From the NCBI GenBank assembly GCA_016793325.1, contig JAEUKI010000056.1, forward strand, positions 4,221 through 68,220: a stretch of 64,000 nucleotides of DNA, read 5' to 3'. Source of the DNA: Myxococcales bacterium. Lineage in GTDB: Bacteria > Myxococcota_A > Polyangia > Polyangiales > Ga0077539. The translations under genes were made by a program, and so were the position numbers. This document shows positions 1 to 64,000 of the stretch, one piece after another (positions within the stretch are counted from its first letter, which is position 1; each line of letters opens with the position of its first letter). Below the pieces are notes generated by a model. That model saw nothing but the letters and a program-made list of their open reading frames with translations. It had not been told where the DNA came from and did not search any database.

Positions 1-485
1 GCCCCGCAGTGCGCGGGGTCCGTCTGCGTGTCGACGCACGTGCCGCTGCAGTTCGACTGAGCGCCTGGGCAGCCGGTCCCGCACATGCGGGTTGCAGGGT
101 CGCACGCTGGCGTCGAGCCTTCGCAGCGGCTCCCACACGCACCACAATTCATCGCGGTGTCGAGGCGCGTCTCGCAGCCGTTGCTCGCGTTGCCGTCGCA
201 GTCGCCGAACCCTTGCTCGCAACGGTCGATCCCGCACGCGCCCGCCTCGCAGCGCGCGACGGCGTTGCTCGGAGCGCACGGCCGATCACACGCCCCGCAG
301 TGCGAGAGGCTCGTCGACGTCGATACGCACGCGGCGCCGCAGCGGACCTCTCCGTCGCCACAAACGCGGCTCGCGTCGGCGTCGAACGACGTCGCGCCGT
401 CGCCGCGAAGCGATGCGTGCGGCAACGAGCACCCCACTGCGCTCGCGACGAGCAACGGGAGAGCGAAAAGCGAAGACCAGCGCAC
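1..485 (-). CDS. Cys-rich secreted lipoprotein, 5' part only (runs off window start). Signal MRWSSLFALPLLVASAVGCS followed by repeated CGACG..C / C..C modules.
   Basis: Manual translation of minus strand from GTG at 485. Lipobox LVASAVGC. Periodic Cys motifs (CGACDRPC, NCGACGSRC, CSGTC) typical of myxobacterial Cys-rich repeat proteins. Not in ORF table because it has no in-window stop. Confidence 0.5.
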   Translation of the reverse strand, partial: MRWSSLFALPLLVASAVGCSLPHASLRGDGATSFDADASRVCGDGEVRCGAACVSTSTSLSHCGACDRPCAPSNAVARCEAGACGIDRCEQGFGDCDGNASNGCETRLDTAMNCGACGSRCEGSTPACDPATRMCGTGCPGAQSNCSGTCVDTQTDPAHCG

Positions 486-712
486 CCGAACAGCATACCG
501 GGCTCGATTCGCGCGCTCAATCCGCGACGCCACGCGATTCGATCGGGCGAGCGCCGGGCCAGGCCGCGCGTTCGAGCGCGCGATCGAGGAGAGCGAACGG
601 ACGATCTGTCAGAAAAATTCCAGCGCGTTCGAGTCCACTCGCGCGCCGTACGCGCCGGTCACGGTTGGTAGACGAGCTGGGCCACGGCGTGTGCTTCAAT
701 GCCGACGCCGTG

Positions 713-1546
713 ATGAATCGATGGATGACGATCGTGCTGGCGATCGCGACGAGCGGTTGCGAACGCCCCTCACCCAGCGCGAGCGCCGCGCGGAGGGACG
801 AGCCTCGCGCTCGCGGTCGAGACGAGACGACGCGCGCGAACGTGGCCGATGCGGCGCCGAGCGAGCCGCGACGGGCGCCGCCGATGCCGACAGACGAAGA
901 CGTCGTCGTGACGACCGTAGGGCCCGATCCGACGAGCGCGGGTCGCGTGACGATCGTCGCGCTGCACGGCCTCGGTGACTCGCCGGAGAACTTCAGCCTC
1001 TGGCTTCGGGCGGCGCCGATTTCGGCGCGGGTCCTCGCGATCCGCGCGCCCGAACGCTTCGGCTCGGGAAGCGCGTGGTGGCAGCCCGGCGGGAGCGACG
1101 CGTTCATCACGTCGACGATGGAGCGCTCGGCGCGGCACGTGCGCGACAAATACGAGGCTGCGACGCGAGGGCAAGCGCAGTGCGGGCAGCCCATTCTGCT
1201 TGGATTTTCACAGGGAGCGATGGTGGCGTTCGCGATGGCGGGGCGGCGCGATGTTCCCTTTCGGTTGATCGTTCCGATCAGCGGGCGGCTGACCGCGGGC
1301 TCGCTCGACGCGAGGCCCTTCGAGCGGAGCGACGTCGAGGTGCGCGCGATGCACGGCGCGCTCGACACACGAATTCCGATCGGCGGCGCTCAGTTCGCAG
1401 TGGGATTGCTTCGACAGCGCGGGCTCGACGCGACGCTGCAGACCTTCGCGAACGTCGAGCACTCGATCCCCGACGAGATGCGCGCGGCGGTGTTCGACGA
1501 GATCGCGCGCGTGGCTCGCGCGATGCGGTGCACAACGACGTCGTAG
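713..1546 (+). CDS. Phospholipase/carboxylesterase-family alpha/beta hydrolase (lipoprotein)
   Basis: Internal start M208 of ORF 92..1546 gives MNRWMTIVLAIATSGC signal/lipobox. Motifs ALHGLGDSPENF and GFSQGAMVA (nucleophile elbow GxSxG) plus downstream His fit the esterase/phospholipase family. Confidence 0.8.
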   Translation: MNRWMTIVLAIATSGCERPSPSASAARRDEPRARGRDETTRANVADAAPSEPRRAPPMPTDEDVVVTTVGPDPTSAGRVTIVALHGLGDSPENFSLWLRAAPISARVLAIRAPERFGSGSAWWQPGGSDAFITSTMERSARHVRDKYEAATRGQAQCGQPILLGFSQGAMVAFAMAGRRDVPFRLIVPISGRLTAGSLDARPFERSDVEVRAMHGALDTRIPIGGAQFAVGLLRQRGLDATLQTFANVEHSIPDEMRAAVFDEIARVARAMRCTTTS

Positions 1547-1668
1547 CTTGCGCTTCGCGCGCGGGGATTGCGCGAGACCCCACGATGATCTCGTCGCTAC
1601 GATCGAGCTTCGAAGGTCGCGCGCGGTCGACGTTTTGCAGACCCGCATCGCGACGAAAGGACGCTCGA

Positions 1669-2973
1669 ATGGGATCGATCGATACAAGCTGGCGCGCGCG
1701 CGCAGCGTCCGCGGCGGACGTCGTCGCGCTGATTCGTTCGCAGAACAACGTGTTCGTGCACGCCGCGGCGGCGACGCCGACCCCGCTCATCGAAGCGCTG
1801 TGCGCGCGCGCAGACCTCGCGCGCGTGCGGCTCTATCACTTGCATACGGCGGGAGCCGCGCCGTTCGCGGACCCCGCGGTGTGCGAGCGCATTCGATCGG
1901 TCTCGTTGTTTACGGGACCGGCGATGCGCAAGGCGGTCAACGCGGGGCTCGCGGACTTCGTTCCGGTGTTTCTGTCGGATATTCCTGGGCTGTTTCGCGA
2001 CGCGACGATTCCGCTCGACGTCGCGATGGTGCAGCTCTCGCCGCCGGACAAACACGGGCTCTGCACGCTCGGAACGTCCTGTGACGCGGCGCGCGCCGCG
2101 GTCGACTCGGCCAAGATCGTGATCGCCGAGATCAACGAGCGCATGCCGCGGACCCACGGAAACACGAGCGTTCCGCTGTCGCGCCTCGCCGCGTTCACCG
2201 TGACGAATCGGCCGCTGTACGAGTCGGAGCCCAACGCGATCGGGCCCGTCGAAGCGCGCATCGGCGAGATCATCGCGGGCCTCGTCGACGACGGGAGCAC
2301 GCTGCAGATGGGCATCGGCGCGATTCCCGACGCGGTGCTCGCCAACCTCGGAAACAAGCACGAGCTCGGCGTTCACACAGAGATGTTCTCGGATGGGCTG
2401 CTGCCGCTCATCGAGGGCGGCGTCGTCACCAACCGACGCAAAGAAGTGCACGCGGGTCGCACCACGACCGCGTTCGTGTGGGGCTCGAAGCGCCTCTACG
2501 ACTTCGTGGACGACAACTCGCTCGTCGAGTTTCACGGCTGCGATCGCACTAACGACTCGGCGCACATCCGTCGCAATCCTTCGGTCGTCGCGATCAACAG
2601 CGCGCTCCAGGTCGATCTCTCTGGGCAGGTGTGCGCGGATTCGCTCGGCTATCAGATCTATTCGGGCATCGGCGGACAGATGGATTTCATCCACGGCGCG
2701 GCGCTCTCGAAGGGAGGCAAGCCCATCATCGCGCTGCCCTCGACCGCCAAGGGAGGACAGGCGTCGAGGATCTCCGTGGCGTTGAGCGAAGGCGCGGGCG
2801 TCGTCACAACGCGCGGGCACGTGCACTGGGTCGTCACGGAGTTCGGCGCGGTGAACCTCCACGGCGCGACGCTGCGCGAGCGCGGCGAGAAGCTCGTCTC
2901 CATCGCGCACCCTGACTTTCGCGCAGAGCTCGCGAAGGCCCTGGCGAACGTCCGGCATTTCACGATGTCGTAA
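1669..2973 (+). CDS. Acetyl-CoA hydrolase/transferase family protein (4-hydroxybutyrate CoA-transferase-like)
   Basis: Internal start MGSIDTSW of ORF 1075..2973. Full-length similarity pattern to the Cat1/Cat2/ACH1 family (GIGAIPDAV, EMFSDGLL, INSALQVDLSGQV, GQMDF). Confidence 0.85.
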   Translation: MGSIDTSWRARAASAADVVALIRSQNNVFVHAAAATPTPLIEALCARADLARVRLYHLHTAGAAPFADPAVCERIRSVSLFTGPAMRKAVNAGLADFVPVFLSDIPGLFRDATIPLDVAMVQLSPPDKHGLCTLGTSCDAARAAVDSAKIVIAEINERMPRTHGNTSVPLSRLAAFTVTNRPLYESEPNAIGPVEARIGEIIAGLVDDGSTLQMGIGAIPDAVLANLGNKHELGVHTEMFSDGLLPLIEGGVVTNRRKEVHAGRTTTAFVWGSKRLYDFVDDNSLVEFHGCDRTNDSAHIRRNPSVVAINSALQVDLSGQVCADSLGYQIYSGIGGQMDFIHGAALSKGGKPIIALPSTAKGGQASRISVALSEGAGVVTTRGHVHWVVTEFGAVNLHGATLRERGEKLVSIAHPDFRAELAKALANVRHFTMS

Positions 2974-2993
2974 GTGTCGTACCGTCGGCCGCG

Positions 2994-4730
2994 ATGCTCC
3001 CTGCGCGTCCGAGAGTCTCGGTCAATCTTCGGCCCGGCGTGATCACGCCCGGAAGCGCGTTCGACGCGCTCGTTCGTCTCGATTCGCGCCGCGTGATCCC
3101 GGTGAAGCGCGTCGACTGTCGGCTCCGCGGCGAGGTGCTCGTCATGCAGGCCAACGGGATGTTCGCGACCCAGCGCATCGTCGAGCTCGCGGCGTCAGCG
3201 ACGCCGAAGACGCTGCCGGCTGGACCCTCGGAGCTGCGCGTGCGCTTCGCGATCCCGCCCAGCGCGCCGCCTTCGTATCGAGGAACGACGATTCGCGCCG
3301 CGTATACGCTCACGGTCTACGTGGATATTCCCTGGTGGATCGACCGCGAGAGCACGTTCGTGATCCCCGTCAGCGCGCCGCCAGCGTCGGTGACGGACCG
3401 GGGCGCGAAGTCGTTCGCGCGCGTTCAGGACTCGGGCCTTCGAGTCGAGTGCGCGCTCGATCGAACGGTCGTCGCGCCCGGCGGAGTCCTCGCGGGACGA
3501 CTCGCGTTCTTCGGCGTCGAAGCGGCAGGCCTCCGCGCCGTTCGGGTTCGACTTCGCTGCCTCGAGCGCTGGGGCGCCGGCACAATCGACGGTCCCAACT
3601 ACCTCGTCGAGATCCCGATCGAGCGCCAGGTCGACGGCGATGCGCACACGTTTCGCATGCGGATCCCCGAGGACGCGGTGCCCGCGTTCGATACGCCGAC
3701 GGGGTGCATGTGGTGGCAGCTCGACGTCGAGGGCGACACGAAGGGCCGAGCCACCGCGACGCTGCTCGATGTCCCGATCCAGGTCGTCGCGCCCGAGACG
3801 AGCGGGCTCGATTTTTTCTCGGAGCTCCCGCTCATCGGCGACCAGCGTCGCGCCGAGATGCTCGCGCGGATCGCGCGCCGAACGGGGCTGCGTCACGAGG
3901 TCGAGACCGATCGACTCGTTGGGCAATTCGGCGGCGTTTCGCTCTCGATCGAGCGCGTCGCCGCGACCGGTCACAACCGCGTCGAGCTGCGATGGCGCCC
4001 GCTCGGGATCGCTCTCTCCGTCGGCCCCGCGCGGTGGAACGACGCGATCTCGCGCTACGAGATCACCGTGGGGTTGCCGATGTTCGACGAGGCGTACCAG
4101 GTTCGCGGGCGAGAAGCGCGGCAGGTCCTCGCGGTCGTGACGCCGTTTGCGCACGCCGACGGGCTTCTTCACAGCCTTCGAAACTGCGCGATCCGCGACG
4201 ACGGAGCGTCATTGGTCGCTCCATCGCAGCCCGACGAAGAGTCGTTGATGCGGCTCGCGTACAGCGCAGCGAGCCTCGCGGAGCGAGTGCGCATCGGCAT
4301 CGAAGGGATGCCGCCGCCGCAGCACTTCGCGGAGCACGCGGATGCGTGGCGCTCGCTCGCGGGGCGGTTTCGTGGGCAATTTCGCCAGGGAGACTGCGCG
4401 ATGCACCGCCTCGAGCTCTTCAACGAACGGCTCGACGTCGAGCACGTGTGGGACGACGCGAGGGTGCGCGAGACCATCGTGCGAGCGCACTTCGACCCGC
4501 CGCTCGAAGCGCCGCCGGACCGATCGCGCCCCGAGTCCGTCCGCGCGGATTGGCGCGAGGCGCTCGACGCCCTCGACGCGCAGGGAGGTCGCTGGAGCGT
4601 GACGAAGACCGCGCTCGAAGTGCGAGTCGCGGCCGTGCGCGACGCGGTCGACGCCGAGCGCTGGATCGACGTCGTCGCGTCGACGGCCCGCACGCTTCAG
4701 GGCCGCCGCAACACAGGTCCATTTCGCTGA
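2994..4730 (+). CDS. Hypothetical protein (578 aa), two-domain, possibly arrestin-like/Spo0M-like
   Basis: Long ORF with a coherent, non-Arg-biased composition and no competing frame. No recognisable catalytic motif. Confidence 0.55.
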   Translation: MLPARPRVSVNLRPGVITPGSAFDALVRLDSRRVIPVKRVDCRLRGEVLVMQANGMFATQRIVELAASATPKTLPAGPSELRVRFAIPPSAPPSYRGTTIRAAYTLTVYVDIPWWIDRESTFVIPVSAPPASVTDRGAKSFARVQDSGLRVECALDRTVVAPGGVLAGRLAFFGVEAAGLRAVRVRLRCLERWGAGTIDGPNYLVEIPIERQVDGDAHTFRMRIPEDAVPAFDTPTGCMWWQLDVEGDTKGRATATLLDVPIQVVAPETSGLDFFSELPLIGDQRRAEMLARIARRTGLRHEVETDRLVGQFGGVSLSIERVAATGHNRVELRWRPLGIALSVGPARWNDAISRYEITVGLPMFDEAYQVRGREARQVLAVVTPFAHADGLLHSLRNCAIRDDGASLVAPSQPDEESLMRLAYSAASLAERVRIGIEGMPPPQHFAEHADAWRSLAGRFRGQFRQGDCAMHRLELFNERLDVEHVWDDARVRETIVRAHFDPPLEAPPDRSRPESVRADWREALDALDAQGGRWSVTKTALEVRVAAVRDAVDAERWIDVVASTARTLQGRRNTGPFR

Positions 4731-4764
4731 GCCTGCTCCGCGTGGCACACTCCGGTCTCTCGTC

Positions 4765-5346
4765 GTGAACGCTGCGGAGTACTCGATCGTTGTTGCGTCG
4801 GCGACGGATGTGCGCTCGCTCGCCGAACACTGGCAACGCGAGGTCGTGGACAACGGTCGCGACGGGCTGTGGTTTTCGCCGTACGACCCGGACGAAGACG
4901 CAAAGCCCATCACCGACGAGCGAATCGCGCAGATCTCTGCGGCGATCGAGCGCCCGTTGACCGAGCCGATGTGGCAGCGCGTGTGGACGCTGCGCCATCG
5001 AGACGCGCCCGAGCGCGTGCTCGGATCGTTGTCGCTGCACGGGGGGCGCATCGTCTCCGAGCTTCACCGATGCAGCTTGGGGATGGGCATCGAGCCCGAA
5101 CATCGAGGCCGTCGCAACGGGACCGCGCTCGTCGAGGCGGCGCTCGCGTGGGCGCGCGCGACGGCGCAGCTCTCGTGGGTCGACCTCGGTGTTTTCGCTG
5201 GAAATCACCGCGCAAAAGCGCTCTACGCGCGCGCCGGATTCGTGGTCGTGGGCGAGCGTCGAGACGCGTTTCGGGTGCGCGGCGTGAAGATCACGGACGT
5301 CACGATGACGCTCTGCCTCGACGAGGCGCGCGGGGCGACTACGTAG
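4765..5346 (+). CDS. GNAT family N-acetyltransferase
   Basis: GTG start. Motifs RRNGTALVEAALAWAR..KALYARAGF (acetyl-CoA binding motifs A/B). Confidence 0.75.
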   Translation: MNAAEYSIVVASATDVRSLAEHWQREVVDNGRDGLWFSPYDPDEDAKPITDERIAQISAAIERPLTEPMWQRVWTLRHRDAPERVLGSLSLHGGRIVSELHRCSLGMGIEPEHRGRRNGTALVEAALAWARATAQLSWVDLGVFAGNHRAKALYARAGFVVVGERRDAFRVRGVKITDVTMTLCLDEARGATT

Positions 5347-6133
5347 CGCCGTCGAGGAGCGCGCGCTCGGGCGTTCGCGCGAGCACGTGGCCGACGAAGA
5401 ACGGCCCCATCTGCGCGATGAACTCCGCTGTTTGCCGGGTCTTTCGCATCGCTTGAACGCAGTGCGAAAGAGGGTGGAGCTCGCGACCGAAGAGCCCGAC
5501 GATGAACTCGTTGTCGTTGCGGTCCATGCCGTGACACGCGAGCCGCACGTCGTGGGCGAGGTCCTTCTGACCGTAGGCCATGCCGATGGAGGCGTGCTCT
5601 CGAAGGATCGTTCCCTGTTCGAGCGACTCGAGCTTGGCGAACGCGCCCGTGCGGCGAAGCGGGTACCAGACCGCCCAATTCGCATGCGGGTCGTTCATCA
5701 CGCGCCGCGGCCGGTGCAGGAGCGAGTCCTCGAGCTGCGGCTCGTGTCCGAGCGAGTAGCTACGACCGAGCATCGAGAGCTCGTGCCGCTGAACGAGCGG
5801 CCGAAGTCGCTCATCGTGAAACAACGGACGAACACGTCGCACGAAGTGCGAAGGGTCCTCCGACCACGTCACGAGCGCGAGGCCGCGCGGGTCGTTGACG
5901 TCTTCGTACACGACGGCGCCGACGCCCGCGGTCGACAGGCGCTCGACGAGCGCGTCGGCGACAGGGCCGACCGAGCCGTCTCGGTCCACCGAAAACGCAA
6001 GGAGTTGCACAAAGAGACGACGATCGAGGGTTTGTTGGACGCCGTCGCGCTTTCCGCCGCGCTCGGCGACGTCGACGTCAGGGAGTCCGGGCGCGCGGGG
6101 CGCCGGTGCACTTGGAGGGGCTTGTTCGCTCAT
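5339..6133 (-). CDS. Chlorite dismutase family haem protein (Cld/HemQ-like)
   Basis: Internal start MSEQAPP of ORF 5339..6292. C-terminal motifs REHASIGMAYGQ (proximal His), NEFIVGLFGRE, GPFFVGHVL align with Cld/HemQ family signatures (e.g. Thermus HemQ-like GPFFVG). Confidence 0.75.
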   Translation of the reverse strand: MSEQAPPSAPAPRAPGLPDVDVAERGGKRDGVQQTLDRRLFVQLLAFSVDRDGSVGPVADALVERLSTAGVGAVVYEDVNDPRGLALVTWSEDPSHFVRRVRPLFHDERLRPLVQRHELSMLGRSYSLGHEPQLEDSLLHRPRRVMNDPHANWAVWYPLRRTGAFAKLESLEQGTILREHASIGMAYGQKDLAHDVRLACHGMDRNDNEFIVGLFGRELHPLSHCVQAMRKTRQTAEFIAQMGPFFVGHVLARTPERALLDGAT

Positions 6134-6314
6134 TCGTGGTTCGCCTCGCGATTGCTGTGGGCGCTTAGGGGTATAGGCCCAGGCTGGCCGTCGGCGGTAG
6201 CCCCGACCGTCGATCGAAGGTCGCGATCGCGCGCGTTCGCTGAAATCGTCCTTGACGACGACCGCGCCGCCGTTGCCCCATTCACACGCCATGATTCAGG
6301 GAGCCCGGGGCACG

Positions 6315-7940
6315 ATGATGATGCGAACAGCAGGCAGATTTCTCGCGTGTGCTGCGGCACTGACGGTGCTCGCCCGCGCGAACGGCGCGAGCGCGAGCGG
6401 GCTCGAGATCCCCGAAGGAGGCGCGGTCGGACTCGCCCGCGGAGGCGCGGTGGTCGCGCGTCCGTCGGACCCGATGGCGCTGTCGTACAACCCCGCGGGC
6501 ATCCTCGGCCTCGCGGGCGCGCAGCTGACGCTCGGGTCGAACCTCGGCTCGTTCGGGCAGTGTTTTCAGCGGTACGGCAACTACGCCAACGAGGACACGA
6601 CGTTCATCTCGCTCGCGGGCACGCGCTTCGAGAACAGCATGTACGCCGCGAGCGGAATGCGGACGCCGTACCCGCGCACGTGCTCGAATCCGTCGCTCGC
6701 GATCGCGCCGAACATCGGGTTCACCTATCGCATTCTGCCGAACCTCGCGTTCGGCATCAGCGCGGTTCCGCCGCACACCGTGGGTCGCGAAGGCGTTTTT
6801 CCCGACACGGTGATGACCGCGAACGGGCTCGCGCCCTCGCCCGCGCGGCACTTGTTGTTCGAGAAGCGACTGCTGTTGTTCTACCCGGCGGCCACCGTCG
6901 CGTTCGCGCCGCTCCCGTGGCTGCGACTCGGCGCGACGTTGCAAGTGGGTATCGCGAGCTTCGAGTACGCGACGATGCTCAACCCCAACGACCAGTCGAA
7001 CGGCGCGCAGTCGCCCGACGGTGACATCAAGCTCACGCTCCGCGCCGGCGGGACCTTCGTCGCGGGAAACTTCGGCGCACAAGTGCTCCTGCCCCGGTAT
7101 TTCACCATCGGAATCAAGGGCCAGTACGTCCCCGAGCTCAACCTCTCGGGGCTCGGCGCGGGCACCGCGGTCGACCAGTACTACGCGGCGGATCAGTCGC
7201 CGATGGCGGTCGCTGCGCGCACGCGCACGTTCGACATCACGGCGCTGCGCGCGCAGCCCGCGTCGCACATTCGCGCGGGCGTTCGCTTCGCGATGCCGCG
7301 CGCCGGCCGCCCCGACGCGTGGACGTCTGCTCACCAACTGGCGCGAAACAACACGCTCGCGAACGGACGAAACATCGCCGAAACCTACGACCCGATGAGG
7401 GACGACGTCTTCGACATCGAGGTGGATTTCAACTACGAGTTCACGAGCACGCTGAGCGTCACGTCGGTGGCGCTCGCCGGGTCGATCGTCGCGGCGGGCG
7501 GCATCATGGTCCCCTTCAACCCCGAGCGGCCCATCGTGATTCGCTCGGATTTCAACAACACCTACGGCGTCCGCGTCGGCAGCGATTGGAACGTGATCGC
7601 CGACCGCCTCGCGCTCCGCATGGGCTTCAGCGCTGAGAAGGGCGCGACCAGCCCGGGCCTCTCGCAGATTCACTTGCCGACGTTCGACAGCTTCTCGGCG
7701 AGCATCGGCGCCGCGCTTCGCTTCGGATGGTTCACCGCGAACATCGCGTACGCGCACATGTTCTTCGTTCCGCTCGAAGACCCGACGGGATCGCGCACGA
7801 TCATCACGACGCGCGCGCTGAATCCCGCGGTTGATCCATGCCCGGCGTCGTCCGGTCGCGACGGAGCGTGCAACGTCAACGCGGCCCGCTACGAGGCCAC
7901 GATGGACTTGTTCGGCATCAACCTGTCGGCTCGCTGGTAG
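6315..7940 (+). CDS. FadL/OMPP1/TodX-family outer-membrane transport protein
   Basis: Signal peptide MMMRTAGRFLACAAALTVLARANGASASG. N-terminal LEIPEGGAVGLARGGAVVARPSDPMALSYNPAG (FadL hatch-domain signature). C-terminal aromatic end ...LSARW typical of beta-barrel OMPs. Confidence 0.7.
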   Translation: MMMRTAGRFLACAAALTVLARANGASASGLEIPEGGAVGLARGGAVVARPSDPMALSYNPAGILGLAGAQLTLGSNLGSFGQCFQRYGNYANEDTTFISLAGTRFENSMYAASGMRTPYPRTCSNPSLAIAPNIGFTYRILPNLAFGISAVPPHTVGREGVFPDTVMTANGLAPSPARHLLFEKRLLLFYPAATVAFAPLPWLRLGATLQVGIASFEYATMLNPNDQSNGAQSPDGDIKLTLRAGGTFVAGNFGAQVLLPRYFTIGIKGQYVPELNLSGLGAGTAVDQYYAADQSPMAVAARTRTFDITALRAQPASHIRAGVRFAMPRAGRPDAWTSAHQLARNNTLANGRNIAETYDPMRDDVFDIEVDFNYEFTSTLSVTSVALAGSIVAAGGIMVPFNPERPIVIRSDFNNTYGVRVGSDWNVIADRLALRMGFSAEKGATSPGLSQIHLPTFDSFSASIGAALRFGWFTANIAYAHMFFVPLEDPTGSRTIITTRALNPAVDPCPASSGRDGACNVNAARYEATMDLFGINLSARW

Positions 7941-8799
7941 GAGTCGCTTCGGGGGCGCGCTCCTTCGCGGCTTCGCGCTGCGCGAGGATCTCCGCGAGTC
8001 GCTTCTTCGCGAAGCGCGTCATGGCTCCCACGCCGACGACGCTCGCGATCACGATTACGACCGAGCCCACCTTCGCGGCGACCGAAGGCGTCTGCTCTCC
8101 GCGCACGACGGCCGCGGCGCTCTGGATGATGCTCCCGAGGTACGCATGAAAACATGTGATCGGAAGCAAGCCGAGCCACGTCCCGAGCGCGAAGTGCCGA
8201 TAGCGCACCGGCGTCGTCGCCGCGGCGAACGAGAAGATGTTCTGCGGGATGACCGGTGTCATGCGCGCGAGCCAGACGGCGCGGAGGCCGTCGTCACGAA
8301 GCAGCTCGCCGAGGGCGTCCCACGTGGGATTTCCCTCGACGCGACGGCGAACGACGTTTTGCAGCACCGTGCGGCCGAGGCCGAACGCGACCGACGCCGC
8401 GAGCGTCCCCGCAGGCGACGCGACGAGCGCGCCGACGATGGGTCCGTACACGAAGCCCGCGAGCACATGAAACGGCGCCTTGGGCGCAGCCACCGCGCCG
8501 CCGAGGCCGTACACGAGGAGGTAGAGCGCGACGCCGCGCGCGCCGCTCGATCGCATATACTCGATCAACGCGAGCAGCGCCGCTTGCACCGCGGGCTGAC
8601 GGAGCGCGATGAACGGCGCGAGGAGAAACAGTGCGAGGCCGAGCGTCGCGAGCGGCCTTCGCGTGAGCGCGATCCACACGGGCGCGAGGGTTCGTCGGAT
8701 CCAACCGGAGTTCAAAGGTCGGCGCGAGTGTACTCGAAGCGTCTCGAGAACCGACGTACGCTCTCGTTGTCGTAGCGCCCACCGAGCGGCGAGATGCAC
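7918..8799 (-). CDS. TVP38/TMEM64 (DedA-related) family membrane protein; start codon uncertain
   Basis: Multi-TM profile with family-typical GFVYGPIVGALVASPAGTLAASVAFGLGR and ARMTPVIPQNIFSFAAATT segments. Confidence 0.65.
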   Translation of the reverse strand: MHLAARWALRQRERTSVLETLRVHSRRPLNSGWIRRTLAPVWIALTRRPLATLGLALFLLAPFIALRQPAVQAALLALIEYMRSSGARGVALYLLVYGLGGAVAAPKAPFHVLAGFVYGPIVGALVASPAGTLAASVAFGLGRTVLQNVVRRRVEGNPTWDALGELLRDDGLRAVWLARMTPVIPQNIFSFAAATTPVRYRHFALGTWLGLLPITCFHAYLGSIIQSAAAVVRGEQTPSVAAKVGSVVIVIASVVGVGAMTRFAKKRLAEILAQREAAKERAPEATPTSEPTG

Positions 8800-9777
8800 A
8801 CGATGTCCGACCTACGCAGCCGACGACGAACGCGACGCGCGATGGAGATCGCCGCGGTGATCGCAGCGTCCCTCGCGCTGCACTCGATGGGGCTCGTCGC
8901 GATCGGCGTGCGTGAGCTCCCGTCGCGAGAGCTCATGTTTCGCGGCGAAGACGGCGAAAACGGCCGACGCGGCGCGGGGAGCATCGCGGAGTTCGCCGTC
9001 GAGTCACCGCCGTTGCCCACGGTCGCGTCGCGTCCTTCGGCGCCCGCTGCGCCCGTCGTCGAGCAACAACCCGAGGCGCCCATCGTCGTGCAGCAACCGA
9101 GACCCGCTCCGCGGCGCGCTCCGCCCACGGTGGCATCGACGCCGACGCAAGCGCCGACGCCCGTCGCGACGCCCGCACCACCGCAAGAAACAACGCCCGA
9201 GCCCGCGCCAACGGCGGGGGGCCAACGAACCGGGAGCGTCGGTGAACAGCGCGGGATGCTCCCCTCGGCCGCGCGTTGTCGCGACGCCGTCGCAGGAACG
9301 TGGCGAGCGCACAAGTACAACCCCGGCAACCGCGACTGGGTGATCTTCACGCTGCGGATCAACCGCCTGCCAGACAACCGCCTTCAGGGCACGATTCGCG
9401 CGCGCAGTTGGACTGGCGACGGCACCCGCGCCCAGCCTCCCGGACGCTGTGGAAACGCCCCCGAAGATCTCGACTTTGCGGTGGTCATGCCCGGTCAAGG
9501 ATCGATCGTCGGCCGGGCGGTTTCGTTCTCCGCGATCGAGTATCGAATCGAACGCGTCTACTGCCGTCGTGCGAACATGTCGTACAGCCCCGACGCGTTC
9601 TCGGGACAGATCGACGAGGCTCGACAGGAGTTTCAATCGGTGAACGATGACGGTCATCGAGACCGTAACGCGCCGTACGTGTTTCGACGCATCGGTTGCC
9701 TCGCGGGCGACGCCCTGCCCGCGGCCAGCGCGAGCGCTGTGACGCCGGCCGCGGACGGCGGTAGCGTCGCGCGATGA
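8794..9777 (+). CDS. Hypothetical membrane-anchored protein with Pro-rich linker
   Basis: N-terminal TM (MEIAAVIAASLALHSMGLVAIG), Pro/Ala-rich spacer, conserved-looking C-terminal globular region. ATGA overlap with the next gene. Confidence 0.55.
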   Translation: MHTMSDLRSRRRTRRAMEIAAVIAASLALHSMGLVAIGVRELPSRELMFRGEDGENGRRGAGSIAEFAVESPPLPTVASRPSAPAAPVVEQQPEAPIVVQQPRPAPRRAPPTVASTPTQAPTPVATPAPPQETTPEPAPTAGGQRTGSVGEQRGMLPSAARCRDAVAGTWRAHKYNPGNRDWVIFTLRINRLPDNRLQGTIRARSWTGDGTRAQPPGRCGNAPEDLDFAVVMPGQGSIVGRAVSFSAIEYRIERVYCRRANMSYSPDAFSGQIDEARQEFQSVNDDGHRDRNAPYVFRRIGCLAGDALPAASASAVTPAADGGSVAR

Positions 9778-10658
9778 GCTCGCGCGCGACTCGCTCGCTG
9801 ACCGCGTTGGTGTTGGCCCTGACCGTCGTTTCTTCGGCGCCCGACGCGAGCGCCGGCGCGTGGCTGCCTGCGCCGGGGAACGGCTACTTGAAATTGTGGG
9901 TCAAGTATCTCCCGGGCTTCTGGTTCACCGCGGGCGACGGGCAGCGCTACGACTACGGCGCGTATCACGAGCTCTTCGTCAACGCGTACTTCGAGGTCGG
10001 GCTCGTCGACGCGCTCGCGCTGTGGGTGCACGCGCCGATGGTGCAAGCTTTCGGGCTCGAGGACACGCGCGCGAGAGCGATGCGGTGGCACGTGACGCCC
10101 GGCGATCCGACGGTGGGGCTCAGGCTGAAGGTCGCGCAGGTGGGGCGTGCGTCGTTCGCGCTCGACGCGAGCCTGCGCGGACCTGTCGCGCCGTCGCAAG
10201 AAGTGCAGCCTGTGTACTCGTCGATGGGGCCCGACTTTCGCCAGGTGGGCGCGCTGCGGATCGGCAACGGATCGACGGACGCGGCGCTCACGTTCTCGAT
10301 GGGCTACGCGGCCGAGCGCTTCTACGTGAGCGGGTCGTTCGGCGCGATGTTTCGCTCGAACGGCTATGATCCCGCGGGCACGATGACGGTCGAAGGCGGC
10401 GGGCGCATCGCGCGAGGACGCGTCGGGCTGCGCAGTCGCGTGACGGCGTTTCTCTCGCTCCCCGTGGGAACCGCCCCGCGCCACGAGAGCCCGAGCGGGA
10501 TGGGCAACGGAACGCGCTACTGGGGCTTCGCGCTCGAAGCCGACGTTCGCGTCGCTGCGCGCTGGGACGTCGGCGCCTCGTTCGAGGGCGGGATCGGACC
10601 GCTGCTTCGACAGACGGGCGGCCCGGTGATCAACGTGTTCGCCGCGACGTCGTTCTGA
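9774..10658 (+). CDS. Secreted hypothetical protein (possible beta-barrel)
   Basis: Signal peptide SLTALVLALTVVSSAPDASAGA. Alternating hydrophobic pattern. C-terminal ...FAATSF. Start overlaps the upstream stop (operon). Confidence 0.6.
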   Translation: MSSRATRSLTALVLALTVVSSAPDASAGAWLPAPGNGYLKLWVKYLPGFWFTAGDGQRYDYGAYHELFVNAYFEVGLVDALALWVHAPMVQAFGLEDTRARAMRWHVTPGDPTVGLRLKVAQVGRASFALDASLRGPVAPSQEVQPVYSSMGPDFRQVGALRIGNGSTDAALTFSMGYAAERFYVSGSFGAMFRSNGYDPAGTMTVEGGGRIARGRVGLRSRVTAFLSLPVGTAPRHESPSGMGNGTRYWGFALEADVRVAARWDVGASFEGGIGPLLRQTGGPVINVFAATSF

Positions 10659-11425
10659 TGGCTCGCTTCACCGAGACGCTCGAAGCCCCGCGGAGCATCG
10701 CGCCAATCCACGAGCCCCCGCCGTCTGCGGTCGAGCTCTCGTCGTCGCTGCTCGAGCGCGCCAAGCGCTGCGACGGAACGCGCGCGTCTCTCGACGCGGT
10801 CGCGCACGAGGCATCATTTCTGCGGTCGATCGAGATTCCTCGCGGAGATCGCGCGCGGCTCGCGTTTTGGCTCAACGTCTACAACGCCCTCACCCGGCAC
10901 GCGGTCTACGCGTACGAAGCGCGCGGGAGCCTGTTGTCGCATCGGGCGATCTTCGAGCGCGCGGCGTACACCGTCGCGGGTCACCGCTGCTCGCTCGACG
11001 ACATCGAGCACGGAATTCTCCGAAAAAACGCGCGCAAACCGCTCGCCATCGCGCGTCCGTTTTCGTCGGACGACCCGAGGATCGCGTGGGGCCCGTCGAG
11101 CCTCGACCCGAAGGTTCACTTCGCGTTGAATTGTGGTGCCAAGAGTTGCCCCCCGGTCCGCGCGTACCGCGAAGAGACCGTCGAGCGTGAGCTGCGACTC
11201 GCGTCGACGGACTACTTCGCGAGCGAGTGCGTCGTCGATCGGCGCAAGCTCCGCGTCGAGCTGCCGTTCTTGATGCTCTTGTACTGGGGCGACTTCGGCG
11301 GGCGCGACGGCCGACTTTCGCACGCGCTGGCGCACCTCGAGCGCAGCGACGCGCTGTGGCTCGCCGAACACGCAGCGCGCGTGAAGCTTCGCTACCGCGG
11401 CTACGACTGGACGATCGTGCGCTGA
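10658..11425 (+). CDS. DUF547 domain protein
   Basis: Motif LAFWLNVYNALT and FALNCGAKSCP characteristic of DUF547. TGATG overlap with the upstream gene. Confidence 0.7.
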   Translation: MARFTETLEAPRSIAPIHEPPPSAVELSSSLLERAKRCDGTRASLDAVAHEASFLRSIEIPRGDRARLAFWLNVYNALTRHAVYAYEARGSLLSHRAIFERAAYTVAGHRCSLDDIEHGILRKNARKPLAIARPFSSDDPRIAWGPSSLDPKVHFALNCGAKSCPPVRAYREETVERELRLASTDYFASECVVDRRKLRVELPFLMLLYWGDFGGRDGRLSHALAHLERSDALWLAEHAARVKLRYRGYDWTIVR

Positions 11426-12486
11426 GCGCCGGGCCTGATGAGGGCCATCGTCGTTCGGATCATCGTTGGGAGCTCTTCGGTGGCGACCGTTCGAAACCCG
11501 AGTCGCTCGTAGAAGCGCATCGCGTCCCGAGTCGCGAGCTCGACGCGCTTGGCGCCTCGGACCGCGGGGTGATCGAGCAGCGCGTTCACGAGCGCAGCGC
11601 CGACGCCGCGCGATCGAAGGTCCGCGCGCACCGCGACGTCGCCGAGGTACGCGTACTTCACGCCGTCGCTCACAGCACGGGCGGTCGCGACCACCGCGCC
11701 CGACGCGTCGCGCGCGAGCATCCACGCGCTCGAACGACGGTGCGCGTCGCGGATGGCGTCGTCGTCGAAGCGCGACTTGTTCCAATATTCGTCGCGCAAG
11801 AGCGGGAGCGCCTCGTCGAGCTCGCTCGGCTCTGCGTAGACGTGGAGCGTGACGCCGTCCGGCCCGCGAAGAAACGAAGGACGATCCACCGCTGGATTCG
11901 CACGCAACACGAGCTCGAGCGCGCGCGCGTCCCCGGGCGCTCCCCGCTCCCAGAGCTTCGCGACGATGGTCTCGATGTACTGCGCGGTGCGGTTCTGCCC
12001 GAGCTTCCACTTGCCGTCGAGCACCGCGAGCGGAAGGGCCCAGATCGCGATGCTTGCGACCGGCTTTCGATAGCGCTCGTCTGTGTGCGTGATCGGCGCG
12101 TGACCACCCTCGGGCTGAAACTTCTCCATCAACCCTTGCAGCGCGCGCGCCTTGCGCGCCGGATCCTCGACGAGCTCGAGCGTCCCGTGCGCTTGAACGC
12201 TCACGAAGAGCGACGTCGCAGGGCACGCCATCGTCGCGTCCGTCCAGTAGCTCGGGATGTCCGCGAGCAGCTGCTCGTACACGACCACGGCTTCGCGCCC
12301 GACGAGCGTCGTCTTCTCGCCCACCGGTGATCCGTGAAAACACAGCGCGTCGTCCACGACCACGCCGTGGACCGCGCGCACCACGGGAGCGCCGTCCGGC
12401 GTCGTGCTCGCGAGGTGAACGTACGGCGCGCTCATCAACAATCGCAGCGCGTCCTCGCGCGACGAACGAAGCATCTCTCTACGCAT
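11401..12486 (-). CDS. Fusion: PNPOx-like FMN-binding split-barrel domain (NimA/pyridoxamine-5'-phosphate-oxidase family) + C-terminal GNAT acetyltransferase
   Basis: Start MRREMLRSS (internal M92 of ORF 11401..12759). N-terminal half has a PNPOx-like pattern (APYVHLASTTPDGAPVVRAVHGVVVDD...CFHGS). C-terminal RSRGVGAALVNALLDH...RFYERLGF is a GNAT motif. Confidence 0.7.
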   Translation of the reverse strand: MRREMLRSSREDALRLLMSAPYVHLASTTPDGAPVVRAVHGVVVDDALCFHGSPVGEKTTLVGREAVVVYEQLLADIPSYWTDATMACPATSLFVSVQAHGTLELVEDPARKARALQGLMEKFQPEGGHAPITHTDERYRKPVASIAIWALPLAVLDGKWKLGQNRTAQYIETIVAKLWERGAPGDARALELVLRANPAVDRPSFLRGPDGVTLHVYAEPSELDEALPLLRDEYWNKSRFDDDAIRDAHRRSSAWMLARDASGAVVATARAVSDGVKYAYLGDVAVRADLRSRGVGAALVNALLDHPAVRGAKRVELATRDAMRFYERLGFRTVATEELPTMIRTTMALIRPGAQRTIVQS

Positions 12487-12546
12487 GGGTTGCTCTTCGA
12501 CCTCCAGCGCTATGGAACATGCGTCGAGACCTGGTCCATCGTCTCG

Positions 12547-12580
12547 TACCAGTTTCGCGATTTCTGATAGACCAGTACCA
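12547..12580. promoter_or_regulatory. Candidate MocR-family operator: direct repeats TACCA(G/T) spaced 29 bp, in the divergent promoter between the PNPOx-GNAT gene and the MocR gene
   Basis: cgTACCAGtttcgcgatttctgatagaccagTACCATcg. GabR/MocR regulators are known to bind ATACCA-type direct repeats with ~3 helical-turn spacing. Confidence 0.35.
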
Positions 12581-12592
12581 TCGTCGGATTCG

Positions 12593-14074
12593 ATGGCTCG
12601 ATGGACGCTCCAGGTCGCGCTCGACGACGATCCCCAGCCGCTCACCACGCGGATCGCGCAGGCGATCGTGCAGGACGTGCGGCGTGGAAGGCTTCGGCCC
12701 GGCGATGTCCTTCCCGGTTCACGAACGCTCGCGGCGTCGCTCGGGGTGCATCGCAACACGGTGCTCGCGGCGTTCGACGCGCTCCGGGCCGAGGGCTGGA
12801 TCGAAGCGGACTCCGCGCGCGAGACGCGCGTCGCGACGTCGCTGCCCGAGACCCGCGCGAAGCGGTTCAGCGGGCGAGCGTCGCCGCGCGCGTCGTTGCC
12901 CGAGCAGCCAGGGTTCGCGCTCGGACCCCAGCCCCCGTCGCGCGATCGTGAAGACTACCCAGGCACGATCGCGCTGTTCGGCGGACAGCCAGATCTCGGG
13001 CTATTTCCAGTCGAAGCGTACGCGAGGGCGCACCGCCGAGCGCTTCGTACGCAGCGAAAGACGCTGCTCGACTACGGCTCGCCCCGCGGTCACGCAGCGC
13101 TGCGCCGCGCCGTCGCGGAGATGCTCTCGTCCCTCCGCGCCGTCGCCGCGCGCGAAGAGAACGTGCTCGTCACGCGCGGCAGTCAACAAGCGCTCGACCT
13201 GATCTCTCGCGCGCTGATCGCGCCGGGCGACGTCGTCGCGGTCGAGGCGATGGGCTACAGCCCCTCGTGGCAAGCGCTTCGCGCAGCGGGCGCGAAGCTC
13301 GAGCCGATCGCGGTCGACGCGTCGGGGCTCGACGTCGACGCGCTCGCGGCGGTGTGCGAGCGCGCCCGCGTTCGCGCGGTGTACGTCACGCCGCACCATC
13401 AGTACCCGACGACGGTCACGCTGTCCGCGGGGCGACGGATGGCGCTCCTCGCGCTGGCCAAGCGCCACTCGTTCGCGATCATCGAGGACGACTACGACCA
13501 CGAGTTTCACTACGAAGGACGCCCGGTGTTGCCGCTCGCGAGCGCGGACCCGGACGGGCACGTCGTGTACATCGCGACGCTCTCGAAGATGCTCGCGCCG
13601 GGGCTTCGCGTGGGCTTCGTGGTGGCCTCGCGCGCGGTGATCGAAGCGCTCGCGCGGTGGCGAGTGTACGCGGATCGACAAGGCGACATGGTGATGGAGG
13701 CCGCGCTCGCAGAGCTCATCGAGGACGGTGAGCTCGCGCGACACGCGCGACGCGCGCGGCTCGCGTACCTCGAGCGGCGTGACGTGTTCGTCGAAGCGCT
13801 GCGGCGGGAGCTGGGAGGGGCGCTCGCGTTCGAGGTTCCCCGGGGAGGACTCGCGTTGTGGGCGCGGCTCGAAGCGCGAGGCGCGGACGGGTTCTGCGAG
13901 CGCGCGTTGTCGAACGGCGTGCTCGTGCAGAGGACCCGCACGATGGTGTTCGACGGCGGCGATCGACCGTGGGTCCGCCTCGGTTTTGCGGGCAACGACG
14001 GCGCTCGGCTCGAGGAAGCCGCGAAGCGACTGCGCGGCGCGATGCGAGACGCAAAGCCGTCGAAGGCGCGGTAG
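12593..14074 (+). CDS. MocR/GabR-family transcriptional regulator (GntR HTH + aminotransferase-like PLP domain)
   Basis: Start MARWTLQ. N-terminal wHTH (LPGSRTLAASLGVHRNTVLAAFDALRAEGW). C-terminal fold-type I aminotransferase domain with PLP-lysine region TLSKMLAPGLRVGFVV. Confidence 0.85.
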   Translation: MARWTLQVALDDDPQPLTTRIAQAIVQDVRRGRLRPGDVLPGSRTLAASLGVHRNTVLAAFDALRAEGWIEADSARETRVATSLPETRAKRFSGRASPRASLPEQPGFALGPQPPSRDREDYPGTIALFGGQPDLGLFPVEAYARAHRRALRTQRKTLLDYGSPRGHAALRRAVAEMLSSLRAVAAREENVLVTRGSQQALDLISRALIAPGDVVAVEAMGYSPSWQALRAAGAKLEPIAVDASGLDVDALAAVCERARVRAVYVTPHHQYPTTVTLSAGRRMALLALAKRHSFAIIEDDYDHEFHYEGRPVLPLASADPDGHVVYIATLSKMLAPGLRVGFVVASRAVIEALARWRVYADRQGDMVMEAALAELIEDGELARHARRARLAYLERRDVFVEALRRELGGALAFEVPRGGLALWARLEARGADGFCERALSNGVLVQRTRTMVFDGGDRPWVRLGFAGNDGARLEEAAKRLRGAMRDAKPSKAR

Positions 14075-14077
14075 CGG

Positions 14078-16387
14078 TCAGCTCTCGGCGGGCTTGGTCG
14101 CGGGCTCTTCGGGCGGGTCGCTGTCGGGCGCGCGGTCTCCCTCGTCGGAGACCTCTGCGTGCCCGAGGTCGAGCGCGTGATAGAGCTTCGCGAGCGGAGC
14201 TGGCGCCCACCAATTCAAGTCGCCGAACAGCCGCATGGTCGCGGGCACGATGAGCACGCGAACGATGGTGGCGTCGAGCGCGACCGCGAGGGCCATTCCG
14301 ACTCCGACCGCCTTGAGGATCACGACGTCTGCGAGCGCGAACGCAGAGAAGACAGCCACCATGATGGCGGCGGCGCTCGTGACGAGGCGCGCGGAGCGCT
14401 CGAGCCCCTCGGCGACGGCCTTCGTGTTGTCCTTGCTGCGCAGATACTCCTCTTGCATCCGCGTGAGCATCAGCACCTCGTAGTCCATCGAGAGGCCGAA
14501 CACCGCGCAGAACAAGATCACAGGGAGCACCGGCTCGACGGGCTGCGGCTCGAATCGAAGGATCGTTCGGAGGTGCCCGTCCTCGAAGATCCACACGAGC
14601 GCGCCGAAGCTCGCGGTGAGGCTCAAGAGGTTCATGAGGACGGCCTTGATCGGGAGGATCACGGAGCCGAGCAACACGAAGAGCACGAGGGCCGTCATGA
14701 TCATGACGAAGCCGATCGCCATCGGGCTCTTGGACAGGACGTACGCGGTTGTGTCGATGTCGAGCGCGGTGGGTCCTGCGACCCACGACTCGCCGGGCCC
14801 GGACGGGCGCATCGCGCGCGCGGCGCGAACGACGGATCGAGCCGTCTCCGAGTGTGAATCGCCGCGGGTGATCAAGCTGAAGATGATCACGCGCTCGGTC
14901 GAGACGTACTTGCGAGCCTCTTCGAGGAGCGTCGGTCGAAACATGTCGGGCAAGCCGTACACGTTGACGTAGCCGTCTGCGTCGAGCGTCGGGTCGAGGT
15001 CGACGTAGCTCTCGACCCGCGCGACGCCGGGGATCGCCGCGAGGCGCCGCGAGTACGCGAAGCTCGCGCGAACGCGGGCCTCGTCCGTGGTGCTCGCGCC
15101 CTCGGGGAGCCGCTGGACCACGGTGACGCGATTGGCGCCGATGTCTGGAAAATCACGGACGAGCGTGTCGTACCCGCGCCGCGCTTCGACGTGCGGCGGC
15201 AGGACCGTGACGCTCGCGGCCGCCATTTGCATGCGCAGAAACGGGACGCCCGCGGCGAGCGTGAGCGCGAGCGTCGGCGCGAGCACGAGCAGCGGGCGAC
15301 GCATGACCCATCGCGCGATACGGCGCCAGAAGCCTCCCGCGTCGCTCGAGTTTTCGCGGGTCTTCACGATGCGAAGCGCGTTGACCCTCGGGCCGAGCAG
15401 CGACAAGAGCGCGGGCAGCAGCGTGAGCGCGAACAGCACGGCGAGCGCGACGACGAGCGCTCCTGCGACGCCCATCGATGCGAGGAAGGTCCCTTTGTAA
15501 AACAGCAGCCCCGACATCCCGATCGCGACCGCGACGCCCGAGAACGCGACGGCGCGGCCTGCGGTGGCGAGCGTTCGACTGAGCGCTTGATCTGTTGGAT
15601 GGCCGAGCGCGAGCTCGTCTCGAAAGCGATTGACGATGAAGAGCGCGTAGTCGATCGCGACGCCGAGGCCGACGAGCGACGTCACGTTGAGGCTGTACTG
15701 CGTGACGTCCATCGAGCGGGACGTGAGAAAGACGCCTGCCATTCCTGCGACGACCGCGAGGCCGCCGACGCCCACAGGGAGCGACGCGGCGGCGATCGAG
15801 CCGAACACGAGCAAGAGCACGAGCAGCGCGAGCGGCGCAGAGACGAGCTCTCCCTTGAAGAGGTCTTTCTCGAGCGTTCGATCGAGGTCTTCTTTGTACG
15901 CGAGGTTGCCGGTCAGCGTGAGCTCGACCGCGGGATCGGGCCGCAAACGCGCGCGCATTTCGCGAAACGCGGTCTGGGCCGAGCGCATGTCTCCGCGCAC
16001 CGACGCTTGCAAGACGACCGCGCGACTGTCCCGCGAACGCAGGATCGCCGCGACCGTCGGCGCCAAGTCGAACGGGACGACGAGCTGCGCGACGCGAGGG
16101 TCGTTCTTGATGGGCGCGATCGATCGGTCGAGCGCCGAGCGAAATCCCTCGTCGTCGACGGTCCCTCGTCGGGCGCGCGCGATGACGAGAAACGACGTCG
16201 AGCCCGGCCGCCCGAGCTCGCGCTCGAGCACCGCTTGCCCACGGTCCGCTTCGGTCATCGGAAAATTCGCCGGCGCGAGCACCCCGCCCCGCGCGAGCAC
16301 GCCGATCGACAACGCCAACACCACCGCGCTCAGCGCGAAGATCAGCGTTCGATAGCGATGAATGATCAAACCCCAGCGGGCCAGCAT
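14078..16387 (-). CDS. MMPL-family (RND superfamily) membrane transporter
   Basis: 769 aa, two 6-TM bundles each followed by a periplasmic domain. Typical MMPL motifs (GVAIDYALFIVNRFRDE, GLSMDYEVLMLTRMQEE). Confidence 0.85.
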   Translation of the reverse strand: MLARWGLIIHRYRTLIFALSAVVLALSIGVLARGGVLAPANFPMTEADRGQAVLERELGRPGSTSFLVIARARRGTVDDEGFRSALDRSIAPIKNDPRVAQLVVPFDLAPTVAAILRSRDSRAVVLQASVRGDMRSAQTAFREMRARLRPDPAVELTLTGNLAYKEDLDRTLEKDLFKGELVSAPLALLVLLLVFGSIAAASLPVGVGGLAVVAGMAGVFLTSRSMDVTQYSLNVTSLVGLGVAIDYALFIVNRFRDELALGHPTDQALSRTLATAGRAVAFSGVAVAIGMSGLLFYKGTFLASMGVAGALVVALAVLFALTLLPALLSLLGPRVNALRIVKTRENSSDAGGFWRRIARWVMRRPLLVLAPTLALTLAAGVPFLRMQMAAASVTVLPPHVEARRGYDTLVRDFPDIGANRVTVVQRLPEGASTTDEARVRASFAYSRRLAAIPGVARVESYVDLDPTLDADGYVNVYGLPDMFRPTLLEEARKYVSTERVIIFSLITRGDSHSETARSVVRAARAMRPSGPGESWVAGPTALDIDTTAYVLSKSPMAIGFVMIMTALVLFVLLGSVILPIKAVLMNLLSLTASFGALVWIFEDGHLRTILRFEPQPVEPVLPVILFCAVFGLSMDYEVLMLTRMQEEYLRSKDNTKAVAEGLERSARLVTSAAAIMVAVFSAFALADVVILKAVGVGMALAVALDATIVRVLIVPATMRLFGDLNWWAPAPLAKLYHALDLGHAEVSDEGDRAPDSDPPEEPATKPAES

Positions 16388-16400
16388 CGGACTCTATTGC

Positions 16401-16898
16401 TCAGAGGGTGAACTCGGCGGCGCTGTCCCCCTCAGAAACCTTCAGCCACATCGCTGCCTGGTCTCCCTCGTACACGAGCTTGCCACCCTGCGTGAAGCGA
16501 AGTTGGTAGCGAGCGAACGTTCGCAGCGTTCCTTTTCGAAGCTGCGTGGTCCACCCCTCGAGCTCGAGGGCCTCGCCCATCCGCGCGAGGTGGTGAAATT
16601 TCGCGCCGTGGATCTTCGCGCCGTAGCCGATCCACCCGTCCGCGTGCCGCAGCCCGAGCACGTAGTACGCGTGCACGAACCCCACCATCCCCGTCATGTG
16701 CACCATGAGCCCTCCCGAGACGTGCCTCGGGTGTCGCACGGGGTGCACGCGCTGATCGCGCGTGAGCGGGAGCCCCTCGTGAGCGGGCATTCTGCAGCGG
16801 ACGTAGCTGCGATCCACGTCGACCTCGAGGACGTCGTCGATCAAGAGCGCGCCGGGGGCGTAGGGGCAGTCATCAATGAAGGCTTGTTCGAGCGCCAT
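16401..16898 (-). CDS. Hot-dog fold (FabA/FabZ-like) dehydratase, co-transcribed with the MMPL transporter
   Basis: Start MALEQAF (internal M20). Catalytic-region pattern HFxxxPVMPG-like: HEGLPLTRDQRVHPVRHPRHVSGGLMVHMTGMVG. 14-bp spacing to the MMPL start. Confidence 0.6.
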   Translation of the reverse strand: MALEQAFIDDCPYAPGALLIDDVLEVDVDRSYVRCRMPAHEGLPLTRDQRVHPVRHPRHVSGGLMVHMTGMVGFVHAYYVLGLRHADGWIGYGAKIHGAKFHHLARMGEALELEGWTTQLRKGTLRTFARYQLRFTQGGKLVYEGDQAAMWLKVSEGDSAAEFTL

Positions 16899-17046
16899 GC
16901 GATCGGCGCGGAGGGTACACGGATGGCGCACCGTCGCGAACGGGCTACAGCGCACAACGACCCAAACAATTCGCGACGGGCGCGCGTCGGTTGCTACGCT
17001 GTGCTACCTCCCGTTCGCACCACTCGCCCGGCGAGCGCATCTCGAA

Positions 17047-18132
17047 ATGAACAAGACAGACAGAGGTCCAGACACAGACGCCGCCCTCTTGCGGGCGCTC
17101 GACGAGGCGGGCGTCGGGTTTGCGCTGTTCGATCGGGACGGAGTCAGCCTCGAGTCGAGCCGTTCGTTCGACGCGCTCGCGAAGCTCCCGACCGAGGCGC
17201 AGCGCGACTTCCTCCACGATCGTGTGCTCGCGGCGGTCTCGCGCGCGCTCGCGGGCGAACGCGTGGACGATCACTGCGATCTCGGCGAGAGCGACGCGTC
17301 CGACGCGCACTGCCGTCGCGTCACGGCCGTGCCGATGGACAGCGGTGCGTCCGCGAGGGTCGTCGTGTGGCTCTCGGACGCGAGCGACGCAGCCCGTGCA
17401 AATGCTCACGCGAAAGCGCACGCCGCGCGCGCGGCGCGCGCAGAGGCGGCCAAGGATCAGTTCTTGGCGACGCTGTCGCACGAGCTTCGAACGCCGCTCG
17501 CGACGATCCTGGGATGGACGCAGCTGTTGAAGAGCCGCAGCCCCGACTCAGCGACGATCGACGGCGCGATGGCCACGATCGACCGCGCCGCGCGCGCGCA
17601 GCTTCGGCTCATCGACGACATCCTCGTGGCTGCGCGGGTGGTCGCGGGAGCGCTGCGCCTCGAGCGTCGGCGCGTGGACGTCGCGCTCGCGGTTTCGCGC
17701 GCGGCCGATGCGGTCAAAGCCACCGCCGACAGCAAAGATGTTCGGCTCGAGCTCGCGCTGGCGAACGACTGCTTCGTCGACGGCGACTCGGGCAAGCTCG
17801 AGCACGTCGCGTTTCACTTGCTGGGCAACGCGATCAAGTTCAGCGCGCGAGGCGGGGCGGTGCGCGTGCGCGTCGGGCGCGATCGGACCAGTGAGTTCGC
17901 AACGATTTCGGTGAGCGATGACGGCGTCGGGATCGTTCCAGAGCTTTTGCCGAGAGTCTTCGACCGGTTTACGCAGGGAGAGACGGGGCTCACGCGCGCG
18001 CACGGAGGACTCGGGCTCGGGCTCTCGCTCGCGCGCCACCTCGTCGAAGCGCACGGAGGAACGATCGACGTGGCTTCCGACGGGCCTGGCCGAGGAACAA
18101 CCGTCCTCGTCCGCATGCCGCTCGCGTCATGA
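17047..18132 (+). CDS. Sensor histidine kinase (soluble; HisKA + HATPase_c)
   Basis: Start MNKTDRG. H-box LATLSHELRTPLATILGW. N, G1 and G2 boxes (LLGNAIKFS, DDGVGI, GGLGLGLS). Confidence 0.8.
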   Translation: MNKTDRGPDTDAALLRALDEAGVGFALFDRDGVSLESSRSFDALAKLPTEAQRDFLHDRVLAAVSRALAGERVDDHCDLGESDASDAHCRRVTAVPMDSGASARVVVWLSDASDAARANAHAKAHAARAARAEAAKDQFLATLSHELRTPLATILGWTQLLKSRSPDSATIDGAMATIDRAARAQLRLIDDILVAARVVAGALRLERRRVDVALAVSRAADAVKATADSKDVRLELALANDCFVDGDSGKLEHVAFHLLGNAIKFSARGGAVRVRVGRDRTSEFATISVSDDGVGIVPELLPRVFDRFTQGETGLTRAHGGLGLGLSLARHLVEAHGGTIDVASDGPGRGTTVLVRMPLAS

Positions 18133-18305
18133 TTCTGCGCGGCGCGACCGACGCTCGCCGATTGCACACGACGCGCACGAAATCGCGAAAGTCCCTGGAA
18201 TCTCGCTGAGCAAGCGGTCATCGCTCATTCCGTTCTGAAAGCTCCACCGCAAGCGTGGTACGAAATCTTCGCGACGGGTACTGTCTACCCGAAGCGATCG
18301 CCGCG

Positions 18306-19850
18306 ATGCCCATCCTCACCGACGAAGAGCGACTCGGCTCGACCCTCGCGGGCAAGTACGTGATCGACGCCCTCGTCGGTCGGGGCGGGATGGGCACGGT
18401 GTTCGCCGGACACCACGCGTTGTCCGGTCGAAGCGTCGCGGTGAAGCTGCTCCACCCGCAGCACGTTCGCGACCCCGTGGCGGTGCGGCGCTTCCTCAAC
18501 GAAGCGAAGACGGCCGCGGCATTTCGGCATCCGAACGTGGTCGACGTGCTCGACGTCGACGTCATCGACGACGGCACGGTGTTCTTGGTGCTCGAGCTGC
18601 TCGAGGGAGAGACGCTCGGCGAGCGGCTCGATCGCGACAAGAAGCTCGCGCTCGAACAAACGCTCTCGATCACGATTCCTGTGCTCCGCGCGCTCGCGCA
18701 CGGGCACAAGATGCACATCGTCCACCGCGACCTGAAGCCGGACAACATCTTCCTCACCGACAGCAAGAACGGGATCGTCCCCGTGGTGCTCGACTTCGGG
18801 ATCGCGAAGATGATCGACGCTGGTGAGCAGAGCGTCGAAACGGTGACCGGCGCGATCTTGGGGACGCCGCAGTACATGGCGCCCGAACAAGCGCTCGGCT
18901 CCAACGAGAGCGCTGCGACGCTCGACGTCTACGCGATGGGCGTCGTCCTATTCGAGTGCCTCTCGGGCCAACGACCGATCGATGGACCCAACCCCGCGGC
19001 GGTGCTCGCGCGCCTCGTGACCGGACAAATTCCATCGCTGGCGACAGTCGCGCCGTCGGTGCCCCCGACGATCTCGGCGATCGTGGACAAGGCGATCAGC
19101 GTGCGACGCGAAGATCGCTACCAGACGTGCGACGCGTTCGCAGACGCGTTGATGGCCGAAGCTGAAGCGCTCGGAGTCTCTGTCGTGATCGCGGACTCGA
19201 GCGCGCGGCTCTCGACGCCCGACGGCGCGCGAAGCCAGCGCTTGAAGACGCCCACGGCCGCGGACCTCACGGCGCGGCGCGCAGCGCTGAAGGTCACGTC
19301 GAATCCGCCGATCAACGTCCCAGAGACGTTGGCCGACACGGCGAGGCCAACGACGGGCGAAGCAGGCACGAGCGCTTCTCGAAAAGCCCACACGACGTTT
19401 GCGCCGACGACGTCCGCGCGTTCGAGCTCGAGCTCGAGCGCGTCGCTCATCGGAGCGGTGCTCGCGTTCGCGATCGTCGGTGGCGCCGGAGCTCTCACCC
19501 TTCGTCGCGGTGAGCGCGTTCCGACGCCAGCGACCGCCGCTCGAAGCGCCCCGACCGTTTCGAACACGTTGGCTGGAGCACCAAGAATCAACGAAGCTCC
19601 GCCGACCGTCCGAGTCGAGCCGTCCTCCCCGCCAGCGGTCGCCGACGCCGGAGCGCAGACGGCGCAAGCCGGAACACGCCGCATCGGCCGCGGAAATCGC
19701 ACCGTGGGCGCAAGTTCGGAGGCCACCGCGCCGACCAGCGCGCCCGTCGCGGGACCCGAGCAATCGACCGGTCCACAGCCGAATCGGGCGAACACGAGCA
19801 CGCGACGACCGGGACAGCCGAGGCCTCCCGAAGTCGCCGTCGAGTGGTAG
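18306..19850 (+). CDS. Ser/Thr protein kinase (Hanks-type) with C-terminal TM segment and Pro/Ala/Thr-rich tail
   Basis: Start MPILTDEE. GRGGMGTVF (P-loop), VAVK, HRDLKPDN, DFG, APE motifs. Confidence 0.85.
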   Translation: MPILTDEERLGSTLAGKYVIDALVGRGGMGTVFAGHHALSGRSVAVKLLHPQHVRDPVAVRRFLNEAKTAAAFRHPNVVDVLDVDVIDDGTVFLVLELLEGETLGERLDRDKKLALEQTLSITIPVLRALAHGHKMHIVHRDLKPDNIFLTDSKNGIVPVVLDFGIAKMIDAGEQSVETVTGAILGTPQYMAPEQALGSNESAATLDVYAMGVVLFECLSGQRPIDGPNPAAVLARLVTGQIPSLATVAPSVPPTISAIVDKAISVRREDRYQTCDAFADALMAEAEALGVSVVIADSSARLSTPDGARSQRLKTPTAADLTARRAALKVTSNPPINVPETLADTARPTTGEAGTSASRKAHTTFAPTTSARSSSSSSASLIGAVLAFAIVGGAGALTLRRGERVPTPATAARSAPTVSNTLAGAPRINEAPPTVRVEPSSPPAVADAGAQTAQAGTRRIGRGNRTVGASSEATAPTSAPVAGPEQSTGPQPNRANTSTRRPGQPRPPEVAVEW

Positions 19851-20911
19851 AAGCGTCGCTCGTGTTCGATCGTCGGAGCCGACATCAAGACCTCGCGGCG
19901 TCTCGCGCGCTGAGCATCGTCGTTGTCTCGATCGCCGTCGTGCTCGCGGCGCGAACGACGTTTGCGCAAGCCGACGCGGGCACGCGCGGTGACGCGGCCA
20001 TTCGCGGCGATGCGGGACCTTCCGCCGACGCGAGCGCGAGCGCAGTTGCCGTCGACCCGCGCGCCGCCGAGGCTCGCGGCGCGTTCGAACGAGGCGTCGC
20101 GTTGTCGCAAGAAGAGCGGTGGGGCGAGGCGCTCGAAGAGTTCCGACGCTCGATGGAGCTCGTCGAGCGGCCGAGCACGGCGTTCAACATGGCGACGACG
20201 CTCGTTCGGTTGGGGCGTCACGTCGAAGCGATCCGCGCGTTCGAGCGGTACGTGCAGCTCGCCGACCCCGTCGCCGACGCCGCGCGCTTCGCGAGCGTGC
20301 AAGAGCAACTCGTCGCCGAGCGAGCCATCGTCGCCACGGTGCAGCTCACGGTCGAACCTGCGACTGCGGAGCTCCGGGTCGACGGTCGCTCGACGAGCGA
20401 GACGGGCGTGAGTCGAACGCTGACGCTCGACCCTGGGTCGCACACGATCGAGCTCAGCGCGCCGCGGCATCGGGCGTTTTCGACTGCGTTTCGGCTCACC
20501 AACGGCGAGCGGCGCGCGATCGACGCGAGGCTCGAAGCGGTCACCCTCGCGACGCTCGAGGTCAGCCCGAGCGACCCGTCTGCGATCGTCACGGTCGACG
20601 GCGCGCCGTTCGGGCGCGGGCCTCGGCAGGTCGCCGCAGGAGCACACGAAATCAACGTCACGGCGGTCGGCTACGACCGCTATCGTCGTCGCGTCACGCT
20701 CGAGCCCGAGAGCACGCTGCGCGTGGACGCGGCGCTGCAACGGACGGTCGTCGTGAGGCCCCTTCACGCGAACCCAGTGTTCTGGGCGGTGGTCGGCGGC
20801 GGCGTGGCCGTCGTCGCGACCGCGGTGATCCTCGGCGTCGCGCTCACGACGCAGGCGCCCGAGCTAGGCACGTCCACTGGGATCGTGATTCAGGGCTTGT
20901 CCGACCGCTGA
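19844..20911 (+). CDS. Secreted TPR-like + PEGA-domain protein with C-terminal TM anchor
   Basis: Overlaps kinase stop (operon). Signal peptide IVVVSIAVVLAARTTFAQA. PEGA-like beta-sandwich repeats (LTLDPGSHTIELSAPRHRAF; GAHEINVTAVGYDRYRRRVTLEPES). Terminal TM VFWAVVGGGVAVVATAVILGVAL. Confidence 0.6.
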   Translation: MVEASLVFDRRSRHQDLAASRALSIVVVSIAVVLAARTTFAQADAGTRGDAAIRGDAGPSADASASAVAVDPRAAEARGAFERGVALSQEERWGEALEEFRRSMELVERPSTAFNMATTLVRLGRHVEAIRAFERYVQLADPVADAARFASVQEQLVAERAIVATVQLTVEPATAELRVDGRSTSETGVSRTLTLDPGSHTIELSAPRHRAFSTAFRLTNGERRAIDARLEAVTLATLEVSPSDPSAIVTVDGAPFGRGPRQVAAGAHEINVTAVGYDRYRRRVTLEPESTLRVDAALQRTVVVRPLHANPVFWAVVGGGVAVVATAVILGVALTTQAPELGTSTGIVIQGLSDR

Positions 20912-22665
20912 GCGAGGTTGGCGCGAACGCGCGCGACTTCGCGCGTGAAGATCCGCCGCAGGATCGCCGAAGCGCAGCCGTACGTGCTCTCGACGCCGAA
21001 GTAGCTGAGCGACTTCGACAAGAGCTCTTGTCGCCGCGAGTACGGCGTATCCGACGCGTAGTGAACGACGCCGAGCTCGAACGGAACGGCGTTGGACAGG
21101 TGCACGATCGTTCCGCTCGGATGGCGATCAGGAAACGCGAGCTCGAACACCGCGCTCAGGTACGGGCCCGCCTCCATCTCGAGCACGGTGTATCCGTCGC
21201 GGTAGTAGTCCGCCATGTACGCGCGGTTCTGCAAGAACGCCGAGCGCACCGTGAGCGCCTTTTGTCCGTCGAGCACCGTGCCTCGACGCATGAACGGCTC
21301 GAGGTCCCCCGCGCTGAACGCGTTGCGAAACAAGTACCGATTGCGCGAGTGCTCGTCGAACACCGTGTCCGAGAGCATTACGTCGCCGACGCGACCGTTG
21401 AGCGTCGCAGCCTTGCCCATGACGTACACGCCAAGCATGTCGCCCGCGCCCTGAACGAGCCGCGTGAGCAAATGGTACGCGGCCATCCCGAGGGGATAGT
21501 CGATGTTGAGAACGACCGCGTCGCTCTGAGCGAGCAGCTCGATCCCGTCGACCTTCACGCGTGGATCGAGGCGGTCAGGCCGGAGCCTCGCGAGGTCGAC
21601 GAACTGCGCGCTGACGTCGACCTTTCCGGGGCTCGGAACGGTGCGAACGCCCGACTGCGCGTCGTAGTCCTGCACTTGCTGCAACAGCGCGTGCGTGTCC
21701 ACGTCGGACTCGTGGAGCCACGCGCGCAACAGGTAGTACGACAGGTTCGAGAGCGTGTCTTCGTCGTTGCTCTCGCGGGCGTTCTCGACGACCTCGGCGA
21801 GCCGCTCGGGGTTCTTTCGGCGCACGAAATCAACGATCGCGTCGCGGTGGGCGCGCGCGTAGCCACCACACAAATTCAAGAGCGAGTGCGTGTTCGACGA
21901 AACGAAGTAGAGCGGCGGTCGCTTCGGCGCCGCCTCCCGCACGTACGCGGGCTCGATCCCGCTCCACCAACGATGCGCGGCGCGCTGGTAGCCCGTGTAC
22001 GTGGTCGAGAGCACCCGCAGGCGTAGGTCGCTCTCTCGCGAGACGATGGCGCGAAGGGCGCGGTCGATTCCGTCTCCGAGGGCAGCGCGGAGGGTCGCCA
22101 CGCCCGAGGCGTCGAGGCCCAAGAGCCCCGACAGCTCCGCGTCGTCGACAAAGACCTCTTCGCCGTCCGTCGTGCGCGCGATGGCGCGGCCCAACGACGT
22201 GTTGGCGAGTCGGTCGTGGAGCTTGTTCCATTCGATCTGATACGCCGTCACGATGGGGACGAGGTCGTCGAGGTCGCTGGTGCTCGTGAGAAACACAGCG
22301 AGCGTCTTGTCTCCGTCGTAGCGGAGAGGCCGTCGTCGACCCCGCGTTCGTTCTTCGCGCCAGTCGCGCACCTCGAGGCCGATCGCCTCGAACTGTTCGT
22401 GCGATTGTCCGAGGACGATCCGCTCGATCGACGCCATGCACGCGGGCAAGCGCGCGGCGGCGTACGCAAACGCCGCGACGTCGGGGACGACGTCTTGTGC
22501 GCCGAGGTGCAGCGTCGAGTCGCTGAACGCGTGCGCCTCTTCGAACGCCCGCACGCGCACCTCGCCCGTCGAGCGCAAGAGCGAATAGTACGTTCGGATA
22601 TACAGGTCGACGCCGTCGCTCGCGCCGTCGAGCGTGGTGTGGGGGAGTCTCTTGCCGTCGGTCAT
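20890..22665 (-). CDS. Conserved hypothetical protein (591 aa). C-terminal region weakly resembles the phosphorylase (PNP/UDP) superfamily
   Basis: Long ORF with balanced composition. ...YVMGKAATLNGRVGDVMLSDTVFDEH resembles the nucleoside-phosphorylase GSxG..GDVVxS pattern. Unverified. Confidence 0.55.
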   Translation of the reverse strand: MTDGKRLPHTTLDGASDGVDLYIRTYYSLLRSTGEVRVRAFEEAHAFSDSTLHLGAQDVVPDVAAFAYAAARLPACMASIERIVLGQSHEQFEAIGLEVRDWREERTRGRRRPLRYDGDKTLAVFLTSTSDLDDLVPIVTAYQIEWNKLHDRLANTSLGRAIARTTDGEEVFVDDAELSGLLGLDASGVATLRAALGDGIDRALRAIVSRESDLRLRVLSTTYTGYQRAAHRWWSGIEPAYVREAAPKRPPLYFVSSNTHSLLNLCGGYARAHRDAIVDFVRRKNPERLAEVVENARESNDEDTLSNLSYYLLRAWLHESDVDTHALLQQVQDYDAQSGVRTVPSPGKVDVSAQFVDLARLRPDRLDPRVKVDGIELLAQSDAVVLNIDYPLGMAAYHLLTRLVQGAGDMLGVYVMGKAATLNGRVGDVMLSDTVFDEHSRNRYLFRNAFSAGDLEPFMRRGTVLDGQKALTVRSAFLQNRAYMADYYRDGYTVLEMEAGPYLSAVFELAFPDRHPSGTIVHLSNAVPFELGVVHYASDTPYSRRQELLSKSLSYFGVESTYGCASAILRRIFTREVARVRANLAQRSDKP

Positions 22666-22742
22666 CGTGGGAGTAGGTCGGCGTAGGCTCGCAGAAATAC
22701 CGCAAGAAACACAACGACTCGAAAACCGTGCGGTCCCGGTCG

Positions 22743-22758
22743 TGACAGAGAACTGTCA
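22743..22758. promoter_or_regulatory. Perfect palindrome TGACAGagaaCTGTCA (third TGACAG half-site at 22814-22819) upstream of the TM2 gene
   Basis: Seen directly in the 195-bp intergenic region. SD aaggaagaaggaag precedes ATG 22860. Confidence 0.35.
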
Positions 22759-22859
22759 GCAAGTCGGAAACTTCGGCATCGTTGTGGTAGGTGAAGGGCA
22801 AGCACGGCGGCTGTGACAGTTACAGCAGCGCACGGGCGCTCTAAGGAAGAAGGAAGACG

Positions 22860-23303
22860 ATGGGATTCGATCCAAACGGCGGGCAAGGCGGACAAGGCGG
22901 ACAAGGCGGATGGCCGGGAGCTCCCCAGCAAGGCGGAGCGTGGGGCGGCCAGCCGCAACAGCCCGGCGCGCCATTTCAACCGCAACAACCGCAAGCAGGG
23001 TTCGGCGCGCCGCAGCCGGGCTTCGGCGCTCCGCCGCAAGCCGGCATGGCGCCGTACGGCGGCGCTCCGATGATGGGCGGCGCCGCGGGCGGCGCGAAGC
23101 CGAAGCAGACGATGCTGCTCCTCGCGATCCTGCCGTTTCTCTTCGGCTTCAGCGGGATCCACAGCTTCTACGCAGGCCACACGGTCAAGGGAATCATCCA
23201 GTTCTTGACCTTCGGCGGCTGCGGAATCTGGCAGCTCATCGACATCATCGGGATCTTCAACGGCTCGTACCGCGACGCCAACGGCCAGCCGCTCGCGCCG
23301 TAA
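22860..23303 (+). CDS. TM2-domain membrane protein with Gly/Gln/Pro-rich low-complexity N-terminus
   Basis: N-terminal GGQGGQGGQGGWPGAPQQGGAWGGQPQQPG.. C-terminal TM2 domain (LLLAILPFLFGFSGIHSFYAGHTVKGIIQFLTFGGCGIWQLIDIIGIF). Confidence 0.8.
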   Translation: MGFDPNGGQGGQGGQGGWPGAPQQGGAWGGQPQQPGAPFQPQQPQAGFGAPQPGFGAPPQAGMAPYGGAPMMGGAAGGAKPKQTMLLLAILPFLFGFSGIHSFYAGHTVKGIIQFLTFGGCGIWQLIDIIGIFNGSYRDANGQPLAP

Positions 23304-23398
23304 TTCTCGCGATGCGCTCGTAGGGGCTGTGGAGTCCAGTGGTGGGGGCTGGACGAACGCGCTCGCGCGGTGTGTTCTCACGCAGTGAGCGCGGTGCG

Positions 23399-23932
23399 AT
23401 GAGCGACGACGAGCGAGACACTCGAAGCGGTCCGCGCTCGCCTCGGTGGTTCGCCGCGGGCGCGCTCGGGCTCGGGCTGCTCGTCGGCGTCGCGCTCTAC
23501 TCGGGCGTCGCCACGAGCGGCGGCGCGACGTGCCCATCGCGCTGGCTCTTCGACGCCCCCTGCGCCGGCTGTGGGATGACTCGCGCGTTCGAAGGGCTGC
23601 TTCACGGCGACCTCGGCTACGCGCTTCGCGCGAACGTCGTTTCGCCGGTGCTGTTCACGCTCGCCGCGATCGTCGCGCTCGTGTTCGGCGCGCAGCTCGC
23701 GACCGGACGCGACCTCTACCGCGCGCTCGCTGCGCGGAGGCTCGTGCGCGGCGGCGTATCAGCGCTGCTCCTCGCGCTCGTATTGATTGCGTGGGTTAGT
23801 AATCAAATGCGCCACAAGCGCGGCGAAGGTCCACTTCACCTCCGCACGTGGCATCACGAGCACGGGCGAGCCCCGCTCGTCGATCTGCCGGGGGGCGAGC
23901 GGCAGGGTCAATCGCGGCCGGTCGCGCACTGA
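23399..23932 (+). CDS. DUF2752-domain membrane protein
   Basis: Start MSDDERD. Signature CPSRWLFDAPCAGCGMTRAF (CPxxxxxxxPCPGCGxTRA of DUF2752) followed by TM helices. Confidence 0.75.
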   Translation: MSDDERDTRSGPRSPRWFAAGALGLGLLVGVALYSGVATSGGATCPSRWLFDAPCAGCGMTRAFEGLLHGDLGYALRANVVSPVLFTLAAIVALVFGAQLATGRDLYRALAARRLVRGGVSALLLALVLIAWVSNQMRHKRGEGPLHLRTWHHEHGRAPLVDLPGGERQGQSRPVAH

Positions 23933-25803
23933 CAGAGCGAGCGTCGCGCGAGCATCGCGCACTGGCCTGCGCGGAGCCGCGCGACGTCGTCCGCGGCGGG
24001 TCCGGGGCCGAGGCGAGCGACCTGTCCGACGACGGTCTGCAGCTCGTCACATCGATCGCTCGTTCGAAGGAGCACCCTCGCCCGCTGCGTGGCGTCGAGC
24101 AGCGCGATCCGCTCGCGCGCGAGGCGTCCAGCGCGGCGACGAGCGTCGCTCGTCGGGCCGAACACCGTCTCTTCAGCGAGCACGCGCGCCGCGGTGCGCG
24201 AGCCCGCGAAGGACGCAGCGTGCAACAACGTCTCTGCGGCGCTCGCGGCGCTGTCGTCGGCGAGCGCCTTCGTGAGCGCGCGCACGAGCGGCTCGTCTTC
24301 GACGAGGCTCGGGTCTCGCGAGACGGCGTCGGCGAACGTGGCGACCGCTTCGCTGTTCTTTCGATCGGCGCTGAGCAGCAGCGCGAGCTGATACGCGACG
24401 AGCCCGTCGTCGTCCGCGTGGGGTCGACGCGCGCGCCGGCCGCGGAGCATTTCGATCGCCGCCGTGGTGTCGCCACGAGCGGCGACCCTGAGGGCGCGGG
24501 CGACCTCGCTCTCGCCACGGAGCGCGCTCATTCGGCGCGCCATCGGGAGCGCGCGGCCCTTGGGCGCGTTGCTGTGCGTGAGCGAGTACACGACGCTGTA
24601 GACGCCCGAGAGCAGGACGCCGACCGTCACGAGCAGCACCGGGAGCAGCACGACGAGCGGCACGTAGCCGAAGCGCCCCAACCAATACACAGGGAGGCCA
24701 GCGATCTTCGACGGCGGAACGAACCCGGTTTGCGTCGCGCTCCGCGGTTCAGCTCGGTCTTGGACGGTCGGCGCCGTGTTGGACACCGTGGGCGGCGCGG
24801 TGAGGTCGCTCGCGGACGCGAGCACCGTGTTGTGGTGCTGCATCGCTGACGCAGGCTCGGTCGACGCGTATGCGTACGCCGATCGTGCGACGGCGTCGGC
24901 GAGCGCGACGTCGATCGCTTCCATCGCGTCGGCGACGGAGGCGTACCGCTCGATGGGGCTCTTCGCGAGGACGCGATCGAAGACGCCGTCGATCGCTGGC
25001 GGGAGCTCGGGCGCGAACGACGTCGCGCGAGGAATCGCGCCATTGACCTGCAAATCGAGCAGGTCGATGAGGTTCTTGTGGTCGAACGGCTTTCGCCCTG
25101 CGAGCAGCTCGAACGCGAGGATGCCGAACGCGTACTGATCCGCTGCGGCGTCGACGCGGCGGCCGAGCGCTTGTTCGGGGGACATGTAGTGCGGCGTTCC
25201 GAAGATCACGCCGGTCTGCGTGAGCGGCTTCTCGCTGTCGGTCGCGCTCGTCATGCGCGCGATGCCGAAGTCGATGATCTTCACGAGCTCGTCGGCGCCA
25301 GGTCGATCGACGACGAGGATGTTCTCGGGCTTGAGGTCGCGGTGAACGATCCCGAGGTTGTGCGCGCGCGTGAGGGCCGACGCGATTTGTCGCAGCAATT
25401 TCAGGGCGCGAAGCAGCGAGACTCGCTCGTCGCTCGCGGTCACTTCGCGGAGCGAGCGCCCCTCGATGTACTCCATCGCGAGGAAGAACGTCCCGTCTTG
25501 GAGCTGACCGAAGTCCGTCGCTGCGACGACGTTTTCGTGGTCGAGCTGGGCCATGGCGCGCGCTTCGCGCTCGAACCGCGCCCGCACCTCGGGGTTGGCG
25601 TGCATGTCCGCGTGCAGCGTCTTGATCGCGACCTTCTTGTGCAGCGCGACGTGCTCCGCGACGTAGACGGCGCCCATCCCGCCTTCGCCGATGCGCTCGA
25701 GCACGCGAAAGCGCCCGGCGACGACGGCGCCGACGAGCGGGTCGGGCGCGGGCGCAGCGAGCGCGTTCGAGGGACCAACGGTCTGTGCGTCGCGATCAGT
25801 CAT
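23908..25803 (-). CDS. Ser/Thr protein kinase with TM helix and C-terminal TPR-like helical domain
   Basis: Start MTDRDAQ. GEGGMGAVY, VAIK, HRDLKPEN, DFG, SPE motifs. TM LVVLLPVLLVTVGVLLSGVY. Confidence 0.85.
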   Translation of the reverse strand: MTDRDAQTVGPSNALAAPAPDPLVGAVVAGRFRVLERIGEGGMGAVYVAEHVALHKKVAIKTLHADMHANPEVRARFEREARAMAQLDHENVVAATDFGQLQDGTFFLAMEYIEGRSLREVTASDERVSLLRALKLLRQIASALTRAHNLGIVHRDLKPENILVVDRPGADELVKIIDFGIARMTSATDSEKPLTQTGVIFGTPHYMSPEQALGRRVDAAADQYAFGILAFELLAGRKPFDHKNLIDLLDLQVNGAIPRATSFAPELPPAIDGVFDRVLAKSPIERYASVADAMEAIDVALADAVARSAYAYASTEPASAMQHHNTVLASASDLTAPPTVSNTAPTVQDRAEPRSATQTGFVPPSKIAGLPVYWLGRFGYVPLVVLLPVLLVTVGVLLSGVYSVVYSLTHSNAPKGRALPMARRMSALRGESEVARALRVAARGDTTAAIEMLRGRRARRPHADDDGLVAYQLALLLSADRKNSEAVATFADAVSRDPSLVEDEPLVRALTKALADDSAASAAETLLHAASFAGSRTAARVLAEETVFGPTSDARRRAGRLARERIALLDATQRARVLLRTSDRCDELQTVVGQVARLGPGPAADDVARLRAGQCAMLARRSLCQCATGRD

Positions 25804-25861
25804 ACGGAGGCTTTGCAAGCGGGACTCGGTACCAAGGAAACGCCTGTCGGCGCTCGTTCAT

Positions 25862-26839
25862 TCAGCGAAACCAGCCCCAGCCTCGGCGGTGTCCACGACC
25901 GCGACCGCGCCGGTGGTGGTGATGATCGTCATCGTCATCGTGACCGCCGACGATGACCACGCCGGGAATCGCAGGCGCGATCACCACCGACGGCGCGACG
26001 ATCTGAGCGTGTACGCCAACGCCAACCACCGGCGTCCCGACCACCGCGCCCCGACCGCGAGCGACGACAACGGCGGACGGCAACACTGGGACGACTGCGA
26101 CGTGCGACACGACGACGCCGCGATGCCGATGCCCGCGAATTTCGACATCGGGCACGGCCACCACGACGTCTGGCGGAAGCGCGACGCCCGCGTGCGCGAC
26201 CCACACTTCGCCTTCGAGCCGCGGCTGCACGGGAACCGCGCGCCCCTCGATCTGGACGTTCACCGAAGGAACACGCACCTCCGCGGGCGGCACGGGTCGG
26301 CCATCGTGATCGTAGAAGTAGAACGCGACGTCACCGCCGCGCGCTGCGACGGTTTCGACTGCGTATTCGCCGACGACTTGCACGCGCCCGCCGTGCTGCG
26401 GCGCCGGGAGCGCCGTGGTCGCCGTCACCGCGATGGGCGGCGCGACGACCTCGACGGCCGGCGCGCTCTCGGTCGCCTTCACGCTCACTTCGACCGGATA
26501 CGTCCCCGCGGAAATTCCCGCGACGCGTCCGACGTACCGGTGTTCGCGCTCGTCGTAGGTCATCGCGACGGGCACGGGATCTTCATCGGGCCGACGAATC
26601 GACACCGTCACCGAGTGCGCTTGCAGCGGTTGGCCCTGCGCGTCGCGGACGTACGCGACGATGCGACCGTCCGCTTGAGGCGCGACCTCCGCAGAGATCG
26701 CTGCGCCCGCAGCTATGGTCCCGCCGTGTTCACCGACGGCCTCGGTGCGCGGCTCCGAGCTGACGGTCGGCTGCCGCGGTGATTCACCGCACACGCGGAG
26801 CGCGGCGGCGGCGAGCAGTGCGAGCGAGATCGTCTTCAT
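25862..26839 (-). CDS. Hypothetical secreted lipoprotein with His/Asp-rich C-terminal tail (possible metal-binding)
   Basis: Signal/lipobox MKTISLALLAAAALRVCG. C-terminus HDDDDDHHHHRRGRGRGHRRGWGWFR. Confidence 0.5.
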   Translation of the reverse strand: MKTISLALLAAAALRVCGESPRQPTVSSEPRTEAVGEHGGTIAAGAAISAEVAPQADGRIVAYVRDAQGQPLQAHSVTVSIRRPDEDPVPVAMTYDEREHRYVGRVAGISAGTYPVEVSVKATESAPAVEVVAPPIAVTATTALPAPQHGGRVQVVGEYAVETVAARGGDVAFYFYDHDGRPVPPAEVRVPSVNVQIEGRAVPVQPRLEGEVWVAHAGVALPPDVVVAVPDVEIRGHRHRGVVVSHVAVVPVLPSAVVVARGRGAVVGTPVVGVGVHAQIVAPSVVIAPAIPGVVIVGGHDDDDDHHHHRRGRGRGHRRGWGWFR

Positions 26840-26928
26840 AGGCTTCTCCGTGGCTTCGATGCGGCGGCGAACCGATCGCCGCTCACGCGCAGTCTACGCG
26901 ACTCGCTGTGACGACGCCGACGCGATCA

Positions 26929-28491
26929 CTATTCGCCAGCGCACCACGCGGCGAGTGTGAGCGCGGGTGCGCTCGTCGGTCTTCCAAATTGCCAATCGAG
27001 CGGAAGAAACGCAGCACCGCCGATGTCCAGGTGGACGTACGCGAGCCCGCTGTTCTTCAGTCCGCTCGCGACGTCGAGAAACGCGAACGGACCTTGATGT
27101 CCGCGCGCTGTGTCGACGCTCGCCAGTCGATTGCTGCTCACGAGGTCCTCGGCGTTGGAGCGCGGCGCGCAAAACGCATAGTCCTCGCGGCGAACGCGCG
27201 TCCACTCCATCGGCTCGCCCCAGCGCTCGCCGCACTCGACGAGCGTCGCGATCACGCCGCGATCGCGCGCGACTTTGTTCTCGATCGCGCCGACGTACGG
27301 GCCGAACGCGCGGATCACATGGCCCGTCAGTGTAGCGACCGATGCGATCACCGTTGTTCCGCTGTCGGACTTCGCGCGCTCGCGAAGCTCGGAGAGGAGA
27401 TCCGCGAGGACGAGCCTGCCTTCGGCGTCGGTATTTCCGATGCGAACCCTCACACCCGCATGCGACGCGATCACCTCGTCGCTCACGAACGACTCTTCGC
27501 CGATGGAGTTGCGCACCATCCCGAGCAGCGCCACCACGCGCACGCCCTTCACCTTCGCCGCTGCGCACGCGCGCACGAACGCGGCGACGGCGCCTGCCCC
27601 GCCCTTGTCGCGGGACATCCCCGCCATCGAGCCACCTGTTTTCAAGTCCGCGCCGCCCGTGTCGTACGTGAGGCCCTTTCCAGCGAGGTAGAGCGTGCGC
27701 TCGTAGCGTCCGCCCTCGGGCGTATACTCGAGCTCGATCACGCACGGCCGGTGTCGCTCGACGACGTTGGACGCGCGCGCGACCGCGGTGAGCAGCGGCC
27801 ATCGGCTCGTGTCGCGGTGGATCGCGACGCGCACGCCCGTCTCGGCAAACGCCTTCTCGCAGAGCTCTGCTGCGCGCAACGGAGCCATCCGCTCGGGCTC
27901 GGTCCCCGTGATGTCCCGCCCGAGCGCGCGTCCGACTTCGAGCCCGCGGAGGTAGTCAGCCCGCGCCTCGGTCAACCCGACGACGCCCATCGCGACGGCG
28001 CCCTCGCCCGCGCGTCCAGCTTCGCGCGCCTCGAGCGCGTGCCACTGCGTCGCGAGCGCCGCGAGCGCGGCGACGTCGACGGCTCGCGCGAACTTGGCGT
28101 CATGGGGCACCGCGATCGCGAGGAGCGGCTTCTTGGCGCCGGACGCGCACGCGCGGTTGATCGCGGCGGTGACCGTCTCGGCGACCGCGCGCACGTCGTC
28201 GATGTCGTCGGTGAGCGCGCCGCACGTGGCGAGGACGACCCGCTTTCCAGCAGCGGATTCGCAGGGAAGAACGACAGGGCCCTGCGGGCCGCGCGCCATC
28301 GCGCGGTCGCTCTCGAGGACCGATCGAACGAGCGCCGCGACGGGCGCTGGCAGCGCGAGCTCGTCGAGGTAGTTCGCGATCGGCGAGGCGCTCACGAGCA
28401 CGAGGGCGTCGAACGACGAGGGCGACGCGGACGATGCTTCGAGCGCGATGGCGTCCTTCGCGACGCCGAGCAGCAACGGGGTGACGTACAT
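26929..28491 (-). CDS. pepA: Leucyl aminopeptidase, M17 family
   Basis: M17 signature NTDAEGRLVLAD plus metal-ligand region (KGLTYDTGG, DKGGAG). Confidence 0.85.
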   Translation of the reverse strand: MYVTPLLLGVAKDAIALEASSASPSSFDALVLVSASPIANYLDELALPAPVAALVRSVLESDRAMARGPQGPVVLPCESAAGKRVVLATCGALTDDIDDVRAVAETVTAAINRACASGAKKPLLAIAVPHDAKFARAVDVAALAALATQWHALEAREAGRAGEGAVAMGVVGLTEARADYLRGLEVGRALGRDITGTEPERMAPLRAAELCEKAFAETGVRVAIHRDTSRWPLLTAVARASNVVERHRPCVIELEYTPEGGRYERTLYLAGKGLTYDTGGADLKTGGSMAGMSRDKGGAGAVAAFVRACAAAKVKGVRVVALLGMVRNSIGEESFVSDEVIASHAGVRVRIGNTDAEGRLVLADLLSELRERAKSDSGTTVIASVATLTGHVIRAFGPYVGAIENKVARDRGVIATLVECGERWGEPMEWTRVRREDYAFCAPRSNAEDLVSSNRLASVDTARGHQGPFAFLDVASGLKNSGLAYVHLDIGGAAFLPLDWQFGRPTSAPALTLAAWCAGE

Positions 28492-28506
28492 GGGGCGCGG
28501 AGACTA

Positions 28507-28619
28507 AACCGCCGCTCGTTCGATCGCCGTACTTTTCTCGATGGATTCGTGGCGGTTCGACTTGATTTCAAGCACGCCAACGCTCGTCTCATTTCGAAGA
28601 CGTTCAACGCTGGCGTGGT
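28507..28619. ncRNA. Copy A of a ~113-nt conserved intergenic element (candidate sRNA or MITE). ~83% identical to copy B at 40276..40388
   Basis: Direct alignment of the two intergenic copies. Two predicted hairpins conserved, with wobble/compensatory changes (GAUCGCCGU/GUGGCGGUUC and GCACGCC/GGCGUG). The implied peptides are not conserved, so the conservation is at nucleotide level. Confidence 0.4.
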
Positions 28620-28651
28620 TCGTCGGCGCCCGGCTCCGTCGGGGACGCGCG

Positions 28652-30568
28652 CTACTCGAGCAGGTGAGCCACGCTCATGAGCGCGATGATGACGCCGAGC
28701 AGCGACTCGCCGGCGATGATGCCGGACGCGACGGGGATCGTGTACGTCTCGGCCTTCTTCTCGTTGTAGCGAGAGAACGCGTACGCGAGCAGCGCGCCGA
28801 TGAACATGCTCACGGAGTTCCACGCGGGGATCACGAGGGCGAGGCCGACGCCCATCGCGCTCGGGAGGTACTTCTTGTGCTTGGGAAACGCGAGCTCGAG
28901 CAGCGGCAGGACGATGCCGATGATCCCGCCGATCAACATGCCCCAGCGCGCCGTGGGATGCAGCGAGTGGACGCCGTGCGAGAGCGCCTCGGCGACGCCC
29001 TTCCACACCTGCGCGGCGGGCGCTGGAAAGCGATCACCGCCGAGCGCCGCCGGCGTCGGCACGAGCACATAGAACAGCGGAACGATCACGAGCGTCCCGA
29101 CGAACGTCCCCGAGAACTGCGCGAGAAACTGCCGACGCGGGTTGGCGCCGAGCAGGTAGCCGCTCTTCAAATCCGTGAGCAAATCTGCAGCGCTTCCCGC
29201 GGCGCCCGCGGTGATGCTCGCCGTGAGCAGGTTGGTCGTGACGTTGGCCGGCGCGAGCACTCCGTACGTGAGCTGCGTGATCTTGCCCATCGCGCCGACG
29301 GGCGTCGTGTCGGTCTCTCCCGTCGCGCGGCACGCGACGATCGCGAGGACGAACGAGAGAAGCACCGCGATGATCGAGAGCCACGGCGCGATTCCGAACC
29401 CGAGCCAGCCGACGATCACGAGGCCGATCGTCGCGAAGAGCATGCCCGCGCCGAACCACGAGTTGGGCACTTCGATCGCCGCCATTTGATCCTTCTCGGT
29501 GATCTCGCTTCCTTCGCGGTACGGGGCACCCTCGCCCGCCTTCGTCTTTCGTCCGCCGAAGCCGCTGAAGGCTCGGAGGATCGTGCGCCACTGCAGCGCG
29601 AAGGTGAGCAAGCCCGAGGTGACCATCAACGCGGCGCCGGGCCACAGCGACCACGAGACGATTCCGCGGTACGAAATGCGGGTGATTCCGCCCATCGCGT
29701 GGATCTTCGGCGCGAGGTAGCCGTAGTTGAGCAGCGCCGCGGCCAGCATCGACGCGGTCGTGCGAAGGCCCATCATCGCGCCCGCCGCGACCATGATGAG
29801 CGACCCTTCGAAGCCGATCGTCCACGTGAGCGCGGGTTGTCCCGCGATCGTGAGCTTCGGAATCCCGAAGGTCGCCGGGATCTTCGAGAGCTTCGTCAAG
29901 ATCCCGAGGACGCCGGCCTTGTTGACCGCGTGCGCGTCGCGGAGCCACGCGACGACAGCGCCCACGCCCATCGCAGCGAAGAGCGCGCGAGCCTTCTTCG
30001 CGGACTCTTCACCGGCAGAATACAGAGATCGAAGCGTCTCGGCTGCGGCCGTTCCGCTCGGAAACTGAAGCTGCTCGACGTTGATCATCTGGCGCTTCAT
30101 CGGGATGGCCATCACGGTCCCGAGCACCGCGAGCAAGAACGTCCACGCTACGAGCAGCGGCCACGGCATGTGCGATCCCTTCACGAGCAGGTACGCGCAC
30201 ATGGCGGAGACCATCGTTCCACCGGTGGAATAGCCCGCAGAAGACGCGGTCGACGCCATCGCGTTGTTCTCGAGGATCGACAGGTTGCTCTTGAACAACC
30301 CGATCGCTTGCAGTCCTCGCCCGAGCGCAAACGACAAGATGCACGCGGTGATCGCGACGCCCAAGCCCCAGCCGGTCTTAAGACCAACGTACAGGTTGGA
30401 CGCCGCCATCACGACGCCGATCACCGAGCCCATCACGAAGGACCGCAGCGTGAACTGCGGCATCGTGTCGCCCTGGTAGACGGTCTTGAACCAGTGCGCC
30501 TCTGGGTCGACGCCGTCGGGAACAGTCTGTTTGCCAGCCGCAGCAGTCTCTGCGCTCTCGATGTGCAT
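28652..30568 (-). CDS. OPT-family oligopeptide transporter
   Basis: 638 aa polytopic protein with OPT signatures (NLYVGLKTGW, GYSTGG, ANPRRQFLAQ). Confidence 0.85.
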   Translation of the reverse strand: MHIESAETAAAGKQTVPDGVDPEAHWFKTVYQGDTMPQFTLRSFVMGSVIGVVMAASNLYVGLKTGWGLGVAITACILSFALGRGLQAIGLFKSNLSILENNAMASTASSAGYSTGGTMVSAMCAYLLVKGSHMPWPLLVAWTFLLAVLGTVMAIPMKRQMINVEQLQFPSGTAAAETLRSLYSAGEESAKKARALFAAMGVGAVVAWLRDAHAVNKAGVLGILTKLSKIPATFGIPKLTIAGQPALTWTIGFEGSLIMVAAGAMMGLRTTASMLAAALLNYGYLAPKIHAMGGITRISYRGIVSWSLWPGAALMVTSGLLTFALQWRTILRAFSGFGGRKTKAGEGAPYREGSEITEKDQMAAIEVPNSWFGAGMLFATIGLVIVGWLGFGIAPWLSIIAVLLSFVLAIVACRATGETDTTPVGAMGKITQLTYGVLAPANVTTNLLTASITAGAAGSAADLLTDLKSGYLLGANPRRQFLAQFSGTFVGTLVIVPLFYVLVPTPAALGGDRFPAPAAQVWKGVAEALSHGVHSLHPTARWGMLIGGIIGIVLPLLELAFPKHKKYLPSAMGVGLALVIPAWNSVSMFIGALLAYAFSRYNEKKAETYTIPVASGIIAGESLLGVIIALMSVAHLLE

Positions 30569-30736
30569 GAGGTGCGCGAGCGTACCAGAGCGCGAATCCG
30601 CCCACGCCTACGGACATCGCCGAAGAAGCGCGCTCGGAGCGGTCACGAGGGTTGACTTAGTAACATACTGCAACTAAGTCCCCGGGCGTCGCTGGGACTA
30701 TGCTCCCGCGGCCATCGAAGGAGGCGCCGAGCAGCC

Positions 30737-33265
30737 ATGAACGAGAGGGATATCAGCCGAGAGCGCGTACGAGAGAGGGATCTCGTGCTCGCCCCCAACG
30801 AGTTCGCGTTCATCTCCGACGAGACGAAGGGAAACATCAACGTCTACGTCGGCCCCCACAAAACAAGCCTCGCGAACACCGATCAGCCCGTGGTGTTCGA
30901 CTACGAGACCAAGCGCTTCAAGCGCGTCACGCTCGAGCAAGCGATCGGCGTGCTCGCGGTCGCGCCCGAGGGCTGGTATCTCGTGCTCAAGAACCCCGCG
31001 CGAGACAGCTCGCACCCGAGGACGGGCGCGCTCAACAACCTCCCCGAGCTCGACGTCGGTCGAAAAGTGAACACGCCCGGCCCGGTGTCGTACGCGCTCT
31101 GGCCGGGGCAGATGGTGAAGGTCGTTCCGGGGCACAGCCTGCGGTCCAACCAGTACTTGCTCGTGCGCGTGTACGACGAGGAGGCCGCGAAGACGAACTG
31201 GGCGAAGGCGGTGATCAAGCGCCAGACCGCGCCAGGGACGGACCCCGTCGCAGAGGGCTCCGAGCAGGGCGTCTTCGATCCGAGCAAGAACGTGCCCGAG
31301 CTCACGATGGGCAAGCACCTCGTGATCCGCGGGACGGACGTGTCGTTCTACATTCCTCCGACGGGCGTCGAGGTCGTCGCGGACGAGCAGGGCAAGTACG
31401 TCCGCGACGCGGCGACGCTCGAGCGGCTCGAGTACACGATCCTGCTCGATGAGGACGGAAACAAGCGGTTCATTCAGGGTCCCGCGGTCGTGTTTCCGAG
31501 GCCGACCGAGACGTTCATCGAGCGCAACGGGAGCCGAAAGTTTCGTGCGATCGAGCTGACCGAGATCGCCGGCGTCTACGTGAAGGTCATCGCGCCCTAC
31601 GAAGAGAACGGCCGCGCGTACAAGGTCGGCGACGAGCTGTTCATCACGGGCCGCGAGCAGATGATCTACTTCCCTCGCCCCGAGCACGCGCTCATTCGCT
31701 ACGGCGGACGCGAGATCCACTATGGCATCGCGATCCCTGCCGGCGAAGCGCGGTACGTCCTCGACCGCACCCAGGGAAACATTCGCCTCGAGCGCGGACC
31801 GACGGTGTTTCTCCCGGACCCGCGCCGCGAGGTGATCGTCCGCAAGGTGCTCGATCCCAAGACGGTCGACCTGTTGTTTCCCGGCAACAAGGACGCGCTC
31901 GAGTACAACGCGAGGCTGTCGGCGCTCAAGCGCTCGGAGGCCGGCAACGAGTTCGTGATCGACGACGAAGCGCGGCAGGTCGCGCAGCGCTCGCGCGACA
32001 TGGCCGCGCCCGAGAAGAGCAAGGCAGAGGCCGCGTTCGTCGGCGACGCCGTCACACGAAATCAAACGTTCACCCCGCCGCGGACGATCGTCCTCGACAA
32101 TCGCTTCGAGGGAGCCGTCTCGATCGACCTGTGGACGGGCTACGCGGTCCTCGTGAAATCCCGCTCGGGAAAGCGACGCGTCGAGGTCGGCCCCACGGTG
32201 TTTCTGCTCGAGTACGACGAGAACCTCCAGGCGATGGAGCTCTCGACGGGCACGCCCAAGTCCGACGACAAGGTCATGCGCACCGCGTACCTGCGCGTGA
32301 AGAACAACAAAGTGAGCGACCTCGTCGAGGCCGAGACGTCGGACCTCGTCCGAGTCCACATGCGCCTCTCGTATCGGGTCGACTTCGAGGGCGACGCGTC
32401 GCAGTGGTTCGGCGTCGAAAACTACGTCAAATTCCTCACCGATCACCTGCGGTCGCTCTTGCGTCACGCGGTCAAGCAGCACGGCGTCGAGCCGTTCTAC
32501 GGCAACGCGGTGAGCATCATCCGCGACGTGATCCTCGGCCCGCAGGGCGAAGACGGAAAGCGACCCGGCCGGCGCTTCACCGAGAACGGGATGCGCGTCT
32601 ACGACGTCGAGGTGCTCGGCGTCTCGATCGGCGACGAGGCCATCGCGAAGCTCCTCGTCGAAGCGCAGCACGCGTCCGTGCAGCAAGCGCTCGCGGTCGC
32701 GAGCGAGCGACGGCGCCTCGAGCTCACGCGAGCCCGTGAGTCCGCGCGGCAAGAGTCTGCGGCGCTCGAGTCGCAGACCAAAGTGCAGCTCCTCGAGATC
32801 GAAGGGCGCGAGGTCGAGCGCAAGCACGCCGTCGAGCTCGCGCGGATCAAGGCCGAGTCCGACACGCGCGAAAACCGCCACAAAGCCGAGGTTGCGCTTC
32901 AGTCGTTGCTCGACGCGGTGTCCGCGGCGCAGCTCGCGCGCGAGCGAGCGCGGGCGCAGTTCGACGACGAGGTCGCGCGGGCCGAGCTCGATCGAACGGT
33001 GCGCGAGCTCGACGCGCAAGTGCGCGCGACGGCGGAGAAAGCCAAGGCGTTTACGCCCGATCTCGTGGCGGCGCTGCAGGCGTTCGGCGATCGCGCGCTC
33101 GCGGCGAAGATGGCCGAGAGCATGGCCCCGCTCGCGATCCTCGGCGGAGAGAGCGTGGCGGACGTCCTGCGTCGGCTGCTCGAAGGGACGTCGGTCGCCG
33201 ATGTCCTCGCGAAGGTCACCGCGAAATCCGAGGCTCGCGCGTTGCCCGAGGGCTCGAACTCGTAG
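30737..33265 (+). CDS. Major vault protein (MVP)-like protein: N-terminal MVP repeats + shoulder (SPFH-like) + long C-terminal coiled coil
   Basis: Strong SD aaggagg before ATG. At least 5 tandem ~55-aa repeats with the MVP-repeat GP core (VYVGPHKTSL; NTPGPVSYALWPGQMV cf. MVP GPxSFxLxPGE; IQGPAVVFPRP; ERGPTVFLPDP; EVGPTVFLLEY). ~150-aa heptad-rich cap-helix-like C-terminus. Size 842 aa (MVP ~850-900 aa). Confidence 0.75.
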   Translation: MNERDISRERVRERDLVLAPNEFAFISDETKGNINVYVGPHKTSLANTDQPVVFDYETKRFKRVTLEQAIGVLAVAPEGWYLVLKNPARDSSHPRTGALNNLPELDVGRKVNTPGPVSYALWPGQMVKVVPGHSLRSNQYLLVRVYDEEAAKTNWAKAVIKRQTAPGTDPVAEGSEQGVFDPSKNVPELTMGKHLVIRGTDVSFYIPPTGVEVVADEQGKYVRDAATLERLEYTILLDEDGNKRFIQGPAVVFPRPTETFIERNGSRKFRAIELTEIAGVYVKVIAPYEENGRAYKVGDELFITGREQMIYFPRPEHALIRYGGREIHYGIAIPAGEARYVLDRTQGNIRLERGPTVFLPDPRREVIVRKVLDPKTVDLLFPGNKDALEYNARLSALKRSEAGNEFVIDDEARQVAQRSRDMAAPEKSKAEAAFVGDAVTRNQTFTPPRTIVLDNRFEGAVSIDLWTGYAVLVKSRSGKRRVEVGPTVFLLEYDENLQAMELSTGTPKSDDKVMRTAYLRVKNNKVSDLVEAETSDLVRVHMRLSYRVDFEGDASQWFGVENYVKFLTDHLRSLLRHAVKQHGVEPFYGNAVSIIRDVILGPQGEDGKRPGRRFTENGMRVYDVEVLGVSIGDEAIAKLLVEAQHASVQQALAVASERRRLELTRARESARQESAALESQTKVQLLEIEGREVERKHAVELARIKAESDTRENRHKAEVALQSLLDAVSAAQLARERARAQFDDEVARAELDRTVRELDAQVRATAEKAKAFTPDLVAALQAFGDRALAAKMAESMAPLAILGGESVADVLRRLLEGTSVADVLAKVTAKSEARALPEGSNS

Positions 33266-33361
33266 CCGCCAACCGCGGCCGACGCGCGAGAAAGGCGCGT
33301 GAATCGGGCACCGCCGCGGGCGCGACGAGGTGGGTGGCGCGCGTGCGGTGATTCTGCGACG

Positions 33362-35053
33362 ATGAACCGCGTGAGACGATGGCGTTCGCGCGCGGACAAC
33401 GCGTGGTTGGCTGCATGGGCCTTCGCGGTGGGACTCGCGACGGTGAGCGTCAACGCTCCGCGGGACGCGCTCGCGCAAGAGTGCCGACGCATGTGTCTCG
33501 TCGGCGAGGTGCGCGACGCAAACGGCTGTTGCGGACCGGCCGCGACCGCTCCGCCGACGGTGCGCTGCCCCGCGGGCACATCGTGGAACGAGTCGCAGCG
33601 CGCGTGCGTCGGCCGCCGCGTGTGTCCGTCGGGCTCGCATCCCGAGGGCAGCCGTTGCGTCGCGGACGCGGTCGCTTGCCCGCCGGGCACCGATCGACGC
33701 GATGGGCAGTGTGTCCTGCAAATTTCCTGTCCAACCGGCAGTCGACTCGAGGGCTCGCGCTGCGTGAGCGACGTCACGTGCCCCGCGGGGACGACGTTGA
33801 CCAACGGAGCGTGCGTCTCGCAAGACGTCACCTGCCCGTCGGGCACAACGCGACGCCCCGAAGGCGGCTGCGTCGCCACGCCCACGTGCCCCACCGGAAC
33901 GAACTTCGTCGAAGGCCGCGGCTGCGTCGCGCCGCTCGTCTGCCCGCCGCTCACCCACGTCGACGGCGATCACTGCGCGCCCGATCACGTGTGCGTCGAG
34001 GGCGAGCAGTGGATCGACGGCGCGTGCCGCTCGGTGTGCGCTTCGATTACGCATTCGCGTTGGGACGGCGAGCGGCGCTCGTGCGTATGCAACGAGGGCT
34101 TTCGCGCCGAGGGAGGCCAGTGCACCGCGGTCAGCGCGCGATGCCCAGAGGGATCGCACACCGAGGGCTCGCAGTGCGTCGCCGACGTCGTGTGCCCCGA
34201 TGGCTACCGCTATCAAGCGGGGCGCGGGTGCATCGATCCGCTCGCCGAGGCGCGCGCGGCTGCCGAGCGCATCGCTGGCCAGCGTGAGGATGCCGCGCGA
34301 CGCGAGCAGCTCCGCCGCGAAGAAGAAGAGCGACGCGTGACGCGATGGGGACGCGGACCGGGCGTGCAGCTGTCAGCGGGCGGCGGGTTTCAATTCGTCT
34401 ACATGCCCAACGCGTACGCGGCCGGTCAACCGACGAGCCCCACGGCTGTCGAAGCGAGATCCACAGCGCAAGCCGCGTGGTTGAACGGCGTCGTGACTGG
34501 GACCGCGTCGGTGATCGTCAACGACTTCTCGCTCTCCGTCGTATACACGTGGGGACCTGGGAGCACGTGGCAAACGCCGTCGCCGTCGGGCTTCGGAGTC
34601 GGCGACTCGAGGCCGTGCCCCAATCCGTCGCAGCCGACTTCATCTGCGCAGCGTTCGGACGGTGGTTGGTGCGTACAGACCGTTCCGATGCACGTCCTGA
34701 TGCTCGACGTCGGGCAGCAAGGCGTCGGTCCGAGGCACGCGTGGCGCATCGGGCTCGGCGCGGGGTGGGAGTTCGGAAGCGGCGCCCTCGCGTCGCAGCT
34801 CAGCTATCGCTCGACCATCAAGCTCGTGGCTGGGCTCTTTCTCGCCGTGGATGTCCGCGCGTTGTTCTTCGTCCGGCTGCTCGAGAACAACGTCACGCAG
34901 ATGAACTCGGTGATCAGCCGCGAAGTGCTTCAGACGCCCGCTGGATTCGATCGCGACGTCGAGCTCCCTGGCCTCGCGCGCGTCCAAGCGGGAACGCCTC
35001 CCGTCGGCGTCGGCGGCGCGCTGACGCTCTCGCTCGGCTACTCGATTCACTGA
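33362..35053 (+). CDS. Secreted Cys-rich repeat protein (~10 tandem CPxGT...C modules) with distinct C-terminal domain
   Basis: Signal peptide MNRVRRWRSRADNAWLAAWAFAVGLATVSVNA. Repeats RCPAGTSW..C, VCPSGSHPEGSRC, ACPPGTDRRDGQC, SCPTGSRLEGSRC, TCPAGTTLTNGAC, TCPSGTTRRPEGGC, TCPTGTNFVEGRGC. Confidence 0.6.
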   Translation: MNRVRRWRSRADNAWLAAWAFAVGLATVSVNAPRDALAQECRRMCLVGEVRDANGCCGPAATAPPTVRCPAGTSWNESQRACVGRRVCPSGSHPEGSRCVADAVACPPGTDRRDGQCVLQISCPTGSRLEGSRCVSDVTCPAGTTLTNGACVSQDVTCPSGTTRRPEGGCVATPTCPTGTNFVEGRGCVAPLVCPPLTHVDGDHCAPDHVCVEGEQWIDGACRSVCASITHSRWDGERRSCVCNEGFRAEGGQCTAVSARCPEGSHTEGSQCVADVVCPDGYRYQAGRGCIDPLAEARAAAERIAGQREDAARREQLRREEEERRVTRWGRGPGVQLSAGGGFQFVYMPNAYAAGQPTSPTAVEARSTAQAAWLNGVVTGTASVIVNDFSLSVVYTWGPGSTWQTPSPSGFGVGDSRPCPNPSQPTSSAQRSDGGWCVQTVPMHVLMLDVGQQGVGPRHAWRIGLGAGWEFGSGALASQLSYRSTIKLVAGLFLAVDVRALFFVRLLENNVTQMNSVISREVLQTPAGFDRDVELPGLARVQAGTPPVGVGGALTLSLGYSIH

Positions 35054-35056
35054 CCG

Positions 35057-37057
35057 TCAGCTGACGGTCTTGACGCAGCGGAAGCCCACGTTTTCAAGAA
35101 GCAGTCGCTCGGCCGGCGAGCACGCGGCGCTCGCGCAACCAGCGTTGCGATACAGCAGACCCGCGGGCGCCGCGGTTCCTGCTGGGAGCGTCTCGCGCAA
35201 CGGCAGGCCACGGACCGTTCGATAGGGCTGCTGCCAGTTGGGCGTGCGCCCGTCGTCGTCGCGAAAGCTCGACGAGGTCCACTCTTGTCCGTTCGTCGCG
35301 AGCCCGGCGATCTCGTCTTGAACGGTGTCTGCCGCGAACGACCCCGCCGGCAACAGTCGCCCTGCGCCGCCCGCGAACGCAGGGAGCCCCGCGGGCGCTG
35401 GGCCATCCCACGGCTCGACGCGAGGTTGCCCGCGGCGACCCGCAAATTCCCACTGTTCTTCGGTGGGAAGCGAGCCCCCGATCGCCGCGCAATACGCCGT
35501 CGCGCTCGACCACGCGACGTTCACCGCGGGAAGCGCCGCGCGCGCCTCGGGCAGCGACGGAACCCACGGTGGGATCATCAGCCTGTGCTCGTGGTTCGAC
35601 TCGCTCCACGCCTCGTACTCGCCGAACGTGACCTCGCGCTTCATGATCCGAAACGCGGGACCCGAGAACTGCACGTGCGCGCTCGGAAGAAAGCCTCCGC
35701 GCGTGTCCGTCTCTGCCGCGCGACCGAGCGTCACGGGCGCAGCGGGCGCGGCGACGAGCGCCCAGCGCGTCGGGTCTTCGGGCGGCGGAGTCCACACCGC
35801 GCGCGGGCTCGAGGCGTCCGAGCCGGCAGCGACCACGGCGCCAGCGTCGGCCGCAGCGTCGAGCGCGGCGTTGCGGCGCTTCACCCAGAGGGCGCCGACG
35901 ACGGAGCCGCCGACGGCGACGACGAGAAACACGCCCACAAAAACAAGCCACGATCGCGATCCGCCCTCTTGATCGTGGTCGTGATCATCGTCGGATTCTT
36001 CGGGCGCGTCGGACCTGCGCGCCGTCGATTTGCGAAGCTCCTCGACGGGCGTCTCGACCGTCTCGGTGTCGTTCGCCTCCGAGCCGCTTGATTGTTTGTG
36101 TCCCCACGGCCCCGCGAGGTCGGGCACGGCGACGATGGGCCTCGAGACGCCCGTCGTTCGACGCGGTCGAATGTGCTCTTCGAGCGCTTGTTCGACCGCC
36201 TCGAGCAACGCGGCGACGGTGTCGTACCGTTGGTCGCGGTGCATCGCGAAGGCCTTCTCGAACACGGGGTCGAGCGACGGCCCGAGGTCGGCGCGGAGCG
36301 CAGCGAGCTTGGGGCGCGTCGGGTCCAAGATCTTTCCGATGACCTCTTGATAGGTCGAGCCGTCGAACGCCGCGCGCTGCGCGAGCATCTCGAAGAGCAC
36401 CGCGGCCATCGCGAAGATGTCCGTGCGTCGGTCGATGCTGCGGACGTCGCCGAGCACCTGCTCGGGGGACATGTACTGAATCGAGCCGATGATCTTTCCG
36501 ACCTCGGTGCGGCCGAGCGAGTGCGAGCTGTCCTTGCCCAAGATCCTGGCGACGCCGAAGTCGAGGACCTTGACCATCACGGCGGGCGATCCGATGCCCT
36601 GCACCATGATGTTCTCGGGCTTCAAATCGCGGTGGACGATGTTCTTCTGGTGCGCCGCGAGCACGCCCGCGCACGCCTGACGAAACACCGAGAGCGCTTC
36701 GTCCGCGGACAGAAGCCTTCGCTCCTCGGAAGCACGATCGAGGACCTTGCGCAGCGGCTCGCCCTCGACGAACTCGCTGACGAGGTACGGAACGCCGTGG
36801 TCCTCGCCGAATTCTAGGAGCGCCACGACGTTGGGGTGCGAGAGAGCGGCAGTGGCCTGGCCTTCTTGCCAGAAGCGACGCACGACCTCTTCGTTCGCGA
36901 GGTGCTGCTGGAGGAGAAATTTGACGGCGACGTGCCGCCCGAACGCCTTCGCGTCGGACGCGATCCACACCTCGCCGAACGCTCCCTCGCCGAGCTGCCG
37001 CTCGAGCGTGTAGCGCGTGGCGATGACGGCGCCTGTCTTTCGGTCAGCGTCAGCCAT
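35057..37057 (-). CDS. Ser/Thr protein kinase fused via a TM helix to a C-terminal FGE-sulfatase (formylglycine-generating-enzyme-like) domain
   Basis: Start MADADRK (M81 of ORF). Kinase motifs GEGAFGEV, VAVK, HRDLKPEN, DFG. TM WLVFVGVFLVVAVGGSVVGALWV. C-terminal FGE-like motifs (REVTFGEYEAWS, NVAWSSATAYCAAIGGSLPTEEQWEFAGRRG, GFRCV). Confidence 0.85.
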   Translation of the reverse strand: MADADRKTGAVIATRYTLERQLGEGAFGEVWIASDAKAFGRHVAVKFLLQQHLANEEVVRRFWQEGQATAALSHPNVVALLEFGEDHGVPYLVSEFVEGEPLRKVLDRASEERRLLSADEALSVFRQACAGVLAAHQKNIVHRDLKPENIMVQGIGSPAVMVKVLDFGVARILGKDSSHSLGRTEVGKIIGSIQYMSPEQVLGDVRSIDRRTDIFAMAAVLFEMLAQRAAFDGSTYQEVIGKILDPTRPKLAALRADLGPSLDPVFEKAFAMHRDQRYDTVAALLEAVEQALEEHIRPRRTTGVSRPIVAVPDLAGPWGHKQSSGSEANDTETVETPVEELRKSTARRSDAPEESDDDHDHDQEGGSRSWLVFVGVFLVVAVGGSVVGALWVKRRNAALDAAADAGAVVAAGSDASSPRAVWTPPPEDPTRWALVAAPAAPVTLGRAAETDTRGGFLPSAHVQFSGPAFRIMKREVTFGEYEAWSESNHEHRLMIPPWVPSLPEARAALPAVNVAWSSATAYCAAIGGSLPTEEQWEFAGRRGQPRVEPWDGPAPAGLPAFAGGAGRLLPAGSFAADTVQDEIAGLATNGQEWTSSSFRDDDGRTPNWQQPYRTVRGLPLRETLPAGTAAPAGLLYRNAGCASAACSPAERLLLENVGFRCVKTVS

Positions 37058-38895
37058 CACTCGATGAATACACGCACACGAATATCGTTGCTCGCCCCGT
37101 CGCGCCACGCGACGGCGAAGCGCCCGGTTCCGCCGAAGGCCGCCGACGGCGTCTCGCGGTTGCCGCCCGCGGGCCCGCCCTCGTCCGCGCTCGCGTTGAG
37201 CTCGAAGTCCGCGGTGCTCGCGTTGAAGCGATTGACGGCCTGAGAGCCATCGACGCGCGCGAGTCGACCGCGGATCGTTCCGCCGGCGTTTTGCCAAGCG
37301 ACGAGGACGGTGCCGCCGGGGCTCATCGCGACGGTCGGCGCGGACTGGTCACCCTCGACCGTGGTTGGAGCGAGTCGATCGGCGCCCATCGGCGCGAGCG
37401 CTCCCGAAAACGCGCGCCAGCGCACGGCGGAGCCGCTGTTGTCCATCGGGTCCGACATGCTCGTGTCGCGCCACGCGACGGCGACGTTGGTTCCGTTGGT
37501 CGCGATCGCGACTTGATCTTGATCACCTGTGGTCTGTGTCGACGCGACGGCAGGTGCGCCCATGAGCGTTCCTGCGCTCGAGATCTTCGCGACGTACACG
37601 TCCTTCGCGCCGACGCCGCCGCTCACCCACGCGGCGGCGAAAGAACCGTCGCTCAGGCCCACGACGACGGGCGAAGACGCGGTCGTCGATCCCGGCATTC
37701 CCGCTGGGACGAGCGGCGCGTCGGCCATCGGCGCCGCGGGCATCGCCGCGAGCGTCGTGCTCGACGTTCGAAGCACACCCGCAGTCGCGTCCTCCCACAC
37801 GAACAAGACGCGCGTGCCGCCGATGGCGACCGATGGATTGATCATCCCGAGCATTCCGCTGCCGGCGGTAGTCGCATTGACCAGCATCTGTTGCGGCGTC
37901 GGCGCGTCGAAGCCCGTCTGCGCGAAGCCGTTGATGTCGAAAACCGTGTTGGTGCGCTCGACCGTCTGCCACACCGCCGCGAATCCCGCGGCCGAAGCAG
38001 CGACGCGAACGGTCTTCTGCTCCCCGCGAGCCATCGAGTCGAGCGGGAGGTCCCTCGCTAGAATAGCGGGGCTTGTAATCAAGCGCCCGTTGGGGTCGAG
38101 CATGCGCACTTGCGGGTCGTCTGTCGCTCCTGCGGGGCTGAACCCGATGACCATGTTCTGCGACGCGGCCCACGCGACGCTCGGCTGGTCCTTGCGGCCC
38201 ATGATGGAGGTCGCGACGCTGAGCTCGGGGATGCGGCAGCGCGCGTTGCAGTACTCGTTGGGCATGCCCTCGTCGCAGATTTCGTTGCTCGAGATCATCG
38301 TGTCGCCGCAGCGGCCGATGTCCGCGACCTCTTGCATCTCGACCGGAACGCTGACGGTCTGACCCGCGTTGGCCATGATCGTCGCGCAGCCCGAGCCGAG
38401 CAGGCGGCGCACGGTGCTGCCGCCGGGCCCCGGTGCGCTGCCCGAGCCTTCGATGAGCACGATGTACGTCTTGCCACCGGGGACGCGCTGCATCTGCATC
38501 GTCCCAGTTTTGGGAAAGCACGTGTCGACGGGGGTCGCTTCACCGTTCTCCATGCGGAGCTGCGCCCAACGCGTGGTGTCGCATCGCTCGTGCGGCGGAA
38601 CGCTTCGTCCCGCGACCGTCGCGTACGGATCGGTCCCCGTCAGTCGCCCCGTCATGGTGTCGCACGCGATGTCACCCGTGCGCTCGAACACGCGGAGGTG
38701 AAGCTGCTCGTCCAAGCGATCGAGCGTGATCTGCGGAACACGCACGCGCATCGCGAGCGGCGCAGGCGCGTCCGTTGCGGCAGGGGCACATCCCGCGGCG
38801 AGCGCGCTGGCGCTGGCGAGCAACGACAAGAGCGAGCGCGTTGACGCGGCGCGATGCGCCCCCGCGATCCGCGCCTCGGGGCGCGAGCGTTCCAT
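37057..38895 (-). CDS. Hypothetical secreted lipoprotein (613 aa), translationally coupled (TGATG overlap) to the STK-FGE gene
   Basis: Lipobox LLSLLASASALAAGC. Beta-rich repetitive body (A/G/T-rich with VAWRD/VAWQN repeats). Confidence 0.6.
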   Translation of the reverse strand: MERSRPEARIAGAHRAASTRSLLSLLASASALAAGCAPAATDAPAPLAMRVRVPQITLDRLDEQLHLRVFERTGDIACDTMTGRLTGTDPYATVAGRSVPPHERCDTTRWAQLRMENGEATPVDTCFPKTGTMQMQRVPGGKTYIVLIEGSGSAPGPGGSTVRRLLGSGCATIMANAGQTVSVPVEMQEVADIGRCGDTMISSNEICDEGMPNEYCNARCRIPELSVATSIMGRKDQPSVAWAASQNMVIGFSPAGATDDPQVRMLDPNGRLITSPAILARDLPLDSMARGEQKTVRVAASAAGFAAVWQTVERTNTVFDINGFAQTGFDAPTPQQMLVNATTAGSGMLGMINPSVAIGGTRVLFVWEDATAGVLRTSSTTLAAMPAAPMADAPLVPAGMPGSTTASSPVVVGLSDGSFAAAWVSGGVGAKDVYVAKISSAGTLMGAPAVASTQTTGDQDQVAIATNGTNVAVAWRDTSMSDPMDNSGSAVRWRAFSGALAPMGADRLAPTTVEGDQSAPTVAMSPGGTVLVAWQNAGGTIRGRLARVDGSQAVNRFNASTADFELNASADEGGPAGGNRETPSAAFGGTGRFAVAWRDGASNDIRVRVFIE

Positions 38896-38958
38896 GACCA
38901 TGCGCGGAGTGTACCAGCGACTCTGCGCGATACGGGAGCAACTACGTGCGCGATCAAA

Positions 38959-39657
38959 TCATCGCGCCAGGCTCGGGTCCGACGGCAGCGGAACCCAGGC
39001 AAATCGCTGCGCGGACCGGCATCGCGGCGCGTCGACCACCACCGTTCGAACGCTCTGCGGCAGCCATCGGGCCGCCGAGAGCCGCTGCCACTCGGCCGCG
39101 CTCGGCACGAACAAGTCGATGTGGTGGCCGATGATCGCACCTCCGCCGTCGACCGCGACGAAGCATCCGTCGTGCAGCGTTCCGTCGGGCAGGGGCATGC
39201 CCGCGAGCTCGGCCATCTCCACGGTGTGACCGATCGGGATGTACCTGCGATCGACCGCCAGCGAGCGATACGGAACGAGCGAGTAGCCCTGCACGCCGAT
39301 TCCGTAGGGATAACTCCCGCGATCGACCTCGACGAAGCACGCGCGAGCGCCTTCGCGACCGTCCCAGTTGAGCAAGCGATCGTCCCAGGTGAGGCCCGTT
39401 CCTTCCATCGACAAGTCCGCGACAAAGTTGGGACACGCGTAGGTGATCGGGTGCCCGCCCCGCGCGAACAGCGGCGCGGCGCGGCGGTCGCGCTCGCCTG
39501 CGCGCTCGCGCGCGATCCAGTACTCGGTGAGCTGCCAGCGGCCCGGATAGCGAATGGGGCCGTCCGCGCGCGACGCGGGATTCGCGACGAGCAGGGAGAG
39601 AAATAGAGCGAGCACGACGGAGGTGTGCTGCGCTGTGTCGTTTCGTGCGTGACGCAT
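38959..39657 (-). CDS. 3D-domain (MltA-like) lipoprotein/cell-wall binding protein
   Basis: Start MRHARND. Signal VVLALFLSLLVANPASRA. 3D-domain conserved acidic-residue pattern (RYIPIGHTVEM...LHDGCFVAVDGGGAIIGHHIDLF). Confidence 0.7.
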   Translation of the reverse strand: MRHARNDTAQHTSVVLALFLSLLVANPASRADGPIRYPGRWQLTEYWIARERAGERDRRAAPLFARGGHPITYACPNFVADLSMEGTGLTWDDRLLNWDGREGARACFVEVDRGSYPYGIGVQGYSLVPYRSLAVDRRYIPIGHTVEMAELAGMPLPDGTLHDGCFVAVDGGGAIIGHHIDLFVPSAAEWQRLSAARWLPQSVRTVVVDAPRCRSAQRFAWVPLPSDPSLAR

Positions 39658-39700
39658 CGCGCGGTGGATTCTCGCAGAAAAGTCGTTCACAACCAGTGTC

Positions 39701-40276
39701 ATGGAAGCCCGGAGGAGCGAGGCGCACGACCGTGCGCTGGTCATTGCGGCGACGCCCGTGATCGAGACCGAGCGACTCGCGCTCGTCCCGATGACGTTGT
39801 CGATCGTCGAGGCGGTCATGCTCGATCGACGCGAGGACGCGCGGCGGCTCATCGCGGCGGACATGCCGAAGCGATGGCCCGGACGAGCGCTCGTCGAGCG
39901 CGCGTTCTCCGCCTCGCTCGACCGCATTCGCGCGGCGCCCGAGCGCAGATTGTGGGGCGATCGGCTGATGATCGTGAAGGGCGAGCGCCCGAGGGTCGTC
40001 GGCAGCGTCGTGTTTCACGGGTTTCCCGAGGACGGGATCGCCGAGGTGGGCTACGGCGTGGACGAAGACGTTCAACGCATGGGGTACGCGACCGAAGCGA
40101 CGCGCGCCGCGGTCGACTGGGCGCTCGAGCAAGCTCCCATCCGCGCGGTGCGCGCGACGACGTTTCCGTGGCACCGCGCGTCGGTGCGAGTTCTCGAAAA
40201 AGTGGGGATGCGCAAGGTCGCCGTCGACGAGCACGACGTGCTCGGCGAGCAGTGGATCTTCGAGCGCGTTCGCTGA
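39701..40276 (+). CDS. GNAT family N-acetyltransferase (RimJ/RimL-like, Acetyltransf_3)
   Basis: TERLALVPMT...GYGVDEDVQRMGYATEATRAAVDWA...RASVRVLEKVGM pattern. Confidence 0.75.
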   Translation: MEARRSEAHDRALVIAATPVIETERLALVPMTLSIVEAVMLDRREDARRLIAADMPKRWPGRALVERAFSASLDRIRAAPERRLWGDRLMIVKGERPRVVGSVVFHGFPEDGIAEVGYGVDEDVQRMGYATEATRAAVDWALEQAPIRAVRATTFPWHRASVRVLEKVGMRKVAVDEHDVLGEQWIFERVR

Positions 40277-40388
40277 ACCGCCACTCATTCGATCGCCACA
40301 CTTTCGTCGATCGATTCGTGGCGGTTCGACTTGATTTCAACCACGCCGATACTCGGCTCAGTTCTACGACGTTCAATTGGGGCGTGGT
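40276..40388. ncRNA. Copy B of the ~113-nt conserved intergenic element (see 28507..28619)
   Basis: ~83% nucleotide identity to copy A in the same orientation. Lies between the GNAT gene and lipB. Confidence 0.4.
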
Positions 40389-40450
40389 GCAGCGCGCATC
40401 GCCCGTGGCGCGAGGGCGCAAAGTGCGCCATGGTCGCCCCGCGCAACGAG

Positions 40451-41164
40451 ATGACCACGCAACGAACCTTCGCGGCCCGATGGCTCGGTCGCGTCCCGTA
40501 CGAGCGCGCGACGGCGCTGCAGCTCGAGCACTTCGAGCGCCGAAAGCGCGGCGAAGGCACGGACACGCTCCTCTTGCTCGAGCACGACCCGGTCCTCACG
40601 CTCGGTCGCAGCGCAGACGGGTCGAACGTCGTGATCAGCGACGAAGAGCGCCTCGCGCGCGGCGTAGACCTCGTCTCGACGACGCGCGGCGGGGACGTGA
40701 CCTACCACGGCCCGGGGCAGCTCGTGGCGTATCCGATCTTCGATCTACGGCCGGATCGATGCGACGTTCGAAAATATGTGCGCGACCTCGTCGAGGTGAT
40801 GTCTCGGCTGTGCGCGGACTTCGGCGTCGGCGCAGGGCCGCACTCGAACATGATCGGCGCGTGGGTCGACCTCGACGCGCCCCGCGACAAGTGGCCCGGC
40901 GACGCGGCCGCGAAGCACCCTGCGAAGATCGGCGCGATCGGCGTGAAGATCTCGCGCTGGATCACGATGCACGGCTTCGCGCTCAACGTCCGGACGAAGC
41001 TCGATGACTTCGCCATGATCGTCCCGTGCGGAATCGCCGAGCACCCAGTGTGCTCGCTCGAGTCCATCGGCGTGAGTGACGCGCCGGGACTCGCCTGGTT
41101 CGCTCGGCGCGCGGTGGGACACTTCGAAGACGTCTTCTCGGCGCGCTGCGTCGATGGTCCATGA
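40451..41164 (+). CDS. lipB: Lipoyl(octanoyl) transferase
   Basis: Start MTTQRTF. LipB motifs (RWLGRVPYERA, HDPVLTLGR, GGDVTYHGPGQLVAYPI, KIGAIGVKISRWITMHGFALNV with catalytic Cys region PCGI). Confidence 0.85.
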   Translation: MTTQRTFAARWLGRVPYERATALQLEHFERRKRGEGTDTLLLLEHDPVLTLGRSADGSNVVISDEERLARGVDLVSTTRGGDVTYHGPGQLVAYPIFDLRPDRCDVRKYVRDLVEVMSRLCADFGVGAGPHSNMIGAWVDLDAPRDKWPGDAAAKHPAKIGAIGVKISRWITMHGFALNVRTKLDDFAMIVPCGIAEHPVCSLESIGVSDAPGLAWFARRAVGHFEDVFSARCVDGP

Positions 41165-42660
41165 CCGCGATCGATCGCGACGATCCTCGGGACGATCTCG
41201 ACGCGCTCGAACGACGCGCGCTCGACGACCGCGACGCGCTCGAAGCGCTGCTCGTTCGGTGCGCCGCGATCGCCCGTGAATCGCACCTGTTTTCGCCGGA
41301 CCCCGACGCCTTCGCGCGGTGCGGTCGCGCGATCGAGCTCTTCGACCTCGCCTCGCTCGACGGCGCCCCGCTCGGTGAGCGCTCGCGCGAAGCGGTCGCG
41401 CAACTCTCGAGCGCACTCGGTCGTCGCGCCCTCGCTGATGGTGCCCCCGAGCTCGCGGTGACGCAGCTCGAACGCGCTCGGAGCGCAGCGCTGCGAGCGC
41501 CGAGCGAACGCGCGGTCGTGCTCCACGATCTCGCGCAGTGCTACGAAGTCCTCAGCGACGCGGCGACCGCGGAGGCTCGTTGGCGCGAGTGCCTCGATGC
41601 GTGCGCCGAGAGCGCGCCGTCGGTCGAGCGCGATTTCTACGAGCGGACGTCCGCCGAGCGGCTCGCGTCGAGCGCTCGATCGCGAAACGATCGCCTCGAG
41701 GCGCAGCGATTCGAGCGCATCGCGGACGCGTGCGACGACCGCGAGATCGAGCGCGAGGTCGCGCAAAACGCGGAAGCCGAGCGTTTTTTCAGCGCGGCGT
41801 GGGACGGGACAACGCCGCCACAGATCGCCCACGAGGCGCGGTGGATCGAGCGCTCGCAGGGCGTGGTTCACGCGACACGACCAAGCGAAGTCACGCGCGC
41901 CGAGGACCTCGTCGCGACCGTCGAGTGTCCGATCATCTTCGGTCCCGCGCGAGACGATCGCTGCCTATGCGGCGCGGTCGAGGGACGATCGCAGCGCGGC
42001 GTTGTGTGCGATCGGTGCGGCGTCGAAGTGCAGCGCGCGGCGCGGAGGCGAGCGCGGTTCGGGCACATCGAGCTCGCCGAGCGGCGCTTCCACCCGTGCG
42101 CGCTCGTCGACGGCGCGTTCGGCTCGCTCGTGTCGCTCGCGCTCGACCTCGACCCTGCGCGGCTGGCGTTGGTGCGCTCGCGCGCTCGGTGCATTCGCTA
42201 CCTCGCGCGCTCGCCGCGCGGGGTCGACACGTTGGCGCCGGACTCCGAAGAGCTCGCGGCGTTCGACGCGGGCCGAGGAGACCCAGCGTTCAACGTCGCG
42301 ACCGGCGACGAGGCGATCATGGACGCGCTCGCGTCGCTCGATGCCCGGGGCGCGCGTGACGAGGTGCAGCTCGAGCTTCGCGCGCTTCGCGCACACAAGA
42401 CCGCCCATCGAGCGGACGTTCGTTCGCGCGTCGATTGGCTCGCGGCGCGGGGCGAAGCGCTCGCGCTGCTCGAAGCGGGCGCGTCGCTGTTGATCGAGCG
42501 CGTTCCCGTGCTGTCGCAGCCGCGGCTCGCCGAGATGGGGCGCAGCGACGCGGTGACGCCATTGTACGAGGCGCTGCTCGGGGCCCAGAGCGGCCACGAA
42601 ATCGACGTCGCGCTCGCGGCGCTGGTGCGTGCGTTTGCAGCGACGCCAACACACGCGTGA
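41161..42660 (+). CDS. Hypothetical protein containing an RNA-polymerase beta-prime N-terminal zinc-ribbon (ZBD)-like segment; start overlaps lipB stop (ATGA)
   Basis: Residues ~250-310: AEDLVATVECPIIFGPARDDRCLCGAVEGRSQRGVVCDRCGVEVQRAARRRARFGHIELA. E. coli RpoC 58-105: [57 protein letters not shown]. Identical CxC-12-CxxC spacing. The rest of the protein is helical with no RNAP similarity. Confidence 0.65.
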   Translation: MTAIDRDDPRDDLDALERRALDDRDALEALLVRCAAIARESHLFSPDPDAFARCGRAIELFDLASLDGAPLGERSREAVAQLSSALGRRALADGAPELAVTQLERARSAALRAPSERAVVLHDLAQCYEVLSDAATAEARWRECLDACAESAPSVERDFYERTSAERLASSARSRNDRLEAQRFERIADACDDREIEREVAQNAEAERFFSAAWDGTTPPQIAHEARWIERSQGVVHATRPSEVTRAEDLVATVECPIIFGPARDDRCLCGAVEGRSQRGVVCDRCGVEVQRAARRRARFGHIELAERRFHPCALVDGAFGSLVSLALDLDPARLALVRSRARCIRYLARSPRGVDTLAPDSEELAAFDAGRGDPAFNVATGDEAIMDALASLDARGARDEVQLELRALRAHKTAHRADVRSRVDWLAARGEALALLEAGASLLIERVPVLSQPRLAEMGRSDAVTPLYEALLGAQSGHEIDVALAALVRAFAATPTHA

Positions 42661-43711
42661 CGGTGGGTGTCGCCGCACCGTTGTAGTGAAGGTCCATCGC
42701 GGCCCAGCCGTTAGCGCGGTCGGGTACGGCGATGTCGTCCGCGCCGTTCGATGGACATTGGCTGGCGTCGGCGTGAAGTCGTGACCTTGCGCGACGCGAC
42801 GCGATGACTAGTCTCCGAACCCATCGGTTCTGGTCACTCATCGAGGCGGTATCGCCGACGACGGAGCAGCCAAGAAGAGGCGCGGATCGGTGATCGAAGC
42901 CACCGATTCACGCGTCCCCGAAGCACGACAACCGCCGTCGACCACGGCCACTTTGAAGAGAGCGACCATGATCAATCGAAGCACCCTGGGTCGGACGAGC
43001 GCTGCTCGCCGACCCTCGGCGGAACACATTCGCGCTCCGCCCCGTTGAAGCAAACGCTAACTCGACGCTTCGGCGACGAGTCGTTCGTCACTGAATCGAA
43101 CCAACGACGACAGAGTTGCCCGCGACGAGCGGGCGCAGAAGGATTCGAGAGTACGGAGTCTGCACGAGCTACATGGGCCACACGATCGCTGCCGAGACGA
43201 CAGAGGGACTTCGCGCCCGACGTCGCGCGACGCAGAGAGCGTAAATGGTCAAAGGAGCAGTGGTTCATCTGGCGCAGAGCCAGCCACGCTCCGTCGGGCC
43301 GCGCGAGTTCGGCGACGTCTCCGGTGGGAGCAGTCGCGCGCGGGATTCGATGCCCTCCTTCAACCACCTTTTGGGCATCTTTGAATCACAAAAGCCCTAC
43401 CCCGACGCGCCGAACAATCGATGGACCTCCAACGCGCTCATTCTTCTGAACACACAACACGAAGATCGAACTCGCGCACGGCGCCCGCCAACTCCGACAT
43501 ATGGCTCTGATCGGAGAGCGGCGCCCGCGAGGGACGACTTCGACACGACGCGCAAGCGACTCGAGACACGACGACCGAGCCTCCCCCGCTCGGACGGCGG
43601 TTCGACGCGCTTCATCCCGTCGTCTGCCCTCCGAAACCGCGCGGATGTGCGTCCCCCACGGCGCGCGGCGTCGCGCAGGACCCACGAAGGCTGCGGTATA
43701 CAGACACGCCC

Positions 43712-46700
43712 GTGCAACGCTCGACTCTCGCTCCTGTGCTCAATGACGTCGGCCTCTGGCGTGCGCTCACAGAGCGCGATCGCGTGGAGTGCACGGACGA
43801 GCAGATCGCTGCGGCGTTCGACGCTGTCGCATCGCGGTCGGTGCGGCGACGCATCGCGCTGCTCGGGCTCGCTGCGACGGCGGCGATGACCCACCCGAGC
43901 GCGCTCGTTCGCGCCTCTGCCCATCGCGCGCTCATCGGCGCTCGTGGAACGCGCGCGCACGCCGCCATCGCCCGAGGCCTCGACGACGACGACGGCGCCG
44001 TCCGCCGCGCCGCGGTCGAATCGCTGCGCGCGCTCGCGAGCGCCGAACCCGAGCGGTGGATCCACGCCGTCGTGCACAGCCGAGCGGACGTTCGTGAGAT
44101 CGCCGTCGAGCTCGGGCCACCGCCGCGCGCCGAGGTGTTCGAACTCCCGTTGCTCGCGGACGAGGCGGCGCGCCCGAAGGTCCTGCCGCGCATCGAGCGC
44201 TGGGCCAAGGCGTCGACGTCGGTTCCCGCGTTCGCGGTCCCCGCGTTGCTCGACTCGACCGTGCGCGGATGGCTGCCGTTGTCGACGGCGCGAGCGATCA
44301 TCGACCGCGTTCCGACGGATCGATTGGGCCAGTGGCTGTTCGACCAAGCCGGACGAGGGCACCTCACCGATCCCGCCGAAGTCGCAGCGACCAACGCCGA
44401 CTCGACAGACCCGCTCGACGCGCTGCTCGAGCTCGAGTGGTCCCGTGAAGCGCCCACGAAGATTCCGTCCGACGCCCTGTGGTGGAAGTTGATCGGCCCC
44501 GTCGCCGATCAGTTCGACCAACTTCGACTGCGCTTCGCCGCGTCTGCGTGGGCGCTCGCGAAGCGCAAGGGCTACTGGTCCGCCTCGGGCCTCGCGGCGT
44601 GCGTGCTCTTTGCGCCGCAGTCGCTGCGCGGCGTCGAGATCCCTCCCGATTTCGTCGAGACCATCGTCGCCGCGAGCGTTCACGCGCAGCAGGCCTCGAT
44701 TCTGCTCGCGACGCGGCCTTCGATCGAGCGCATCGACGCGATTCGCGCCAAGCGCTCGACGCTCGATCGAGACGAAGTGCTCGCGGTCGCGATCGCGGCG
44801 ACGATGCAGCCGGGCTCTCGCTTCGAGGTGGCCTTGCACGCGCTCGGTCGAGATCGCCTCGTCGACGCGGTCGTTGCGTTTCCACGAGCGGCTGCGCTGC
44901 TGTTCGTCGATCCGGCGAGCTCGCTGGGAGCGTGCATCGATGTGCTCGATCTCGCGCGAGCGCGCTCGCCCGAGGCGGTCACCGAGCTCGCAGACCGCCT
45001 GTTGACCCTCGGCGGCGTCGAGCCCTTCTCAGTCTTCGACCTCGTCGGTCCGAGCGCTTCGCACGCGGCGCTGAAAGCCCACTGCGAGCGGCTCGCGCCG
45101 ACCCATCGGTCCATCGACCCACGAATTCAACTATGCCGTTCGATCGCAGGCGAAGCGCTCCCGACGCTGCTCGACGCGATCTTGTCTCGGCCCGACGTCG
45201 ACCCGCTGTTGCTTCGCTGGCTGCTCGCGGCGCTCGAGACCGAGCCGTGCGACGCGCTCGCGGCGTACATCACGCGCCGCGCCGCGCCCAACACACGCGC
45301 GATGCGCGCGCTCCTCGCGGCGATCGAGTCCTCGCATGCGCCCGCGGTCGCGCTCGCGCGCGTCGCGCAGAGCGCGGTCGAAGAGCGCGTCGCCCGAGCC
45401 GATCCAGCCCGAGAGCGCGCCGACGAGGCGATCGAACCGCCCGCAGCGACGGTCCCGGCTGTTGTCTCGGCGCCCGATGTCGCGCCGCCGGACGGGCAAG
45501 CGCTCGACGACTTGACCTACGTCTCGGATGAAGAGCTCGAAGATTTGGTCAAGCCATTCTTGCGCTGGCCGGTCACGGGCGTCGCCGCTGCGCTCGAGCT
45601 CCGAGAGTCACCTTCGCCCAACCCGTGGCTGTGCGCTGCGCTTCTGCGCGCGCACGACGCCGCTGAGCACGTCGCTCGCGTGCTCGCGACGTTTTGGCCG
45701 ACGGACCCCGAGACGCTCGCGACGCTCGACGAGCTCGTGGCCTCCAAGCTCGGGGCCTTCGATGACCTCGGGATGCTCGCGTCCGCGTGGCTCTTTCGCT
45801 GGGAGAAACACGCGCGGCGCTTCGTCGAGCTCGCCACGCAGTCCGGGTCGCTCGCGCAGGTGCTCGCCACGGTCGATCGATGGCCCGAGCCCCTCGCGGC
45901 TCGCGCGTGGAGCGCCGCCGCGCGCGTGCTCGAGACCACGGCGGCCCGCGGCGGGTCCGACGCCGTGAGCCCCGAGCTGTGGACGCCGATCGCGCGACTT
46001 GCGATCGACGAGATGTCCGGAGACGACGTTCCGCTCGTGCGAGACGAAGCGGCGCGATTTCTCGCGGCCGCGTCTCGAGCGCCGGCGTCGCGCGCGATCA
46101 TCGAGCCGCTCCGCGCCGACGCCACCGCGCTCCGTCCGTCGCTGAGCGCAGAGCGATCCGCGCTGCTCGGCGCCTGGCTCGATCGCGTCGCGACCGAGCG
46201 CCGTCCGCTCGCGACCGAGATCCTCGCGCGTCGACAACAACTCGAGAAGCTCCGACACGGACCGAAAGAAGCTGCGGCCGAGCTCGTCGCCGAGCTCGCG
46301 ACGTCCGCCGACGGTCGAGCGCTGATCTTGTACGCGCTCGAGCAAGAGCCGCGACCGCGCGCGTTCGACGAGCTCAACGCGGAGGTCGCGCGATGGCGGG
46401 GCGCGCTCGCGGCGAAGGTCGACGAGGTCCTCGCCACGAGGCCCGTGGCGCTCGCGGTCGACGTCGAGCTCGCCCGCGCGAAAGCGGGAGATCCCGACGC
46501 GTGGGCGCGCGCCGCGAAGCGCCTCTTCGAGTGCGACGAGCTCGTCGACGCGCGAACGATTCACGCGGTAGCGAGCGACGAAGCGCAGCGCAGCGAGCTC
46601 GCGTTCGCGTGGCTCGACGCGCGCTCTGCGTCCGTGCGGCACTGGGCGATCGAGCAGGCGCTCGTGTACGGGGACGTCGCGGGCAGCGCGCTCTCGACGC

Positions 46701-48793
46701 CCGAGCGCGCGCCGCTCGTGATCGCGAAGGTCGAGGCGCTCTTGTTCGATCTCGGGCCGAGCAAGGACGAGCTGCGACGGCGCGCCGCGCGCTGGCTGTG
46801 GCTGCGAGGGATCACGACGGGCTTCGTCCTGCTCGCGCAACACCAGATCAACGCGCCTCCCGGCGCGCCCGACTGGATCGCGACGGCGACGGACACGCAG
46901 CTCGAATCGCTCGTCGACGCGGCGATGACCGCGGGAAACTCCGTGCTGCCAGAGACGTGGATCGTCGATCTCTTGCGCGCTCCATCGATCGGGTTGCTCG
47001 TCGCGGTCGACGCCTGGTCAGCGCTGTTGCAGTGGGCGAGCACCGCGCCTTCGCGGCAGGCGGCGATCAACGAGCTCAATCGCGTGCGTCTCTTTCGCGG
47101 AGCGCGCGCGGCGAAGCTCCGCGCGGTCGCGCGGGTGTTCGCGTGGGGCGTCGAGGTGGGCCTGGTGCTCACGGGCCGCGCGATGAGCGTGCAGCTCGCG
47201 CGCGATCAAGCGCTCGGGTATACGCGGCTCGACGAGGACCGAGTGTTCGTGAGCGCGCTGCCGCTGTTGCGCGGCGAGCGCTTCGGCCGCGCCGTGGTCG
47301 AAGGGCTCTTGCTCCACGAGTTTGGACACCATCGATATCACCGCGGCGACGAGCAGCGCGCCGCGTGGGATCAGGGCTTTCGCGAGGGAATCGGCCCGTT
47401 GCTCAACCTCGTCGCCGACGAGCACCTCGAGCGCAACTTGCGCGCGCTCGACACCGAGTACGGCGATCGACTGAAGCGGCTCGACTCCTATGCGTTTCAG
47501 CACATGAGTCGGCCGCTCGCCGTGGCGACGCTGTTCGAGGTGTTGCGAGGCGATTTGCTGTCAGTGCTCACGTCGACCGAGCTCCTCTTCGCGCAGGATC
47601 CCGCGAGCGTGGTGCTCGAGCACGGGCGACTCTTGCAAGCGCTCGAGCGCTCGGGATCGAGCTTCGCTCGGTGGGTGCGCGCGCTGCGGATGGGGCTCGG
47701 CGACCGGCACGGCGACGAGAAGGTGTCTCGCGCGCTGGCGCTGTTTTCGGGGACGAAGTTTCGCAAGAGCACCATGGGCGAGTTGCTCGAGATCGCGCGA
47801 AAGGTCCGGGCGATCTTCGGCGACGAGTGCCGCCTTCTCAACGTCGTCGCGTCGCACGAGGACGTCGGTCACGGCGAAGAGGGCGAGCTCGATCGCTTGG
47901 GCGAAGGGATCTCGGACGAAGAGATTCGCCGTGAAGTCGACCGCATCACCAACCCGCGCAAGAGCGACGACGACGGGCTGAGCACCATGCGGCCCGGCGG
48001 AAAGCGCTGGCTCAACGTCACCGAGGGAACGGACTTCGACCTGATCACCCAGGTCGTTCGCGTGAAGTACGAGCCGTCCAAGCACCGCGCGCTCTCCGAG
48101 CGCGTTCGACGCTCCGCAGGGACGCTTCGCTCGTACCTCGAGCGGCTGGGGCTGCACCTTCAGCCGCAGCGATTGCGACTGCGCGGCCGACGCGTGGACG
48201 CGCCGCGGACGCGCGCGCTCGTCACGCGGGGAGACCCTCGCGTGCTCATCGCGCGCGAGATCCAGATCAAGACGGACCTCTTCATCGGCGTGGTGATCGA
48301 CTGCTCGGGCTCGATGGCTGGCGGCGAGAACATGCCGCGCGCCAGGCTCTTCGGCGCGCTGATCGCCGAGGCTGCGCGCGCGATGCCCGGCGTCGACGTT
48401 CGGATCTTCGGCTTCACCGATCGCGTGATCTACGACGCAGGAGACTCGACGCACCCCGCGGTGCACGCGCTCGAAGCGGGCGGAGGCAACAACGACTCGG
48501 GCGCGCTCTGGCACGCGGCGAACGTCGCGCGTGCGTCGAATCGGCGAGCAAAATTGCTGGTGATGATCTCCGATGGGCTCCCCACCGAGTGCTCCGCAGC
48601 GTCGCTCAAGCACCTCGCCGTCGAGCTCACGCGCCGACACAAGATGTGCTGCGCGCAGATCGCAGTGCAGCCCCTGCCCGAGGTGCTCTTTCCGAACTAT
48701 GTCGAGTGCGACGGGCCGGACACGGACGTGGTGGTCAAGCGCTTCGGGCGCATCATCGAGGGGCTGGTGAAGCGGGCGATGGGCGTTCCATAG
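43712..48793 (+). CDS. Giant (1693 aa) HEAT/PBS-lyase-repeat protein with C-terminal zincin-like HExxH module and von Willebrand factor A (vWA, MIDAS-complete) domain
   Basis: GTG start. N-terminal HEAT-like repeats (DDDGAVRRAAVESLRALAS; SRADVREIAVELG). Helical solenoid body. HEFGHH motif at ~aa 1200 with downstream ADEHLE. C-terminal vWA with DCSGSMAG...ISDGLPTE (DxSxS..T..D MIDAS). Confidence 0.75.
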   Translation: MQRSTLAPVLNDVGLWRALTERDRVECTDEQIAAAFDAVASRSVRRRIALLGLAATAAMTHPSALVRASAHRALIGARGTRAHAAIARGLDDDDGAVRRAAVESLRALASAEPERWIHAVVHSRADVREIAVELGPPPRAEVFELPLLADEAARPKVLPRIERWAKASTSVPAFAVPALLDSTVRGWLPLSTARAIIDRVPTDRLGQWLFDQAGRGHLTDPAEVAATNADSTDPLDALLELEWSREAPTKIPSDALWWKLIGPVADQFDQLRLRFAASAWALAKRKGYWSASGLAACVLFAPQSLRGVEIPPDFVETIVAASVHAQQASILLATRPSIERIDAIRAKRSTLDRDEVLAVAIAATMQPGSRFEVALHALGRDRLVDAVVAFPRAAALLFVDPASSLGACIDVLDLARARSPEAVTELADRLLTLGGVEPFSVFDLVGPSASHAALKAHCERLAPTHRSIDPRIQLCRSIAGEALPTLLDAILSRPDVDPLLLRWLLAALETEPCDALAAYITRRAAPNTRAMRALLAAIESSHAPAVALARVAQSAVEERVARADPARERADEAIEPPAATVPAVVSAPDVAPPDGQALDDLTYVSDEELEDLVKPFLRWPVTGVAAALELRESPSPNPWLCAALLRAHDAAEHVARVLATFWPTDPETLATLDELVASKLGAFDDLGMLASAWLFRWEKHARRFVELATQSGSLAQVLATVDRWPEPLAARAWSAAARVLETTAARGGSDAVSPELWTPIARLAIDEMSGDDVPLVRDEAARFLAAASRAPASRAIIEPLRADATALRPSLSAERSALLGAWLDRVATERRPLATEILARRQQLEKLRHGPKEAAAELVAELATSADGRALILYALEQEPRPRAFDELNAEVARWRGALAAKVDEVLATRPVALAVDVELARAKAGDPDAWARAAKRLFECDELVDARTIHAVASDEAQRSELAFAWLDARSASVRHWAIEQALVYGDVAGSALSTPERAPLVIAKVEALLFDLGPSKDELRRRAARWLWLRGITTGFVLLAQHQINAPPGAPDWIATATDTQLESLVDAAMTAGNSVLPETWIVDLLRAPSIGLLVAVDAWSALLQWASTAPSRQAAINELNRVRLFRGARAAKLRAVARVFAWGVEVGLVLTGRAMSVQLARDQALGYTRLDEDRVFVSALPLLRGERFGRAVVEGLLLHEFGHHRYHRGDEQRAAWDQGFREGIGPLLNLVADEHLERNLRALDTEYGDRLKRLDSYAFQHMSRPLAVATLFEVLRGDLLSVLTSTELLFAQDPASVVLEHGRLLQALERSGSSFARWVRALRMGLGDRHGDEKVSRALALFSGTKFRKSTMGELLEIARKVRAIFGDECRLLNVVASHEDVGHGEEGELDRLGEGISDEEIRREVDRITNPRKSDDDGLSTMRPGGKRWLNVTEGTDFDLITQVVRVKYEPSKHRALSERVRRSAGTLRSYLERLGLHLQPQRLRLRGRRVDAPRTRALVTRGDPRVLIAREIQIKTDLFIGVVIDCSGSMAGGENMPRARLFGALIAEAARAMPGVDVRIFGFTDRVIYDAGDSTHPAVHALEAGGGNNDSGALWHAANVARASNRRAKLLVMISDGLPTECSAASLKHLAVELTRRHKMCCAQIAVQPLPEVLFPNYVECDGPDTDVVVKRFGRIIEGLVKRAMGVP

Positions 48794-48996
48794 GGGGAGG
48801 AAGCCCCATCGTGGCCGGGCGCGGACGAGGCGCGGGTTGACCGCGAAAACAGTCCGAGATACACACCCGCCCCCTCCCACGGCCGCGAAGCAGAGCGAAC
48901 GGAGAGGTCCCTGCCGAACGACAAACCGCGATGCGCGCGGAATCGGCACACGAAATCAAGGGACCCGCTGCGCGAACGGATGGGGGAGAGGTCCAC

Positions 48997-49695
48997 ATGC
49001 AGACCACGATCAAGATCGAAGGCCAGAAGCGTCCCTCCAGCGGAAAGAGCCCCGCGCGCCGCCTGCGCGCCGCCGGAAAGCTCCCCGCGGTCGTCTACGG
49101 ACCGGGCAAGACCGCCGCGTCGGTGGCGATCAACCCGAAGGACGTCAAGACGGTCCTGTCGCAGCCGCTCGGCCGCAACACGGTGTTCACGCTGTCGATC
49201 GACGGCGCCGAGCAGCTCGCGATGGTCAAGAGCTTCGACTACCACCCGGTCTCGCGCGAGCTCCTCAGCGCGGATCTCTACACGGTCAGCCTCGACCGCG
49301 CGGTGGAGATCGAAGTTCCGCTCGTGCTCACGGGCAAGAGCAAGGGCGTCGCGCTCGGCGGCATTCTTCAGCAGATCTTCCGCAAGCTTCCGGTGCGCTG
49401 CACGCCCGACAAGATCCCCGCGAAGCTCGAGCTCGACATCACCAACGTCGAAGTGAACCAGTCGGTTGCGACCAAGGCGCTCCCGCTTCCCGAGGGCGTG
49501 AAGGTCATGCTCGACGCCAACCAGACGATCGTCTCCGTCGTGACGCCCGAGAAGGAGAAGGCGGACGCCGCCGCTGCTCCCGCCGCTGGCGCCGCCGCCG
49601 CTGCTGCTCCCGCTGGCAAGGACGCCAAGGCCGCTGCTCCCGCCAAGGACGCCAAGGCCGCTGCTCCCGCCGCCGCTGCGGCCAAGAAGAAGTGA
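48997..49695 (+). CDS. rplY: 50S ribosomal protein L25 / general stress protein Ctc, with Ala/Lys-rich C-terminal tail
   Basis: Start MQTTIKIEG. L25/Ctc family pattern (RRLRAAGKLPAVVYG, beta-barrel domain). Adjacent to pth as in many bacteria. Confidence 0.9.
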   Translation: MQTTIKIEGQKRPSSGKSPARRLRAAGKLPAVVYGPGKTAASVAINPKDVKTVLSQPLGRNTVFTLSIDGAEQLAMVKSFDYHPVSRELLSADLYTVSLDRAVEIEVPLVLTGKSKGVALGGILQQIFRKLPVRCTPDKIPAKLELDITNVEVNQSVATKALPLPEGVKVMLDANQTIVSVVTPEKEKADAAAAPAAGAAAAAAPAGKDAKAAAPAKDAKAAAPAAAAAKKK

Positions 49696-49762
49696 TCGTC
49701 GCGCGCTGATCGCGGCGCGCTTCGAGGGGGACTCATCGAGCACACAACGCGGGACCATCACG

Positions 49763-49790
49763 GTGACCCGCGTTTTCGCACGCGGATCAC
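49763..49790 (+). terminator. Imperfect GC-rich hairpin in the rplY-pth spacer (possible terminator/attenuator)
   Basis: GTGACCCGCGTtttcgcACGCGGaTCAC seen in sequence. No U-tract, so the function is uncertain. Confidence 0.25.
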
Positions 49791-49905
49791 GCGAGCTTCG
49801 GCCGCGCGTGACGATCGCGTCCGCGAACTCGCCGAACGAGCGCGCGTTCTCTATTCTGGCGCGGCTCACTCCAACCTTTGGCTCGCGCGCGAGCCCGCGA
49901 ACTCG

Positions 49906-50496
49906 GTGCTCCTGAACATGCTCATCGTCGGCCTCGGAAATCCCGGTCCCTCCTACCGCTCGCACCGCCACAACGTGGGCTTCATGGTCCTCGAGCGGCT
50001 GCACTCGCTCTCGGGCGCGTCCGAGTGGCGCGAGAAGTACAGCAGCCTTCACGCGAAGGGCGTCGTCGCGGGGCAGCCCGTCACGCTCCTGCAGCCGCAA
50101 GGGTTCATGAACCTGTCGGGCACGTCGGTGCAGAAGGCGGCGACGGATCTTCGATTTCCACCTGCGAAAATCCTGGTCGTTCACGATGAGCTCGAGCTCC
50201 CGTTCGGCGAGATGCGCGCGAAGTTCGGCGGCGGGCACGCGGGGCACAACGGGCTTCGCGACATTACGGCGAAGCTCGGCGCGGACTTCGGTCGCGTTCG
50301 CGTGGGCATCGGCCGACCGACGACGGGCCCTGTCGACGCGTACGTGCTCTCGGGCTTCTCGAAGACCGAGCTGCCGGAGCTCCCCGCGGTGATCGATCGC
50401 GCGGTCGAGCTCGTCGAGCTCGCGCTTCGCGAAGGGATCGACGTCGCGGTCGAGCGCAGCAACCCCGCCGTCCGCGGCGGAAAAAAGAAGAGCTGA
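49906..50496 (+). CDS. pth: Peptidyl-tRNA hydrolase
   Basis: LIVGLGNPG, HNVGF, catalytic His region and GGHAGHNGLRD motif. Start GTG 49906 or ATG 49918. Confidence 0.9.
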   Translation: MLLNMLIVGLGNPGPSYRSHRHNVGFMVLERLHSLSGASEWREKYSSLHAKGVVAGQPVTLLQPQGFMNLSGTSVQKAATDLRFPPAKILVVHDELELPFGEMRAKFGGGHAGHNGLRDITAKLGADFGRVRVGIGRPTTGPVDAYVLSGFSKTELPELPAVIDRAVELVELALREGIDVAVERSNPAVRGGKKKS

Positions 50497-50514
50497 CCTC
50501 GCGCGACGCGTTTC

Positions 50515-52590
50515 TCAGTGCGTCGCCCGAGGCGGGGGCAAGCTCGCGCGAAGGCCCTCGCGAGGCGGCTCTGCGGCCGGGAGCGCGACGACGAACGTTG
50601 TTCCGCGGCCGCTCTGCGTGCGCAGCTCGATGCGACCTCCTGCGCCCGCGACGAGCCGCTGCGAGATCGCGAGGCCGAGTCCTGTTCCCTGCGCCTTCGT
50701 CGTGACGAACGGCGTGAACAGTTTCGGGACGAGCTTCGCGTCGATGCCGGGCCCCGAGTCGCGAACGACGATCTCCGCCATCGGAGCGCTCGCTTTCTTC
50801 TGCACGACGACGGACACGCGGCCTCGCCCGTCCATCGCCTCGACGGCGTTGCGCACGAGGTTCATCACGACCTGCCTCAGCTGCGCGGGGTCGATCCTCA
50901 CGAGCGGAACTTCTTTCTCCGCGATGAACTGAATCTCCACCGACGGAGGCAAGTCCTTCTTCACGATCTGCAGCGTCCGTTCGACGGCTTCGCGCGGGTC
51001 GACCGTCTCGAGCGTCCCCTGCCCCGGCCGCGCGTAGTCGAGGAAGTTTCGAACGACGCGATCGAGGCGATCGACCTCTTCGCCGATGATCTGGAGGTAC
51101 TCGTCTTCGGCCGTCCCCTTCGACGCTTGGGGCTGCATGAGCTGCACCGCGGCCTTGATGCTGCCGAGTGGATTTCTGATTTCGTGTGCGAGTCCTGCGG
51201 CCATCTCGCCCATGGCCGCGAGGCGATCGCGCTCCTTGATTCGCTGATGCCCGCGCGTGTTTTCGAGCACGACCGCGATCTGCGCGCCGAGCTCGCGGAG
51301 GATCTGCACCTCTTCGAAGCTGAAAGGCTCGGCGATGCGATCGTCGCCCAAGAAGAGCACCCCCGTGAGCTGCGTCTGCTCGTCGAGCACGGGGATCGCC
51401 ACGGACGCGTGCTGCCTTCGGAGCGTCGTGGTGACCTCCATGGGCTCGACCGCGTCGCGAATTTCGCCGCGGGCGCGGGCGTCGCTCGCGTCGCGCTCGA
51501 GCGGCTCGGCGACGATCGAGCCCTCTTTGTTCAAGCGCTCGATCATCGCGCGGCTCGCGGCGTACTCGAGTCGCTCGGGCGGCGCCGCGCCGAGGTGGAC
51601 GAAGAGGTCGAGGCCCTTGCGCTCGGGGTCGACGAAGTAGAGCGACGCGTTGGTGATGCGACGCGAAGCCGCGAGCCCGTCGATGAGCTCTCGCCCGAGC
51701 TCGTCGAGCTCGAGCACGTGGGCGAGCTTCGCGCGGAGCGCCGTGATCGAGGTCTCGAGGTCGAAGCGCTCGCGAAAGAAGAACCGCGCCACTTGGGTCT
51801 CGGTCTTCGCCCGCAAAGGATCGAGCGGAATCAAGATCACGAGCGACGCGACGATGGCGTTGAGCACGTACGGCGCTTGTCCGCGGGCCCAGTCGACGAG
51901 CAGGTAGTAGACGCCCGCCAGGACGAACGCGAGCGCGCTGAGCACCACAAGTCGCGCCGTGAGCTCGTAGAGGTCGACGAGGCGCGAGCGCTCCATCACC
52001 TGCGAGAGCATGAAGAGCACGATGAGGACGAGGGTCGTTCCGACCGGGCCCACGTCGACGCCGGAGAACGGCAGGAGGTCCGTGAAGAAGACGACGGTGG
52101 TCGCGAGCGAAACGCCTGCAAAATACGCGGCGCGGGCGCGCTCGACGCGCGAGTTCGCAGCGCGGGCTTTCGCGACGAACTCCCACGAGAGCGCCGCGAG
52201 CAGACCGACGACGTAGATCGACAGGACGGCGCGTGCGGCGGTGTGGGCGTGCCACGGGCTGATCGACAGGACGAGCAGGGGGATGCCCAGACCAGTGGCC
52301 CACGCGAGCAGACGGCTCGGCTTCAACGACGATTCGCTGAAGAACGCGCGAAGCGAGCGCACGCCGAACTGCGGGAGCACAACCAGCGAAATCGACGCGA
52401 GGTGCGAGAACACCGCCACGGAGGGGAAGCGATTTCGCAGAAAGAGCGCCGCGAACCAGAGGCCCACGGTGCCGCCAAACGCAGCGAACAACCAGTGCAA
52501 GCGGCGTTTTCGCTCGCGCAGGAGCACGCCCGCCACGATCGAAAAGGCAATGAAGGCGGAGATGAGCTCCGTTTGGGCGCGAAGGTTCAT
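50515..52590 (-). CDS. Membrane sensor histidine kinase (multi-TM N-terminal domain + GAF-like + HisKA + HATPase_c)
   Basis: Start MNLRAQT (verified in DNA). ~8 predicted TM helices. H-box AAGLAHEIRNPLGSIKA. N/G boxes (MNLVRNAVEAM, DSGPGI, GTGLGLAIS). Confidence 0.8.
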   Translation of the reverse strand: MNLRAQTELISAFIAFSIVAGVLLRERKRRLHWLFAAFGGTVGLWFAALFLRNRFPSVAVFSHLASISLVVLPQFGVRSLRAFFSESSLKPSRLLAWATGLGIPLLVLSISPWHAHTAARAVLSIYVVGLLAALSWEFVAKARAANSRVERARAAYFAGVSLATTVVFFTDLLPFSGVDVGPVGTTLVLIVLFMLSQVMERSRLVDLYELTARLVVLSALAFVLAGVYYLLVDWARGQAPYVLNAIVASLVILIPLDPLRAKTETQVARFFFRERFDLETSITALRAKLAHVLELDELGRELIDGLAASRRITNASLYFVDPERKGLDLFVHLGAAPPERLEYAASRAMIERLNKEGSIVAEPLERDASDARARGEIRDAVEPMEVTTTLRRQHASVAIPVLDEQTQLTGVLFLGDDRIAEPFSFEEVQILRELGAQIAVVLENTRGHQRIKERDRLAAMGEMAAGLAHEIRNPLGSIKAAVQLMQPQASKGTAEDEYLQIIGEEVDRLDRVVRNFLDYARPGQGTLETVDPREAVERTLQIVKKDLPPSVEIQFIAEKEVPLVRIDPAQLRQVVMNLVRNAVEAMDGRGRVSVVVQKKASAPMAEIVVRDSGPGIDAKLVPKLFTPFVTTKAQGTGLGLAISQRLVAGAGGRIELRTQSGRGTTFVVALPAAEPPREGLRASLPPPRATH

Positions 52591-52644
52591 GGGTGGCTCT
52601 CGAGCGGCACCGAGTCTAGAATCGATTCCGAGGCTCGATCGCGA

Positions 52645-53607
52645 ATGACGTATTGGGGTCCGGGAACTGTCCCGCCCGGCTACATGCTCGCCCCCGACGG
52701 AACGCTCGTTCCCGTCGTTCCAGGCGCACCGGTTCAGCACCATCCCGTGCCGCCCGCCGCGCCGTATGGCGCCGTGGTCGCCGTGCCCTCGCCTGTGCCG
52801 TACGGCGCGGTGCCCTACGGGTATGTGCCGCAGCCGGCGCCTGTCCCCGTGATGGTGCCGCAGCCGATGCCGCAGATGGTGGCGGTGCAGCCCGTGGTCG
52901 TCGCGACCCACGTCGTGGGCAACGTGGCCGTCGCGCAAGGGCACGCATACGCGGGCTACGTGCAGCAAACCGCGTACGTTCAAGCGCCGATCGCGCAGCC
53001 CATGCAACCGGTCCCGACGCACGCGACCGCGCCCGGAGCGCCGCAGGCGTACGCCCCAGGGTGGACGCACCCGCAGCCCGCTCAACACGGCGGATCCCAG
53101 GACAACGCCCTCGCGATCGCGCGCGAAGACAGCCTTTCGGCGCGCGATCGATACCAGGGCGAAGCTGGCTCCGTGGGAGCGCTCTCGCTCGCCACGAGCG
53201 GATTGATCCTCGCGACGGCGCTCGCGACGGTGACGTTCTTCGTCGTTCCCGTGGGCGCCGTGCTCGCGTCCGCGGCGGTCGCGAGCGGCGTGACGGGGGG
53301 GCTCGGATTGTGGCTTCTTCGTCAGCGAAAGAAGCTCCGCGGCAAGGTCGACCTCGACCCAGAGATTCAAGTGCGGCTCCTCGACCTCGCGACGAAGAAG
53401 CGCGGACGATTGACGGTCACCACGACGGCACAAGGTCTCGGGCTCACCCTCGATGAAGCAGAACGCGCCCTCCAGGCGATGGCGGCATCGCACTACGTCG
53501 ACGTCGAGCTCGACCCAGACGTGGGCGTGGTGACGTACGTGTTTCGTGAGCTCGTCCCCACCCCGCCGCAGCTGCCCGCATCTACCACCGAGGCTCCCAC
53601 TCGATGA
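52645..53607 (+). CDS. Pro-rich membrane protein (N-terminal PxP/Y-rich region, TM, C-terminal globular domain)
   Basis: Start MTYWGPG. Low-complexity VP/PY-rich N-terminus. TM LILATALATVTFFVVPVGAVLASAAVASGV. ATGA-coupled to the downstream TM2 gene. Confidence 0.55.
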   Translation: MTYWGPGTVPPGYMLAPDGTLVPVVPGAPVQHHPVPPAAPYGAVVAVPSPVPYGAVPYGYVPQPAPVPVMVPQPMPQMVAVQPVVVATHVVGNVAVAQGHAYAGYVQQTAYVQAPIAQPMQPVPTHATAPGAPQAYAPGWTHPQPAQHGGSQDNALAIAREDSLSARDRYQGEAGSVGALSLATSGLILATALATVTFFVVPVGAVLASAAVASGVTGGLGLWLLRQRKKLRGKVDLDPEIQVRLLDLATKKRGRLTVTTTAQGLGLTLDEAERALQAMAASHYVDVELDPDVGVVTYVFRELVPTPPQLPASTTEAPTR

Positions 53608-54554
53608 ACAACGACGACCACAGCACCGGGACGTCGAACACCATGACTGCTGAAGCGAGCGATCCGCTGGCGGACGCGCTTCGCAACGACAAGCCGCCGC
53701 CCGCTGCCGCGCACTCGACCCCGCCGCCGAGCGAGCGCTCTTCGCCGCCCGCGCCGCTCGCGCCCGTGGGCGCGTGGCCGCCGCCGAACCCGACCGCCGC
53801 CAACGCGCCAGTGTATGCGCAGCCGAACGCGCACGACGCGCCCCGCGCGCCGCAGCCGACGCCCGTGTACGCACACCCCGCGTACGGCGCTCCGGCCGCT
53901 GCGTTTCCGCAAGCGCCGGCGCCCGATCCCTACAAACCACCGCAGTACCAGCAGCCGTATCCACCGCCGCCCGCGCAGCACGCGCCGAGCCCGTACGGCC
54001 ACTACCAACAGCCTCAGTACCAGCACCCACAATATCAACAGCCGCAGTACCCACCGCAGCCGCAGTATCCGCAGCCTCAGTACGCACCGCAGCCTCCGTA
54101 CGCGCAGCCATACGCGCAGCCATACGCGCAGCCGCAACCAGCGCCGGTCGCGCCGCAGTTGCTGCCGTACGCGCCCGCGCCGATGCCTGCGGCGTACACA
54201 GCGCCCGCGCAGACGTACGCGATCGTTCCGGCGCCGCAGATGATGCCAATGGTCGTGCAGCAGCCGATGATGATGGTCGCGCCGGCGCCGCAGATGGTTC
54301 AGTACGGGCAGGTCGCGCAGACGGGCATCGTCCGCGTCGGAAACGCCAACCGCCTCGTGTTCGCGGTGCTCGCGTTTCTTCTGGGATTCATCGGCTTGCA
54401 CAAGTTTTATCAGGGCAAGCCTGTGTGGGGATTGATCTACCTGCTCACGTCGTGGACGGGCGTTCCTGCGATCGTGTCGGTGATCGAAGGGCTCGTGGCG
54501 CTGTTCCAGACGGACGCTGCGTTCGACGCGGACAACAACTTGCGCGCGATCTGA
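53604..54554 (+). CDS. TM2-domain membrane protein with long Pro/Gln/Tyr-rich (PQY repeat) N-terminus
   Basis: ~200 aa of QPQYQ/PYAQPYAQ repeats, then TM2 domain (RLVFAVLAFLLGFIGLHKFYQGKPVWGLIYLLTSWTGVPAIVSVIEGLVALF). Confidence 0.75.
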   Translation: MNNDDHSTGTSNTMTAEASDPLADALRNDKPPPAAAHSTPPPSERSSPPAPLAPVGAWPPPNPTAANAPVYAQPNAHDAPRAPQPTPVYAHPAYGAPAAAFPQAPAPDPYKPPQYQQPYPPPPAQHAPSPYGHYQQPQYQHPQYQQPQYPPQPQYPQPQYAPQPPYAQPYAQPYAQPQPAPVAPQLLPYAPAPMPAAYTAPAQTYAIVPAPQMMPMVVQQPMMMVAPAPQMVQYGQVAQTGIVRVGNANRLVFAVLAFLLGFIGLHKFYQGKPVWGLIYLLTSWTGVPAIVSVIEGLVALFQTDAAFDADNNLRAI

Positions 54555-54627
54555 TCCGCGGATTTCACGCGCGCATCGCGGCAGGAATTCGTCCCGCTCG
54601 CTCGGCCGCGCTACGATCGCGATCGCT

Positions 54628-55479
54628 ATGCGACCCGCTTCGTTACTGCGTTGCGCGCGAACGATCGCGCCGCTCGTCTTCGTTCACTGCGGACCCATGG
54701 GCGAGCCTCCGCCTCCGCCGTGTCCGATGGAGCCGTGCAGCAACGGAACGCCACGGTTCAACCCCAATCCCAGCCCTACGACGGGCGATGGCTCCGTGCC
54801 GACCGACAGCGCCGTTGGCGAAGCAGGCGTGTCCGACGCGTCGCGCTCCGATGGTGGTCCGACGGTGAGCGTTCGAGGCACGGTCGGAGAAGCGATCGCG
54901 ATGCCGCGCACGCGCATGATGGACACGCGCGTCGCGTCGGGTTGGACCGTGCAATCGCTGCTCGATCCCGCGCGCACCACCACGAGCTCGGCGACGGGCA
55001 CGTTCGCGCTCGACGTCGTCTACGACAGCGCTGGCGTCGCGCCCATTCGCGCAGAGACGCTCACGCCGCCGCGGCAGTGCGCGATCGGCCACGGGCGTTC
55101 GGGCAGCGCCGACGTGGCTGTGGTCGCGTTCGAGCAATCGCGGCTCCAGGAGCTCCTCGCGCCGTCCGGCGTCGGGATCGACATCGGAAAAGCGCAGCTC
55201 ATCGTCGAAGTCGAAGACAGCCTCCGCGCGCGCGTGAGCAACGTGAGCGTCACGATCACGCCCGCGACGGTCGAGGGCGTCGCCTACGACATCGAGAACA
55301 CGCGATTCGCGCTCGGAATGGCGACGAGCACGCAAGGGACAGCGCTGGTCACCAACATTGATTTCGTGGGTCCCTCCGCGAAGGTGGACCTCGTGCTCCG
55401 GCGCGACGGTCGGACGCGCGCGATCCCGATCTACTTCGCCCGCGGCTGCACGACGTTCGTCACGGCGCTCGCGCCGTAG
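54628..55479 (+). CDS. Hypothetical secreted protein
   Basis: Signal-like N-terminus ARTIAPLVFVHCG, Pro-rich linker, beta-rich body. Convergent 3' overlap with the phnC-like gene, so one of the two ends may be mis-set. Confidence 0.45.
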   Translation: MRPASLLRCARTIAPLVFVHCGPMGEPPPPPCPMEPCSNGTPRFNPNPSPTTGDGSVPTDSAVGEAGVSDASRSDGGPTVSVRGTVGEAIAMPRTRMMDTRVASGWTVQSLLDPARTTTSSATGTFALDVVYDSAGVAPIRAETLTPPRQCAIGHGRSGSADVAVVAFEQSRLQELLAPSGVGIDIGKAQLIVEVEDSLRARVSNVSVTITPATVEGVAYDIENTRFALGMATSTQGTALVTNIDFVGPSAKVDLVLRRDGRTRAIPIYFARGCTTFVTALAP

Positions 55480-56228
55480 ATCTTCTCGAGCACCGCCTCG
55501 GCGTCGCCCGCGAGCGACGAGCTCGGCCCGTCGAACACGAGCTTTCCCTCGCGCAATCCGAGGATCCTCGTCGCGAACCGCCGCGCGTGATCGACGGTGT
55601 GCACGTTGACGAGCACGGGCACGCGGTGTTCGCGTCCGTACGCGCGCAGAAGGTCGAGCACGACGTCCGCGAGGCGCGGGTCGAGCGACGCGGTGGGCTC
55701 GTCCGCGAGGAGCAACCTCGGCTCTTGCGCGAACGCGCGCGCGACGGCCACGCGTTGCTGCTGACCGCCCGACAGCTCTCGCGCCGGCGCGTCGAGCTTG
55801 TCCGCGAGGCCCACCTGCTCGAGAGAGCGCGCGGCGATCGCTCGGTCTTCATCGGAGAATCGCCCGAGAATTCCCTGCCAATATGTGCGTCGCGGCACGC
55901 GCGCGAGCAGCACGTTCTCGAGCGCGGTGTACCTCGGGACCAAGTTGAACTGCTGGAACACGAAGCCCACGCGCGCGCGCGCTTCGCTGAGCGCGCGGCC
56001 CGTCGCGGCGCTCATGTCCGTCCCGTCGAGCAACACTTGTCCGCTCGTCGGCTCGACGAGGCGCGCGATGCAGCGCAAGAGCGTGCTCTTTCCCGCGCCG
56101 GAGCCGCCGAGGATCGCGACGAACTCGGGGTCGTCACCGCCCGCGACGTCGAGGCTCACCGGTTCGAGCGCGCGCGTTCCGTTGGGCCAGACCTTGGTGA
56201 GCGCGCGGAGAGAGAGCGACGGTGCCAT
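55431..56228 (-). CDS. phnC: Phosphonate-type ABC transporter ATP-binding protein (PhnC-like)
   Basis: Walker A GGSGAGKST, Q-loop, signature LSGGQQQRVAVARA, Walker B LLLADEPT, H-loop. No adjacent permease or binding-protein genes seen. Confidence 0.75.
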   Translation of the reverse strand: MAPSLSLRALTKVWPNGTRALEPVSLDVAGGDDPEFVAILGGSGAGKSTLLRCIARLVEPTSGQVLLDGTDMSAATGRALSEARARVGFVFQQFNLVPRYTALENVLLARVPRRTYWQGILGRFSDEDRAIAARSLEQVGLADKLDAPARELSGGQQQRVAVARAFAQEPRLLLADEPTASLDPRLADVVLDLLRAYGREHRVPVLVNVHTVDHARRFATRILGLREGKLVFDGPSSSLAGDAEAVLEKIYGASAVTNVVQPRAK

Positions 56229-56270
56229 GCGTTGCCCCATCCGTTCGAAGCGTGAAGACCGGGGACGCGC

Positions 56271-56978
56271 TCAGTGCACGAAGTGGGGAACGACGTGGCA
56301 ACCCGCGTCGAGCGGCGGCGCTCCGGGGGCCTTCTGCGTGTCGAGCAGGACCGTAAACGCCTCGGGCCAGCGACGACGAAAGAGATTGCAGTTGCCCGGC
56401 TCGTTGTCGAACGACGCGACGACCTTGCCGAGCTCGTCGAACTCCGCGAGCAAGCGCTGCTTGAAATCGAGGTCGGGCTCTTCGAACGTGGGCTTCATCA
56501 CGAGCTCGACCCTGGGAACGCCCATCGGAAACCCGTCGTCGCGCAGCGTGCGCGCGGTTCCGAGCAGCATCCCAGGCGTGTCGCGCCCGGTGAGGTACAC
56601 GAGCGTCGCGCCCGCGTCCCAGCACTCGCGCGCGAACGTCACGGAGCCAGGGACAGGCACATCGTCCGCGCACGCGGCGTCCGTGAAGAACCGAACGCGC
56701 CACGCTTCGCGAGCCAACGCGATCATCGCGTCGCTGACTCCGATCGGCGCGAGCGTCTCTTCGAGCCGATAGCGAACGTCGTTGGCCGAGAGCGCGCGGA
56801 TCTTTCGTGCGATCTCCGCGTGCTCGCGCGGGAGCTGCGCCGCGAACGCGTGCAGGATCCTGAGCGTGCGGGGGCGGTTGTCGTAGAGCGTCCCGTCGAG
56901 GTCGAAGATCACGACGGGGCGGCCGCCGCGCAGCGCGTGGACGCTCTGGAGGATGGTGGCGAGTACGGATTGACCCAT
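56271..56978 (-). CDS. HAD-superfamily hydrolase
   Basis: Motif I FDLDGTLYD, motif II-like LVYLTGRD, downstream Asp-containing motif (FDNEPGN). Confidence 0.75.
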   Translation of the reverse strand: MGQSVLATILQSVHALRGGRPVVIFDLDGTLYDNRPRTLRILHAFAAQLPREHAEIARKIRALSANDVRYRLEETLAPIGVSDAMIALAREAWRVRFFTDAACADDVPVPGSVTFARECWDAGATLVYLTGRDTPGMLLGTARTLRDDGFPMGVPRVELVMKPTFEEPDLDFKQRLLAEFDELGKVVASFDNEPGNCNLFRRRWPEAFTVLLDTQKAPGAPPLDAGCHVVPHFVH

Positions 56979-57045
56979 GGGCGTATGCGAGTGAAGCGAT
57001 CGACGGGCGTCGAACGGGCGCGGAAGCTAACATACGAACCCCGCG

Positions 57046-57222
57046 ATGACTGCAACCGACTCGCTCACGGACGGATCGCTCCAGACGCTGGAAGAGCTCG
57101 TAATGCGCTGCGTCGCGAGCGGCGGCAAGACGTCGCTCGTTCGCGTCGTCGTGCAGGACGAGTACACGCACGACGTCGTCGTTCGCGACGGCGATCGATG
57201 GCTCGTCTACGACTCGACCTGA
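57046..57222 (+). CDS. Small hypothetical ORF (58 aa)
   Basis: Manual translation MTATDSLTDGSLQTLEELVMRCVASGGKTSLVRVVVQDEYTHDVVVRDGDRWLVYDST in an otherwise empty 510-bp gap. A second ~54-codon frame follows immediately (possible frameshift or second small gene). Confidence 0.25.
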   Translation: MTATDSLTDGSLQTLEELVMRCVASGGKTSLVRVVVQDEYTHDVVVRDGDRWLVYDST

Positions 57223-57488
57223 CTGGGCGGACTGACGGCGGTCGCCGTCTGGAACGAAGAACCCACTGAACAATCGCTGCTCGCGGCGCGCGTAGCGCGA
57301 GGCTGGGCGCCGACGCCTACCTGGATGGTGGACGGCCCGAAAGTGCTCGGCTACGCCGCGTGCCTCAACAACGCCGCACGATGAACGACGTCGAAACCAG
57401 ACGTGCGTCGGCGTGGTAGAGCTCGAGTCGAACCGCCACGAACCCAGCGATCGACGGGCGTCGAACGAACGAGCGGCGGTGTAGCGCG

Positions 57489-58073
57489 ATGACAGAGCTC
57501 TTTTTGGTGCGGCACGGCGAGGTTCACAACCCGAGTCGACTTCGGTACGGACGGCTCGCGGGCTACGCGCTGTCCGAGCAGGGACGACGCGACGTCGAAT
57601 CGTGCGCGCGCTGGATTTCTTCACGAGGAGCACGCGTTCGCGCCATCGTCTCGAGCCCGCTCGAGCGCGCGGTCGAGACGGCGGACATCCTGCGCGCCGA
57701 GCTCTCGTTGCAGTGCGAAGTGCGAGCCGACCCGCGCTTGATCGAGGCCGAATCGCGCTTCGACGGCCTTCGGTACCGCGCGGATTTCTGGGGTCACGCG
57801 AAGCGCTGGCTCGAGCGCGGACACGCGGACGAAGCGCCGGCGCTCGTCGCTTCGCGCATGCGAGAGGCGCTGCGGTCGATCGCGGACGGGACCCGCGACG
57901 CGGCGATCGTCGTGTCGCACCAGCTGCCGATTCAGTATCTGCAGGTGTCGCTGCGTGGGGTCGCGACGGTTCGATCGTGGCACCGTCGTCCGCGCTGCGA
58001 GACGGCGTCGGTCACGGTGCTCGCTGCGGACGGAGCGACGCTGCGCGTGCGCGAGTACTGGCAACGAGCGTAG
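57489..58073 (+). CDS. Histidine phosphatase family protein (phosphoglycerate-mutase-like)
   Basis: LFLVRHGE catalytic RHG motif. Second His motif IVVSHQLP. Confidence 0.8.
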   Translation: MTELFLVRHGEVHNPSRLRYGRLAGYALSEQGRRDVESCARWISSRGARVRAIVSSPLERAVETADILRAELSLQCEVRADPRLIEAESRFDGLRYRADFWGHAKRWLERGHADEAPALVASRMREALRSIADGTRDAAIVVSHQLPIQYLQVSLRGVATVRSWHRRPRCETASVTVLAADGATLRVREYWQRA

Positions 58074-58079
58074 GCGCCG

Positions 58080-59453
58080 TCACAGCGCGCGACGACGGCG
58101 CGTGACGAGGGCGGTGGCGACCGCGGCGAGCGCGGCGAGCGCGGTCGTGTTCGTGGGGCTCGAGCCGGGTGTCGTGCAGCCGCACGAGCTCTTGTTGTTT
58201 TGCGGCGTGCTCGCGCGCGGGCGCTCGGCGGGGATGTTCCAGTTGGGGATCGGGGCGTTTGGATCGATGCGCGGGCGTTGCGGCTCGTTGGCGGGCTCTT
58301 CGCCCGGCGAGCTCGATGGTCCACCGTCGCCGGGCGCTCCGCCGTCGCCGCGGGCCGTGGCCGCGCCGGGCGGTGCAGTGCTGCCTGTGACTTGCGAGCC
58401 GTCGAGCTTCACGTTTGCGATCACGGCGTCGAGCAACGAGCGGACGGCGGCGGGCGACGATGCGTTGGCGACGGTGACGACGAGCTCCGCGTGTCCGCCG
58501 TTGTCGAGCGGGACGACGGCCACCATGCGATCGATCCGCATCGATTGAGCGGGACCTTCGGGCGACTCGGGGATCGACACTTGCGCGTGGACGGCGCCCA
58601 CGAATCCAGCGGCGCCCTGCACGGTGATGGGGCTCGGCTCGTCCATCGTGACGCGCCCGCCGAGCCGCGAGAACTGCCGGTCCATCGCTTGTCGATAGAA
58701 GTCCACCGCGGCGCGCGCTTCGACCACGGTTCGCGCGGGCAAGCGCGACTCGAGGACCTCCGCGGACTTTCCTTCGCTCTCGACGAGGCACGTTCCGGCG
58801 AGGCGCAGTCCGTTGGGCGTCGAGCCTTGGACGTCGCCTCGCGTGAGCGGTCGAGGGCACGCGGTGATGCCGACGCGCCACTGCGGCGCGGCGCCGTCGA
58901 TCCCAACGATCGCGGGGACGATCAGTCGTAGCGCCGCGAGCGCGGTGCTTCGCGCGTTGGTCGACACGGCGCGCAGCACCACGGTGCTGTTGCCGACTGG
59001 GATGATCGCGACTGCCCCGGTGACACGCGTGGTCGTGCCGCCCGGACCTTCGCCTTGCGCTTCGCGCTCGAGGACGCGGCCGCGGACCGTTCCAAACGTC
59101 TCGTCGCGGAGCGACGGCATCGCGTCGGGCGGGGGAAACTGCGCTTGCATCAAGAGCTGAATCGCGAGCCGCGCTTCGTCCGAGCCCGGTCCGATCGGCA
59201 CTTCGATTTGCAGCCCGCCGACGGTCATCGGGTCCTTGCGGCACGTCACGAGCGGCCGCTGCCCCTGCGCGCCCGGAACGATCGGCGGCGCGGTGCTCCA
59301 TCCTTGCGGACAACGGAGCTCCACCTGCGCGTGCGCATCGGAGGCCGCGAGCGAGAGACCCGCAGCGGCCGCGAGCGCGAGGGAGATTGCGACGCCTCGC
59401 GCCCGCGAAGGACGCGCGAGGCGAGCGAACGGAACTGCACGAACGGGCACCAT
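58080..59453 (-). CDS. Secreted hypothetical protein with MYXO-CTERM sorting signal
   Basis: Start MVPVRAV. Signal GVAISLALAAAAGLSLAASDAHA. C-terminus SCGCTTPGSSPTNTTALAALAAVATALVTRRRRAL = Cys motif + hydrophobic helix + Arg cluster (MYXO-CTERM pattern). Confidence 0.65.
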   Translation of the reverse strand: MVPVRAVPFARLARPSRARGVAISLALAAAAGLSLAASDAHAQVELRCPQGWSTAPPIVPGAQGQRPLVTCRKDPMTVGGLQIEVPIGPGSDEARLAIQLLMQAQFPPPDAMPSLRDETFGTVRGRVLEREAQGEGPGGTTTRVTGAVAIIPVGNSTVVLRAVSTNARSTALAALRLIVPAIVGIDGAAPQWRVGITACPRPLTRGDVQGSTPNGLRLAGTCLVESEGKSAEVLESRLPARTVVEARAAVDFYRQAMDRQFSRLGGRVTMDEPSPITVQGAAGFVGAVHAQVSIPESPEGPAQSMRIDRMVAVVPLDNGGHAELVVTVANASSPAAVRSLLDAVIANVKLDGSQVTGSTAPPGAATARGDGGAPGDGGPSSSPGEEPANEPQRPRIDPNAPIPNWNIPAERPRASTPQNNKSSCGCTTPGSSPTNTTALAALAAVATALVTRRRRAL

Positions 59454-59564
59454 CGTTTTCGCGCGCGAACGTAGCAGAACTCGCCGCGCATGCGACAAGC
59501 GCACGCACAAGCGACTCCCCCGTAGCTTTCCCCAATCGAGCGAGCGCGAACGCCCGCGGAGCGC

Positions 59565-60026
59565 TCAGCCTTCGGTCGAGGCGGTGACCGTGACCTTGAA
59601 GGTCGCGTTCACGTCGGGCGCGATGTGCGCGACGACTTCGTACGTACCGACGGCGCGGATGTTGTCGACCTTGAGCTTCTTCTTCTCGATGTCGAAGCCC
59701 TTGGCCTTGAGCGCGGTCTCGATGTCCTTCGAGGTGATCGAGCCGTAGAGCTTGCCTTCGCTGCCAGCGCGAGCCGTGAGCGCGATCTCGACGGACGAGA
59801 CCTTCTCGGCGACCGTCTTGGCCTCGGCGCGAGCCTTGGCGGCGCGCTCCGCTGCGACGCGCTTGATGTGCTCGAAGCGCGCGACGTTTCCGTCCGAAGC
59901 CGGCAGCGCCAGCCCCTTGGGAACGAGGTAGTTGCGGGCAAATCCCGGCGAAACCTTCACGACGTCGCCGCCCTTGCCGAGCTTCTCGACGTCCTTTTGC
60001 AGAACCACGTTAACCGAACGAGCCAT
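59565..60026 (-). CDS. rplI: 50S ribosomal protein L9
   Basis: Typical L9 N-terminus MARSVNVVLQKDVEKLGKGGDVVKVSPGFARNYLVPKGLA. Confidence 0.9.
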   Translation of the reverse strand: MARSVNVVLQKDVEKLGKGGDVVKVSPGFARNYLVPKGLALPASDGNVARFEHIKRVAAERAAKARAEAKTVAEKVSSVEIALTARAGSEGKLYGSITSKDIETALKAKGFDIEKKKLKVDNIRAVGTYEVVAHIAPDVNATFKVTVTASTEG

Positions 60027-60046
60027 GATTCATCTCCTCCGGGGTG

Positions 60047-60352
60047 TCACTGCGCGACAGTGAACGGCAAGAGCGCGATCATGCGACCGCGCTTGATCGC
60101 CTCGTTCACCATGCGCTGGTGGAACGCGCAGTTGCCCGAGATACGGCGCGGGACAACCTTGCCGCGCTCGGTGAGAAACGAGCGCAGCAAGAGCGAGTCT
60201 TTGTAGTCCACAGACGTCGCCTTGTCCGCGCAGAACTTGCAAACCTTCTTGCGTCCACCGCGGCGGCGGTCAGCGATATTGAGTCCTGCGACTTCCGCTT
60301 CGCCCGCCTCGGTGAAGTCATCACGATCCAGGTTTCGATCACGCATCGTCAT
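60047..60352 (-). CDS. rpsR: 30S ribosomal protein S18 (with ~25-aa N-terminal extension; start uncertain)
   Basis: Core [59 protein letters not shown] matches S18. Confidence 0.85.
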
Positions 60353-60367
60353 GAGAGCCTCCGTTGA

Positions 60368-60928
60368 TCACTGCGCGGGCTTGTCGCCGTCGGACTTGGT
60401 TTCGGCCTTGGGCTCGATCTCGGCCGCGGTGGGCTCGGGAGCGGGCACGTCTGCGTAGCGATCACCACGCGGAGCTTGGTTGATCCGGTCGTCCGAGAGA
60501 CCCAACGAAGACTCGATGTTCTCTTCCTTGTCCTCGTCGCCCTCGACGATCTCGATGCGGCGCACCTTCACGTCCTCGGGGTCGACGGTGAGGGCCTTGG
60601 GGTCGACGTTCTTGCGGAGCGCGACGGTGAGGTGACGGAGCACCGTGTCGAGCATGCGCAGGTTGCGCTCGACCTCCGCGACGACGCCGCGGTAGCCGAG
60701 GTAGCGAACGTAGACGTAGAAGCCCTTGCGCTGCTTGCCGATCGCGTACGCGAGGCGGCGCTTGCCCCAGCTCTCGACCTTCAAGAGCTTGCCTTGTCCT
60801 GCTTCGATCGCCGCGAGAACGCGGGCGATCGCCTTCTCCGACGCGTCCGAGTCGATGTCGGCGCGGAGGATGAAGATGGTCTCGTAGTCTGTGGCTCGAG
60901 ACCGGTCGATCGTTGCTTCGATGGTCAT
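60368..60928 (-). CDS. rpsF: 30S ribosomal protein S6 with acidic C-terminal extension
   Basis: YETIFILRADIDSDASEKAIARV...WGKRRLAYAI matches S6. rpsF-rpsR-rplI gene order conserved. Confidence 0.9.
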   Translation of the reverse strand: MTIEATIDRSRATDYETIFILRADIDSDASEKAIARVLAAIEAGQGKLLKVESWGKRRLAYAIGKQRKGFYVYVRYLGYRGVVAEVERNLRMLDTVLRHLTVALRKNVDPKALTVDPEDVKVRRIEIVEGDEDKEENIESSLGLSDDRINQAPRGDRYADVPAPEPTAAEIEPKAETKSDGDKPAQ

Positions 60929-61101
60929 TGCGGCACGTGCCTCCTGGACTGAACGGGCCCGCGGTGTGCCAGTGCGTCCGCGAGCGAGGGTGGTTTGTGA
61001 AACCGATGATTCCCCGTAAAAGGGGCGCGCTCTCTAGCACGGTGCGTTTCGGCTGTCACCAGGGGGCGCGGAAGCGGGGCGCACTTTTTCGTCGCGCGCG
61101 C

Positions 61102-62079
61102 TCACGCTCGCCGGGGAGCCACGCCGGTTCGCCGGCGAAATGCCCGCGCAAACGCGCTCGAATCCGCGAAACCTACGCTGCGCGCGACCTCGCCCACCGA
61201 GCGCGCGCGATCACCGAGCAGCTCGCTGGCCCGCTCGGCGCGAAGCTCGTCGCGCAGCGCGCGGAGGGACGTGCGCTCGGCCTCGAGTCGGCGTCGGAGC
61301 GTTCGCTCGCTCATGTGCAGCCTCGACGCGACGTCGTTCGTGCTCCAACGTTGGTCGAGAGACGAGCCGATCACCTCGCGAACGCGCTGCGCGAAGGATC
61401 GAACCGCGCCGAGCGTGGCGAGCTCTGCGTCGAGGTGCGCCGCGAGCAACCGCGTCATCGCGGCGTTTTCGAGCGGCGGCCGCGCGGCGAGGCCGTCTCG
61501 ATCGAGCACGAGCTCTGTGCGGCGAGCGTCCCATTCGAGCGCGCAGTCGAGCCGCGCCGCGAGGTCGTTCGCGTATCTCGGGCGCGCGTGCGCGAATCGA
61601 ACGCGCGTGGGTCCGACGCCGACCACGCGTCGCAAGCCGACGCACACGTGCGCGAGCATCGCTTCGATCGACGCGCACTCGCCGAACGTCGAGGGGTCGG
61701 GGCCCGAGTACCGAACGATCGCGTGCTCCCGCTCGTGCGCGAGCGACCACCGCGCGGCCTCGTTGATGATGGGGTACGCGCGGATTGCAGAGGCGAGCGA
61801 GTGCGCGCCGGTGGGCGCGGTGAGCACGGCGAAGCCGTAGGGACCCAGCGACTCGAGCGCGAGCGCTTCGGCGACGGCGACGGGCCACGCGGAGGCTTGC
61901 CGCGCAGCGAGCGACCACACGCGGTGAAGCACAGGAACCGGGACGCGCTCGAGACGCGCGAGCTCGTTCCACTCGACGCGGGCGCGACGTGCGAAGCGCG
62001 CGGGCGCTTCACCGACACGCGTGGCGCACGTCGTGACGATGTGTCGAATGGCGTCGGTTCGAGCGGTGGGAGCGTTCAT
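61102..62079 (-). CDS. AraC-family transcriptional regulator
   Basis: Start MNAPTART (verified). C-terminal AraC HTH (WSTNDVASRLHMSERTLRRRL...VGEVARSVGFADSSAFARAFRRRTGVAPR). Confidence 0.75.
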   Translation of the reverse strand: MNAPTARTDAIRHIVTTCATRVGEAPARFARRARVEWNELARLERVPVPVLHRVWSLAARQASAWPVAVAEALALESLGPYGFAVLTAPTGAHSLASAIRAYPIINEAARWSLAHEREHAIVRYSGPDPSTFGECASIEAMLAHVCVGLRRVVGVGPTRVRFAHARPRYANDLAARLDCALEWDARRTELVLDRDGLAARPPLENAAMTRLLAAHLDAELATLGAVRSFAQRVREVIGSSLDQRWSTNDVASRLHMSERTLRRRLEAERTSLRALRDELRAERASELLGDRARSVGEVARSVGFADSSAFARAFRRRTGVAPRRA

Positions 62080-62220
62080 CGCGGCGGCTGCACTTCGAGC
62101 GTCGGGGCGGACGCGAGCGTGGTCGTAGCACGTGGCCGTTCGCGCACGAAACGTTGGCCGGTCGAGCACGGTCGCCGAACGGCGCCGGGCGTACGCATCG
62201 CACCGGAGGTTCATTCATCC

Positions 62221-62820
62221 ATGCGATTCGCTCTCTTTCTTGGGCTCGTTCTCGTTTCGTCCCCGTGCTTCGCGCAGTCGACACCGCCGCCGCCGCCAGC
62301 GTCGACCGAGCCGCGCGCGGGCTCGTGGAACGACTATCGCCGCGCGGTCGCCCTCGAGTTCAACGTGATGTGGCCCATCTTTCCCGGCGGAATCTACGAC
62401 CTGCGCGTGCAGATCCCGGTCGTTCGCGCGGACCGCGGGCACTTTCGCGGAGAGCTCGTGCTCGGCGTTCACACGGACTTCGCGTGGCGAAGCGTGCGTG
62501 ATCCGAACGCCGGGCGCGTGGCCTTTCTCGGAGGAAAAGTCGGTTGGCGACAGTTCTTCGGCTACGGGATCCACCTCGAGGTCGTCCTGCACGCGGGCTG
62601 GCGTCACGAAGAGCAAAACCCATGGGACGGGATGCCGATCCACTCGTTTCAGGGGCGGCTGTGGTCGTGGCTCGGTTACCAGCACGAGTTTACGACGCGG
62701 TTCTACGCAAACGTCCGCGGCGGCTTGGGGGTTCACACGTTTCGCACGGATCGCTTCGCCGATCGCGAGCGGCTGATCGCAGGTGGAGGCGACATCAACC
62801 TCGGGTTTCGCTTTCAATAG
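62221..62820 (+). CDS. Secreted hypothetical protein (possible small OM beta-barrel), divergent from the AraC regulator
   Basis: Signal MRFALFLGLVLVSSPCFAQS. Aromatic-rich beta pattern. C-terminal ...INLGFRFQ. Confidence 0.55.
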   Translation: MRFALFLGLVLVSSPCFAQSTPPPPPASTEPRAGSWNDYRRAVALEFNVMWPIFPGGIYDLRVQIPVVRADRGHFRGELVLGVHTDFAWRSVRDPNAGRVAFLGGKVGWRQFFGYGIHLEVVLHAGWRHEEQNPWDGMPIHSFQGRLWSWLGYQHEFTTRFYANVRGGLGVHTFRTDRFADRERLIAGGGDINLGFRFQ

Positions 62821-62887
62821 CCGCGGGTCGGGGAAACACACGGGTTGGCGCGGCGGGCGAATGCGCGGACACTGCCCTGCATCAAGC

Positions 62888-64000
62888 ATGGTCCGCACGG
62901 TTCGCGGGAAGCTCCTGTTGTTGCTCGGCGCAACGATGTTGTCGGCGCTCGTGTCGTTGGCGCTCGTCGCGTGGCTCTTGCAGAAGCAAGTCACCGACGT
63001 CGTGGCCGACCGTGTTCCTGTCGCGGTTTCGGGGCTCGAGGTCGAGCTCGAAGACGAGGTTCGCAACGTCTCGCTCGTCTCGGGCGTGCTCGAGCAGTCC
63101 CCGCACCTCGCGCGGCTCGTCCGCGAAAACACGCCCGATCGCGCGCTTCGCCCGTTGCAGCGAATGCGCACGGCGTTTCCAAACGCAGACCTCGCGCTCT
63201 ACCGCGCGGACGGGACGCTCTTCGCGCAGATCGGCATCGCGCGTCCGTCGACCAACCTCGCGACGAGCGCCCCCGAAGCGATCGCCGCGGCGCGCGGACG
63301 GTCGCGCTGGCAAGGAGTCGTGTCCGGCGGATGCGAGCTCGATCGCCGCGCGGACGTGTTCGCGTTCGTGCAGGTCGCGCCGCTCGAAGACGCCGGGTTT
63401 GTTTTCGTGTGTCTGCCCATCGACCGAACGCTCGTGCTGCACGCGGCGAAGAACGTCGGCGTCGAGGTCGCGGTCGCCGTCGATCGAACGCGCGCCGTCG
63501 TCGCCGCGACCGATCGATTTCCGAGGGCGCTCGGGGCGCACGCGGCGCGCGCGCGGCAGATCGAGACGGACTCGGACGGGCGACGCTGGGCGTTTGCGCT
63601 CGCAGAACACAGCAGGCTCTTCGGGCAGGGCACGCGAGACTCGCCGCTCGACTTCGTCGTGGCGCTCGACGTGAGCGCGGTGTCTTCGCGCGTACGCCAA
63701 GACCTCCTCGGCGCGGCGGCGGCCCTCGTCGCGATCACGCTGCTCGCGCTCTGGGCTGGTTCGAAGATCGCCAGCCAAATGAGCGACGGAATCACGCGGC
63801 TCGGCGACGCGATGAAGAAGCTCGAGTCCTCGCAGTACGGCCACGTCGACGGCGTGAAGACCGGCGACGAGATCGAGGACCTCGCCGTGGGCTTCAATCA
63901 CATGGTCGACGGGCTCAAGGACCGAGACCACCTGCGAGCGACGTTCGGCAAGTACATGACCCAGTCCGTCATGGAGCACCTGCTGTCGGGAAAGGTTCAG
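62888..64000 (+). CDS. Membrane sensor with periplasmic domain + HAMP, followed by the start of a class III adenylate/guanylate cyclase domain (3' truncated by window end)
   Basis: Manual ORF with no in-window stop. TM1 LLLLLGATMLSALVSLALVAWLL. TM2 AAAALVAITLLALWAGS. HAMP (IASQMSDGITRLGDAMKKL...DEIEDLAVGFNHMVDGL). Then RATFGKYMTQSVMEHLLSGKV, the typical lead-in to a cyclase domain. Confidence 0.6.
   Translation, partial: MVRTVRGKLLLLLGATMLSALVSLALVAWLLQKQVTDVVADRVPVAVSGLEVELEDEVRNVSLVSGVLEQSPHLARLVRENTPDRALRPLQRMRTAFPNADLALYRADGTLFAQIGIARPSTNLATSAPEAIAAARGRSRWQGVVSGGCELDRRADVFAFVQVAPLEDAGFVFVCLPIDRTLVLHAAKNVGVEVAVAVDRTRAVVAATDRFPRALGAHAARARQIETDSDGRRWAFALAEHSRLFGQGTRDSPLDFVVALDVSAVSSRVRQDLLGAAAALVAITLLALWAGSKIASQMSDGITRLGDAMKKLESSQYGHVDGVKTGDEIEDLAVGFNHMVDGLKDRDHLRATFGKYMTQSVMEHLLSGKVQ

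Follow-up and report, generated by a model that had tools for sequence, protein, structure and literature searches.

A conserved two-gene module pairing a hairpin-winged-helix protein with a G[LI]VRV-type TM2 protein that carries a P/Q/Y-rich head

Two adjacent genes of an uncultured myxobacterium, here called p1 and p2, belong to a conserved two-gene module in which a hairpin-winged-helix (hairpin-WH) protein is paired with a TM2-domain protein of the G[LI]VRV type. The architecture of the products, the strict pairing of the genes, their fusions and their translational coupling were observed directly in the sequences compared. The pair lies within a 64-kb window, the whole stretch of DNA that was analysed, and is an ordinary chromosomal operon: the GC content is uniform, no mobile-element genes were found close to p1 and p2, and the setting is stable, the pair lying among housekeeping genes in genomes with 50-98% identity. 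What an earlier note had observed at this locus was partly confirmed and its interpretation partly supported, and the informative part of the locus, the partner gene p1, was missed by it. The features are listed in Table 1.

Table 1. Positions of the p1-p2 pair, its neighbours and the other TM2 locus of the window
Feature	Position	Strand	Basis or remark
Other TM2 gene, 147 aa, G/Q/P head	22860-23303	+	PF05154, E=4e-14
DUF2752 gene, 35 nt downstream of the other TM2 gene	23339-23932	+	PF10825, E=4.5e-14
Sensor histidine kinase, 691 aa; multi-TM N-terminus, GAF, HisKA, HATPase_c	50515-52590	-	Pfam; divergent neighbour
Divergent intergenic spacer, 54 bp	52591-52644	.	Invariant core GAGTCTAGAATCG at 52612-52624
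p1, hairpin-WH subunit, 320 aa	52645-53607	+	Identical to MBL8681951.1 (MAG Myxococcales bacterium)
p1 N-terminal motif MTxWGPGxxPPGYMLAPDGTLVP, aa 1-23	52645-52713	+	Near-invariant in p1 homologue alignment
p1 low-complexity head	52714-53178	+	P 21%, V 18%, A 15%, G 10%, Y 7%, 0.7% charged
p1 two-helix membrane hairpin, aa 179-225 (~47-aa hydrophobic)	53179-53319	+	Hydropathy, alignment
p1 predicted cytoplasmic WH domain, aa 235-304	53347-53556	+	AF2; net charge -4
p1/p2 start/stop overlap ATGA (p1 TGA, p2 ATG)	53604-53607	+	Translational coupling
p2, TM2-domain subunit of the G[LI]VRV subfamily, 316 aa	53604-54554	+	
p2 disordered head, putatively cytoplasmic, aa 1-240	53604-54323	+	AF2: no secondary structure, pLDDT 41-58
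p2 head motif VGAWPPP	53766-53786	+	Kept in L005-L008
p2 head motif APVYAQP	53805-53825	+	Kept in L005-L008
p2 head motif PQPTPVYAHPAYG	53850-53888	+	Kept in L005-L008
PQY/PYAQ repeat tract, aa 110-179	53931-54140	+	TRF and repeat finder
Met-rich MPMVVQQPMMM, divergent local form of the P-x-N-[IV]-V-V-Q-N motif	54243-54275	+	Alignment
Juxtamembrane GIVRVGNANR, aa 241-250 (G[LI]VRV signature)	54324-54353	+	AF2 strand 242-244, pLDDT >90
TM2 hairpin with GxHKFYxG loop, aa 251-301	54354-54506	+	Pfam, AF2
Subfamily-specific C-terminal tail QTDAAFDADNNLRAI	54507-54551	+	AF2 helix 304-311, strand 313-315
Downstream gene, 283 aa, without recognised domain	54628-55479	+	Neighbour of the pair within the clade only

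Both p1 and p2 are real reading frames, since their GC3 is 0.81-0.87, the TM2 region differs from that of L005 by 21 synonymous versus 3 non-synonymous codons, and orthologues of the locus genes are found in five related genomes. The translational coupling claimed in the earlier note was present as an ATGA overlap; the same ATGA occurs in the orthologous loci L005-L008, the overlap and an identical gene order were found in six related genomes, and GTGA or other 4-nt overlaps join the pair genes in L015, L018, L094 and L095. The product of the downstream gene matched nothing in Pfam or NCBIfam and is 36-93% identical in L005-L008 and L012; it is absent at distant loci.

No Pfam, NCBIfam, PHROG or PADLOC model matched p1, and its 17 close homologues all lie on uncultured Polyangiales/Myxococcales-type contigs. 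The N-terminal motif is predicted to form a small beta-hairpin (AF2 strands 13-15 and 21-23, pLDDT 63-76) and is followed by a head modelled with pLDDT below 50, in which aa 79-98 are beta-prone (orthologues read VTVTVTT) and YAPGW (aa 136-140, nt 53050-53064) is invariant. Although p1 had been described as a single-pass Pro-rich membrane protein, its hydrophobic stretch has a central VVPVG turn and is therefore a two-helix hairpin, after which a winged helix follows. The hairpin is rich in small residues (AxxxGxxxG), almost invariant in the family and directly followed by RQRKKLRGK (aa 226-234), and the homologous hairpins of distant relatives have a GLPWLL turn; its AF2 model is of low confidence (pLDDT ~40). 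The WH domain was modelled with the topology H-E-H-H-E-E (pLDDT ~80). Foldseek matched it to winged helices of the MarR/ArsR, PCI and ESCRT-II types (AdcR, CadC, NolR, Rpn and eIF3 PCI, ESCRT-II) at E=3e-3 to 3e-2, the best being 2.9e-3 (AdcR, CadC) and none reaching 1e-3, and searches of the PDB with Foldseek and HMMs gave PCI and Z-alpha matches only, all non-significant. Relatives gave only sub-threshold HMM matches (Rrf2, TrmB, IclR, MarR_2), and the WH domain is net acidic in 62 of 62 family members, with charges of -1 to -9. Because it is tethered by a hairpin and uniformly acidic, the domain probably works more like protein-binding than DNA-binding winged helices. DNA binding by the WH was considered and judged unlikely, as the domains are acidic and appear to have no basic recognition helix. 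In one distant WH protein a weak match to DUF742 was seen (16.7 bits against a cut-off of 27).

The assignment of p2 to the TM2 family, made in the earlier note by reading the sequence, was borne out by the HMM search, in which PF05154 matched residues 249-296 with E=7.4e-14 and 52.1 bits against a cut-off of 27.9; neither NCBIfam nor PADLOC gave a match to p2. AF2 placed helices at 250-260, 265-269, 273-281 and 287-301 (pLDDT 94-98) around the loop LHKFYQGK, and G264, H266, Y269 and G276 were invariant in a TM2 alignment of 109 sequences. A short strand was modelled on each flank of the hairpin (pLDDT 92-98), and the two, G[LI]VRV and the C-terminal strand, appear to pair. The p2 tail, AFDADNNLRAI, fits the FDxxYNxRL type, its F, D and N being invariant in two alignments. 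At the xVVQN position p2 reads MPMVVQQ and its orthologues VVQVVVQQQ or VVHVVVQQQ, and the general form [IVM][IV][IV][QH][NQ] was present in 21 TM2 representatives. The layout of this widespread TM2 subfamily is a P/Q/Y/G head, xVVQN, G[LI]VRV, TM2 and an FDxxYNxRL tail. The homologue search was done with the TM2 region alone, as low-complexity words of the full-length protein saturate the candidates; it matched 3,325 clusters at 50% identity, and relatives are named 'TM2 domain-containing membrane protein YozV' by IMG. The TM2 region also matched four phage families (PHROGs) without assigned function (phrog_10680, E=2.5e-19), and Foldseek and HMM searches of the PDB found no solved structure for it. 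Weak structural matches to phage TM2 proteins were noted as well.

At the loci examined, the G[LI]VRV signature strictly co-occurs with the WH partner. Outside the clade, the WH gene lay just upstream of, or was fused to, the TM2 gene in 8/8 assessable G[LI]VRV loci, and a WH within about 4 kb was found at 0/73 loci with other TM2 types. In the set of 80 metagenome loci found by a scan with the TM2 tail motif (7-sequence alignment), all five assessable G[LI]VRV loci had the WH, just upstream in the L014 orthologue, L015, L018 and L022 and fused in L026; two further G[LI]VRV loci, L016 and L021, are cut off upstream and were left out of the pairing count. Moreover, when four additional G[LI]VRV-TM2 proteins were picked before their context was looked up, a hairpin-WH gene was found immediately upstream of every one (WH HMM E=1e-18 to 1e-23), with 4-nt overlaps in two. 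The fused forms are varied and comprise hairpin-WH-GLVRV-TM2 (L026), WH-TM2 (P0103), hairpin, WH remnant and TM2 (P0180) and TM2-SHOCT-WH (P0178). TM2 is not a strict requirement for the WH, as three hairpin-WH family members have no TM2 neighbour. In the TM2-independent branch (P0024-P0062), GP[RQ]VRV was found in cis about 8 residues after the WH in 33 of 39 proteins; it was found in none of the 17 p1 orthologues, whose TM2 partner supplies G[LI]VRV instead. The likeness between the cis GPRVRV and the trans GLVRV may be due to chance, the motif being short. Neither Pfam nor NCBIfam nor the literature searched yielded a family model or a description of the pairing.

The p2 sequence begins MNNDDHSTGTSN, and a KD window scan found no hydrophobic signal segment in aa 1-240. 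Residues 1-235 contain 27% P, 18% A, 13% Q and 9% Y with 6% charged, and the core (aa 110-180) contains 34% P, 30% Q and 18% Y with about 1% charged. A repeat of about 200 aa had been reported; a repeat tract does exist, but only about 70 aa are repetitive, the rest being low-complexity sequence with conserved short motifs. The DNA of the tract is degenerate (78-80% matches), and its sole perfect 12-nt units are three at 54096-54131. The independent assembly L012 (95% nucleotide identity) has the whole tract with two YAQP units compared to three here, and the L013 contig ends within the tract and agrees with it as far as its sequence goes. An assembly or collapsed-repeat artefact was rejected on these grounds. 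The unit varies by orthologue, with NPYAQP x6 in L005, QPAYAP x5 in L007 and PQYAQ in L008. Nor is such a head rare in bacteria, as had been supposed: P/Q/Y(G)-rich heads are standard in the widespread TM2 subfamily, and this composition was found in 14 of 70 heads of at least 50 aa among the top TM2 representatives. Distant members have 18-27% P, 10-28% Q and 5-9% Y, a composition that is kept although the partners share just 44-50% TM2 identity. PQY-rich bacterial heads are therefore not exotic; they are a composition-conserved trait of the G[LI]VRV-type subfamily and, for that reason, a good natural series for the study of disordered tyrosine-spaced membrane tails.

The divergent multi-TM GAF histidine kinase described earlier is present, with its start 54 bp from p1. 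It matched HATPase_c (7e-27), HisKA (1.7e-15) and GAF_3 (1.9e-6) in Pfam, and its AtoS/ZraS/PrsK-like matches in NCBIfam were every one below cut-off. It is 71-99.9% identical in L005-L008 and L012, and the length of the kinase/p1 spacer, 54-56 bp, is kept in five genomes. The spacer core is invariant in a five-genome alignment, yet it is not conserved in L008; it holds the only TCTAGA of the window and contains a palindrome. Candidate overlapping -10 elements (TAGAAT towards p1) and a GAGG 12 nt before the p1 ATG were also seen, and a promoter in the spacer is putative, because a consensus scan found no sigma-70 promoter there. No receiver domain was found in the window by a crude tblastn with CheY and NtrC receiver queries. 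Membership of the kinase in the module was rejected, since its adjacency is absent from every distant pair: tblastn found no kinase orthologue beside the pair at any of eight distant loci, and the adjacency is kept only inside a Polyangiales-like clade in which the synteny of L25 and Pth is kept too. In L095, an unrelated hybrid kinase adjoins the pair.

Taken together, we give somewhat better than even chances to a reading in which p1 and p2 are subunits of a conserved inner-membrane module, with packed hairpins, the WH docked on a TM2 cap and the heads acting as a clustering platform. In this reading, subunit A (p1) carries an acidic WH of non-DNA-binding type behind a tightly packed membrane hairpin of two helices, with a variable head in the cytoplasm. 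Subunit B (p2) starts with a disordered P/Q/Y head that is poor in charge and conserved in composition, followed by a short beta-prone xVVQ[NQ] segment, the basic G[LI]VRV strand and the TM2 hairpin; its C-terminal helix and strand would double back to the G[LI]VRV strand, making a small cytoplasmic cap. Both termini of each protein would face the cytoplasm, the two hairpins would pack together in the membrane, and the acidic WH of p1 would dock on the basic cap that p2 makes from G[LI]VRV and its tail. As for the Tyr/Pro/Gln-rich tails, the pair of them may act as a flexible, multivalent platform of stickers and spacers, which would cluster the complex or draw cytoplasmic partners to the membrane; we infer this scaffold role from composition. 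The PQY/PYAQ repeats would then be the route of this lineage to such a head, their units turning over by slippage while selection acts on head composition and on aromatic spacing (one aromatic per 6-9 residues).

The orientation of p2 bears directly on this scheme. For p2 the positive-inside rule gives no clear answer, with +2 both before TM1 and in the loop, and metazoan TM2D proteins are described in the opposite orientation, with the N-terminus outside and the loop inside (PMC8714088), which counts against the topology proposed. The heads could instead be periplasmic (N-out), serving as TonB-like proline-rich spacers that reach across the envelope or attach to the cell wall; charge-poor heads would permit translocation of the N-tail, and the TM2 loop carries two lysines and one histidine. 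We nevertheless consider this arrangement very unlikely, as the heads are 175-240 aa long and lack a signal peptide, and those of TM2 relatives, likewise without one, are of cytoplasmic types (zinc ribbons, FHA-like and GYF-like domains read by eye, and WH) that would lie on the same side. Because the WH follows RQRKK and is found both N- and C-terminal to TM2 in fusions, both TM2 termini are expected on the WH side. A phosphotyrosine was also reported in B. subtilis YozV, in a peptide resembling the C-terminal tail (PMC4835898). In another reading, p1 is a membrane-tethered regulator freed by regulated intramembrane proteolysis, with the TM2 subunit modulating the protease, in analogy to the action of metazoan TM2D proteins on Notch, and the WH then acting in the cytoplasm, possibly on the kinase promoter. 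In its favour, the hairpin that tethers the WH has many small residues of the helix-destabilising kind, the kinase/p1 spacer has its conserved palindrome-containing core, and an Amx truncated to TM2 alone inhibits Notch at the gamma-secretase step (PMC8714088). This proteolytic release is nonetheless unlikely in our judgement, given the uniformly acidic WH, the lack of a protease gene at any locus examined, the fusions that hold the WH permanently attached to TM2 and the divergence of the spacer core in L008.

The interpretation in the earlier note, that the PQY tract is prion-like and amyloid-forming, that the TM2 genes of the window are paralogous with variable heads and that the operon is co-regulated with the divergent kinase, is also unlikely. 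The Q/Y-rich, charge-poor core of the p2 head recalls the oligopeptide repeats of Sup35, a beta-prone xVVQ[NQ] segment follows the head, and the kinase keeps its spacer in five genomes. Its 13-30% glutamine and 1-6% charged residues would suit a prion-like domain. However, the head has 26-34% proline and almost no asparagine, which disfavours cross-beta cores and makes it a poor amyloid or prion candidate; AF2 gave it no structure, the two TM2 genes are of different subfamilies with different partners, and the adjacency of the kinase, missing from all eight distant loci, is shared within the clade by the unrelated L25 and Pth genes. Least probable of all is that the two genes came from a phage or mobile element and encode a small-pore, holin-like or toxin/immunity pair, its channel being formed by glycine-zipper hairpins. 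The phage family and weak phage structural matches of the TM2 region and the AxxxGxxxG motifs of the p1 hairpin would fit such a pair, but there is no PADLOC match, and the uniform GC content, the stable setting among housekeeping neighbours and the absence of mobile-element genes nearby argue against it.

The subunit reading of p1 and p2 finds partial counterparts in known systems. With Pfam TM2, p2 shares the two-helix hairpin and the GxH[KR]FYxG loop; its sub-group differs by the addition of xVVQN, G[LI]VRV, the FDxxYNxRL tail and an obligate hairpin-WH partner, and these elements and the partner were not found in Pfam, NCBIfam or the literature searched. The modelled fold of the p1 C-terminus resembles the MarR/ArsR, PCI and ESCRT-II winged helices, whereas the lack of any HMM match above threshold, the hairpin tether and the acidic charge distinguish it from regulators of the MarR/ArsR/TrmB type. 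Charge-poor P/Q/Y regions with short degenerate repeats and fast turnover of units are known from the P/Q linkers of ZipA and FtsK, from Sup35 (PQGGYQQYN) and from gluten (PQQPY). The p2 head is like these in composition without sequence homology; yeast prion domains have far less proline, and the ZipA and FtsK linkers are internal, whereas in p2 the region stands at the N-terminus, ahead of a membrane hairpin. Among the metazoan TM2D genes, human TM2D3 is a risk gene for Alzheimer's disease and those of the fly act on Notch; we know of no WH partner of the metazoan proteins. The metazoan proteins TM2D1/2/3 (BBP, almondex/amaretto/biscotti) have a TM2 hairpin, a divergent N-terminal region and a conserved short C-terminal tail, as p2 does; they also have a signal peptide, an N-domain outside the cell and a DRF loop inside it (PMC8714088). 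In contrast, p2 has no signal peptide, has HKF in place of DRF and is probably inserted in the opposite orientation.

The literature searched held no functional study of a bacterial TM2 protein, only metazoan TM2D work and a YozV phosphoproteome entry, and to our knowledge TM2 (PF05154) is a widespread domain without a known molecular function. A partner that strictly co-occurs, is coupled and is sometimes fused offers a concrete candidate interaction for one large bacterial TM2 subfamily, and the module, whose pairing recurs widely, is a new handle on this poorly understood domain. The pair might even be a bacterial prototype of TM2 action, in which the TM2 hairpin with its strand/helix cap is a socket for a WH whose target is a 'VRV' strand (in cis when the hairpin-WH protein is solo, in trans from the TM2 partner), and xVVQN strands with spaced tyrosines assemble the units into a condensate-like or beta-zippered lattice on the cytoplasmic face. 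We hold this to be improbable; if true, bacteria would have a membrane-organising system of a new kind.

The second TM2 gene of the window exists as claimed, at 22860-23303, but it does not form a paralogous family with p2, the domain alignment reaching just 40% identity over 47 aa. Its product has none of the xVVQN, G[LI]VRV and FDxxYN motifs, and the DUF2752 gene downstream is its likely partner; for both reasons it is not a close paralogue of p2. Like p1-p2, this pair sets a small low-complexity-headed TM2 protein beside another small membrane protein; unlike p1-p2, it belongs to another TM2 subfamily, with no G[LI]VRV or tail, and has another partner family. The two partner families, hairpin-WH and DUF2752, indicate that the partners of TM2 proteins are not all of one kind.

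The genes of the locus lie in DNA with about 68% GC all along the window (see the table of features). The proposed frames had GC3 values of 0.81-0.87, and the TM2 region of p2, the TM2-domain subunit gene, differed from its L005 orthologue by 21 synonymous and 3 non-synonymous codons, showing that p1 (the hairpin-winged-helix subunit gene), p2 and the divergent histidine kinase gene are real and under selection. The p1 product was identical to MBL8681951.1, from a MAG named 'Myxococcales bacterium', and related genomes amounted to only four Polyangiales/Myxococcales-type MAGs among 185,579 species representatives. The translational coupling of p1 and p2 proposed from the sequence alone was borne out by the ATGA that the p1 stop and p2 start codons share, and so was the TM2 assignment, since p2 residues 249-296 matched Pfam TM2 (PF05154) with E=7.4e-14 and 52.1 bits versus a cut-off of 27.9.

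Coordinates of features in the window and in related or distant loci
Feature	Sequence	Position	Strand	Description
p1	window	52645-53607	+	320 aa
p1/p2 overlap	window	53604-53607		ATGA, shared by p1 TGA and p2 ATG
p2	window	53604-54554	+	316 aa; TM2 protein
YAQP units in p2	window	54096-54131		three 12-nt units
Histidine kinase	window	50515-52590	-	691 aa
Spacer core	window	52612-52624		GAGTCTAGAATCG, 13 nt
Downstream gene	window	54628-55479		283 aa
Second TM2 gene	window	22860-23303		TM2 match, E=4e-14
DUF2752 gene	window	23339-23932		35 nt after the second TM2 gene
Protein kinase-like ORF	window	23908-25818		636 aa
Solo-branch gene	L009	1139-1669
Solo-branch gene	L010	3928-4440
Solo-branch gene	L011	5001-5357
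Distant-pair partner	L015	3-695
Distant-pair partner	L018	2967-3605
Distant-pair partner	L022	2875-3564
Distant-pair partner	L095	2396-3004
Distant-pair partner	L097	2365-2976

An exhaustive search with the p2 TM2 region (81 aa) returned 3,325 cluster representatives at E<=1e-3. Among the best 150 of these, 70 had at least about 50 residues before the TM2 match, 14 of the 70 heads consisted of at least 60% P/Q/Y/G/N/S, and the motif [IVM][IV][IV][QH][NQ] was found in 21 representatives, so that within this family such heads are not the bacterial rarity that had been claimed. The alignment gave the order low-complexity head, P-x-N-[IV]-V-V-Q-N, Gly-rich turn, juxtamembrane G[LI]VR[VT]xN+x+, TM2 hairpin and SDxxFDxKYNxRL tail; p2 carries MVVQQ, GIVRVGNANR and TDAAFDADNNLRAI as its versions of the motifs, by which it is a member of this G[LI]VRV-type subfamily. 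The p2 head (aa 1-235) contained P 27%, A 18%, Q 13%, Y 9% and 6% charged residues, and residues 110-180 contained P 34%, Q 30% and Y 18%. Members with only 44-50% TM2 identity to p2 had heads with P 18-27%, Q 10-28% and Y 5-9%, near-zero charge and one aromatic per 6-9 residues; heads of the window clade have alanine in place of the glycine used elsewhere in the subfamily. By composition and motifs, p2 is unexceptional within its large, uncharacterised TM2 subfamily, and its head is ordinary for the family. TM2 hairpins were also seen to bear many cytoplasmic protein-interaction heads (zinc ribbons, GYF-like, FHA-like, SHOCT and winged helix), among them, by eye, GYF_2-like heads in P0114, P0117 and P0199 and an FHA-like head in P0081; this variety is consistent with a general role of TM2 in membrane anchoring or assembly.

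The DNA repeats of the tract were short and degenerate, with periods of 12-33 nt and 78-80% matches, and the only perfect repeat was formed by the three YAQP units. An independent assembly (L012) of a strain with 95.4% DNA identity also had the tract, in a version with two YAQP units versus three and with p2 otherwise of equal length, and a further contig (L013) that stops inside the tract was identical to L012 over its extent. The doubt raised in the earlier note, that collapsed repeats had produced an assembly artefact, was excluded because an independent assembly and a second contig reproduce the tract. In the L005-L008 orthologues the order of the head was kept (MNNDD..., VGAWPPP, APVYAQP, PQPTPVYAHPAYG, repeat tract, Met-rich VVQQ segment, TM2) and the repeat units varied (NPYAQP x6, QPAYAP x5, PQYAQ). 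As judged from these loci, the composition of the heads is conserved and their sequence is not.

The p1 product matched no Pfam, NCBIfam, PHROG or PADLOC model. Among 17 close homologues, the N-terminal motif MTxWGPGxxPPGYMLAPDGTLVP was near-invariant, the head was a variable P/V/A/Y sequence apart from YAPGW, which was invariant, a hydrophobic stretch of approximately 47 aa (aa 179-225), almost without variation, had a central VVPVG turn and was followed by RQRKKLRGK, and the C-terminal domain was conserved. One span could not account for a stretch of this length, against the single-pass protein first described, and it is best read as a predicted tight two-helix hairpin, a region where AF2 confidence is low; with a hairpin, the head and the C-terminal domain would both be cytoplasmic. 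AF2 gave the C-terminal domain as an H-E-H-H-E-E winged helix (WH; pLDDT ~80), which Foldseek matched only weakly with MarR/ArsR regulators and with the winged helices of PCI and ESCRT-II proteins (best E 2.9e-3, none <=1e-3). The WH profile retrieved 42 further proteins, mostly of 160-183 aa, with a common hairpin-plus-WH plan. The net charge was acidic in all 62 WH domains (-1 to -9, mean -4.8), which argues against DNA binding and favours a protein-binding role. Partners in distant pairs shared an N-terminal Gly-rich SVGGPGGIQIxGGxVQ, in whose stead the window p1 has its own N-terminal motif, indicating that the partner's head is modular too.

Scanning metagenomes with the TM2 tail as key yielded 80 loci, seven of them with the G[LI]VRV motif. 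WH was present in five of the seven (L014, L015, L018, L022 and L026), the other two being left uncounted because their contigs end before the upstream gene, and within ~4 kb of other TM2 types it was found in none of 73 loci. In L015, L018 and L022 the WH gene came directly before the TM2 gene, the two either overlapping at GTGA or being 11 nt apart after GGAGG; L014 is an orthologue and L026 a fused hairpin-WH-GLVRV-TM2. When the partner was predicted for four G[LI]VRV-type representatives of unseen context (P0090, P0162, P0073 and P0224), a hairpin-WH gene was directly upstream in 4/4 cases (WH HMM E 1e-18 to 1e-23; 4-nt overlaps in two). A WH HMM scan of the TM2 representatives gave P0103 (WH then TM2, 60 bits) and P0178 (TM2, SHOCT, WH); P0180 has hairpin, WH remnant and TM2. 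Pairs and fusions together numbered at least 14. The remaining neighbours varied among pair loci, so the unit is two genes. In the solo branch (TM2-independent hairpin-WH proteins P0024-P0062), three members had no TM2 neighbour, indicating that the TM2 subfamily depends on WH and not the reverse. On gene context, the novelty lies in the obligate hairpin-WH partner and in the fusions joining it to TM2; no description of this pairing was found in the libraries and literature searched.

Proteins of the solo branch have 118-183 aa, and most of them have a cis GPRVRV and an acidic tail, P0035 (L011) being without them. Translation-related genes were beside the solo-branch gene in two of the three loci examined (L31 and RF1 in L009, SmpB in L010), and the window pair is near L25 and Pth; this proximity may be a coincidence.

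In the AF2 model of p2, built with 109 sequences, residues 1-240 had no secondary structure (pLDDT 41-58), and residues 241-316 (pLDDT 92-98) formed a strand at 242-244 (IVR of GIVRV), the helical hairpin, a tail helix at 304-311 and a terminal strand at 313-315, one short strand thus flanking the TM2 hairpin on each side. We infer that the two strands pair, the model itself giving no contacts; if they do, G[LI]VRV and the tail would form one small cap where both termini emerge. Foldseek and HMM searches of PDB found no solved structure resembling the p2 TM2 region. Because the fusions carry WH on either side of TM2, and TM2 relatives have zinc-ribbon and, by eye, FHA-like and GYF-like heads, all without signal peptides, the side of the TM2 termini is most likely the cytoplasm. 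In contrast, the orientation described for metazoan TM2D is the opposite (PMC8714088). Phosphotyrosine was reported in one peptide of B. subtilis YozV (PMC4835898), which would be consistent with a cytoplasmic side, provided that the peptide corresponds to the TM2 tail.

GP[RQH]VRV was found ~8 residues past WH in 33/39 solo-branch proteins and after WH in 0/17 p1 orthologues, whose TM2 partner carries G[LI]VRV; in the fusions a linker of 35-45 aa lies between WH and G[LI]VRV. The occurrence of VRV in cis in the solo branch, in trans from the TM2 partner and after WH in the fusions suggests that the acidic WH engages the basic VRV strand, whether of its own chain or of the partner, a contact that we infer, the motif being short.

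The structural model is probable: two hairpin-anchored subunits, made together, would build a single membrane complex in which both disordered tails are long and cytoplasmic and the WH contacts the cap. A platform for multivalent clustering or recruitment is the best single reading of the tails, held tentatively, because they carry little charge, space their tyrosines regularly and keep their composition. Amyloid or prion behaviour of the head is less likely, and the label 'prion-like' given to the repeats is a loose fit only, because proline is high and asparagine almost absent. Heads serving as periplasmic spacers, on the side opposite to that favoured for the TM2 termini, are also less likely, as is p1 acting as a proteolytically released regulator, its winged helix being net acidic. 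A pore or toxin pair is a further less likely reading of the two hairpin proteins.

The second TM2 gene, which had been joined with p2 in a paralogous family, is genuine. Its TM2 shared 40% identity with p2 over 47 aa and lacked all three subfamily motifs, and a DUF2752 gene begins 35 nt after it; on these features it belongs to another TM2 subfamily and has another partner, and is not a recent paralogue of p2. The observation in the earlier note was largely right, and its headline of 'extreme, rare, prion-like, paralogous' was not. An ORF with a Ser/Thr protein kinase-like translation, read by eye, converges on the DUF2752 gene. In the distant locus L097, DUF898 and DUF2752 were ~3 kb downstream of the TM2/WH pair, and Pkinase genes were near in L096 and L097; TM2, DUF2752 and protein kinases may be recurrent company.

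The head-to-head kinase was confirmed by Pfam, with HATPase_c, HisKA and GAF following its multi-TM N-terminus; 54 bp separate the kinase start from p1. The kinase and a 54-56-bp spacer were kept in five genomes, in all of which the spacer core, holding the window's only TCTAGA, was invariant; the core may be an operator or else overlapping -10 elements of divergent promoters. L25 and Pth, two unrelated genes, were conserved there as well, and L008, the most distant orthologous locus, had a different, 263-bp spacer. Any functional link to the kinase would be putative and is no property of the module, because no kinase orthologue was found beside distant pairs and no receiver domain in a crude search of the 64-kb window. 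Kinase residues 217-671 resemble the PEP-CTERM/XrtA kinase PrsK (146 bits versus a cut-off of 300), the catalytic core is of AtoS/ZraS type, and the protein appears to be an orphan kinase.

The gene downstream of p2 encodes a protein without recognisable domain that was kept beside the pair within the clade only, at 36-93% identity, and its N-terminus, MRPASLLRCARTIAPLVFVHCG, resembles a signal sequence whose lipobox is non-canonical.
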